In this document: positions 1-6,441 of the stretch, one piece after another
How the letters are laid out: each line of letters starts with the position of its first letter
Position numbering within the stretch: the first letter of the stretch is position 1
IMG/VR virus record: IMGVR_UViG_2690316278_000002
Length of the DNA: 6,441 bases
Direction: 5' to 3' (one strand)
From: a virus
Taxonomy: Duplodnaviria > Heunggongvirae > Uroviricota > Caudoviricetes
Position numbers and translations under genes: made by a program
Notes under the pieces: model-generated
The model's database searches: none
The model's input: only the letters and a program-made list of their open reading frames with translations
Told to the model about the DNA's origin: nothing

Positions 1-592
1 CAGCGTCCTCCGCCGGAAATTGAGCAATAAGCTCACCTGTTCGTTCAGCGAGCTCGCGTGCATCACATGGAATGTCTTCTATGTAAACGGGTATCCCAAT
101 ATGCAGCTACGATGCTGAAGCAGTANNNNNNNNNNNNNNNNNNNNNNNNNNNNNNNNNNNNNNNNNNNNNNNNNNNNNNNNNNNNNNNNNNNNNNNNNNN
201 NNNNNNNNNNNNNNNNNNNNNNNNNNNNNNNNNNNNNNNNNNNNNNNNNNNNNNNNNNNNNNNNNNNNNNNNNNNNNNNNNNNNNNNNNNNNNNNNNNNN
301 NNNNNNNNNNNNNNNNNNNNNNNNNNNNNNNNNNNNNNNNNNNNNNNNNNNNNNNNNNNNNNNNNNNNNNNNNNNNNNNNNNNNNNNNNNNNNNNNNNNN
401 NNNNNNNNNNNNNNNNNNNNNNNNNNNNNNNNNNNNNNNNNNNNNNNNNNNNNNNNNNNNNNNNNNNNNNNNNNNNNNNNNNNNNNNNNNNNNNNNNNNN
501 NNNNNNNNNNNNNNNNNNNNNNNNNNNNNNNNNNNNNNNNNNNNNNNNNNNNNCCTCATCACTCACGACTTGACTTCCAGAAATAACCTTGA

Positions 593-949
593 TTATTCGG
601 GGCTATATTTTGTCACCCTGCGTATCCGCGCTTTCGCATTACGCTCAATCTGGATTAGCTTTTCTATATTTTTTCGCCTTTCCCGCTCCTCCTGGCGCAA
701 GAGCCTTACATCATCTGCCAGTCTGGTTTCTCTTTTCGCCACAGAGAGCATCCAGTCAAATGGCTCCACAACTGCACCGCAAATTTTACAGCGGACCTGA
801 CGCTCTTTTTCGTCAACCCGTACAGAAGCGTGATGGCAATATGGTCTTTCCGATGGCTCATAAAGAAAATTAACCTGATTACGAGGGTTATCCTCTTTTA
901 CCGGAAATAAAACAATATTGCTTAACTCATCTTCTGGTTTTATTTCCAT
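593..949 (-). CDS. Small hypothetical protein with a Cys/His motif (C-HH-x14-C-x2-C) and a basic, coiled-coil-like C-terminus
   Basis: 118-aa ORF from ATG 949-947, immediately preceded by a strong SD, AGGAGAGGAGC. Motif PYCHHASVRVDEKERQVRCKIC. C-terminal region rich in R/E/K (RLLRQEERERRKNIEKLIQIERNAKARIRR). No family recognised. Confidence 0.5.
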   Translation of the reverse strand: MEIKPEDELSNIVLFPVKEDNPRNQVNFLYEPSERPYCHHASVRVDEKERQVRCKICGAVVEPFDWMLSVAKRETRLADDVRLLRQEERERRKNIEKLIQIERNAKARIRRVTKYSPE

Positions 950-1220
950 GCTCCTCTCCTTTGATGCGAATGCCAGCGGTAATTGAAGCCTGATAGCTAA
1001 TTTCANNNNNNNNNNNNNNNNNNNNNNNNNNNNNNNNNNNNNNNNNNNNNNNNNNNNNNNNNNNNNNNNNNNNNNNNNNNNNNNNNNNNNNNNNNNNNNN
1101 NNNNNNNNNNNNNNNNNNNNNNNNNNNNNNNNNNNNNNNNNNNNNNNNNNNNNNNNNNNNNNNNNNNNNNNNNNNNNNNNNNNNNNNNNNNNNNNNNNNN
1201 NNNNNNNNNNNNNNNNNNNN

Positions 1221-1468
1221 GCCCTTGAGAGTTTTTTGCGGGCGTTTTGCCAGTCCTTACGAGCCTGTTCAGACGGGAATAACCCGTAGCCAGAGTTGTA
1301 TACATCCCCACTGGCAACCAGCTCTCTGGCGAGAACGCTTATTAAATATCTTGTCGCCCCGGTTTTAGCTTCCAGTTGTCGTAACGTCTCGCGCCCACTC
1401 TGGCGTACGAGTTCAACAACCTGCCCCTTAATTTTTTCCCGCTCTTCCTGTGTAAATACTTTTGCCAT
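1221..1468 (-). CDS. Hypothetical winged-helix-like protein (partial; 3' end hidden in N-mask 1006-1220)
   Basis: ATG at 1468-1466, 15 nt downstream of the previous stop. Visible 82 aa: MAKVFTQEEREKIKGQVVELVRQSGRETLRQLEAKTGATRYLISVLARELVASGDV..., with an HTH-like segment. The same frame continues through the mask into the next gene, so a single longer ORF (593-1468) cannot be excluded. Confidence 0.45.
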
Positions 1469-1483
1469 AAGCGCCCCCGGCAA

Positions 1484-2209
1484 TCACTTTTCCGACACAA
1501 TACGACCGGAGGAATCGACAATCTGTCGAACAATATCCCGGTGCTTGTTCAGCTCCCGCAACGCGGCGCAGACACGCTCCCACTTCTGGACATGACTTTT
1601 CGCCCGACGCAGTTCGCGGTTTGCCATATGCAGCGATGGTAAAACCAGGTCATCCGCTTGCGTTTCGGTGAACGATGGCAACGACTGCACAATGTCCGCC
1701 ACAGTTTCTGTTTTAATTTCTTCCTGTGTTGCAGCTTCCTGTACCGGTAACGCAACACCTGCTGGCTGAGGAAAGACTTTACCATCCGTTTCCGCTATGG
1801 ATGCGGCTTTCGGCTCTGCCGGTAAATCAGCGCCCGGTATGCAGTACCGAAATTTACCGCCCTGATTCACGCGAATCAGACGCCCTTTGCTGATTGCCAT
1901 GGCCAGCGATGAATTCGCCCGGCGGGAGGTAATCCCGAACATCAGTGCCAGCTCATCCGCCGTTTGTGGGCCATGTTGTTCAATCGCCTCAGTCAGCATT
2001 TGCGCTGTCACTTTCGGTACCGGTGACACTGGTTCACTTTCACCAGCCTGAATCAGCCACCACATCGAACCCTTGTTATCCGCTTCACCACGGCGCTTCA
2101 GTTTCCACAGTTCGTTGACCGCATCTTCACGGCTGATTCCAAGGCGGGACGCCACCACATGTGAAGAGGCTCTTTTCAGTGCTTTCAGTGCGTCAAATAC
2201 AGTTTCCAT
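1484..2209 (-). CDS. Hypothetical phage protein with two winged-helix-like N-terminal repeats, an acidic linker and a helical basic C-terminus
   Basis: 241-aa ORF from ATG 2209-2207 with a strong SD, GGAGGA, 8 nt upstream (the track start at 2227 is TTG). The stop of the DnaC-like gene lies 21 bp upstream. Two HTH-like segments: [25 protein letters not shown] and [31 protein letters not shown]. Function not recognisable from sequence. Confidence 0.6.
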
Positions 2210-2230
2210 TAAAACATCCTCCAACAAAAA

Positions 2231-3092
2231 TTACTTCACAACTCCCGGAAAGCTGACATTTGAACGCCAGCTATCCCAGTTAAACGTCACCCACCGACAA
2301 CCGTTCATGGTCATGCGGTCCATAATCCTCTCACCAAGAAGCGTGCTCATTGCGGCATGATTCAGGTTTGTTAACANNNNNNNNNNNNNNNNNNNNNNNN
2401 NNNNNNNNNNNNNNNNNNNNNNNNNNNNNNNNNNNNNNNNNNNNNNNNNNNNNNNNNNNNNNNNNNNNNNNNNNNNNNNNNNNNNNNNNNNNNNNNNNNN
2501 NNNNNNNNNNNNNNNNNNNNNNNNNNNNNNNNNNNNNNNNNNNNNNNNNNNNNNNNNNNNNNNNNNNNNNNNNNNNNNNNNNNNNNNNNNNNNNNNNNNN
2601 NNNNNNNNNNNNNNNNNNNNNNNNNNNNNNNNNNNNNNNNNNNNNNNNNNNNNNNNNNNNNNNNNNNNNNNNNNNNNNNNNNNNNNNNNNNNNNNNNNNN
2701 NNNNNNNNNNNNNNNNNNNNNNNNNNNNNNNNNNNNNNNNNNNNNNNNNNNNNNNNNNNNNNNNNNNNNNNNNNNNNNNNNNNNNNNNNNNNNNNNNNNN
2801 NNNNNNNNNNNNNNNNNNNNNNNNNNNNNNNNNNCGCGTATTTTTGCCCGTCGTTCTGCACCTGATAATTCGCAAACGAGCATTTGCTGTGCAGAGGCTG
2901 GATGCCCGAACGATTCAGGATTTTTTCCACCCGCAACTGGCGATTCTGGCGGTTAATCTCCTCGCTGCGTTTTCGTCCTTCAGCAAGTTGCCATTCCCGC
3001 CACTCCTCCACCGTCCGGTACGGTGGAACCGCCCCCTGTGGTGCAAGTCTGTGAATACGTTCAAGAACCCCGGCTGCCGCAATGTTTTTCAT
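2231..3092 (-). CDS. DnaC-like replicative helicase loader (prophage paralog, YdaV-position); central ATPase region masked; apparent frame discontinuity across the mask
   Basis: N-terminus (3092 down to 2835) MKNIAAAGVLERIHRL...NRSGIQPLHSKCSFANYQVQNDGQKYA matches E. coli DnaC (...NRSGIRPLHQNCSFENYRVECEGQMNA) as I recall it. C-terminus (2376 down to 2231) LTNLNHAAMSTLLGERIMDRMTMNGCRWVTFNWDSWRSNVS matches the DnaC C-terminus (LTNSNMEEMTKLLGERVMDRM...WVIFNWDSYRSRV). The two visible parts are in different reading frames (span 862 nt = 3n+1). The start ATG is 6 bp downstream of the initiator's stop. Confidence 0.75.
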
Positions 3093-3098
3093 GCCACA

Positions 3099-4163
3099 TC
3101 ACCCCCTGAATCCCGGCGGAATTTCGGTATCCGGTTCAGAAATATGATTCACACAACGCTGGTTGTTCGTGCCGCTTACCGGGAGCAACCAGGGGTTTTC
3201 AAAATTCCGGTCCGGCCCAAAAAACGTCGTCGCTCGCTGAACAAATTCCGTTCCCGCTTTCCCGGTCGCCGCCAGGTATCTCGCGTAACGCCTCACACCA
3301 TCCAGCATGGTCTCTGGTGGCACCCCCTCGCGCAATCTGGCCTTCCAGGCACTGAATGCGGATTTCTTCGGGTTTGCCCCGGCACGCAACGGGTATTCCC
3401 GCCAGACCTGTTCGAACACATCCGGATAATCCACTCGTCCCACAGGCTGCCCGGTGTTTTCCGGGGCTACCCGATCGGCTTCCCGCTGAATGGCGGAATC
3501 GGCTTCAGGCTGCTGCAGTTGGAGTGATTGCTCCGGCCTTGCGGTCATCACCTGCTGCACAGCGCCCGAATCGGCTTTCAGCGCATACGCTGAATCGGCT
3601 TCCGGTGTCGAGCCTGCTGGCTGACCAGGATTGACGGTCTGAACATCCCCTGCCTGGTTCGTGGCGTTTTTTACGCCATGGACCATAGTGTTTTGATCTT
3701 CTTTATCTGTATCTTTATCTGTATCTGTCGTGACTCGTCGTGACATGTGCGTGACATTTCGTGACGCGCCGTGACAATCGCCATTTTGTTCCCGCTTTCT
3801 TTCCCTCTCTCGCTGCGCCCTCTTGCGCTCTGCAGGAGATTTTGCGGTTTGCGAAATATTGCCGTTGTCCTCTTTAAGCACCTGGCGTTTTTCCCATCCA
3901 GTGATTAAATCACCATCAAGTACCCGCCCCTGCATCGTCTGCAAAATTGAATCAATTACCTCTTCTGTCACGTCGAGCGCACTTGCCAAATCTTCTGTCG
4001 TGACATCAATGTGACCTCGCGTGACATTTCGTGACGCGCTCACCAGGAGGTGGATATACACTGCCATCACTGTTGCAATTGGCTGCCCTGACACCCTGGC
4101 AATTGTTCGCCACTTAGGGTCATTTGGCATGTCATGCCATAATCTGAGCCAGGCGTTAGCCAT
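3099..4163 (-). CDS. Phage replication initiation protein with DnaT-like C-terminal tail (YdaU-position), containing intragenic iteron-like repeats
   Basis: 354-aa ORF from ATG 4163-4161 with SD-like GAGGTGAGT immediately upstream (the track's first codon at 4169 is GTG). The C-terminus ...NHISEPDTEIPPGFRG resembles the C-terminal tail of E. coli primosomal protein DnaT (...VSEPDSQIPPGFRG, as I recall it). It sits immediately upstream of a DnaC-like gene, as in the chromosomal dnaT-dnaC operon. The protein carries an internal repeat SRNVT...VTT(E/D)D encoded by the GTGAC arrays. Confidence 0.7.
   Translation of the reverse strand: MANAWLRLWHDMPNDPKWRTIARVSGQPIATVMAVYIHLLVSASRNVTRGHIDVTTEDLASALDVTEEVIDSILQTMQGRVLDGDLITGWEKRQVLKEDNGNISQTAKSPAERKRAQRERERKREQNGDCHGASRNVTHMSRRVTTDTDKDTDKEDQNTMVHGVKNATNQAGDVQTVNPGQPAGSTPEADSAYALKADSGAVQQVMTARPEQSLQLQQPEADSAIQREADRVAPENTGQPVGRVDYPDVFEQVWREYPLRAGANPKKSAFSAWKARLREGVPPETMLDGVRRYARYLAATGKAGTEFVQRATTFFGPDRNFENPWLLPVSGTNNQRCVNHISEPDTEIPPGFRG
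3701..3724. repeat. Exact tandem duplication of the 12-mer CTTTATCTGTAT within a T-rich tract next to array A
   Basis: CTTTATCTGTAT at 3701-3712 and again at 3713-3724, followed by a partial CTGT. On the minus strand it encodes the low-complexity peptide DTDKDTDKED. Confidence 0.6.
3730..3775. repeat. Iteron-like array A: five direct GTGAC motifs phased at 10-11 bp
   Basis: GTGAC at 3730, 3740, 3751, 3761 and 3771 (spacings 10, 11, 10, 10). Contains the 19-mer GTGACATTTCGTGACGCGC (3751-3769), which recurs exactly at 4021-4039. Confidence 0.55.
3967..4039. repeat. Iteron-like array B: four direct GTGAC motifs phased at 10-11 bp plus one inverted copy
   Basis: GTGAC at 4000, 4011, 4021 and 4031. 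An inverted GTCAC lies at 3967-3971. TCTTCTGTC is repeated at 3961 and 3991. The 19-mer at 4021-4039 is identical to 3751-3769. Confidence 0.55.
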
Positions 4164-4234
4164 ACTCACCTCTTCTGATACCGAATCTTTTTACTCACGA
4201 GTTGCCGGGAGCGATTCGATATGGCTATTGTCAG

Positions 4235-4660
4235 TCAATGTACTGCCACAGCATTTCCTGCCGGGCCACCACGGTTCATCTGATTGAAACCGGCGATTGC
4301 CACTGCGACAAAATCATCAGCGTCTCTCACCAGTCGTTCATGCGTCTCCACCAGTTCCCGAAAATAAGCTGAACTGTGGCTGCGCATTCGAGCCACCAGC
4401 GGAGGTGGCATTGCCCTTTCGATCGCAGGTAACAACGCCTGAATTTTTTCAACAGCGTCAGGGGTGTCTTTATCCAGCCAACGGAAAATCTTTTGGGTGT
4501 TGAGATAAAGCGTGTTGTGCTTGCTGTCGTTATGCAGAACCGGAAACGTCATTCCCAGTTCGAAATAAACCCTGGTTATTTCAGCTGCCGGAACTTTTTC
4601 ACCGTCCGGATGCGCCCAGGCTTTCATCGCCATGCGGATGTGTTCATGCTTGATTTTCAT
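4235..4660 (-). CDS. ydaT: YdaT-family protein (putative toxin / cII-position regulator of Rac-like prophages)
   Basis: 141-aa ORF starting MKIKHEHI..., matching my recollection of the N-terminus of E. coli Rac YdaT. Its ATG (4660-4658) overlaps the stop of the upstream Cro-like gene (4659-4657) in an ATGA arrangement. G-rich SD-like GGCGGGGG lies upstream. Confidence 0.7.
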   Translation of the reverse strand: MKIKHEHIRMAMKAWAHPDGEKVPAAEITRVYFELGMTFPVLHNDSKHNTLYLNTQKIFRWLDKDTPDAVEKIQALLPAIERAMPPPLVARMRSHSSAYFRELVETHERLVRDADDFVAVAIAGFNQMNRGGPAGNAVAVH

Positions 4661-4920
4661 GAATCAACCCCCGCCGATGGTTGTGTGTTAGCCTGAAACT
4701 CAGCAGGCAAGCCGTCAGTTGGGTTGGGGTAGGTTTTACTGTCAATCTCATGTGGGGTCACCACCCATCCCGTTGCTTCACACCAACGTAATATTTTTTC
4801 TCCTGTAAGTTTTGCACGCCCCGTTATAACGTGGCTGACCATCCCTTGGGATGCGCCAACAATCTCAGCAAATGAACTCTGGGTTATATGAAAATGATGC
4901 AAATATTCTCCAAGATTCAT
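4657..4920 (-). CDS. Cro-like HTH DNA-binding protein (first gene of the early operon; YdaS-position)
   Basis: 87-aa ORF from the first ATG (MNLGEYLHHFHITQSSFAEIVGASQGMVSHVITGRAKLTGEKILRWCEATGWVVTPHEI...). Helix-turn-helix-like segment QSSFAEIVGASQGMVSHVI. Divergent from the cI-like gene. Weak SD-like AGGG about 7 nt upstream. The track ORF starts at TTG 4947; I prefer ATG 4920. Confidence 0.7.
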   Translation of the reverse strand: MNLGEYLHHFHITQSSFAEIVGASQGMVSHVITGRAKLTGEKILRWCEATGWVVTPHEIDSKTYPNPTDGLPAEFQANTQPSAGVDS

Positions 4921-5031
4921 AATCCGCCCTATGTGATGTGTTACCAATGCATAATTAATAGCACTGTTATTTTTAAAAGTAAATAGTGATGCTATTTCAA
5001 AGTGATTAGCAATCTTATTAGAATTGGATGT
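4921..5031. promoter_or_regulatory. Divergent promoter/operator region between the cI-like and Cro-like genes
   Basis: 111-bp AT-rich intergenic spacer between divergent starts (4920 minus, 5032 plus). Two 15-bp operator-like sites: AATAGCACTGTTATT (4957-4971) and the near-perfect palindrome AATAGTGATGCTATT (4982-4996), centres 25 bp apart. Candidate + strand promoter: -35 TTCAAA (4996-5001), 17-bp spacer, -10 TAGAAT (5019-5024), which puts the transcript start at or next to the ATG at 5032 (leaderless, as for lambda PRM). Candidate minus-strand promoter: -35 TTTACT (complement of 4978-4983), 17-bp spacer, -10 TATTAA (complement of 4955-4960). Promoter hexamers were assigned by eye. Confidence 0.5.
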
Positions 5032-5459
5032 ATGAAAAGAAAATCATTGTCAGACACCGACCTCAACGCCGCCAGAAGACTGAAAGAAATCTGGATGGCA
5101 AAGAAATCTCAGTTGGGATTGACTCAGGAACGTGCGGCGGAAATTATGGGGTTTTCAACACAAGGGGCGGTAAGTCACTACCTAAATGGTCAAACCCCAC
5201 TAAACCTTGAGGCTGTTCTAAAGTTTGCTGGCTTACTGAAAGTTCCCCCTGAGTCAATCAGGCCAGACATGGTAGATTTGCTGCAAATTGCAAGGATGTA
5301 TTGTCGAGAACCACAGCAAGATAACATAGTCGCATTACCAGCAGACACAGAACAAACAGAGGATGAACTACCGTTTGCCGTAGAGCCGATGGAACGAGAT
5401 TTAATCCATACGTTCAGAGCTTTTCCGAAAGAAGATCAAGAACACATGCTTCAGGAGAT
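5032..5459 (+). CDS. cI: Lambda cI-like phage repressor, N-terminal HTH domain plus linker (partial; 3' end hidden in N-mask 5460-6407)
   Basis: Translation from ATG 5032 (MKRKSLSDTDLNAARRLKEIWMAKKSQLGLTQERAAEIMGFSTQGAVSHYLNGQ...LKFAGLLKVPPESIRP) lines up with my recollection of the lambda CI N-terminus ([47 protein letters not shown]...LLAKILKVSVEEFSP). It is divergent from a Cro-like gene. The 469-aa ORF in the track is an artefact of reading through the N-run; the true stop is not visible. The GTG at 5002 is an alternative start but 5032 is the first ATG. Confidence 0.8.
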
Positions 5460-6441
5460 NNNNNNNNNNNNNNNNNNNNNNNNNNNNNNNNNNNNNNNNN
5501 NNNNNNNNNNNNNNNNNNNNNNNNNNNNNNNNNNNNNNNNNNNNNNNNNNNNNNNNNNNNNNNNNNNNNNNNNNNNNNNNNNNNNNNNNNNNNNNNNNNN
5601 NNNNNNNNNNNNNNNNNNNNNNNNNNNNNNNNNNNNNNNNNNNNNNNNNNNNNNNNNNNNNNNNNNNNNNNNNNNNNNNNNNNNNNNNNNNNNNNNNNNN
5701 NNNNNNNNNNNNNNNNNNNNNNNNNNNNNNNNNNNNNNNNNNNNNNNNNNNNNNNNNNNNNNNNNNNNNNNNNNNNNNNNNNNNNNNNNNNNNNNNNNNN
5801 NNNNNNNNNNNNNNNNNNNNNNNNNNNNNNNNNNNNNNNNNNNNNNNNNNNNNNNNNNNNNNNNNNNNNNNNNNNNNNNNNNNNNNNNNNNNNNNNNNNN
5901 NNNNNNNNNNNNNNNNNNNNNNNNNNNNNNNNNNNNNNNNNNNNNNNNNNNNNNNNNNNNNNNNNNNNNNNNNNNNNNNNNNNNNNNNNNNNNNNNNNNN
6001 NNNNNNNNNNNNNNNNNNNNNNNNNNNNNNNNNNNNNNNNNNNNNNNNNNNNNNNNNNNNNNNNNNNNNNNNNNNNNNNNNNNNNNNNNNNNNNNNNNNN
6101 NNNNNNNNNNNNNNNNNNNNNNNNNNNNNNNNNNNNNNNNNNNNNNNNNNNNNNNNNNNNNNNNNNNNNNNNNNNNNNNNNNNNNNNNNNNNNNNNNNNN
6201 NNNNNNNNNNNNNNNNNNNNNNNNNNNNNNNNNNNNNNNNNNNNNNNNNNNNNNNNNNNNNNNNNNNNNNNNNNNNNNNNNNNNNNNNNNNNNNNNNNNN
6301 NNNNNNNNNNNNNNNNNNNNNNNNNNNNNNNNNNNNNNNNNNNNNNNNNNNNNNNNNNNNNNNNNNNNNNNNNNNNNNNNNNNNNNNNNNNNNNNNNNNN
6401 NNNNNNNATGACGGCAGGGTTCAATCTTTAACTATGCAGCA

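Follow-up and report, generated by a model that had tools for sequence, protein, structure and literature searches.

Three small accessory genes 3' of the replication module of a degraded Shigella sonnei prophage: a YdaW-family gene, a lambda ren homologue and a separately distributed predicted zinc-ribbon gene

The window analyzed here, a stretch of 6,441 nucleotides taken as a whole, derives from a degraded Rac/Qin-type lambdoid prophage of Shigella sonnei. It carries, 3' of the replication genes, a block of three small genes that are referred to below as A, B and C. Judged by sequence and profile comparisons, all three are members of catalogued and very common prophage accessory families and are not new as sequences: A belongs to DUF1627 (YdaW), B to DUF977, which ties it to Ren of phage lambda, and C to PHROG 1621. 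The three genes travel independently and not as a unit. As to function, we lean, with a little better than even confidence, towards a reading in which A and B are accessories of the replication module that stand in the slot of ren and act against Rex-type exclusion, and in which C is an independent binder of the nin region.

Open reading frames read from the window place A at 2209..1484 (minus strand, 241 aa), B at 1468..~1007 (minus strand, 140 aa) and C at 949..593 (minus strand, 118 aa). For B, the C-terminus lies under a mask and the low coordinate is nominal. The earlier note on this DNA, which was made from the letters alone, was right in describing three small co-directional genes downstream of a replication module, as a replication initiator gene and a DnaC-like loader gene lie upstream of them. 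The window is more than 99.7% identical to S. sonnei Ss046 (locus L009), and the unmasked S. sonnei loci reveal that the 215-N mask (1006-1220) stands for 176 real bases, which are the last 58 codons of B. Since the masked bases encode the end of B, the region 593-1468 contains two genes, namely B (140 aa, 423 nt) and C, separated by a spacer of 57 nt, and this answers the question of one gene or two that had been left to the lifting of the mask. A single 296-aa open reading frame that can be drawn at 593-1483 was rejected as an artefact, as its reading frame passes through the mask.

The spacers in the block are short, with 21 nt between the loader gene and A, 15 nt between A and B and the 57 nt between B and C. 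Promoter and terminator calls inside the block did not rise above shuffle expectation, which agrees with a single transcript that includes the replication genes; one operon had already been suggested from the spacing. The statement that all three genes possess good Shine-Dalgarno sequences proved slightly overstated: it holds for A, with GGAGGA at 2217..2222 (minus strand), 7 nt 5' of the ATG, and for C, with the strong AGGAGAGGA at 952..960 (minus strand), both read from the sequence, while B has only a weak GGGGG. No RNA families were found in the block with Rfam. Compared with diverged homologues, dN/dS is 0.21-0.24 for A, 0.15-0.16 for B and 0.11-0.13 for C, and A, B and C are thus real genes under purifying selection. 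Sequence searches of the PDB with A, B and C gave no match at E < 0.36, an NCBIfam scan of the block proteins gave no informative matches, and the PADLOC models gave for the three proteins a single sub-threshold match (E = 0.0099) with no passing stretch.

Upstream of the block lie the DnaC-type helicase loader gene (2231..3092, minus strand) and the replication initiator gene (3099..4160, minus strand). The loader, which was identified by PF01695/PF00308 on the gene call of another locus (L004), is really 248 aa long; in the window, its masked middle distorts both length and frame, and the two readable ends lie in different window frames. The initiator matches phrog_3729 (E = 2.5e-249), and its gene carries six CGTGACA iteron-like repeats, where 0.61 would be expected by chance. 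A PaaA2/ParE pair adjoins the repressor gene in place of rexAB, which was not seen here; this weighs against the reading of A and B as genes that counter Rex-type exclusion.

Gene A is a full-length member of the YdaW family. It matches the entire Pfam DUF1627 model (PF07789; positions 1-155 of 155) with 309.2 bits against a cutoff of 28.1 (E = 5.9e-93), as well as positions 1-252 of the 253 of the phrog_630 profile (E = 1.7e-121), and an identical protein is encoded by S. sonnei genomes. It is 80% identical to YdaW of the E. coli prophage Rac in strain 442/2, and Rac YdaW occupies the same place, directly after ydaV. YdaW of K-12 is a truncation of 186 aa without the conserved C-terminal helix, whereas A of the window is full length. 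This truncated K-12 ydaW is a validated overexpression blocker of RcaT, the toxin of retron-Sen2 (bioRxiv 10.1101/2020.06.22.160242). It should be noted that the retron result is a hit of an overexpression screen with a truncated protein, and that no mechanism is attached to it.

The AlphaFold (AF2) model of A bears out the two winged-helix-like repeats and the acidic linker that had been noticed from the sequence. It comprises wHTH-1 (residues 1-53), wHTH-2 (66-125), a disordered linker (130-189) that is acidic and proline-rich, with a pI of 4.05, and a basic C-terminal helix (193-240). The three wHTH domains, two in A and one in B, all have a basic pI, of 9.2-10. In the PDB and BFVD, the fold matches of A are only generic wHTH proteins, the best being regulators of the MarR/ArsR type (PDB E = 1e-3 to 3e-2). 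A was not assigned to the MarR/ArsR regulators, as no MarR/ArsR Pfam match was obtained and the likeness is at the fold level only. We also compared A with Ren. Against phrog_142, whole-protein E was 1.9e-4, over residues 71-120, with no stretch passing alone, and an hhalign comparison with B and Ren together gave E = 0.025 and a probability of 2%, from profiles that are shallow (Neff 1.3) because homologue searches returned mostly E. coli proteins of more than 80% identity. Ren was absent among the BFVD fold matches of A. Homology between A and Ren past the shared winged-helix fold is thus not established.

Gene B is readable in the window for codons 1-82 (1221-1468), and these encode the winged helix that had been noticed before. 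This fragment alone scores 54.7 bits against DUF977 (PF06163, cutoff 22.1; E = 1.5e-14), while full-length B from the unmasked locus scores 105.9 bits (E = 2.2e-30) over model positions 1-134 of 134. B is a full-length member of the LygF/DUF977 family of Rac-type phages and of the Salmonella Enteritidis Sdf region. In records of Rac-type phages, B is annotated as LygF; the literature searched offered LygF only as a name given by position in the Salmonella Sdf region, and it yielded no paper on a function of LygF, DUF1627 or DUF977.

The earlier note had recognized no classic lambdoid function in the block, and on this point it has to be corrected. B and lambda Ren both match PHROG 142, "Ren-like exclusion protein", from end to end, B with E = 2e-46 (profile positions 1-115 of 116) and Ren with E = 1.6e-41 (positions 11-110 of 116). 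BLASTP aligns the C-terminal motif of the two proteins with 12 of 20 residues identical (E = 4e-7). According to these matches, B is a long-form homologue of lambda Ren, the product of a classic lambdoid gene. The two proteins have in common the C-terminal motif N-x4-E-C-R-x-S-x2-M-x-R-V-L-A-x-Y, a TGAT turn in the HTH and an LV-G-V wing; both are small and basic, B is, like Ren, presumably non-essential, and the two genes lie shortly 3' of the helicase loader gene, within replication modules of the initiator/loader type. They differ in that Ren has 96 aa and B 140 aa, with an N-terminal extension of ~10 residues and a basic insertion of ~30 residues, and overall identity is about 31%. Unlike ren, gene B of the window neither overlaps the loader gene nor is coupled to it in translation, as A and the 15-nt spacer stand between them; in L016-L019, which are loci of E. 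coli and S. flexneri, A is missing and B abuts DnaC directly. The S. sonnei allele of B carries L128P, that is, a proline in place of the otherwise invariant leucine of RVLAxY.

Lambda forms plaques without ren and requires it to grow well on Rex+ lysogens. The suppressors of ren mutants lie in O and P, and in two-hybrid assays Ren interacts with RexA and RexB (bioRxiv 10.1101/2021.04.19.439022 supplement; PMC10695390). This should be considered when B is referred to as Ren-like, as resistance to Rex exclusion and contact with RexA/RexB are known for lambda Ren only (bioRxiv 10.1101/2021.04.19.439022 supplement). The homology connects B to the question of how Ren acts, which has been unsolved for 45 years and leaves the statement that B works like Ren with limited content. 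A, short Ren and long Ren (B) offer three natural variants with which ren function could be dissected.

Gene C matches phrog_1621 over profile positions 1-118 of 134 (E = 1.1e-54) and shows no Pfam match above cutoff. PHROG 1621 itself is without a Pfam model, and this family, which is large in phages (1,648 sequence clusters of relatives in a profile search), is still without a Pfam entry; looking up the clusters of distant relatives gave no informative names. The Cys/His motif and the basic tail described earlier are both present, as C38-x-H40...C54-x-x-C57 and as a long, basic C-terminal helix (pI 10.5) that ends in ERNAKARIRR and is modeled by AF2 with pLDDT >90. The N-terminus is acidic and disordered, with a (V/I)xFP patch. 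Across 119 distant members, C38, C54 and C57 are invariant, and H40, R50, L98 and R108 are conserved in at least 90%.

A Foldseek search of the PDB with C found no fold relative at E < 0.26, the likeness being to a generic zinc ribbon only, with no partner indicated. The only likeness of C in Pfam or Foldseek is to the TFIIB-type zinc ribbon (PF08271; 1pft, E = 0.26), by way of C-x-H...C-x-x-C, and it reaches 21.6 bits, below the cutoff of 29, over ~27 residues, the rest of C having no TFIIB counterpart; only 8 of the 119 family members reach E <= 1e-3. In several genera, C fills the interval between NinG and Q, where lambda has ninH and ninI, and it shares with the lambda nin-region proteins its small size, its basic nature and the start/stop coupling to neighbouring genes. 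The likeness is positional only, as no sequence or fold relation of C to the named nin proteins is detectable. NinH is a DNA-binding protein; C differs from it in being a zinc ribbon with a long helix and not an HTH protein. A role for C as controller of the downstream BsuBI/PstI-type R-M system was also considered and rejected, as C is not an HTH protein and is frequent in loci without adjacent R-M genes.

Among 5,426 complete E. coli genomes, A was found in 809, B in 3,891 and C in 1,671. The families are annotated as DUF or PHROG and occur in a large proportion of the genomes of E. coli and Shigella, so that the earlier description of the block as undescribed does not apply: A is DUF1627, B is DUF977, and B alone accounts for the highest of these counts. 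Nor does the trio behave as the unit that had been suggested, as the co-occurrence check found the genes not conserved together, an outcome that the earlier note itself had named as speaking against its suggestion. In 80 A-anchored viral loci, A, B and C follow each other in order in about 13, and about 50 have no B; the B-C pair also occurs without A. Whether B comes next is decided by a mosaic joint in the last ~15 codons of A, and in B-less loci the gene after A encodes an HTH regulator-like protein of phrog_323. For C, neither A nor B was detected in 14 of 20 C-anchored genome loci, all of them outside Escherichia/Shigella; 12 such loci were considered in detail, and there C, as a rule, shows start/stop coupling to NinG/YbcO/RusA-like genes and stands just upstream of Q.

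The position of A follows a strict rule. Throughout the 80 A-anchored viral loci, it comes directly after a loader gene of the DnaC type or the lambda-P type, and short Ren is never present. In the 80 Ren-anchored loci, taken from viral contigs in which the scan with lambda Ren gave only copies of 99-100% identity, the order P>Ren>NinB is complete in 79, and none of these loci contains A, B or C. Within the 160 sampled loci, the post-loader position thus holds either A or short Ren and never both.

We propose that the degraded lambdoid prophage carries A, B and C as three separate accessory genes of the delayed-early class, and that transcription starting at the early rightward promoter probably reads through the block as well as through the cro-like, YdaT-like, initiator and DnaC-like genes. 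A and B occupy the post-loader position, in which ren stands in lambda. From the biology of lambda ren and from this slot, we infer that B, and A by its position, work with the initiator/loader replication module as partners that the phage can dispense with. Through their basic winged helices, along with the conserved C-terminal helix or motif, they would attach to an exclusion protein, to the replication complex or to the DNA of that complex, and such binding would keep Rex-type exclusion or similar abortive-infection systems from aborting phage replication. An anti-defence or accessory role for A and B is plausible, considering the link to Ren and the screen hit of K-12 ydaW. If A and B indeed prove to counter defence systems, a cargo that is very common in prophages gains a role; if they do not, the outcome is routine prophage annotation. 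C is unrelated to A and B, a mobile gene of the nin region, whose product most likely dimerises via its long helix and most likely binds nucleic acid or a host protein via the zinc ribbon and the invariant basic end of the helix. What the comparisons show are the identities and anatomy of the genes, the families to which they belong, their rules of position, their independent distribution and the purifying selection on them; all that is said here on function is inferred.

A different explanation, to which we assign a limited chance, is that A and B are ordinary sequence-specific MarR/ArsR-like regulators of delayed-early or host genes, with no link to replication or exclusion. The top fold matches of A and the basic wHTH domains of both proteins would agree with this, as would the presence of YdaW among the predicted E. 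coli transcription factors (PMC9308461), the weak-to-moderate matches of A, B and Ren to PHROGs labeled as transcriptional or MarR-family regulators, and the regulator-like phrog_323 protein that follows A where B is missing. However, no Pfam regulator family was matched above cutoff, operator-like repeats were not noticed beside the genes, and winged helices also serve as protein-binding modules, as in ScpB, which is itself among the fold matches of A. Moreover, ordinary regulators would not be predicted to keep strictly to the post-loader position, whatever the loader type, or to exclude short Ren.

Somewhat more doubtful is the possibility that the ren slot is a hot spot of interchangeable counter-defence genes. 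Short Ren, long Ren (DUF977) and the tandem winged-helix protein YdaW (DUF1627) would then be alternative shields that keep Rex, RcaT-like retron toxins or other abortive-infection systems from sensing the phage replication complex or acting on it. C would, separately, found a large and unnamed phage family of the zinc-ribbon/basic-helix kind, the 1,648 clusters, with a conserved molecular target.

It is improbable, in our view, that the S. sonnei block is merely the non-functional cargo of a dead prophage, its open reading frames being intact only because decay is recent. An R-M insertion and copies of IS1 truncate the element beyond C, genes neighbouring the block are frameshifted in some S. 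sonnei genomes (L006, L008, L012), and L128P falls within the most conserved motif of B. The local S. sonnei copies may thus be decaying, given this substitution and the cutting of the prophage. Nonetheless, the reading frames of A, B and C are all intact across the many S. sonnei genomes examined, and the family-level dN/dS (0.11-0.24) reflects purifying selection. Decay of this kind would in any case concern the local copy only, and is silent on the roles of the families.

That A, B and C form one dedicated anti-defence or host-takeover operon, with products acting jointly, is very unlikely and is largely refuted by the co-occurrence data: the co-directional and tightly spaced genes with internal promoter and terminator calls within shuffle background, the block of a retron toxin by overexpressed K-12 ydaW, the countering of Rex exclusion by Ren and the A-B-C order kept in a minority of A-anchored loci would all suit such an operon, but the genes assort independently (A without B, B-C without A, C alone in other genera), their prevalence differs about five-fold, the mosaic joint in the 3' end of A decides whether B comes next, none of the three has a PADLOC match, and what looks like the scar of an Ea22-gene deletion stands between B and C.

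This apparent scar is seen as a 27-codon mini-ORF (MSEISYQASITAGIRIKGEEHGNKTRR) between B and C, the readable part of which lies at 927..1005 of the window (minus strand; 7161-7244 in L009). Its start overlaps the stop of B (GTGA), and its end lies inside the first codons of C. It looks like what a deletion would have left of an ead/Ea22-like gene, as its N- and C-termini match those of the full Ead/Ea22-like genes that precede C in two other loci (L064 and L077).

Exact-protein look-ups placed the window in Shigella sonnei (e.g. Ss046, CP000038), where the corresponding loci lie in a degraded Qin/Rac-type prophage adjoining ydfI and ydfZ. Where a base-for-base comparison is possible, the readable parts share 99.8-100% identity with L009, the unmasked Ss046 reference locus. 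All genes of the finding are carried on the minus strand and are transcribed in this order: a cro-like gene (4920..4657), a YdaT/CII-like gene (4660..4235), the replication initiator (4160..3099; phrog_3729, E = 2.5e-249), a DnaC-type helicase loader (3092..2231, partly masked) and three small genes, A (2209..1484, 241 aa), B (from 1468 into a mask, 140 aa when unmasked) and C (949..593, 118 aa). It should be considered that the masks (126-553, 1006-1220, 2377-2834 and 5460-6407) are N runs differing from the real length. The dnaC-like gene accordingly appears longer than it is by ~115 nt, the two ends that can be read fall in different reading frames, and the 296-aa ORF at 593..1483 is a masking artefact, as are other ORFs that read through a mask. 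Whether 593-1468 holds one gene or two, a question left by the earlier note, was settled from the unmasked S. sonnei sequence: the 215 N of mask 1006-1220 stand for 176 bases, and since B has its final 58 codons and its stop in these, the stretch consists of two genes, B and C, with a 57-nt spacer between them.

The three genes are real, as seen from their ORFs, their Shine-Dalgarno sites (GGAGGA for A, a weak GGGGG for B and AGGAGAGGA for C), their spacers (21 nt before A and 15 nt before B, besides that before C) and dN/dS values against diverged homologues of 0.21-0.24 for A, 0.15-0.16 for B and 0.11-0.13 for C, and the protein anatomy first described for them was accurate. Promoter and terminator searches inside the block gave no calls above background, and an Rfam search of the block gave no match. 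The earlier view of the block as holding an undescribed function, with no classic lambdoid function recognised in it, is not supported, however: all three belong to catalogued, already known families that are extremely common in prophages, and B is a Ren homologue.

B is a DUF977 protein in Pfam and is named "LygF" in phage records. B and lambda Ren both match the whole PHROG 142 "Ren-like exclusion protein" profile (E = 2e-46 and 1.6e-41, respectively) and have in common the helix-turn-helix turn TGAT, the wing and the C-terminal motif N....ECR.S..M.RVLA.Y, while B adds an N-terminal extension and a basic insertion of ~30 residues. The shared profile, turn, wing and motif thus identify B as a long form of Ren. 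All E. coli, Rac and lambda Ren sequences in the comparison have Leu in RVLAxY, and only the S. sonnei allele has Pro (RVPAFY; codon 128, L009 7123-7125, masked in the window), which may be a sign of decay in a cryptic prophage. E. coli ECMA0423 and S. flexneri SFBU1023 (loci L016-L019) each contain two DnaC-B-C copies without A, one of which, in either genome, has its dnaC-like gene broken into two ORFs.

A belongs over its full length to DUF1627 (309 bits; Pfam cutoff 28.1) and to phrog_630, and is the YdaW protein of prophage Rac. In its AlphaFold model (mean pLDDT 63, ~80 in the folded parts), two winged helices (1-53 and 66-125; pI about 10) are followed by a disordered acidic linker (130-189; pI 4.05) and a long C-terminal helix (193-240; pI 10.8). 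The K-12 ydaW product is a 186-aa version without this helix, and K-12 ydaW, when overexpressed, was validated as a "blocker" of RcaT, the toxin of retron-Sen2 (bioRxiv 10.1101/2020.06.22.160242). Aligned with Ren/B by hhalign, A gave E = 0.025, and A-Ren homology beyond the shared winged-helix fold is unproven.

In the A-anchored loci, A always directly follows a helicase loader, either DnaC-type or lambda-P-type (PF06992). The 80 loci anchored on lambda Ren have the order P>Ren>NinB, complete in 79, and no A, B or C was found in them; likewise, no short Ren was found in the 80 A-anchored loci. The post-loader position in the loci sampled is filled by short Ren, by A or by long Ren (B, alone or after A) as alternatives, and A, B and short Ren offer three natural variants for study of the ren slot. 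In the supplement of one preprint (bioRxiv 10.1101/2021.04.19.439022), O, P and ren are said to overlap and to be co-translated, Ren to go with all initiator/helicase-loader modules, and ren mutants to grow poorly on Rex+ lysogens with suppressors in O and P; RexB-Ren and RexA-Ren two-hybrid interactions are reported, and the mechanism of Ren is described as unknown. Plaque formation is possible without Ren (PMC10695390).

On the most likely reading, B, and A by its position, would be non-essential accessories of the phage replication module, whose basic winged helices and conserved C-terminal elements might bind the replication complex, its DNA or an exclusion protein and so shield replication from Rex-type or other abortive-infection responses. 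We regard this protective role as evenly balanced for B and as possible, if clearly less probable, for A. The main rival takes A and B as plain MarR-like regulators; fold searches with A returned generic winged-helix proteins only (such as MarR, ArsR, ScpB and TFE). A joint anti-defence operon of A, B and C, raised by the earlier note, is largely refuted, being contradicted by the co-occurrence data.

Nor are the three a conserved unit, given their unequal prevalence, their separate loci, a joint in A and a deletion scar between B and C. Of 5,426 complete genomes of E. coli searched by megablast with a coverage threshold of 80%, 809 carried A, 3,891 carried B and 1,671 carried C. In a C-anchored sample of 20 loci from species-representative genomes, those of E. 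coli and S. flexneri had the order DnaC-B-C without A, and C occurred without A or B in Kluyvera, Erwinia, Symbiopectobacterium, Photorhabdus, Pantoea, Yersinia, Phytobacter, Entomohabitans and Leclercia, there mostly in start/stop coupling with a NinG-, YbcO- or RusA-like gene and directly upstream of a Q antiterminator. C is an independent nin-region gene. In 80 A-anchored viral contigs, B came directly after A in about a third, all three genes were found in ~13 and A stood without B in ~50. With the A tail ...SEK (241 aa), B was next in 21/21 loci; with ...REQQR (238-247 aa) it was next in 0/48, the tail being followed by an overlapping HTH protein (phrog_323) and then by DUF4406 and Ead/Ea22 genes. 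As the tail type predicts the next gene, a mosaic recombination joint can be placed in the last ~15 codons of A (codons ~226-241, window ~1484-1535, minus strand; tail/neighbour pairing in loci L037-L116). The B-C spacer holds a minus-strand mini-ORF of 27 codons, MSEISYQASITAGIRIKGEEHGNKTRR (window 927-1005 plus adjoining masked bases; L009 7161-7244), with a start overlapping the B stop (GTGA) and an end inside the first codons of C. It joins N- and C-termini typical of the full Ead/Ea22-like genes preceding C in loci L064 and L077 and, from this sequence likeness, looks like the internal-deletion scar of such a gene. The present B-C adjacency would therefore have arisen by deletion, and the scar would also explain the database "ead/Ea22-like" fusions with C (protein records P0006 and P0043).

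C has no Pfam family, with a TFIIB zinc-ribbon match below cutoff, and belongs to phrog_1621, a PHROG without assigned function. Its model comprises a disordered acidic N-terminus, a small zinc ribbon (36-61) and a long helix (63-115, pLDDT above 90), and a fold search against the PDB yielded no structure with E below 0.26. An exhaustive profile search, counted as clusters at 50% identity, gave 1,648 clusters of relatives at E <= 1e-3 and 280 at E <= 1e-10. In 119 distant members, the residues C38, C54 and C57 never vary, H40, R50, L98 and R108 are conserved to 90% or more, and the helix ends in E(R/K)NxKARxRR; 0/119 have a match to any named family of Pfam, and all three PHROGs that they match are function-unassigned. 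The family is a large zinc-ribbon group without a Pfam entry. C may be a dimer, joined through the long helix, that binds nucleic acid or a host protein through its zinc ribbon and basic end; our confidence in this reading is low, and the searches pointed to no partner.

Within the initiator gene, window 3739-4026 contains six CGTGACA copies in two clusters, against 0.61 expected by chance; these appear iteron-like and suggest an origin inside the gene, as in lambda. Beside them, the short tandem repeat ATCTTTATCTGT... occupies ~3700-3727. Directly downstream of C (window 1-~378, minus strand, start masked; L009 7793-10704), a restriction-modification pair stands in place of the prophage's nin/Q/lysis part and is followed by IS1 and ydfI. 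It consists of a 610-aa N6-adenine methyltransferase (Eco57I/N6_Mtase domains), whose gene some S. sonnei genomes carry in split form, and a BsuBI/PstI-family endonuclease of 360 aa. On the plus strand at 5002-6411 (mostly masked; comparison locus L004 2289-3230), PaaA2 antitoxin and ParE toxin genes come after a repressor-like HTH gene that is divergent from the cro-like gene, and they occupy the position of lambda rexA-rexB. Three-component PaaR2-PaaA2-ParE2 systems in E. coli O157 prophages presumably have a similar arrangement.

Follow-up and report, generated by a model that had tools for sequence, protein, structure and literature searches.

The window analysed here, a 6,441-nucleotide stretch of DNA from the Caudoviricetes record IMGVR_UViG_2690316278_000002 (IMG/VR), carries an ordinary and very common E. 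coli prophage replication module, in which a gene for an origin-binding initiator is followed by one for a DnaC-like helicase loader. The module itself is routine, and the useful lead lies in how the end of the initiator is read. Judged by its sequence and distribution, the C-terminal tail of this protein is a portable short linear motif common to host DnaT and several structurally unrelated enterobacterial prophage initiators, and clear similarity of the initiator to DnaT is limited to these last ~20 residues. Taken as a whole, the locus is on balance best explained as a Rac-type (ydaS-ydaT-ydaU-ydaV-like) lambdoid prophage module whose likeness to DnaT is confined to the tail and whose tail would capture DnaB together with a DnaC-family loader.

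The Prophage Replication Module

The counterpart of this module is already known as ydaU-ydaV of the Rac prophage of E. coli K-12, and such modules occur in ~60% of complete E. coli genomes, with initiator matches in 3263 of 5426. Upstream of the initiator gene (Table 1) are cro/YdaS-like and YdaT/cII-like genes, an immunity-replication operon setting, and the order of cro-like, YdaT/cII-like, initiator and DnaC-like genes is that of Rac ydaS-ydaT-ydaU-ydaV. The initiator matches phrog_3729, 'replication initiation protein', over its full length (E=3e-250). The ATG start is as in the annotation of a 96%-identical relative, which PGAP names 'phage replisome organizer', and an alternative GTG start is located at 4169. 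In some phage records the initiator is already annotated as 'primosomal protein I'.

Table 1. Features of the replication module, in window coordinates.
Feature	Position	Strand	Details
DnaC-like AAA+ helicase-loader gene	2231..3092	minus	2377-2834 masked as N; NF009043, DnaC equivalog, phrog_50
Replication initiator ('phage replisome organizer') gene	3099..4163	minus	354 aa from ATG
Shine-Dalgarno AGGGGG for the DnaC-like gene	3102..3107	minus	Last two initiator codons (Arg-Gly); read from the sequence
DnaT-type C-terminal tail QRCVNHISEPDTEIPPGFRG	3102..3161	minus	Predicted to lack regular structure
C-terminal helical bundle, 'type A'	3174..3431	minus	Residues ~245-330; widespread replication-protein domain, not clearly DnaT
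Disordered linker	3444..3785	minus	Residues ~127-240; low complexity, repeated PEADSA motifs
A/T-rich 12-nt tandem repeat TACAGATAAAGA x2.2	3700..3726		Adjoins array 1; encodes DTDKDTDK
Iteron array 1, five GTCACG, period 10-11 bp	3727..3776		TRF period 10, 4.9 copies
N-terminal winged-helix domain, presumed iteron-binding	3879..4136	minus	Residues ~10-95
Iteron array 2, GTCAC[G/A], ~10-11 bp spacing	3997..4035		Within the winged-helix coding part

The original prediction that the next gene is DnaC-like is borne out at both of its readable ends. The N-terminal 86 residues fit profile positions 1-86 of NF009043/PRK12377 (E=2.5e-47) and of the DnaC equivalog NF005931 (E=1.8e-20), the C-terminal 47 residues fit positions 202-248 of the two profiles (E=4e-22 and 8e-14, respectively), and both the DnaC-type N-terminal (DnaB-binding) region and the C-terminal end are present. 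The gene also matches phrog_50, 'DnaC-like helicase loader'. Residues ~87-201, the region of the Walker A/B ATPase core, fall inside the masked run; the sequences on either side of the mask are in different frames, and the predicted frame of the 862-nt gene (mask included) is not readable there. The intact 248-residue loader of a closely related prophage, L002 (strain C325), is 48% identical to K-12 DnaC (E=5e-87) and carries GKTGTGKNHLAAA and DEIG.

Direct reading of the junction (stop TGA at 3101-3099, spacer TGTGGC, loader ATG at 3092) confirms that the loader begins 6 bp past the initiator stop. The proposal that this gene order mirrors host dnaT-dnaC also holds: in both, a tail-bearing gene is followed directly by a DnaC-family gene whose product starts MKN and whose Shine-Dalgarno sequence is embedded in the upstream gene. 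The junction TTC AGG GGG Txx ... ATG AAA AAC is the same in the window and in the host, and TTC AGR GGG Txx is common to host dnaT-dnaC and most prophage pairs. The host gap is 2 bp rather than 6 bp, and the window initiator has no detectable PF17948 three-helix domain and no acidic PriB-binding linker, but a sequence-specific winged-helix domain and internal iterons. Its N-terminal part is, as had been supposed, unlike that of DnaT. Rac YdaU ends in ...RQVNTVSLPDSAIPPGFRG, and the DnaC-like YdaV (MKNIA...) begins 6 bp later, as in the window, but the N-terminus of YdaU is of the DUF1376 type, its pre-tail region is different, and alignment with the window initiator is limited to the last 19 residues (68% identity, E=7e-6).

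Iterons and Putative Origin

The intragenic iterons noted in the original prediction are also real: GTCACG occurs 9 times compared with 2.06 expected, a count reached by none of 200 shuffles, and the copies form two phased arrays. Array 1 has exact copies at 3729, 3739, 3750, 3760 and 3770, and array 2 is a 39-nt direct repeat that is 72% identical to it. The adjoining A/T-rich repeat (TRF score 54, 100% matches) differs in copy number in L002, where there is a 6-aa indel, and by likeness to the lambda ori it is a candidate DNA-unwinding region. Phased iterons within the initiator ORF, an A/T-rich stretch beside them and a loader gene directly downstream are the arrangement of lambda O-P, and point to a putative lambda-type origin. 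The two systems differ in the loader, which is P in lambda and a DnaC-type AAA+ protein in the window, and in the end of the initiator, as lambda O finishes ...TNTDWIYGVDL and never GFRG.

Initiator Architecture and Relation to DnaT

In the body of the initiator, a winged-helix domain is joined through a disordered linker to a helical bundle that may be DnaD-like, and DnaD-type replisome organisers (B. subtilis DnaD and the phage 'DnaD-like helicase loader' PHROGs) are among the closest known systems. The linker, with AF2 pLDDT mostly <50, contains direct repeats ATCGGCTTC... (D1). The initiator has no match to PF04492 (Phage_rep_O), and neither its N- nor its C-terminal domain is O-type. Homologues of the type-A bundle were taken from an exhaustive representative search; a word-indexed search with the C-terminal 127 residues returned E. 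coli fragments only. The majority of members of this domain family are without the tail. In the AF2 model the tail has a pLDDT of 55-75 and no secondary structure.

Alignment with DnaT and structure prediction of the C-terminal domain had been proposed as checks on the resemblance of the tail to the DnaT C-terminus. The initiator ends in ...SEPDTEIPPGFRG, and BLASTP against K-12 DnaT places residues 332-356 on DnaT 155-179 with 15/25 identical and 20/25 positives (E=1e-7, as a single comparison), so the tail similarity is significant, but nothing clear extends beyond it by BLASTP, PF17948 or NF002770. The DnaT chains in the PDB (6aep, 2ru8 and 9zbt_D) match the same ~21-24 tail residues only. 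The NCBIfam DnaT model NF002770 scores 18.1 bits against a cut-off of 201 and covers only profile positions 156-179 of 179. PF17948, which spans DnaT residues ~89-154, has no match at E<=0.1 in the initiator or in 115 family members, while the positive controls are readily found (DnaT, 3.7e-21; phage L039, 3.9e-18; L331, 8.9e-13), and BLASTP gives no alignment outside the tail to the DnaT N-terminal oligomerisation domain or acidic PriB-binding linker. Structure prediction yielded a helical bundle. Foldseek against the PDB returned only spurious HIV matrix matches (E ~1).

The Tail as a Portable Motif

The motif comprises ~19 residues, R-D/C-V-N-x-I/V-S/P-x-P-D/E-x-x-I-P-x-G-F-R-G-COOH. In the DnaT alignment the corresponding tail, ...RDVN.vSePD.qIPpGFRG, reaches 90% conservation or more at most positions, and the peptide reads RDVNTVSEPDSQIPPGFRG where the phage version has QRCVNHISEPDTEIPPGFRG. 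It is found on at least four pre-tail regions: the type-A domain of the window, a lambda-O-type C-terminal domain (E=5e-25 to lambda O) from which the window region differs, the region found in Rac YdaU, and a true DnaT domain. The last of these is seen in phage proteins that combine the tail with a genuine PF17948 domain (E=4e-18 and 9e-13) and are 45-63% identical to DnaT 85-179. Two different initiator bodies end in exactly the same 20 residues.

The tail is conserved at the protein level, as indicated by synonymous variation at every conserved codon across 60 distinct DNA versions. These use all four Pro, all four Gly, both Asp, both Phe and five Arg codons; the rare AGG/AGA dominate among the latter, and CGC, CGG and CGA are also seen. 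When one genome per species was scanned across 185,579 species, every credible IPxGFRG-COOH match was in Enterobacterales, and DnaT homologues were likewise found here in no other order.

There is a published precedent for a DnaT C-terminal sequence on an initiator-like protein. DopC of Cellvibrionales/Oceanospirillales is an O-like protein with a C-terminal 'DnaT_C' motif detected by HHpred against 2ru8_A (Brezellec et al. 2017, PMC5509034), and it is encoded upstream of a phage-derived helicase handler, DopE. The DopC-DopE pair differs from the window in being chromosomal, domesticated and without iterons, and in having a P-like loader (DopE) rather than a DnaC-like one.

Association of the Tail with Helicase Loaders

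The tail is usually located 2-6 bp before a DnaC-family gene. Among 77 loci with near-identical (98-100%) copies of the DnaC-like gene, which are not independent, the upstream ORF ends ISEPDTEIPPGFRG in 76. Of 20 prophage initiators with variant tails, taken at species level, 16 have a DnaC-like gene next, mostly after a 2-bp gap, and the same holds for two metagenomic tail variants. At lambda-P loci, O ends ...TDWIYGV[DE]L in 79 of 79 cases and GFRG in none; thus the terminal peptide switches with loader type within one C-terminal domain. Many of the counted loci are near-identical E. coli prophages, and the counts are not numbers of independent events. Linkage of this kind would also follow, without any function, from the position of the tail codons next to the loader start.

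The association is far from exclusive. No phage DnaC-like gene is adjacent to the tail in 65 of 111 IMG/VR loci and in 25 of 27 loci of the same initiator type, and loci in which the next gene is 40 bp off, or missing, still have the tail. The complete genome of phage Tritos has no DnaC-like or P-like gene and keeps the tail. Such solo modules rule out a tail confined to initiators that have a DnaC-like gene of their own, and any contact of the tail with a loader would have to extend to host DnaC. Conversely, homologous type-A domains without the tail are found upstream of IstB/DnaC-like genes, so the tail is not needed for initiator-loader pairing in general.

Possible Roles of the Tail

A tail-to-loader interface, as put forward in the original prediction, is plausible, and docking of the tail on a complex of DnaB with a DnaC-family protein is the most likely form that such a contact would take. 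The initiator would bind the iterons inside its own coding sequence, and iteron-bound initiators would capture the DnaB helicase and a DnaC-family loader through the exposed tail. A phage with a loader gene would use that loader, and solo modules would rely on the one of the host. The helicase would then be delivered to the unwound origin, as by lambda O through P and, presumably, by DnaT at restart forks, with the DnaC-like gene, 6 bp downstream, probably being translationally coupled to the initiator. For DnaT itself, the mechanism by which DnaB/DnaC is recruited is not settled in the literature (PMC13377028; PMC5778457), no physical DnaT-DnaC interaction is documented (PMC5778457), and in the latest cryo-EM study of the preprimosome the recruiter is proposed to be the N-terminal domain of DnaT and not the tail (PMC13377028).

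A broader form of this reading, which we hold only tentatively, is that the tail is a docking peptide for DnaB-DnaC(-like) used by DnaT and at least four unrelated initiator families, and that the host dnaT (C-terminal domain and tail) and dnaC were domesticated as a unit from a ydaU-ydaV-like module. No element other than the tail is shared by all of these proteins, and where a prophage has the DnaT domain and tail with a DnaC-like gene 2 bp further on, the arrangement reproduces the host junction nearly base for base.

It is also possible, but rather unlikely, that the C-terminal ~110 residues of the initiator are a diverged true homologue of the DnaT C-terminal region, in which case the initiator would assemble on single-stranded origin DNA into a filament of the DnaT type. 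In each protein a small bundle of three helices immediately precedes the shared tail (PMC4132743), and the phage initiators L331 and L333 show a clear DnaT domain together with the tail and a downstream DnaC-like gene. With a DnaT profile to which the genome scan had contributed host and prophage sequences, hhalign found a 28-column local match (AW.AR.reGV..e.l...RYa....AtGK vs lWG..L..pvT.eEL...F.aYWqAeGK, P=2.7e-4) whose score of 25.9 compares with 11.3 +/- 2.8 for column-shuffled controls, 1 of 100 of which reaches 25.9. However, hhalign gives this match a probability of just 41%, no global alignment is obtained, and the family-wide absence of PF17948, the restriction of the NCBIfam DnaT match to the tail and the many tail-less type-A members all speak against such homology. 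A homologue search with the phage DnaT-domain sequence gave no match.

Self-association offers an explanation independent of the loader, in which the tail helps the initiator to oligomerise on the iterons, and we regard it as improbable. Iteron-bound initiators must oligomerise, and removing the last 18 residues of DnaT turns a trimer into a dimer, trimerisation being the only biochemical role reported for these residues (Szymanski et al. 2013, as relayed in PMC5314882). Yet, with four or more unrelated bodies carrying it, the tail has no conserved surface within its own chain to dock on, no regular structure is predicted for it, and an oligomerisation role does not predict that the ending of the lambda-O-type domain switches with loader type.

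Slightly less probable still is mimicry of DnaT, by which the tail would connect the initiator to PriA/PriB-dependent restart in the host, or to an Enterobacterales-specific host factor, instead of to DnaC/DnaB. The documented partners of DnaT are PriA, PriB and ssDNA (PMC13377028; PMC5778457), solo modules need a host route to load DnaB, and the motif is found only in Enterobacterales. In the text of the preprimosome paper, however, it is the C-terminal domain of DnaT that touches PriA and its acidic linker that touches PriB, with the terminal residues not discussed (PMC13377028), and the strong positional association of the tail is with DnaC-family genes.

The notion that the shared ending is a DNA-level by-product, serving as ribosome-binding site and recombination joint for the dnaC-like gene with no peptide role, is very improbable: TTC AGG GGG T(A/G)A does provide a good Shine-Dalgarno 2-9 nt before the loader start, rare Arg codons dominate and the identical last 20 residues on two bodies suggest recent recombination at the joint, but conservation runs over 19 residues (57 nt), far past a Shine-Dalgarno, and the synonymous variation described above, Arg codons included, largely rules out conservation as a mere loader ribosome-binding site.

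Implications for DnaT and Prophage Initiators

Returning to the docking of the tail on DnaB and a DnaC-family loader, the DnaT peptide is found on several unrelated origin-binding proteins, each of which needs a DnaC-loaded helicase, and this isolates a candidate contact. With one peptide set against a few candidate partners, a vague idea about operon neighbours becomes a precise one. The host dnaC is described as a phage gene acquired in Enterobacteriales (Brezellec 2016, PMC5109545), and the occurrence of the tail suggests that dnaT may, like dnaC, derive from a phage replication module.

Gene content and known relatives

Of 5426 complete E. coli genomes, 3263 match the stretch that holds the initiator and the DnaC-like gene, as do several sequenced phages. 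A copy of the initiator in E. coli strain C325, 96% identical, is annotated 'phage replisome organizer'; the gene for a 248-aa 'ATP-binding protein' comes 6 bp later. Some sequenced phage records already carry the label 'Primosomal protein I' on the initiator. Several genes are partly hidden by the masked runs, among them the DnaC-like gene over its ATPase core and the cI-like ORF over most of its length. The YdaT/cII-like gene matches Pfam 'YdaT_toxin' (E=5e-9) and the PHROGs class of CII-like transcriptional activators (E=3e-40); K-12 YdaT is now a DNA-binding transcriptional activator in RefSeq, and the name 'toxin' probably misleads in this case.

Features of the 6441-base window
Feature	Coordinates	Strand	Evidence
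Cro/YdaS-like HTH gene	4657-4947	minus	
YdaT/cII-like gene	4235-4660	minus	
Initiator, 354 aa	3099-4163	minus	phrog_3729 'replication initiation protein', end-to-end match, E=3e-250
12-nt tandem repeat	3700-3726		perfect; codes DTDKDTDK
C-terminal helical bundle (type A)	3174-3431		
DnaC-like gene, middle masked	2231-3092	minus	DnaC-family models at both unmasked ends
DUF1627 gene	1484-2227	minus	
N-masked runs (four)	126-553, 1006-1220, 2377-2834, 5460-6407		

The original prediction of a DnaC-like gene starting 6 bp after the initiator stop is borne out: its ends match profile positions 1-86 and 202-248, and the stop-to-ATG gap is 6 bp, as against 2 bp in host dnaT-dnaC. The intact version in the C325 prophage is 48% identical to DnaC. 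Across the mask the flanks are out of frame (862 nt, compared with 747 nt in the intact relative); the mask may not be length-true, or the window copy may hold an insertion or frameshift. The intragenic iterons are also real, with GTCACG occurring 9 times against 2.06 expected, in two arrays with 10-11 bp phasing. The initiator gene thus carries iterons, and it is coupled to a loader gene of the DnaC family. Iteron array 1 is adjoined by an A/T-rich 12-mer tandem repeat (TACAGATAAAGA), and extra copies occur in the C325 prophage (6-aa indel); repeat number therefore differs among prophages.

The closest known instance of this module is ydaU-ydaV of the K-12 Rac prophage (NC_000913.3 1421119-1422729), where YdaU (DUF1376) ends ...RQVNTVSLPDSAIPPGFRG; a tail-plus-loader pair on another protein body is thus already present in the best-studied E. 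coli genome. Other comparators are the host dnaT-dnaC operon, lambda O-P and the domesticated DopC-DopE pair, a DnaT C-terminal motif having been noted in DopC (Brezellec et al. 2017, PMC5509034). In prophages of Kluyvera intermedia and Kluyvera georgiana the initiators combine the tail with a true DnaT domain (PF17948), a DnaC-like gene starts 2 bp later, and the junction (GGA TTC AGG GGG TAA CG GTG AAA AAC) is nearly the same as that of the host (GGA TTC AGA GGG TAA CG ATG AAA AAC). The K. intermedia initiator has in-frame 'NVT' repeats that correspond to the GTCAC iteron core, as in the window. The module is of an already known and very common kind, so the gene pair as such is an ordinary finding.

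Extent of the likeness to DnaT

BLASTP against K-12 DnaT aligns the last 25 residues of the initiator (15/25 identical, E=1e-7), in keeping with the predicted DnaT-like tail, but leaves the rest of the protein unaligned. The PDB DnaT chains 6aep, 2ru8 and 9zbt_D and the NCBIfam DnaT model likewise match the tail alone, over ~21-24 residues. PF17948, the DnaT three-helix domain, matched its positive controls (DnaT and certain phage proteins), and matched neither the window initiator nor any of the 115 family members tested. In AF2 models the N-terminal domain of the initiator is a winged helix; a disordered linker leads to a helical bundle modelled with confidence (residues ~245-330), followed by a tail without regular structure.

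One rival to the docking reading given below is distant whole-domain homology to DnaT. Profile-profile comparison with the DnaT C-terminal domain gave a 28-column local match (probability 41%), scoring 25.9 against 11.3 +/- 2.8 in column-shuffled controls, of which 1/100 reached 25.9; on this match, the bundle may be a very distant, though unproven, relative of DnaT, and no clear likeness to DnaT is seen past the tail. The bundle belongs to a large group of domains from replication proteins, with 4028 representatives found at E<=1e-3. It is fused to many kinds of N-terminal DNA-binding domain, and most members lack the tail.

Tail-less members have other recurrent endings, such as ...P[DE]W[AL][KR]xx (for example PEWARGLS, PYWAKGAAE, PDWLKD) and an SSB-tail-like ...DG[TR]x[AG]F (REDGTHAF, IEPDGRF), which may be alternative partner-specific docking peptides. 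One protein of the former kind precedes an IstB-like gene and a phage DnaB helicase, and IstB/DnaC-like genes also follow tail-less members.

A portable tail and its loader genes

A scan of IMG/VR for the tail coding pattern found at least 120 loci. Among the matches listed, the tail occurs with six or more N-terminal types and behind at least three unrelated pre-tail domains, namely that of the window initiator, a C-terminal domain of the lambda-O type (E=5e-25 against lambda O) and a genuine DnaT domain (63% identity to DnaT residues 86-179); a fourth body is Rac YdaU, ending ...VSLPDSAIPPGFRG 6 bp before DnaC-like ydaV. A scan of 185,579 species, with one genome each, for IPxGFRG-stop in which x is any residue but Pro gave 47 matches, and all credible ones were in Enterobacterales, comprising host DnaT variants (IPDGFRG, IPKGFRG) and 20 prophage initiators. 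In host DnaT, x is Pro in Escherichia, Citrobacter and Klebsiella, Asp in Atlantibacter, Pantoea, Erwinia, Mangrovibacter and Franconibacter, and Lys in Phaseolibacter; prophage tails have no obvious match to their host's own variant.

Where a DnaC-like gene has an upstream ORF, the tail ends 76/77 of those ORFs, counts that are not independent because the loci carry near-identical DnaC-like copies. A DnaC-like gene follows 16 of the 20 species-level prophage initiators, mostly at 2 bp, and two metagenomic variants behave likewise. At lambda-P loci, O ends in TDWIYGV[DE]L in 79/79 and in GFRG in none. Since lambda O's C-terminal domain is common to some tail-bearing initiators, this is a natural swap in which the terminal peptide changes with loader type.

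Many tails stand without a phage loader: among the matches listed, 65/111 loci have no DnaC-like gene beside the initiator (25/27 for the window initiator type), and such a gene is essentially absent throughout the flanks of the 76 loci that lack one beside the initiator (811 kb in total). Phage Tritos carries neither a DnaC-like nor a P-like gene in its complete genome. In 65 of these solo modules among the matches listed, a DUF977-like gene (MAKVFTQEEREKIK...) lies exactly 40 bp after the initiator. In the window (593-1483, with the DUF1627 gene at 1484-2227) two more genes come before it. The solo form therefore looks as if the DnaC-like and DUF1627 genes had been cleanly deleted, or else the window form looks like an insertion.

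A candidate docking peptide

The original prediction held that the phage pair mirrors host dnaT-dnaC and suggested that the phage initiator recruits the loader through a DnaT-like interface. We infer that the tail may be a docking peptide for a DnaB-DnaC-family complex; the loader would be the phage's own where it encodes one, and in solo modules that of the host, DnaC. This reading fits because the tail is the only element common to DnaT and all these initiators, because the ending switches with loader type among lambda-O-type initiators, and because the motif is found only in Enterobacterales, the order whose dnaC is reported as phage-acquired (PMC5109545). A role in self-association is a rival, a part in trimerisation being the one reported role of the last 18 residues of DnaT, as summarised in PMC5314882; another is that the tail mimics DnaT towards PriA/PriB. 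A pure DNA-level constraint is largely excluded: although the last tail codons (AGG GGG) double as the loader gene's Shine-Dalgarno sequence, 60 distinct tail DNA versions vary synonymously at each conserved codon, and selection therefore acts on the peptide.

The DnaT-type terminal peptide is shown to be portable, conserved at the protein level and restricted to Enterobacterales. Reviews report no documented DnaT-DnaC interaction (PMC5778457), and preprimosome structures from 2026 left DnaB/DnaC recruitment unknown, favouring the DnaT N-terminal domain (PMC13377028). In the literature searched, the resemblance to DnaT apparently has not been spelled out as a discrete, transferable C-terminal peptide common to unrelated initiators. 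Such a peptide makes the long-open hand-off from DnaT to DnaB/DnaC directly testable, and hints that dnaC and the C-terminal part of dnaT were acquired jointly from a prophage module.

Follow-up and report, generated by a model that had tools for sequence, protein, structure and literature searches.

Two helically phased iteron arrays inside a prophage initiator gene form a candidate replication origin

In phage lambda, the replication origin ori lies in the middle of gene O (PMC7466680, PMC3349717). In phage SPP1, gene 38 contains oriL, to which the gp38 replisome organizer binds; this origin consists of direct repeats and an A+T-rich unwinding element (PMC6316719). The RepA_N initiator of plasmid pSK41 binds four Rep boxes located centrally in rep, and its linker is encoded by the origin DNA (PMC5703833). 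In pPR9, the N-domain and the origin were exchanged as a unit (PMC5703833). Direct inspection of lambda located four iterons at gene nt 349-433, followed by a purine-rich A+T tract and then by a palindrome (GTCAGAGAATTC/GAATCCTCTGAC). No iteron-like sequence was found in gene O upstream of these iterons.

The window, i.e. the whole stretch of 6,441 nucleotides analysed here, represents the part of a lambdoid prophage that carries its immunity and replication genes. It contains several N-masked runs (126-553, 1006-1220, 2377-2834 and 5460-6407), which hide parts of several genes. The DnaC-like loader gene is masked in this way over most of its length and the repressor gene in its C-terminal part, and the gene content there is inferred from relatives. 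The original prediction had pointed to two clusters of phased GTGAC motifs within a replication initiator gene and had proposed a candidate iteron origin. The comparison with homologous loci supports this reading. Based on the sequence data, the region is probably (roughly 75%) the vegetative replication origin of the prophage, located inside the gene of its own initiator, with iterons bound by the N-terminal domain of that protein. The features are as follows, with the positions of the window.

Plus strand: cI-like repressor gene.
Minus strand: Cro-like HTH gene, cII/YdaT-like gene and DUF1627 gene.
2331-3092, minus strand: DnaC-like helicase-loader gene, directly downstream of the initiator gene, partly N-masked.
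3099-4163, minus strand: replisome-organizer / replication-initiator gene, 354 aa, ATG at 4163; in the product, a winged-helix domain at the N-terminus (aa 1-~128) is joined by a disordered linker (aa ~129-242) to a helical domain at the C-terminus.
3655-3685, no strand: imperfect palindrome directly after the A+T tract, in the sense direction ATGGTCCATGGCG-TAAAAAA-CGCCACGAACCA.
3687-3728, minus strand: purine-rich A+T tract, candidate DNA-unwinding element, in the sense direction AGATACAGATAAAGATACAGATAAAGAAGATCAAAACACT, coding for TDTDKDTDKEDQNT.
3729-3775, minus strand: array A (linker array), five direct GTCACG at gene nt 389, 399, 409, 420 and 430.
3967-3972, plus strand (GTCACG on the plus strand): single inverted iteron, coding for D64-V65-T66.
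3999-4035, minus strand: array B (upstream array), four direct iterons at gene nt 129, 139, 149 and 160.

The inverted copy at 3967-3972, the A+T tract at 3687-3728, the palindrome at 3655-3685 and the minus-strand position of the gene are additions to the original prediction.

The 354-aa ORF (3099-4163) that contains the arrays gave a full-length match to phrog_3729, 'replication initiation protein'. In public sources, the protein is named 'phage replisome organizer'. The product of 2331-3092 matches NCBIfam PRK12377 and DnaC as well as phrog_50, 'DnaC-like helicase loader', and is the likely partner of the C-terminal domain of the initiator. The DNA of this region is 97% identical in seven E. 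coli phage records, and the replication module was found in 1,717 of the 5,426 complete E. coli genomes (about a third), CFT073 included. The record of phage Tritos, the one of the seven whose annotation was inspected, carries no origin feature, and an Rfam scan of the window returned no RNA family.

The N-domain of the initiator is no recognised member of an initiator family in Pfam. Searches of the full protein against Pfam (E <= 0.01) and NCBIfam returned no family, and neither PF04492 (Phage_rep_O) nor PF06970 (RepA_N) matched it. The N-domain alone, searched against Pfam at E <= 10, gave only weak matches to PF09681 and to HTH_Crp_2. The PF09681 alignment covers profile positions 1-119 of 121 with 16.6 bits (E 0.008), against a cut-off of 23.3, and a match to this family at E <= 0.01 was obtained for only two of 25 diverse family members. 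Foldseek with the low-confidence full-length model (pLDDT 58) gave nothing significant against the PDB, and a profile search of the PDB sequences gave chance matches only. The modelled N-domain resembles a DnaD-NTD/RepA_N-like winged helix, DnaD-NTD being the best structural match. A DnaD-NTD-like winged-helix N-domain, which is characteristic of the RepA_N initiators, is thereby predicted here as well. DnaD-NTD itself does not bind DNA (PMC7145576).

The repeats were recovered on the plus strand exactly where they had been reported. GTGAC starts at 3730, 3740, 3751, 3761 and 3771 in array A (spacing 10, 11, 10 and 10 bp) and at 4000, 4011, 4021 and 4031 in array B (spacing 11, 10 and 10 bp). 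Because the minus strand encodes the initiator, the repeats appear as GTCACG when read along the gene; those of array B are GTCACG, GTCACG, GTCACA and GTCACG. An iteron-type theta origin is expected to carry at least three direct, helically phased repeats; five plus four copies are found here, 10-11 bp apart. CGTGAC occurs nine times in the whole window, and all nine copies, the inverted one included, are located inside 3729-4035. Shuffled sequences gave 1.95 +/- 1.37 copies, and none of 200 shuffles reached nine. Tandem Repeats Finder (TRF) identified a period-10 array of 4.9 copies at 3727-3776. The 19-mer GTGACATTTCGTGACGCGC, described earlier as an exact duplicate, is present in exactly two copies, at 3751-3769 and 4021-4039, 270 bp apart, for a chance expectation of 0.

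Array A sits in the DNA coding for the disordered linker, while array B codes for the end of helix 29-45 and for loop 46-55 of the N-domain, this loop being taken from the AF2 model. The peptides encoded by the arrays are ASRNVTRGHIDVTT and ASRNVTHMSRRVTT; they contain the internal protein repeat (SRNVT...VTT) that had been noticed before, here as ASRNVT…VTT. In the sense direction, 27 bp separate the inverted iteron from array B, which precedes it, and its 12-nt context matches a linker iteron, in inverted orientation, at 11 of the 12 positions. Just upstream of array B lies a DnaA-box-like sequence, TATATCCAC, which is not kept in homologues and was dropped.

The locus was compared with 55 diverse loci from bacterial genomes and with 80 close relatives from viral contigs. 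Among metagenomic sequences, 765 homologues had E <= 1e-10. The hosts include Enterobacterales, Pseudomonas, Bordetella, Acidovorax, Stenotrophomonas, Chromobacterium, Janthinobacterium, Sphingomonadales and Acidobacteria. About 45 of the diverse genes have a repeat as their most frequent 5-6-mer, and in most of them it forms two arrays whose positions in the gene coincide (nt ~117-160 and ~340-430). The linker array is found in nearly all homologues, with a lineage-specific core (GTCACG, GTAACG, CGAACG(C) or GGAACG) that matches the core of array B; both arrays change together. Homologues with 50-70% identity in the N-domain retain the repeats and their 10-11 bp phasing. Over the whole family, neighbouring repeats of an array are most often 10 bp apart (151 cases), less often 11 bp (37) or 20-21 bp (15). 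The core starts are distributed over the three codon phases as 142/94/89, i.e. they occur in all three frames.

The codons used for the iterons are nearly invariant. In the 25 genes of the GTCAC type, the synonymous sites of other conserved residues are saturated, Leu or Arg for instance being encoded by six different codons. In the same genes, the codons of the iterons are GCG in 88%, TCA in 92%, AAT in 96%, GTC in 100%, ACG in 100%, GGT in 100%, CAC in 100%, GTC in 100% and ACG in 92%. The frozen codons in array B extend from A43 to T55, and the rare TCA is fixed in the iterons even in GC-rich hosts. At the inverted iteron, V65 is encoded by GTG in all 20 GTCAC-type homologues that have Val there, and the L024 gene has CGTTAC at this site, consistent with its GTAACG iterons. 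The normalised synonymous entropy is 0.18 inside iterons versus 0.82 outside for the GTCAC type and 0.12 versus 0.74 for the GAACG type, a test that is partly circular because a column counts as iteron where the motif is present; this circularity does not affect the per-codon table. Among 81 E. coli-type copies, 79 retained the 4+5 layout, and the SNP density was 0.037 in the cores versus 0.133 elsewhere. As judged from the aligned sequences, the repeats are conserved at the DNA level well beyond the needs of the protein. This comparison had been proposed with the original prediction, for which homologues that keep the protein repeat with synonymous codons destroying the phasing would have been fatal. 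The opposite is observed: the repeats are kept, with the iteron codons (GTC, ACG, GGT, CAC and TCA) at 92-100%.

The arrays do encode a repeated peptide (ASRNVT…VTT), and the DNA repeats could in principle be a by-product of protein-level selection for this VT/SR-rich peptide repeat, or of a neutral duplication. This explanation is extremely improbable, because neither codon periodicity nor a peptide repeat can yield a 10-11 bp period and because the cores are found in all three frames. Moreover, codon usage is frozen at the 4- and 6-fold degenerate sites, down to the TCA that is rare in GC-rich hosts, and the encoded peptides belong to a loop and to a disordered linker. The earlier argument that such phased repeats are unlikely to result from coding constraint alone is upheld by the frozen synonymous sites and by the use of three frames.

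The exact duplicate of 19-21 bp between the arrays of the window raises another explanation, in which the repeats serve as module boundaries or recombination sequences, or survive from an internal duplication, and are kept by gene conversion; they would mediate lambdoid mosaic exchange and bind no protein. Proteins that differ in their N-domains do have a module joint immediately behind the A+T tract (…DKNTMVHG…), and length variants arise in the tract and in the linker. However, when the two arrays of a locus were compared for co-varying spacers, as expected under concerted evolution, exact matches between arrays of the GTCAC type were barely longer within a locus than between loci (mean 11.5 versus 10.0 nt), and because this effect is so weak, the long duplicate of the window is no general feature. 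What is conserved is a 6-bp core with its helical phasing, without long homology, and the repeats are located inside the N-domain module, not at its boundary. Together with synonymous sites frozen across hosts as distant as Sphingomonadales and Acidobacteria, this makes a pure recombination role very unlikely.

The reading as an initiator-bound origin is consistent with the DNA that follows array A in the sense direction. The A+T tract directly adjoins this array. It contains 72% A+T versus 45% for the ORF and ranks in the top 0.5% of the 40-mers of the gene for A+T. Over 41 homologous loci, the tract has 0.70 A+T versus 0.44 for the gene and 0.76 purine versus 0.56 (Wilcoxon p ~3e-8), and it is usually within the top 1-3% most A+T-rich 40-mers of the gene. 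In homologues, it directly follows the last linker iteron and has the form AGATAAAGATAAAGA, CAGATACAGATACAGA or AGAGAAGAG. The A+T-rich element expected next to the repeats of an iteron origin is thus present at 3687-3728. Within the tract, a 12-nt tandem repeat, TCTTTATCTGTA, was identified at 3700-3728 (2.2 copies, TRF). A GATC is located at 3693-3696, at the distal end of the tract, and is also found in most enteric homologues. On the complementary strand, this site reads GATCTTCTTTATC, which resembles an oriC 13-mer. The enrichment of GATC (Dam) sites in the tract is weak to modest, with 15 of 45 loci for 11.2 expected sites, and mostly concerns enteric loci.

The palindrome follows directly. 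As single-stranded DNA, it folds with -8.7 kcal/mol (z -2.3), and it recurs in homologues that are 46-52% identical as well as in numerous viral contigs. Its outer stem shows the compensatory variants GGTTC/GAACC, GGTCC/GGACC, GTCC/GGAC and GTCTC/GAGAC, in which the change in the left arm is often synonymous and the change in the right arm alters the amino acid. In 14 distinct sequences, 89% of the cells are paired, versus 23-42% in slid registers, and 16 double-sided changes were counted versus 7.0 +/- 1.8 in shuffles, a number reached in 0 of 500. The inner stem was set by the search pattern, so this evidence comes from the outer stem only. When all loci were scanned for perfect-stem hairpins downstream of the tract, the pattern was only partial, and the palindrome is confined to the lineage with a common downstream module.

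Between the E. coli copies (L056-L135), the gene length varies from 1062 to 1104 nt with a constant iteron layout, and the length polymorphism is therefore located outside the arrays, in the tract or the linker. A third repeat, GAATCGGCTTC (in the sense direction GAAGCCGATTC, coding for EADSA), is present in three to four copies in the linker-coding DNA versus 0.1 expected. Copies are found at 3496-3506, 3568-3578 and 3592-3602, with a longer pair at 3474-3509 / 3570-3605. The GAAGCCGATTCGGACGC motif is also seen in L137, L139 and L201, homologues of 46-50% identity, and the length variants P0003, P0004 and P0008 look like deletions between GAATCGGCTTC copies. This repeat may be a peptide motif or a DNA site.

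The probable binding protein is suggested by the genes that accompany the repeats. The cII-like, cro-like and DnaC-like neighbours and the C-terminal domain are each common to only 2-4 of 54 loci. The N-terminal domain is therefore the only protein part that is always linked to the repeats. In L002, the same N-domain is joined to a different C-domain, and ten GTCACG copies are retained. In P0033/L136, the C-domain is the same (94% identity) and the N-domain has no detectable similarity (hhalign probability 0.3%); GTCAC is absent there, and AAGGGGCTT repeats are found at 11-bp spacing. Enterobacterial elements, two of them from E. coli/Shigella, carry at least three cores, each with its own N-domain or N-domain lineage.

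These associations bear on the possibility that the repeats are sites for another factor, such as a host protein or an activator of cII type that acts on an antisense promoter, or that they form a partition centromere (ParR type) or a packaging site. The direct repeats recognised by cII-type activators are one helical turn apart, and type II centromeres are arrays of 10-11 bp repeats. A weak sigma-70-like match also overlaps array A on the plus strand. Yet the number of promoter-like matches corresponds to chance (2 versus 1.7 expected), cII-like and cro-like neighbours are common to only 4 of 54 loci, and neither partition nor terminase genes are linked. The three or more cores of the enterobacterial elements, tied to different N-domains, argue against a host factor. 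Binding by another factor is accordingly considered highly improbable, and the N-domain of the initiator remains the best candidate for the iteron-binding protein.

Initiators with other N-domains (L136, L155, L152 and L201; MRDYAKVSPRFWLG, MRNYATISPQFWLG, MASSWIKVEVITPDKPE and MLKVIGMARYRKIEVQMWGD) share the same downstream palindrome and C-module. Their repeats are AAGGGGCTT, GTAACGC/GCGTTAC or AAAGCCTTT, and L155 has an inverted AAGCCCCTT. They also form two repeat clusters about 250 bp apart, at 1685-1709 and 1941-1976 in L136, the second of which adjoins a (CAGGAA)n purine tract. An hhalign comparison with the N-domain of the window gave no similarity for two of these other N-domain types and a weak one (probability 10%) for the third.

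A few loci deviate from the general scheme. L036, from a Noviherbaspirillum MAG, has an N-domain of the GAACG clade (CGAACG iterons), no array in the N-domain coding sequence, and GTCACGCC repeats in the linker; GTCACGCCAT occurs three times at gene nt ~360-400, ahead of the purine tract. Either the specificity has switched in this locus, or the origin was exchanged without the domain. In L021, GTAACG and GTCACG are mixed in one array (gene nt 412-451), which suggests that C and A are not discriminated at core position 3. Given L036 and the mixed array of L021, domains and cores are not paired one-to-one. The cores of L026 overlap with a 5-nt period (CGTCACGTCACGTCACG) at gene nt 160-181 and 412-451. 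In L041 and L054, the usual arrays and the A+T tract are absent; an inserted segment (…YVYYVATTDGDVVRVGISRNPW…) follows the N-domain, with (A)CTACGTA-type repeats at gene nt ~320-420.

In the proposed mechanism, the core origin would be formed, in sense order, by array A with its five GTCACG, one per helical turn, the 40-bp purine-rich A+T tract and the short palindrome. The N-terminal winged-helix domains would bind the iterons of array A side by side on one face of the DNA, and this complex would melt the adjoining tract. The palindrome may extrude, or aid the loading of the helicase or primosome. The C-terminal domain would bring in the phage DnaC-like loader together with host DnaB. Array B, four iterons and the inverted copy ~230 bp upstream, is most likely a second binding array for the initiator; it may cooperate with array A through DNA looping or wrapping, as an enhancer or as a control site.

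Array B is missing in some members of the family (L036, L028, L030, L040, L043 and L045), which makes it auxiliary at the family level. Where both arrays are present, the last-to-last distances between them cluster at 249, 258 and 270 bp, their mutual helical phase being beyond resolution over ~250 bp. One or both arrays might bind the initiator for control rather than for initiation. Control-type iteron arrays are well known in plasmids (PMC5397158). Array B could be an autoregulatory roadblock, a titration site in the 5' part of the gene, or a handcuffing/copy-control element like incA of P1. Its dispensability in some members that retain array A and the A+T tract fits such a role, as do its distance of ~230 bp from the tract and the lack of an equivalent array in lambda. 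On the other hand, array B is kept at the same gene position and with the core of array A across very distant hosts, and the two-cluster layout recurs with unrelated N-domains, which suggests that it is part of the origin design. A role in control instead of initiation is regarded as unlikely.

A stronger form of the origin reading can be advanced tentatively, and is possible rather than probable. The origin would be truly bipartite, array B being required and looping or wrapping to array A. The design with two clusters ~230-260 bp apart would then be general in a large class of proteobacterial prophage replicons, having arisen with at least two N-domain types of no detectable similarity (AAGGGGCTT and AAAGCCTTT types) and with a third that is at most distantly related (GTAACGC/GCGTTAC type). 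If so, the loop and linker peptides of the initiator would be dictated by the needs of the DNA site and not by protein function. The two-cluster layout also raises a question that is absent from lambda, namely whether the upstream array loops, enhances or controls copy number. If the origin reading is true, the N-domain and the iteron core provide the origin and specificity determinants of a widespread family of modular prophage replicons. These would be useful for predicting incompatibility or immunity among co-resident prophages, for conditional vectors and for reading the copy-number peaks seen upon induction. The gene would also be a clear case of overlapping codes, the DNA for a protein loop and a linker having its sequence set by what the binding sites require.

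The literature searched contains no experimental data on binding, melting or initiator-dependent replication for this origin, and no description of the origin of this family; key reviews lay outside that search, so an earlier description is possible. The original remark that the architecture was not recognised as a described one applies in part. Origins in linker-coding DNA are well described (lambda O, pSK41 RepA and SPP1 gp38), and a second array in the DNA coding for the N-domain is unusual.

Compared with the RepA_N systems (pSK41 and pTZ2162 RepA, with ori inside repA), the present initiator lacks a PF06970 match and belongs to proteobacterial prophages, whereas the RepA_N systems are Firmicutes plasmids. 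The literature searched gave no account, for these plasmids, of a second array in the DNA that codes for the N-domain. As in SPP1 gp38/oriL (PF09681, Phage_rep_org_N), the repeats and an A+T element are located within the gene of the organizer, which binds them in SPP1. The present protein is likewise named 'phage replisome organizer', and its PF09681 alignment is full-length but sub-threshold. However, the PF09681 score is below the gathering threshold here, with a match in only 2 of 25 members, and the second site of SPP1, oriR, is ~13 kb away, versus 230 bp upstream in the same gene in the present case.

The analogy with lambda ori, drawn in the original prediction from the position within an initiator gene, extends further than was claimed. 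In lambda O, and in its Stx-phage variants with six iterons, the origin is likewise located in the DNA for the linker between the N- and C-domains, at similar gene positions (iterons at nt 349-433 in lambda and 389-435 here). The sense order of iterons, purine-rich A+T tract and palindrome is found in both. In both, specificity goes with the N-domain, and extra iterons add residues to the protein. The differences lie first in the iterons, which in lambda are inverted repeats of 18-19 bp, ~20-24 bp apart; iterons of this length with internal dyad symmetry are not found here, where a 6-bp direct core is repeated at each helical turn. In addition, lambda O has no second upstream array, the present initiator is not a Phage_rep_O protein (PF04492), and the loader is DnaC-like and not lambda P. 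The best reading is that the present origin belongs to a known kind, represented by lambda O/ori, pSK41 RepA and SPP1 gp38/oriL. It is distinct in its 6-bp direct core per turn, in the second array in the N-domain coding sequence, and in the combination of these with a lambda-like tract and palindrome.

Follow-up and report, generated by a model that had tools for sequence, protein, structure and literature searches.

An AT-rich, length-variable coding repeat as a putative unwinding segment of a probable lambda-type origin within the initiator gene of a Rac/lambdoid Escherichia coli prophage

On the basis of comparative and thermodynamic analyses of a 6,441-nt stretch of phage DNA (referred to below as the window, that is, the whole stretch that was analysed), we propose that the AT-rich tract at positions 3685..3728 has a dual use. 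Read on the minus strand, it encodes a disordered acidic linker (TTDTDKDTDKEDQNT) of a replication initiator, and the same DNA may form the melt-prone AT-rich segment of an origin located within the initiator gene. The probability that we attach to this combined reading is about 0.65. Most likely, the tract acts as an unwinding element, a role that is well supported by both kinds of analysis. The initial annotation of this DNA had raised the possibility of such an element in a lambdoid layout, and the suggestion now finds computational support in the GC minimum, the position of the tract, the GC content of its third codon positions (GC3), the recurrence of the layout and a model of stress-induced duplex opening (SIDD type). 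The core of the tract, an exact tandem duplication of CTTTATCTGTAT (3701..3724), is one allele of a family-wide ATCTGT/ATCTTT hexamer array and not an isolated event.

The tract and the gene that contains it

The tract lies in a minus-strand gene of 356 codons (3099..4169), which matches the replication initiation protein family phrog_3729 over its whole length (E 3e-250) and is annotated here as a replication initiator or phage replisome organizer. It shows 97% DNA identity to genes named 'replisome organiser' or 'DNA replication protein O' in the E. coli phages Tritos, Evi and others, and the RefSeq name of its close relatives is 'phage replisome organizer'. Weak PHROG matches pointed to further replisome-organizer families (phrog_4880, E 2e-5; phrog_5968, E 4e-4), and a Pfam scan of the initiator returned no family at E<=0.01, including lambda O/Phage_rep_O and Phage_rep_org_N. 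Downstream lies a partly N-masked minus-strand gene (2331..3092) for a YdaV-like, DnaC-like helicase loader ATPase (NCBIfam PRK12377, E 1.3e-46; DnaC, E 1.3e-19; phrog_50), presumably the partner of the initiator C-terminal domain, and YdaT-like, Cro-like and CI-like genes are found upstream. The locus is the replication module of a Rac/lambdoid E. coli prophage, and near-full-length matches to this module were identified in about 1,650 of 5,426 complete E. coli genomes, including STEC lineages. No Rfam match was found in the window.

The structure of the initiator was modeled using AlphaFold2 with a 17-sequence alignment. Residues 5-97 were modeled with confidence as a helical N-terminal domain, and the model also contained a basic helix (112-128) and a C-terminal domain; pLDDT was approximately 30 for residues 130-244, a long linker segment that is predicted to be disordered. 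The tract, together with the adjacent repeat array (array A, described below), encodes residues ∼132-161 of the 356 and is thereby contained in this segment (pLDDT<50 throughout residues 130-244). Comparison of the model with the PDB by Foldseek gave no significant match, the best being winged-helix regulators, all with E>0.4, and we attribute this to the disorder that dominates the model.

Within the tract, CTTTATCTGTAT occurs twice in perfect tandem (3701-3712 and 3713-3724), and a partial third unit, CTGT, follows directly 3' of both copies (3725-3728), so that the window reads, in order, GTTTTGATCTT CTTTATCTGTAT CTTTATCTGTAT CTGT CGTGAC. Tandem Repeats Finder reported the same region both as a repeat of period 12 (3700-3726, 2.2 copies, 100% matches) and as one of period 6 (TCTGTA; 3700-3728, 4.8 copies). 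An exact 12+12 tandem did not arise in any of 3000 mononucleotide shuffles of the unmasked window. The 38 nt at 3691-3728 comprise 23 T, 6 C, 5 A and 4 G; the plus strand of the tract is T-rich and the coding strand purine-rich (70% purine). On the minus strand, the open reading frame 3099..4169 reads SRRVTTDTDKDTDKEDQNTM over the repeat region and RRVTTDTDKDTDKEDQNTM over the tract. All details of the duplication given in the initial annotation, that is, its position at 3701-3724, its T-rich sequence and its abutment on the array, were reproduced, and the peptide that it had assigned to the repeat (DTDKDTDKED) was correct by translation of the minus-strand frame. A GATC (Dam) site is located at the distal end of the tract (3695..3698), and, of 12 genes that were inspected, 7 have a GATC within or at their AT-rich tract. 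No secondary structure was predicted for the T-rich single strand.

Iterons, base composition and known origins

The tract directly abuts array A (3729..3775), which consists of five CGTGAC cores starting at 3729, 3739, 3750, 3760 and 3770, with spacings of 10, 11, 10 and 10 bp. A second array, B (3967..4035), lies in the part of the gene that encodes a variable loop of the N-terminal domain and contains CGTGAC at 3999, 4020 and 4030, TGTGAC at 4010 and an inverted CGTGAC at 3967-3972. In total, the window contains nine CGTGAC sites, every one of them within 3729-4035; 1.95 would be expected by chance, and this number was reached in none of 200 shuffles. Relatives at 84-87% DNA identity have kept the cores of array A, with altered spacers and an altered encoded peptide. 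In more distant homologues GTAACG or AAGGGGCTT was found at the position of array A, and both array positions of the gene are occupied by arrays in homologues whose protein identity is 46-59%. The repeat is GTAACG in three of five distant homologues (L133, L136 and L137) and is still GTCACG in the other two (L134 and L135), and arrays A and B switch their repeat sequence together. Such a joint change is a signature of initiator-iteron co-evolution, and the CGTGAC arrays are probably iterons bound by the initiator.

Just distal to the AT-rich tract is an inverted repeat (3655..3685) with 13-nt arms and a 5-nt loop, whose predicted DNA fold has a free energy of -10.9 kcal/mol (z -5.65). Its GGCG-A6-CGCC core has been kept in all five distant homologues (L133-L137), and in L010 and L011 the stem is partly broken, as judged by eye from the homologue alignment. 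The inverted repeat scores as terminator-like on the plus strand, but the count of such elements equals the shuffle expectation, and the promoter and terminator scan yielded chance-level matches only.

Analysis of base composition revealed that the GC minimum of the initiator gene coincides with the tract (0.25 over 40 nt; gene nt 446-485, corresponding to window 3685-3724). GC3 was 0.57 in the rest of the gene and 0.07 in the 14 codons of the tract, the latter being the lowest value among the 343 14-codon windows. Because of this difference at third codon positions, the AT-richness of the tract exceeds what its amino acids require. Amplification of a unit that was itself AT-rich might account for part of the low GC3. 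GC3 of the tract was 0.00-0.07 in four of the five distant homologues (L133, L134, L136 and L137), as compared with 0.52-0.61 elsewhere in the gene, although the repeat units are different (GATAAA/GATACA-like). The layout is the same in these four genes, where a purine-rich tract of 17-25% GC comes directly after the last repeat and is succeeded by the GGCG-A6-CGCC inverted repeat; the exception among the five is L135, whose GC minimum lies before the iterons. The module swap represented by L008 and L009, in which the initiators have a C-terminus of the DnaT-like type and a partner resembling lambda P, has left the tract attached to the N-terminal/iteron module. The O157-type module, which shares its C-terminal half with the present initiator, carries a purine-rich and moderately AT-rich (GAACAG)n linker, and the GC minimum of its gene is located elsewhere. 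Base composition, GC3, the recurrent layout and the association with the N-terminal/iteron module all indicate a DNA-level constraint on the tract, which at the same time codes for a disordered linker.

A comparable organization is known from phage lambda, whose ori comprises four iterons and a 39-bp High-AT region inside the O gene (PMC6022878, PMC7466680). In-frame deletions of 12 and 15 bp in this AT-rich region abolish origin function, and the O protein still complements (PMC6022878, PMC7466680). In lambda O, we found the GC minimum (20% GC, 72% purine) directly after iteron 4, with a GC3 of 0.14 versus 0.54. The two loci thus resemble each other in several respects: the origin, putative in the present case, is placed inside the initiator gene in the segment for an inter-domain linker; in the order of transcription, the AT-rich tract comes directly after the last iteron; this tract spans approximately 40 bp at 20-25% GC, with a purine-rich coding strand and GC-poor third codon positions; the encoded linker is rich in D, T, K and E (DTKDTITKEKRKD in lambda and TDTDKDTDKEDQNT here); and an inverted repeat comes after the tract, that at 3655-3685 occupying the place of lambda's palindrome. 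On the other hand, the initiator has no detectable homology to lambda O (no Pfam match and different PHROG families), its putative iterons are 6-7-bp direct cores spaced by 10-11 bp in two arrays ∼260 bp apart, whereas lambda has four 18-bp inverted repeats, and its partner is a DnaC-like ATPase and not lambda P. A further difference is that the AT-rich tract here consists of a polymorphic tandem repeat and is predicted to be somewhat more stable than that of lambda. By analogy, the locus would work like a lambda-type origin, without belonging to the lambda O family by homology.

Similar features could be recognized in other systems. The Bacillus phage SPP1 has an origin, oriL, inside its replisome-organizer gene 38, with AB boxes, to which the organizer binds, beside an AT-rich DUE (PMC5737612). 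The present locus is like SPP1 oriL (gene 38, G38P) in that the probable origin lies within a gene whose relatives are named as replisome organizers and the repeats adjoin an AT-rich segment, and it differs in the absence of a Pfam Phage_rep_org_N match, in host phylum and in repeat sequences. An active origin, oriJ, has been reported for the Rac prophage (PMC3945230); the literature that we searched covers the existence of oriJ, and no base-level map of it was found there. The gene order of K-12 Rac (ydaS-ydaT-ydaU-ydaV) parallels that of the window, with a cro/YdaS-like gene, a YdaT-like gene, the initiator and a DnaC-like YdaV. In K-12 Rac ydaU, AAAGATACAGATAAAGATCT (AATAAAGATACAGATAAAGATCTAAAAA) is the GC minimum and comes after TGTTCAA repeats. 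The two initiator genes thus share a GATACAGATAAAGATC-type cassette as GC minimum after short repeats, as well as the C-terminal IPPGFRG tail of their products, whereas YdaU, a DUF1376-type protein, differs in its unrelated N-terminal domain and in the TGTTCAA repeats themselves. The tract is also reminiscent of the 13-mers of the E. coli oriC DUE and of iteron-plasmid repeats, since short tandem AT-rich repeats flank initiator sites and GATC is present; unlike the oriC 13-mers, it is also coding sequence. The oriC 13-mer GATCTnTTnTTTT had no match in the tract at <=2 mismatches, and no DnaA box beyond chance was detected near the tract. A DnaA-trio reading was rejected, as consecutive 5'-TA[G/A]-3' trinucleotides are absent from both strands.

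Length polymorphism and predicted duplex stability

To characterize the variation of the repeat, we used the first two iterons as an anchor and collected the alleles of 127 loci from E. coli genomes and IMG/VR. The tract before the first CGTGAC contained 3, 4, 5, 6, 7, 9, 11 or 12 xTCTKT hexamers, and a total of 12 alleles could be distinguished, all in frame and differing in steps that are multiples of 6 bp. The most common allele (81 of 127 loci) was ATCTGT ATCTTT ATCTGT ATCTTT ATCTGT. The window allele, TTCTTT ATCTGT ATCTTT ATCTGT ATCTGT, was represented by four loci with full flanks, including the window itself; compared with it, the commonest allele of the relatives has 6 additional bp and a G in the first unit. 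In a spread sample of complete E. coli genomes, this +6-bp allele also predominated, and the majority had five hexamers. The 11-hexamer allele was present in nine complete genomes of E. coli, which for the most part were O145:H28 or other STEC strains. The sole frameshift observed was a 10-bp iteron deletion in L007, outside the tract. More than one allele occurred on each of six flank haplotypes (identity over 250 nt on each side), which indicates that length change recurs on otherwise identical backgrounds. As the hexamers pair into 12-mers, slippage or unequal recombination alters the length in frame. The repeat is therefore a polymorphic minisatellite that codes for a slippage-prone linker, which is directly demonstrated by these data. 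The initial annotation had proposed just such a linker and a count of repeat copies in related prophages; the copy number indeed varies between 3 and 12 hexamers, in frame, among the 127 loci, including the six haplotypes with identical flanks.

A second repeat-mediated length polymorphism was observed in the same disordered linker, 100-200 nt from the tract, where copies of GAATCGGCTT are located at 3496, 3568 and 3592. In some relatives, precisely the interval from one copy to another (24, 72 or 96 nt) is missing, corresponding to deletions of 8, 24 or 32 amino acids. Tolerance of length change thus seems to be a general property of the linker, and length variation alone requires no cis function.

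The initial annotation had also called for a helical-stability (SIDD) calculation. For this purpose we used our own approximate implementation of Benham-type SIDD energetics, with a mean-field treatment of multiple open runs (one probability came out slightly above 1). When the 650-bp origin region was placed in a neutral background of 52% GC (sigma -0.06), its stability minimum fell in the tract, at about window position 3704, making it the least stable duplex of this region. The predicted probability of opening in this background was 0.57 for the window allele and 0.68 for the common allele. The longer constructs, with three and five dodecamers (also counted as 3-5 extra dodecamers), gave 0.92 and 0.98, respectively. 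With the repeat removed or recoded to be GC-rich, the value was 0.06, and lambda ori gave 0.97. Predicted opening thus rose with copy number, from 0.06 to 0.98. In its native context, the unmasked 2.6 kb, the tract came no higher than 6th among 64 bins (P 0.007 at sigma -0.055), the first region to open being the one between cro and cI (4947-5003); in the 9-kb locus of phage Tritos the tract ranked approximately 50th of 226 bins. The lambda AT-rich region, a proven DUE, came no higher than 5th-7th among the 125 bins of its 5-kb native context, and native-context rank was accordingly dropped as a criterion for a DUE.

Alternative readings and proposed function

Three other explanations of the tract were considered. 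First, it might be only a low-complexity coding microsatellite for a disordered linker, the duplex being opened elsewhere or otherwise and the tract having no cis role. This reading agrees with the predicted disorder of the encoded region, with the second length polymorphism at the GAATCGGCTT copies, with the rank of the tract below the top predicted opening site in native context and with the less AT-rich (GAACAG)n linker of the O157-type module. However, it does not account for the near absence of G+C from synonymous sites in independent lineages whose repeat units differ, nor for the constant position of the tract directly after the last iteron. It is also at odds with the coincidence of the tract and the gene's GC minimum in most lineages, among them the unrelated K-12 ydaU and lambda, and, once the tract is removed, nothing else in the 650-bp origin region is predicted to melt easily. 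We therefore consider it rather unlikely that linker coding is the whole explanation.

Second, the tract might mainly be a recombination junction, at which shared low-complexity sequence promotes the shuffling of N-terminal/iteron and C-terminal/loader modules among lambdoid prophages. Homology breakpoints are indeed located at the tract (O157-type genes match only 3099-3694, and lambda-P-partnered genes match only 3706-4169), and similar GATAMAGAT cassettes are present in otherwise unrelated initiators. Nevertheless, domain boundaries are the expected breakpoints of any mosaic gene, and both the depletion of GC3 and the purine strand bias are left unexplained. Since this is an evolutionary consequence and not a molecular function, it is compatible with the origin reading without replacing it, and as the principal role of the tract it seems improbable. 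Third, a phase-variable (contingency) on/off repeat of the initiator or a sequencing or assembly artefact, either of which might be suggested by a short tandem repeat with recurrent length change, is ruled out by the in-frame series of the allele census, in which the length differences among the 12 alleles are without exception multiples of 6 bp, and an artefact also by the presence of the repeat in thousands of independent complete genomes.

Returning to the dual-use reading, we suggest that the N-terminal domain of the initiator would bind the CGTGAC iterons of array A, which are in helical phase, and probably those of array B as well. The nucleoprotein complex formed in this way would act with negative supercoiling to open the adjacent low-stability tract, after which the C-terminal domain may recruit the DnaC-like loader and the host DnaB helicase. 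The same bases would code for the disordered acidic D/T/K linker between the DNA-binding and the loader-binding parts of the protein. Both the unwinding of the tract and an effect of its length on firing are inferred here.

It should be noted, as a counterpoint to the origin reading, that 12-bp deletions in the lambda AT-rich region kill the origin, yet differences of 12 bp in either direction are common in the present family. Many of these prophages may be defective.

A more far-reaching proposal is that the alleles of 3-12 hexamers act as a heritable rheostat of origin firing and of prophage replication and induction efficiency, with a hypermutable coding minisatellite as the unwinding element. 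This idea is speculative, and we hold it to be doubtful. If it were true, slippage would lengthen or shorten both the melt-prone DNA and the initiator linker, and this would apply to the Shiga-toxin-associated E. coli lineages that carry the longest alleles. In the same speculative vein, the initiator or the loader might recognize the conserved GATAMA periodicity in single-stranded form.

No base-level description of the origin of this module was found in the literature that we searched. Our results place the probable origin precisely, with its two iteron arrays, AT-rich tract and inverted repeat. They also lead to the prediction that origin activity scales with repeat number, for which the natural alleles are on hand as a test set. 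The design principle would be the classical one of lambda and SPP1, so that known biology is extended and not overturned; what is new here, modestly, is that the putative DUE is a length-variable coding minisatellite.

Iteron arrays and their variation

Two CGTGAC iteron arrays, array A (3729-3775) and array B (3967-4035), were separated by about 260 bp within the initiator gene (3099-4169, minus strand); array B lies where the folded N-terminal domain has a variable loop. Among homologues, the two arrays changed sequence jointly (GTCACG, GTAACG or AAGGGGCTT), and gain or loss of units was observed in both of them. Such an arrangement is suggestive of looping or of a nucleoprotein complex built on two sites. 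It should be noted that unit loss can affect the iteron arrays too, but out of frame: in the related locus of E. coli FACU 2024 (L007, NZ_CP147009.1), a single 10-bp unit of array A was deleted, which frameshifts the initiator gene, and the gene is annotated as a pseudogene.

Elements at and beyond the AT-rich tract

A GATC (Dam) site was found at 3695-3698, in the distal part of the AT-rich tract (3685-3728). Where the partner is a DnaC-like loader, most homologues had a GATC inside this tract or at its distal end (L133, L134, L136, L137, L138 and L001), and the site was kept although the encoded residues varied (D-Q or D-L). Among the genes compared, the tract's GATC was absent from lambda-P-partnered genes, O157-type genes and lambda. 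Immediately distal to the tract, an inverted repeat occupies 3655-3685, its two 13-nt arms enclosing a 5-nt loop. Its predicted DNA fold was -10.9 kcal/mol (z -5.65), and it received a terminator-like score on the plus strand, antisense to the initiator gene. Its GGCG-A6-CGCC core was retained in distant homologues sharing the C-terminal module of this gene and was partly broken in O157-type genes. Within the unmasked sequence of the window, stress-induced opening was predicted to be strongest in the cro/cI intergenic region (4947-5003; P ~0.9 at sigma -0.055). Runs of N (126-553, 1006-1220, 2377-2834 and 5460-6407) leave several genes partly masked, among them most of the DnaC-like and cI-like genes; wherever analyses required these regions, the 97%-identical locus of phage Tritos was substituted.

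Linker length, C-terminal tail and the Rac counterpart

Three in-frame copies of GAATCGGCTT (3496-3505, 3568-3577 and 3592-3601) encode PEADSA, KADSG and PEADSA on the minus strand. Inter-copy segments of exactly 24, 72 or 96 nt were missing from relatives, whose proteins were shortened between copies by 8 aa (P0002), 24 aa (P0003) or 32 aa (P0004 and P0008). The copies underlie a second repeat-mediated length polymorphism of the disordered linker.

The final 24 residues of the initiator (ending in SEPDTEIPPGFRG; 3099-3170) showed a weak match (E 0.0016) to positions 156-179 of NF002770, at the C-terminal end of primosomal protein DnaT. This tail was conserved among initiators whose partners are DnaC-like loaders, and may therefore be a loader-binding tail. 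Its terminal IPPGFRG is common to ydaU of the E. coli K-12 Rac prophage (L138, 2620-3477), an unrelated DUF1376-type initiator. Like the initiator gene of the window, ydaU carries a GATACAGATAAAGATCT-type cassette, which in ydaU encodes NKDTDKDLK, forms the GC minimum and directly follows TGTTCAA repeats; this arrangement likely marks the position of the Rac origin, oriJ.

Follow-up and report, generated by a model that had tools for sequence, protein, structure and literature searches.

Gene organization of the locus

The window analysed here, a stretch of 6,441 nucleotides, carries on its minus strand a short Cro-like gene followed by a ydaT gene, both divergent from a repressor gene on the plus strand (Table 1). 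The coordinates and strand that the earlier note gave for the two open reading frames, and the ATGA that they share at 4660-4657, were verified. The order of repressor, cro-like, ydaT, O-like and DnaC-like genes equals that of cI, cro, cII, O and P in phage lambda, with ydaT placed between the cro analogue and the replication initiator. The unmasked stretch 2835-5459 (2625 bp) matches a Shigella chromosome (locus L010) with 100% identity. Positions 5460-6407 of the window are masked with N, and this run exceeds the corresponding L010 interval by 173 nt. Searches against Rfam at the gathering threshold gave no match anywhere in the window. Of the two overlapping genes, one is described as the Cro-like and the other as the CII-like (YdaT) regulator of a prophage remnant of the lambda type. 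The pair is a well-studied kind of genetic switch, a finding that is real but ordinary.

Table 1. Genes, predicted sites and sequence features of the immunity region (positions are those of the window)
Feature	Position	Strand	Description and basis
O-like replication initiator/replisome organiser	3099..4169	minus	phrog_3729, E 3e-250; directly downstream of ydaT
ydaT	4235..4660	minus	ATG 4660 to TGA 4235; 141 aa; YdaT-family transcription factor
Conserved 36-bp joint	4637..4672		YdaT-box and first 8 ydaT codons
YdaT-box (operator OM)	4650..4667		Perfect inverted repeat TTGATT-N6-AATCAA; exact match to the published operator
ATGA stop/start overlap, Cro-like gene and ydaT	4657..4660	minus	Read directly from the sequence
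Cro-like gene	4657..4920	minus	ATG 4920 to TGA 4657; 87 aa; XRE-type HTH; cro/ydaS position
GGGGG, Shine-Dalgarno-like run	4668..4672	minus	7 nt upstream of ydaT ATG; read from the sequence
Candidate PR promoter (cro-like/ydaT/O operon)	4955..4983	minus	TTTACT-17 nt-TGcTATTAA, extended -10; found by eye
Predicted operator, OR1-like	4957..4971		AATAGCACTGTTATT; inverted-repeat pair and motif scan; overlaps candidate PR -10
Predicted operator, OR2-like	4982..4996		AATAGTGATGCTATT; inverted-repeat and motif scan; abuts PRM-like -35
PRM-like promoter	4996..5024	plus	TTCAAA-17 nt-TAGAAT; sole promoter-like site from consensus scan
Predicted operator, OR3-like	5005..5019		ATTAGCAATCTTATT; inverted-repeat and motif scan; between PRM-like -35 and -10
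Repressor gene	5032..5459	plus	Unmasked part, 142 codons, remainder N-masked; HTH_3, 36.2 bits

The downstream gene encodes a YdaT of the CP-933P clade

The assignment of the 141-aa protein to the YdaT family, first made from the letters of the sequence, was borne out by a match to Pfam YdaT_toxin (PF06254) of 36.9 bits (gathering cutoff 21, E 5e-9). The protein also matched phrog_163, annotated as "CII-like transcriptional activator" (E 3e-40), and aligned without gaps over its full length (residues 1-141) with PDB 3c4r (E 4e-79) and with 8bt1 (E 3e-70), the crystal structure of YdaT from CP-933P, to which it is 76.6% identical. It falls in the CP-933P clade (77-87% identity) and outside the Rac clade (33%), and exact copies are present on at least 1000 contigs, mostly of Shigella sonnei. 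At the level of sequence, the same-clade crystal structure (3c4r) and these exact database copies settle its identity. Homology predicts a POU-like HTH domain followed by a C-terminal tetramerisation helix, alpha6. In the recognition helix alpha3, Arg60 and Trp61, residues whose role has been described (PMC9986795, PMC11879457), are conserved; the alpha2-alpha3 loop (residues 41-53), a proposed DNA contact, is a divergent patch in this allele. Phage records label the same gene "activator protein cII", NCBI labels the protein "toxin YdaT family protein" and the Pfam name is "Bacterial toxin ydaT". Experiments have established CP-933P YdaT as a functional analogue of lambda CII, and by analogy with its relatives the YdaT of the window very probably plays the part that CII plays in lambda.

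The Cro-like protein and the repressor

The upstream partner was proposed in the earlier note to be a Cro-like HTH protein distinct from YdaS, and this held. Pfam YdaS (PF15943; COG4197) did not match the protein even with E values of up to 10 allowed, whereas the YdaS of CP-933P, used as a control, scored 46.5 bits on the same model (cutoff 30), and blastp detected no similarity between the two proteins. The Cro-like protein scored 20.8 bits on HTH_3, just below the cutoff of 23, matched phrog_35 (E 8e-17) and is 100% identical to WP_001048456.1 of E. coli RMDEC465. It is therefore the counterpart of Cro and YdaS by position and lies outside the YdaS family. Sub-threshold matches to HTH domains of the HigA/HipB type (NCBIfam) and weak HTH-type matches (PADLOC) were also obtained; their reading as evidence for an antitoxin was dismissed as generic XRE similarity.

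Residues 2-82 of the repressor are homologous to residues 3-82 of the lambda cI N-terminal domain (PDB 1lmb, E 1.3e-9; 1rio, E 1e-9). The repressor of the identical Shigella locus has 166 aa, the last 44 of which are 52% identical to PaaR2, and Peptidase_S24 did not match the 166-aa repressor of this locus or of L001, in which a PaaR2-like tail is found instead. Of the proposal that the repressor is of the lambda cI type rather than RacR, the distinction from RacR and the likeness over the N-terminal 80 residues or so were upheld, but the C-terminus is PaaR2-like and lacks the S24 domain. On the tentative linker idea discussed below, this hybrid of a lambda-cI DNA-binding domain with a PaaR2-type tail and no self-cleavage domain would be one product of module shuffling. 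Beyond the repressor, which heads the operon, L010 carries genes for PaaA2 (PF21217) and ParE_toxin (PF05016), and the order repressor, PaaA2, ParE, divergent from cro/ydaT, is shared by L009, L010, L011, L012, L001 and L008. The real toxin-antitoxin pair of the Shigella loci is thus paaA2-parE, which flanks the switch on the side away from ydaT.

The ATGA overlap lies inside an exact YdaT operator

The junction reads GTTGATTC ATGA AAATC, with a codon overlap of 4 nt. By itself, an ATGA overlap is frequent in operons, and here it recurs in L001, L003 (a Rac-like prophage), L006, L008 and CP-933P (L013). Beyond chance is its placement inside an exact YdaT operator: the ATG of ydaT and the TGA of cro are held in the 6-bp spacer of the YdaT-box and the adjacent half-site base. 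The box is the sole match without mismatches in the window, and by our own arithmetic a 6.4-kb stretch should contain about 4e-4 exact sites with 12 specified bases by chance; the only further similar sites in the window, at 570-587 and 1862-1879, carry 2-3 mismatches and are no more than chance would give.

Since the two codons sit in the spacer of the box, the overlap is part of the conserved 36-bp joint, which is common to all ydaT alleles examined and 97% identical even in a Rac-type locus (H82) whose YdaT is only 33% identical. The box itself is near-identical in all these alleles, some with 1-2 changed bases, and three published primers (F-PRE, YdaS_RT1 and F-YdaT; PMC8630535) match the window exactly at 4628-4660. 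The earlier note had drawn attention to the overlap and had overlooked its position in the operator spacer.

The YdaT-box has been footprinted in CP-933P (PMC9986795) and in Rac (PMC11879457). CP-933P YdaT binds the very inverted repeat that is found here (PMC9986795), and in Rac a reverse promoter in ydaS is activated 29-fold through the box (PMC11879457). Moreover, the Rac and CP-933P proteins, only 30% identical, cross-bind and cross-activate through it (PMC11879457). Because proteins so distant act on each other's sites, and given 77% identity and a perfect box, the present allele very likely acts on its box in the same way.

Predicted operators and promoters in the 111-bp intergenic region

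Between the repressor and Cro-like genes lies an intergenic region of 111 bp (4921-5031) with three predicted 15-bp operators, and two more copies are found in the presumptive PL region of L010 (3528-3542 and 3554-3568). These are the only places where operator-like 15-mers cluster; the five sites, with at most 3 mismatches, compare with 0.43 expected in shuffles. We infer that the repressor and the Cro-like protein are their binders.

The ATG of the repressor (5032) falls 8 nt after the -10 element of the PRM-like promoter; a leaderless repressor mRNA is therefore predicted, as for lambda cI and for paaR2, in which it has been demonstrated (PMC8630535). The candidate PR in Table 1 was missed by the consensus promoter scan, and an alternative candidate relies on TTGAAA at 5000-4995. 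The consensus scan found no PRE-like leftward promoter in the antisense strand of cro, and a relaxed scan of this strand returned two weak matches of 8 out of 12, at 4835-4863 (CTGACC-17-AACAAT) and 4894-4923, neither of them convincing enough to be assigned as a promoter. Weak matches are to be expected, because such a promoter would depend on an activator.

Distribution and mosaic structure

The ydaT gene is carried by 56% of complete E. coli genomes, next to many different Cro partners, and as many as seven copies are present in a single genome. The exchange of immunity components around ydaT, suggested from the sequence of the window, is thus real but commonplace. Matches to the window from phages, and most of those from E. 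coli, end at 4665-4672, and the joint 4637-4672 marks a mosaic boundary between an immunity module (cro and repressor) and a module of ydaT and replication genes. Either reading frame of the incoming cro seems compatible with a swap at this point: the gene can end in ...GVDS* with an overlap of 4 nt or in ...LIHENQA* with an overlap of 17 nt.

As the box is conserved and copies coexist, the YdaT of one prophage could induce the repressor and toxin-antitoxin genes of heteroimmune neighbours. The more ambitious idea that the joint is at once an operator and a recombination linker for module swaps, with YdaT cross-activating heteroimmune prophages in a network that reinforces lysogeny, is tentative, and we consider it rather unlikely as a whole.

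A probable CII-like circuit and its alternatives

Taken together, the region in all likelihood represents the early rightward portion of an immunity switch, with a CII-like YdaT circuit, in a lambdoid prophage remnant that is identical to one found in Shigella. Translated from an mRNA that probably starts at 5032 without a leader, the repressor would bind the three 15-bp operators and keep the rightward promoter off. When this promoter is on, a single transcript would encode the Cro-like protein, YdaT and the replication proteins, and the Cro-like protein would serve as a counter-repressor on the same operators. With the ydaT start overlapping the cro stop and the GGGGG run putatively acting as its own ribosome-binding (Shine-Dalgarno) sequence, the Cro-like protein and YdaT would be made together. 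A YdaT tetramer would then bind the inverted repeat TTGATTcatgaaAATCAA, which straddles the ydaT start codon, and so activate a leftward promoter whose transcript would run antisense through cro into the repressor gene and, in the identical Shigella locus, continue into paaA2-parE. YdaT and the leftward promoter would in this way take the role of CII and PRE in lambda. Tetramer binding and PRE-like activation are known from the CP-933P and Rac homologues (PMC9986795, PMC8630535, PMC11879457); from these, DNA binding and promoter activation are attributed to the present protein. Points against the proposed circuit are the divergent alpha2-alpha3 loop of this allele and, in CP-933P, the modest effect of YdaT on the level of repressor, where the authors name YdaT both "repressor" and activator (PMC8630535).

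A lysis-lysogeny decision may no longer depend on the circuit, because the Shigella prophage is truncated by IS1 and has host dms genes near its repressor side. Carried further, this would make the module the inert relic of a decayed prophage, with genes intact only through the youth of the Shigella sonnei clone. IS1 and host dmsBC have indeed taken the place of the left arm in the Shigella loci, within about 3 kb of the repressor, one clonal species dominates the exact protein matches and some cluster members are truncated. However, all five switch and toxin-antitoxin genes are intact and the YdaT-box is perfect, the same combination of cro, repressor and ydaT is kept with its reading frames in 69 diverse complete E. 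coli genomes at 83-95% DNA identity, and the similarly cryptic circuit of CP-933P is functional and bistable (PMC8630535). We regard an inert relic as improbable.

Somewhat more doubtful still is the reading put forward in the earlier note, a toxic early module or toxin-antitoxin-like pair that would harm the host upon loss of the repressor. The "candidate toxic early module" follows from the Pfam name and from the 2017 studies of Rac. The Pfam and NCBI names both speak of a toxin, expression of Rac YdaT leads to filamentation and death (PMC11879457, PMC5700377), and over-produced lambda CII is toxic too, as cited in PMC5917428. The protein of the window, however, is of the CP-933P clade, not that of Rac, and CP-933P YdaT, its closest characterised homologue, is non-toxic: it had no toxic effect, and the pair was judged not to be a toxin-antitoxin system (PMC8630535). 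Nor can CP-933P YdaT activate the host gene rcsA, which is among the targets of Rac YdaT (PMC11879457). The fold of YdaT is that of a DNA-binding tetramer with a POU-like HTH (PMC9986795), and toxin-antitoxin activity had been looked for earlier with a negative outcome (Christensen-Dalsgaard 2010, cited in PMC5917428). The real pair, paaA2-parE, lies on the opposite side. No NCBIfam model matched YdaT, PADLOC assigned neither YdaT nor the repressor to a defence system, and YdaT matched no defence or toxin-antitoxin model.

It is very improbable that YdaT is mainly a negative autoregulator, a roadblock on its own start codon that halts rightward transcription without leftward activation, since, although the box covers the ydaT ATG and YdaT was termed a repressor whose protection spreads over about 95 bp at higher concentration (PMC9986795), expression of Rac ydaT was unchanged with or without an intact box while the reverse promoter rose 29-fold (PMC11879457), and CP-933P YdaT switched on PRE933P (PMC8630535).

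The chief value of the CII-like reading lies in the correction of annotations, as thousands of records from Shigella and E. coli bear the labels "Toxin YdaT" and "Rha family regulator", which mask a lysogeny regulator of the CII type. No new question is opened, because the structure, operator, activation and cross-reactivity of YdaT are already published. The locus is nevertheless a natural heteroimmune counterpart of the CP-933P model, with the same box, toxin-antitoxin pair and repressor tail, and could help to test how specificity and bistability are encoded.

Comparison with known systems

The closest system is CP-933P (Sp12) of E. coli O157:H7, in which paaR2-paaA2-parE2 is divergent from ydaS-ydaT, in the same order and orientation as here (Jurenas 2021, PMC8630535; Prolic-Kalinsek 2023, PMC9986795). 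The YdaT-box is identical, the Cro-like protein has the same C-terminus, ...GVDS*, joined to the same ATGA overlap (as read from primers in PMC8630535 Table S3), the intergenic region is similarly short (111 bp here, 97 bp there) and the predicted repressor start is leaderless. For the toxin-antitoxin pair of the identical Shigella locus, identity with CP-933P amounts to 75% for the PaaA antitoxin and 67% for the ParE toxin; for the C-terminal 44 aa of the repressor it is 52%. The Cro-like protein, in contrast, is unrelated to YdaS, the DNA-binding domain of the repressor is lambda-cI-like and not PaaR2-like, the operators are 15-mers of the AATAGCA-N-TGCTATT type as opposed to repeats of the GTTTAGTAA type, the alpha2-alpha3 loop of YdaT is divergent, and CP-933P has GGAG where GGGGG stands here upstream of the ydaT ATG. 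Given the different Cro, repressor DNA-binding domain, operators and YdaT loop, the immunity specificity should differ as well, and these comparisons indicate a CP-933P architecture with a different immunity specificity.

The racR-ydaS-ydaT locus of Rac in E. coli K-12 (Wons 2025, PMC11879457; Krishnamurthi 2017; Bindal 2017) has a YdaT of the same Pfam family, 33% identical. Its YdaT-box, ATGATTCATGAAAATCAA, differs in one base and likewise overlaps the ydaT ATG; through this box a reverse promoter is activated, which feeds the repressor. The ydaT gene again has cro on one side and the replication genes on the other. Rac has another repressor and another Cro, and the Rac-like L003 carries no annotated toxin-antitoxin pair beside the repressor. 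Rac YdaT, moreover, is toxic, and its further binding sites include the racR-ydaS intergenic region and the host rcsA promoter, neither of which is bound by YdaT of the CP-933P clade (PMC11879457).

With lambda, the locus differs in that its repressor lacks the S24 self-cleavage domain and that, in the identical Shigella locus, a toxin-antitoxin pair stands in place of rexAB. What it shares with lambda is the proposed logic of the circuit, the order of the genes, three (here predicted) operators between divergent promoters and, by prediction, a leaderless repressor mRNA.

The junction between the Cro-like gene and ydaT

The stop codon of the Cro-like gene and the start codon of ydaT share an ATGA at 4660-4657 (...GGGGTTGATTC-ATGA-AAATCAAG...); the sequence confirms this overlap where the earlier note had placed it. 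The family assignment of the 141-aa product also held, as Pfam YdaT_toxin (PF06254) matched it at 36.9 bits against a cutoff of 21. Gap-free, full-length alignments were obtained with the crystal structures 3c4r (E 4e-79), a structural-genomics entry from E. coli, and 8bt1 (E 3e-70), which is YdaT from CP-933P, a cryptic prophage of O157:H7. PHROGs classes the protein as a 'CII-like transcriptional activator' (E 3e-40), and the orthologous gene is labelled 'activator protein cII' in several phage records. The Cro-like gene encodes an 87-aa helix-turn-helix protein of the XRE type, matched by HTH_3 slightly below the cutoff (20.8 bits) and by phrog_35, 'transcriptional repressor' (E 8e-17). Within ydaT, a terminator-like hairpin with a T-run lies antisense at 4426-4441 (+) and recalls the OOP antisense RNA of lambda cII; no promoter was found for this element, and Rfam gave no match.

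Features of the immunity region
Feature	Position	Strand	Remark
Cro-like ORF, 87 codons	ATG 4920 to TGA 4657	-	sequence read
ydaT ORF, 141 codons	ATG 4660 to TGA 4235	-	sequence read
Divergent HTH repressor gene	start 5032, into N-masked stretch at 5460	+	sequence read
Repressor/cro intergenic region	4921-5031		111 bp
Predicted operator, 15-bp pseudo-palindrome	5005-5019		intergenic region
Predicted operator, 15-bp pseudo-palindrome	4982-4996		intergenic region
Predicted operator, 15-bp pseudo-palindrome	4957-4971		intergenic region
Promoter TTCAAA-17-TAGAAT	4996-5024	+	sole consensus promoter in 4150-5100 scan
Candidate rightward promoter TTTACT-17-TGcTATTAA	4983-4955		read by eye

CP-933P YdaT is built from a POU-like HTH domain and a four-helix-bundle tetramer, and a high-affinity site, 5'-TTGATT-N6-AATCAA-3', was footprinted at the ydaS/ydaT junction (Prolic-Kalinsek et al. 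2023, PMC9986795). The Rac prophage has the same 'YdaT-box' (ATGATTCATGAAAATCAA), and ydaT starts at the ATG in its spacer; a reverse promoter that lies within ydaS and feeds racR is activated 29-fold in a box-dependent manner, and the Rac and CP-933P YdaT proteins cross-bind and cross-activate despite only 30% identity (Wons et al. 2025, PMC11879457). In CP-933P, YdaT turns on the otherwise silent leftward promoter PRE933P (Jurenas et al.).

The window holds exactly one perfect TTGATT-N6-AATCAA, at 4650-4667 (minus-strand reading TTGATTCATGAAAATCAA). Because its spacer and adjoining half-site base contain the cro TGA and the ydaT ATG, the ATGA overlap is part of the operator itself, a key feature that the earlier note missed. 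The CP-933P primers F-PRE, YdaS_RT1 and F-YdaT match the window exactly at 4628-4660, the CP-933P ydaS reverse primer agrees over the initial 12 nt, up to and including AATCAAC, before it diverges, and CP-933P ydaS has the same ...DGVDS* end and ATGA overlap. The arrangement was therefore inherited with a conserved joint, and it is uninformative about the window's particular gene pair. The 36 bp at 4637-4672 keep 97% identity even between YdaT clades (as in H82, a Rac-type match to the ydaT region), and this shared DNA is read in two frames by different cro alleles, ending in ...GVDS* (4-nt overlap) or ...LIHENQA* (17-nt overlap onto ydaT), in a comparison that included L002, L004, L005 and L007. 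A modestly interesting possibility is that the operator-containing joint acts as a recombination linker and cross-prophage signal. In L001, the closest relative with a complete E. coli genome (95.4% identity), one half-site of the box is changed (AAAACCAA for AAAATCAA, at 6541-6561), and the second ydaT codon is Thr instead of Ile.

Toxicity

Rac YdaT is toxic on expression and activates the host rcsA promoter, which CP-933P YdaT cannot activate (PMC11879457); Jurenas et al. showed CP-933P YdaT to be non-toxic. The window YdaT falls in the CP-933P clade (77-87% identity, versus 33% to Rac). The best prediction is therefore that the window protein would be a regulator without intrinsic toxicity. 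The interpretation in the earlier note is partly supported overall, the underlying observation being confirmed, but the literature does not support the reading of the pair as a toxic early module.

The ydaT allele of the window has a locally divergent patch at 4481-4600 (ydaT nt 61-180, codons 21-60). Residues 41-53, the alpha2-alpha3 loop, read VLHNDSKHNTLYL in the window YdaT versus ELYDDSHPEALAR in relatives, and compared with phage Tritos (L006) and L001 this block differs at 21/60 nt, versus 0-6 per 60-nt block over the 3' half (nt 181-426). The operator is unchanged although the patch covers this loop, which is thought to touch DNA and is variable across the family (Prolic-Kalinsek et al., PMC9986795).

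Repressor, operators and promoters

The suggestion of a lambda cI-type repressor stood for the DNA-binding domain, residues 2-82 being homologous to that of lambda cI (1lmb, E 1.3e-9), and failed for the remainder. Only the last 44 residues resemble PaaR2 (52% identical, E 2e-14; full length taken from L010 4129-4629), and a Pfam search of the full-length protein of this identical locus found no S24 peptidase (self-cleavage) domain. Judged from these matches, the repressor is a hybrid of a lambda cI-like DNA-binding domain and a PaaR2-type tail, in itself modestly interesting; the absence of S24 is suggestive of an immunity repressor that would escape inactivation by RecA.

The predicted operators share the consensus AATAGCA-N-TGCTATT, with centres 23 and 25 bp apart. 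Another two are found in L010 in the stretch separating parE from ydfA, the place expected for a PL-type promoter. A scan of the 10.4-kb locus allowing up to three mismatches gave five sites, all in these two regions, against 0.43 expected in shuffles; the pattern was defined from the three right-hand sites, leaving the two left-hand ones as independent support. The repressor ATG stands 8 nt past the end of the consensus promoter, so a leaderless mRNA is predicted, of the kind demonstrated for paaR2 and lambda cI. Promoter scans of the cro antisense strand revealed no convincing leftward promoter.

Modular exchange around ydaT

The locus comparison supports the proposed exchange of immunity components around ydaT, but such exchange is commonplace. 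DNA resembling ydaT occurs in 3050/5426 complete E. coli genomes, at up to 7 places per genome; the window's cro/repressor combination occurs in only 69. Phage and most genome matches end at 4665-4672, immediately beyond the box. In a comparison of nine loci, the YdaT proteins of the CP-933P clade are 81-100% identical, whereas the Cro proteins beside them sort into at least five types, unrelated or distant (12-50% identity). Between phage Tritos and the Rac-like prophage L003, cro and the repressor gene are 100% identical but the YdaT proteins share only 33% identity, a pattern that shows recombination precisely at the YdaT-box joint and in the direction opposite to that proposed. A mosaic cro/cII boundary is textbook knowledge for lambdoid phages, and a genetic-context argument was reportedly made by Casjens in 2003. 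It was also made by Jobling 2018 (PMC5917428).

Source locus and relation to CP-933P

Window 2835-5459 matches a Shigella chromosome locus (CP032523.1, L010) with 100% identity along its 2625 bp. At least 1000 public contigs, mostly Shigella sonnei, carry identical copies of the YdaT and Cro-like proteins. The former is labelled 'toxin YdaT family protein' or 'Rha family transcriptional regulator', the latter 'helix-turn-helix transcriptional regulator', and thousands of database records already contain the exact sequences. The repressor, called at 145-166 aa in L010 and three sister loci, precedes genes for a PaaA2-family antitoxin (PF21217, 64 aa) and a ParE toxin (96 aa), and then ydfA-like genes. 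IS1 or host dmsBC genes come next, indicating a truncated prophage. This toxin-antitoxin architecture is that of the identical locus L010, the corresponding part of the window being N-masked in a run 173 nt longer than the L010 interval. The masked runs (126-553, 1006-1220, 2377-2834 and 5460-6407) differ in length from the L010 intervals (e.g. 948 vs 775 nt and 458 vs 343 nt), and 50 bp of L010 are absent from window 1-125. In Shigella the left arm of the prophage is cut by IS1 or another IS element beside host dmsB/dmsC, ~3 kb past the repressor (L009/L011 1-2700; L010 1-240), and the immunity/toxin-antitoxin/replication block persists as a remnant, a retention that a ParE addiction effect could explain.

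Downstream of ydaT are an O-like replisome organiser (phrog_3729, E 3e-250), a DnaC-like loader, and DUF1627 and DUF977 proteins. The O-like gene contains two clusters, 260 bp apart (3737-3775 and 3997-4035), each of four CGTGAC/TGTGAC hexamers at 10-11 bp spacing; they resemble iterons and may mark an origin of prophage replication, comparable to the one in lambda O.

The CP-933P reference locus (L013), located with the first 61 nt of paaR2 as reconstructed from published primers, encodes the YdaT of the 8bt1 construct. The Cro-like partner is indeed a different protein from YdaS: Pfam YdaS gives 46.5 bits for CP-933P YdaS and no match to the window protein even at E 10, and the two have no detectable similarity. 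The window YdaT is 76.6% identical to that of CP-933P, and the counterparts of its PaaA antitoxin and ParE toxin are 75% and 67% identical. The locus belongs to the already characterised PaaR2/YdaS/YdaT-type (CI/Cro/CII-analogue) immunity region as a heteroimmune member.

Follow-up and report, generated by a model that had tools for sequence, protein, structure and literature searches.

The window, by which we mean the whole 6,441-nt stretch of DNA analyzed here, contains two divergent genes separated by a spacer of 111 bp (positions 4921 to 5031) with a base composition of 70% A+T. Leftward from the ATG at 4920 on the minus strand runs a cro-like gene (4657 to 4920) at the position of ydaS, encoding an HTH_3 protein of 87 amino acids, followed by ydaT, the equivalent of cII (4235 to 4660, minus strand; 141 amino acids, Pfam YdaT_toxin). 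Rightward from the ATG at 5032 on the plus strand runs a repressor gene, of which 142 codons (5032 to 5459) are readable. Positions 5460 to 6407, covering the rest of the repressor gene, the toxin-antitoxin (TA) genes, and OL, are masked with N.

The locus was compared with a 98%-identical Escherichia coli prophage (L001), six further relatives with 76 to 79% identity (L002 to L007), two heteroimmune relatives, L008 and L009 (CP-933P), and three distant lineages, L010 (Salmonella), L012, and L014. CP-933P (Sp12) of E. coli O157:H7, with its paaR2-paaA2-parE2/ydaS-ydaT module, is the system described by Jurenas et al. 2021 (PMC8630535) and Prolic-Kalinsek et al. 2023 (PMC9986795), and its locus was found with the primer table of PMC8630535. 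In L001, the repressor has a full length of 166 amino acids, and its gene is the first of an operon that also encodes an antitoxin like RelB/PaaA and a toxin of the ParE/RelE type, which are 73% and 67% identical to their CP-933P counterparts, respectively. A search of 50,697 phage records returned lambda-type cI proteins as the nearest repressors, at about 32% identity, and DNA matches only at the ydaT junction. Rfam gave no RNA family match in the window.

A first-pass annotation of this DNA had called the repressor cI-like, which is true of its N-terminal domain. In a phmmer search of the PDB, residues 2 to 90 matched the lambda cI DNA-binding domain (1lmb, 1rio, and 3bdn; E values of 1e-9 to 5e-9); the HTH domain is preceded by a basic KRK arm, and E33 and E37 align with the lambda cI positive-control residues E34 and D38. 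The label does not extend to the C terminus, which lacks a LexA-type cleavage domain and is of the PaaR2 type, with 52% identity over 44 amino acids to PaaR2 and 56% over 64 amino acids to the PaaR-like protein of L008. Peptidase_S24 was absent from the full 166-amino-acid protein even at E ≤ 1, and since there is no LexA/S24 self-cleavage domain, RecA-mediated induction is not expected. In relatives with proteins of 244 to 255 amino acids, the lambda-cI-type domain is placed before a complete second PaaR-like HTH protein. The recognition helix of the repressor, TQGAVSHYLNG, resembles that of the Cro-like protein, SQGMVSHVITG. The divergent cI-like/Cro-like switch proposed earlier is borne out by these genes, as the repressor N terminus is homologous to cI and genes for a Cro-type HTH protein and YdaT lie on the minus strand.

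Two related 15-bp sites, 25 bp apart and lying over predicted promoter hexamers, had been described in the spacer, and both are present. O1 (AATAGCACTGTTATT, 4957 to 4971) overlaps the extended -10 of a predicted PR and is centered at -68 from the repressor ATG and at -16 relative to the predicted PR start. O2 (AATAGTGATGCTATT, 4982 to 4996) adjoins both -35 hexamers, with its center at -43 from the repressor ATG and at -41 relative to the predicted PR start. It had been taken for a near-perfect palindrome; this holds for the outer 5 + 5 bases, whereas two inner pairs are asymmetric. A third, weak site, O3 (ATTAGCAATCTTATT, 5005 to 5019), lies within the spacer of the repressor promoter, centered at -20 from the ATG, and the -10 of that promoter begins on the T with which O3 ends. 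The start-to-start spacing is 25 bp for O1-O2 and 23 bp for O2-O3. With one mismatch allowed, the pattern AATAG-N5-CTATT occurs in the window only at O1 and O2, compared with 0.10 sites expected. When the 111-bp spacer was shuffled 20,000 times with its dinucleotides preserved, the probability of at least two sites with at most one mismatch was 1.5e-4 (0.015%), and that of at least one perfect site was 5e-4. Since the operator pattern was picked post hoc, we rely on the comparative evidence more than on these statistics.

The 4322 positions of the window were ranked with a weight matrix derived from L010, L012, and L014, i.e., from homologous and hence not fully independent regions, and the first three places went to 4957, 4982, and 5005. 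The scores were 18.3 bits for O1, 17.4 for O2, and 13.3 for O3, with the next match at 8.2. In L001, OR1 to OR3 together with two OL sites were the top five matches in 24.8 kb. The statement in the first-pass annotation that only two clear sites exist, fewer than three, does not hold, as the site at 5005 to 5019 is the third-best matrix match in the window; with three OR sites, the puzzle of the missing operator is gone.

In an alignment of the window with L001 to L007, O1 is conserved, and the outer AATAG/CTATT bases of O2 are invariant around variable positions 6 to 10. L010, L012, and L014 keep the position of O1 and have three OR sites each, with centers at -67/-68, -42/-43, and -19/-20 from the ATG. 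Their repressors, at 47 to 75% identity, have the same helix TQGAVSHYLN, and their Cro-like proteins have the same SQGMVSH helix. Every locus with the operator motif keeps the Cro-like helix; in L008 and L009 (CP-933P), which are heteroimmune, the helix is different, and no AATAG-N5-CTATT sites were found. Given a spacer so rich in A+T and a pattern defined after the sequence had been seen, the sites might be chance dyads without function, but this is effectively refuted by the comparative data, namely, the recurrence of the sites at OL, a variable center amid conservation, a fixed geometry across lineages, and absence of the motif in the heteroimmune relatives. This comparative evidence marks O1 and O2 as operators, and the predicted operator consensus is AATAGCA-N-TGCTATT, a dyad-symmetric arrangement of the half-site AATAGCA (7-N-7).

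O3 departs from the pattern at 2 of the 10 outer positions in the window and at 3 in L002 to L007 (ATTAATAATCTTATT), and because it is degenerate here and more so in those relatives, it may be weak or nonfunctional in this lineage. Only O1 and O2 would then be bound, the sequence from 5005 to 5019 would be a motif-like promoter spacer owed to descent or chance, and there would be no negative autoregulation of the O3 type. An OL with only two sites in every locus would suit such a two-operator switch, and 15-mers with at most two mismatches occur 0.17 times per spacer shuffle. We nonetheless consider it unlikely. An O3 at -19/-20 is found in four lineages, with a single mismatch in three of them (L010, L012, and L014, where the equivalent ATTAGTAAAACTATT is clearer); no background position, either in the window or in the 24.8 kb of L001, comes within 5 bits of its score, and its position and 23-bp spacing match those of lambda OR3. 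A set of three operators is the reading we prefer.

Several other elements were discarded. GTGAT does occur at 4933, 4986, and 5002, as had been pointed out, but its significance did not stand up, with 13 copies in the window against 9.2 ± 3.2 expected. The GTGAT "core" inside O2 reads GCGAT in L001 and so is unconserved; the cores as a whole were put down to chance. The palindrome GTGATTAAATCAC (3901 to 3913) in the initiator gene, which had been mentioned together with these cores, is a real one but has no match to the operator matrix and is unrelated to the operator; its neighbors are iteron-like GTGAC repeats in the O-like gene, so it is more likely related to the origin. An inverted repeat (4912 to 4924 and 5004 to 5016) was rejected with its left arm unconserved in relatives, and so was an alternative plus-strand -10, CATAAT (4950 to 4955), which has no -35 and is unconserved in relatives.

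On the minus strand, the predicted PR (4955 to 4983) consists of the -35 hexamer TTTACT (4983 to 4978), a 17-nt spacer, and the extended -10 TGC-TATTAA (4963 to 4955). Its predicted start is A 4948, which would give a 28-nt leader with a Shine-Dalgarno (SD) sequence ahead of the cro-like ATG (anti-SD pairing of -7.4 kcal/mol). A consensus promoter scan of the window did not call this promoter, its -10 TATTAA being without the usually conserved T at position 6 (-7). We infer PR from the sequence layout, which is found also in L010, L012, and L014 and, as TTTACA-17-TGC-TATTGT, at OL/PL of L001.

A YdaT box (TTGATTTTCATGAATCAA, 4650 to 4667) includes both the stop codon of the cro-like gene and the start codon of ydaT. 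It shows no mismatches to TTGATT-N6-AATCAA, the YdaT site for which a footprint has been published (PMC9986795), is the sole such site in the window, and is also present in L001 to L009. YdaT itself is 77% identical to CP-933P YdaT and 81% identical to the L008 copy. Located 22 nt past the box toward the repressor gene is a candidate PRE-like extended -10, TGT-TAGCCT (4686 to 4694, plus strand), and the same offset is shared by TACAAT in CP-933P and TGT-TAACCT in L008. If active, such a promoter would put the center of the YdaT box near -42; the authors of PMC9986795 placed the box downstream of their predicted PRE.

For the repressor gene, a PRM-like promoter is predicted at 4996 to 5024 on the plus strand, comprising the -35 TTCAAA (4996 to 5001), a 17-nt spacer, and the -10 TAGAAT (5019 to 5024), and TTCAAA-17-TAGAAT was reported independently by a promoter scan. 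The first-pass annotation had placed TAGAAT 7 nt ahead of the ATG at 5032, and this position (gap TGGATGT) was borne out. The hexamer is invariant in 8/8 aligned sequences (window and L001 to L007). It is followed by 7 nt in these and in L014, while L012 and L010 have TAAAAT plus 6 nt; in all three distant lineages, TAGAAT or TAAAAT occupies the same register relative to O3. The reference systems have GATAAT plus 6 nt (CP-933P) and TAGATT plus 6 nt (lambda, from the annotated record). The 6 to 7 nt between the -10 and the repressor ATG are unconserved in sequence across four lineages, and the start codon is ATG in all lineages compared. Anti-SD pairing amounts to -0.6 to -4.2 kcal/mol for the repressor genes versus -7.4 to -11.7 kcal/mol for the cro-like genes, and the weak anti-SD tracts of the former lie only 1 to 3 nt from the ATG.

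With the -10 ending at 5024, T 5031 would be -1 and A 5032 would be +1. The repressor mRNA is probably leaderless and starts at the AUG, as had been predicted; this is well supported, if not proven, by the conserved -10-to-ATG geometry and its match to lambda cI and CP-933P paaR2. The gap is 7 nt, one more than the 6 nt of lambda and CP-933P, so that transcription could instead begin at T 5031 or G 5030, giving a leader of 1 to 2 nt. The lambda cI mRNA is the classic leaderless mRNA, established by experiment. For CP-933P paaR2, the leaderless state was demonstrated by 5' RACE, N-terminal sequencing, and mass spectrometry (PMC8630535).

The alternative is a leadered mRNA that starts further upstream, at the YdaT-dependent PRE-like promoter or another plus-strand promoter, and is translated via GGA/AAGG or from the GTG at 5002. 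That there is a PRE-like route is almost certain, given the YdaT box and PMC8630535; its leader would be about 330 nt long, so that mRNAs with a leader should occur alongside any leaderless mRNA. A GGAT or AAGG is also present 1 to 3 nt from the ATG, and an in-frame extension is open from GTG 5002. The purine tract upstream, however, is too near the ATG, pairs weakly with the anti-SD sequence (-3.5 kcal/mol), and is unconserved between lineages. GTG 5002 was rejected as a translation start: the extension is out of frame and meets a stop in L010 and L012, which leaves ATG 5032 as the start, and the lambda cI arm aligns from residue 2. Furthermore, a conserved -10 at 6 to 7 nt from the ATG would have no other obvious rationale, and the experimentally studied homologous module, CP-933P, is leaderless. 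Leadered transcription in place of the leaderless mRNA is, in our judgment, decidedly improbable.

The motif search for OL that the first-pass annotation had called for yielded a pair of sites, seen only in relatives because positions 5460 to 6407 of the window are masked. In L001, AATAGCGATGCTATT at 13494 and AATAATGATGCTATT at 13519, spaced 25 bp apart, are located in the toxin-ydfA spacer about 1.1 kb downstream, just past a terminator-like GC-rich hairpin with a T-run. The pair covers the PL-like TTTACA-17-TGC-TATTGT, and an identical copy of O2 is reused there. Behind it lies the leftward operon ydfA-ydfB-ydfC-DicF-dicB. The OL pair is present in 6/6 further relatives (L002 to L007) and also in L010, L012, and L014, with two sites each; no candidate for a third OL site was seen among the top matrix matches in L001. 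In the window, the pair would be expected within the masked part, about 140 bp upstream of 6408.

Promoters of type II TA systems usually have palindromic operators, and the repressor gene of L001 heads an operon with an antitoxin and a ParE/RelE toxin, so that the palindromes could also be autoregulatory operators of the downstream TA pair, bound by the antitoxin-toxin complex in classical type II fashion. This is barely plausible, as the motif persists across L010, L012, and L014, whose TA cargo differs (HigB, HipA, or none), and is missing from CP-933P and L008, the carriers of the closest TA homologues. Another promoter that the motif guards, the one toward ydfA/dicB, has no relation to TA. 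In addition, PaaA2-ParE2 is treated as a noncanonical TA operon, the transcription of which is controlled by a third gene, paaR2 (PMC8630535).

We conclude that positions 4921 to 5031 very probably constitute the OR of a lambdoid prophage, with three operators, repression of PR, control of the repressor promoter, and a leaderless repressor mRNA. From the sites, their conservation and geometry, their co-occurrence with the two recognition helices, and the domain homologies, we infer binding, occupancy order, activation, transcription starts, and looping as follows. The 166-amino-acid repressor, whose gene runs rightward from 5032, and the 87-amino-acid Cro-like protein, whose gene runs leftward from 4920, would share O1 to O3 as targets. 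PR (TTTACT-17-TGCTATTAA, minus strand) would be blocked once repressor dimers occupy O1 and O2; the O1 half-site TGCTATT would be the PR extended -10 itself, and O2 would overlap the PR -35. As the center of O2 lies about 43 bp upstream of the repressor start and E33/E37 are aligned with the positive-control residues, O2-bound repressor probably also stimulates its own weak promoter, TTCAAA-17-TAGAAT. Lambda cI activates PRM from that position.

The weak O3 inside the repressor promoter would confer negative autoregulation at high repressor levels, and the Cro-like protein probably binds there first. The repressor would thus be expected to fill O1/O2 ahead of O3, and the Cro-like protein to fill them in the opposite order. 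Transcription from TAGAAT would start on the first base of the start codon (A 5032) or no more than 1 to 2 nt from it, yielding a leaderless mRNA. Through the two sites past the repressor-antitoxin-toxin operon seen in relatives, the repressor would also shut the PL-like promoter, and YdaT bound at 4650 to 4667 would provide a second, cII/PRE-like route to repressor synthesis. More tentatively, the repressor might be a natural chimera that, if its PaaR2-type tail octamerizes, forms an SOS-blind, loop-forming bistable switch in which the half-site TGCTATT serves as the extended -10 of PR and PL; this is a possibility that we would not yet favor. If true, immunity specificity and promoter identity would be locked together.

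The immunity group was detected in 72 of 5426 complete E. coli genomes and also in Shigella sonnei, E. albertii, and Salmonella diarizonae. A literature search found no paper on an AATAGCA-N-TGCTATT immunity type. The consensus can be used for annotating the group, and homo-immunity is predicted between prophages with repressors that differ by more than 50% overall.

Compared with lambda, the arrangement of three dyad operators between divergent promoters is the same, with centers at -68/-43/-20 here versus -66/-42/-19 and spacings of 25 and 23 bp versus 24 and 23 bp. The N-terminal domain of lambda cI is homologous to that of the repressor, including the arm and the acidic positive-control positions, and the lambda operators are repeated at OL, as they are in relatives of the window, although OL here has two sites, unlike in lambda. 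The lambda operators are 17 bp long, whereas those here are 15 bp and of another sequence; the LexA/S24 self-cleavage C-terminal domain of lambda cI is missing from the repressor; the role of cII falls to YdaT, which is unrelated to lambda cII; and the place of rexAB is taken by the TA pair in L001. The putative PR and PL also differ from those of lambda in having an extended -10 embedded in an operator half-site.

The gene order is the same as in CP-933P, where repressor, antitoxin, and ParE toxin likewise face the cro-like, ydaT, and O-like genes (the TA part being taken from L001), and the two systems have identical YdaT boxes where the cro-like gene meets ydaT. Both combine operators at OR with operators at OL, and in both a PL-like promoter follows the toxin gene, as judged here from the window and its relatives, but three OL sites are reported for CP-933P versus two in the relatives of the window, and the divergent spacer is 97 bp in CP-933P versus 111 bp here. 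PaaR2 is reported to octamerize, and the same C-terminal domain type is found on the repressor; the N-terminal domain of PaaR2, however, does not align with that of the repressor, which is lambda-cI-like. The CP-933P Cro-like protein is only 26% identical to the one described here, and the CP-933P operators are GTTTAGTAA repeats in place of AATAGCA-N-TGCTATT, with no GTTTAGTAA-like sites in the window.

Among the cryptic prophages of E. coli K-12, the RacR/YdaS/YdaT region of Rac likewise has a short, peptidase-less HTH repressor opposite a Cro-like gene followed by YdaT. The ydfA-ydfB-ydfC-DicF-dicB operon of L001 is arranged as in Qin (DicA/DicC). With the Rac proteins, CP-933P YdaS shares only 26% identity and CP-933P YdaT only 31% (PMC8630535).

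The system is a new heteroimmune member of the known lambdoid/CP-933P switch: its specificity variant is new, and the switch type has already been worked out experimentally, with no new kind of mechanism involved. Beside lambda, 434/P22, and CP-933P, it would be a fourth worked example of the design with a tripartite OR and a leaderless repressor mRNA, one that survives a full swap of the repressor DNA-binding domain, Cro, and the operators with its geometry kept within 1 to 2 bp.

The window covers part of a lambdoid prophage and is masked with Ns in several places. On its minus strand, we found genes for a Cro-type HTH protein of 87 aa (4920-4657), a YdaT-family protein (4660-4235), an O-like initiator (4169-3099) and a DUF1627 protein, as well as a partly masked 253-aa ORF (3092-2331) whose position matches the ATP-binding replication gene of relatives. 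The plus strand carries an HTH_3 repressor gene that starts with the ATG at 5032 and enters a masked stretch at 5460. The best protein matches come from Shigella sonnei, and positions 4600-5459 are 98.3% identical to a prophage locus of E. coli FDAARGOS_944 (L001), where the repressor (166 aa) is followed by genes for a RelB/PaaA-like antitoxin and a ParE/RelE toxin and then by ydfA-ydfB-ydfC-DicF-dicB. The masked stretch 5460-6407 covers the repressor C terminus and the toxin-antitoxin (TA) genes, as well as an OL pair that is expected there. Since the repressor ATG and the 6408 landmark lie ~174 bp farther apart than in L001, the masked part has an indel relative to that locus. A mosaic difference also adjoins the immunity region: in L001 (10971-11429) and in the O157 locus L008, an additional ECs1072-family gene on the plus strand separates the O-like gene from ydaT, where the window has just a 66-bp spacer (4170-4234).

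Sites of the AATAG-N5-CTATT type with at most one mismatch occur in the window only at 4957 (O1, 4957-4971) and 4982 (O2, 4982-4996), against 0.10 expected, and two such sites arose in 0.015% of shuffles of the AT-rich 111-bp spacer alone. All coordinates of the first-pass annotation, which had proposed this pair as operators, proved correct when checked against the sequence. GTGAT cores, which it had regarded as a recurring signal, are at chance level (13 in the window versus 9.2 expected), and the one within O2 is not conserved. The anomaly of only two sites disappears with a third, O3 (ATTAGCAATCTTATT, 5005-5019), which lies 23 bp from O2 within the spacer of the repressor promoter and makes the predicted OR tripartite. 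O3 is the weakest site in the window and is weaker yet in the six relatives L002-L007.

A weight matrix was trained only on the sites of three distant lineages, L010 (Salmonella diarizonae), L012 and L014 (consensus AATAGCAATGCTATT). The top three among the 4322 unmasked window positions were 4957 (18.3 bits), 4982 (17.4 bits) and 5005 (13.3 bits), the next position reaching 8.2 bits, and on L001 OR1-3 and OL1-2 were the top five in 24.8 kb. Each of the three lineages has three OR sites, whose centers relative to the repressor ATG are -67/-68, -42/-43 and -19/-20, with one mismatch in the O3 equivalent, and a downstream site pair. They share the repressor recognition helix TQGAVSHYLN and the Cro-like helix SQGMVSH. 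A version 76-79% identical is present in 70 more complete E. coli genomes, and all OR and OL sites are present in 6/6 aligned relatives among these. In the alignment, the AATAG and CTATT arms of O2 are invariant and positions 6-10 vary freely, a pattern as would be expected for a dimeric HTH site. No sites of this type were found in the heteroimmune relatives L008 and CP-933P (L009), which have different recognition helices, yet the closest TA and YdaT genes; the motif thus tracks the repressor and its Cro partner rather than the TA module.

The operators overlap the predicted promoters. On the minus strand, a putative PR with an extended -10 (TTTACT at 4983-4978, a 17-nt spacer and TGC-TATTAA at 4963-4955) would start at the A at 4948 and give a 28-nt leader with a Shine-Dalgarno sequence (-7.4 kcal/mol). 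The O1 half-site TGCTATT is itself the extended -10 of this promoter, O2 shares two bases with its -35, and the design is conserved in L010, L012 and L014. For the repressor promoter, a scan independently returned TTCAAA-17-TAGAAT, ending at 5024 on the plus strand; its -35 (4996-5001) starts on the last T of O2, and the final T of O3 doubles as the first T of its -10. With +1 at 5032, the operators are centered at -68, -43 and -20; OR1, OR2 and OR3 in the annotated lambda record are centered at -66, -42 and -19 from the cI ATG, so that the layout is superimposable on lambda OR within 1-2 bp. Lambda cI and the repressor have homologous N-terminal domains (E of about 1e-9), with a similarity that extends to the basic arm, and glutamates of the repressor align with cI E34 and D38. 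These two are the positive-control residues of lambda cI (PDB 1rio). Given the cI-like domain and the aligned glutamates, it would be plausible that repressor bound at O2 activates its own promoter.

The motif search for an OL uncovered a second pair in L001, at 13494 and 13519 and spaced 25 bp as at OR; the counterpart stretch of the window is masked, and by analogy the pair would be expected ~140 bp ahead of 6408. The L001 pair lies in the toxin-ydfA spacer, directly after a terminator-like hairpin, and, because it covers a promoter of the same design as PR (TTTACA-17-TGC-TATTGT) reading into the ydfA/dicB operon, we assign it as OL/PL. The hairpin, identified by eye and not via a terminator scan, is GC rich and followed by a T-run (13457-13479, AACCACCTTAGGGTGGTTTTTT, between the end of the toxin gene and OL1); it resembles an intrinsic terminator that would keep transcripts of the repressor operon from running on into PL. 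A leader of ~170 nt (L001 13536-13712; also in L002-L007 and in CP-933P, L009 3110-3200), inside which the window sequence resumes at 6408, separates ydfA from the PL-like promoter. It is nearly invariant across heteroimmune prophages (e.g., CCCACCCCGCCCCACAGAA...GGTCAGGGG.TAAGTAGCCAGCCCGAGGCGTA) and had no match in Rfam; it may represent a regulatory RNA element, nut-like or of another kind.

The leaderless repressor mRNA predicted in the first-pass annotation fits the comparative data. The -10 (TAGAAT or TAAAAT) and its 6- or 7-nt gap to the ATG are conserved in four lineages, the bases between them vary (TGGATGT, TGAAGGT, GACGACT, GAGACC, AGGAAA), all repressor starts are ATG, and anti-Shine-Dalgarno pairing before the ATG is weak and too near it. 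Lambda cI (TAGATT+6+ATG) and CP-933P paaR2 (GATAAT+6+ATG) are arranged alike, and for paaR2 the lack of a leader has been demonstrated experimentally (5' RACE, N-terminal sequencing and mass spectrometry; PMC8630535). The in-frame GTG at 5002 is not conserved as an alternative start. Gene callers extend the L014/L015 repressor ORF through O3 and the -10 (3001 versus 3031, 255 versus 244 aa). In L010 and L012 the upstream extension, which is open from GTG 5002 in the window, falls out of frame; the upstream starts are thus mis-called, as expected for leaderless genes. We consider a transcript start at 5030-5032 likely, and a PRE-like promoter probably yields leadered transcripts in addition.

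Further elements surround the switch. A YdaT box (TTGATTTTCATGAATCAA, 4650-4667) spans the stop codon of the cro-like gene together with the ATG of ydaT and matches the published site TTGATT-N6-AATCAA with 0 mismatches. A candidate extended -10 (TGT-TAGCCT, 4686-4694) faces the repressor gene 22 nt beyond the box, which it would possibly place near -42; the published account puts the box downstream of its predicted PRE (PMC9986795). Directly after the repressor gene, cargo differs among same-operator prophages: a PaaA/ParE-like TA in L001 (12953-13437), HigB plus an HTH antitoxin in L010 (3612-4339), HipA_2 plus DUF3037 in L012 (3787-5360) and no TA in L014 (downstream of 3768). Within the immunity operon, this slot resembles a hotspot for cargo with addiction or defense roles. 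The O-like gene contains two GTGAC-repeat arrays with ~10-11 bp phasing, within 3700-3775 and 3994-4035 (GTCGTGACATGTGCGTGACATTTCGTGACGCGCCGTGAC plus a 72% copy 260 bp off), a tandem TCTTTATCTGTA x2 and, between the arrays, the palindrome GTGATTAAATCAC (3901-3913), which together look like origin iterons located, as in lambda ori, inside the initiator gene.

Overall, the first-pass interpretation is supported with three corrections: three sites, GTGAT as noise and a repressor whose resemblance to cI is confined to the N-terminal domain. No S24 peptidase domain was found in the repressor, and LexA-type induction is therefore not expected. The repressor occurs in no characterized phage among 50,697 phage records compared, and our literature search found no paper on it. 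Variants of 244 aa (P0013; P0018, L012 3001-3735; P0020, L014 3031-3768 after correction of the mis-called start) carry the same cI-like domain fused ahead of an entire second HTH protein of the PaaR-like type and thus combine two HTH domains with a single tail; the repressor of 166 aa looks like such a protein without the inner HTH. Relative to the CP-933P module, the locus is a heteroimmune allele: YdaT, antitoxin and toxin are 77%, 73% and 67% identical to their counterparts, the tail of the repressor shares 52-56% identity with the CP-933P-type (PaaR-like) tail, and the PRE primer of the CP-933P study (PMC8630535) matches 4632-4651 exactly. In contrast, the N-terminal domain of the repressor resembles cI instead of PaaR2, the Cro-like proteins share just 26% identity and the operators are unrelated to those of CP-933P. 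Mechanistically, the locus is a standard lambdoid switch.
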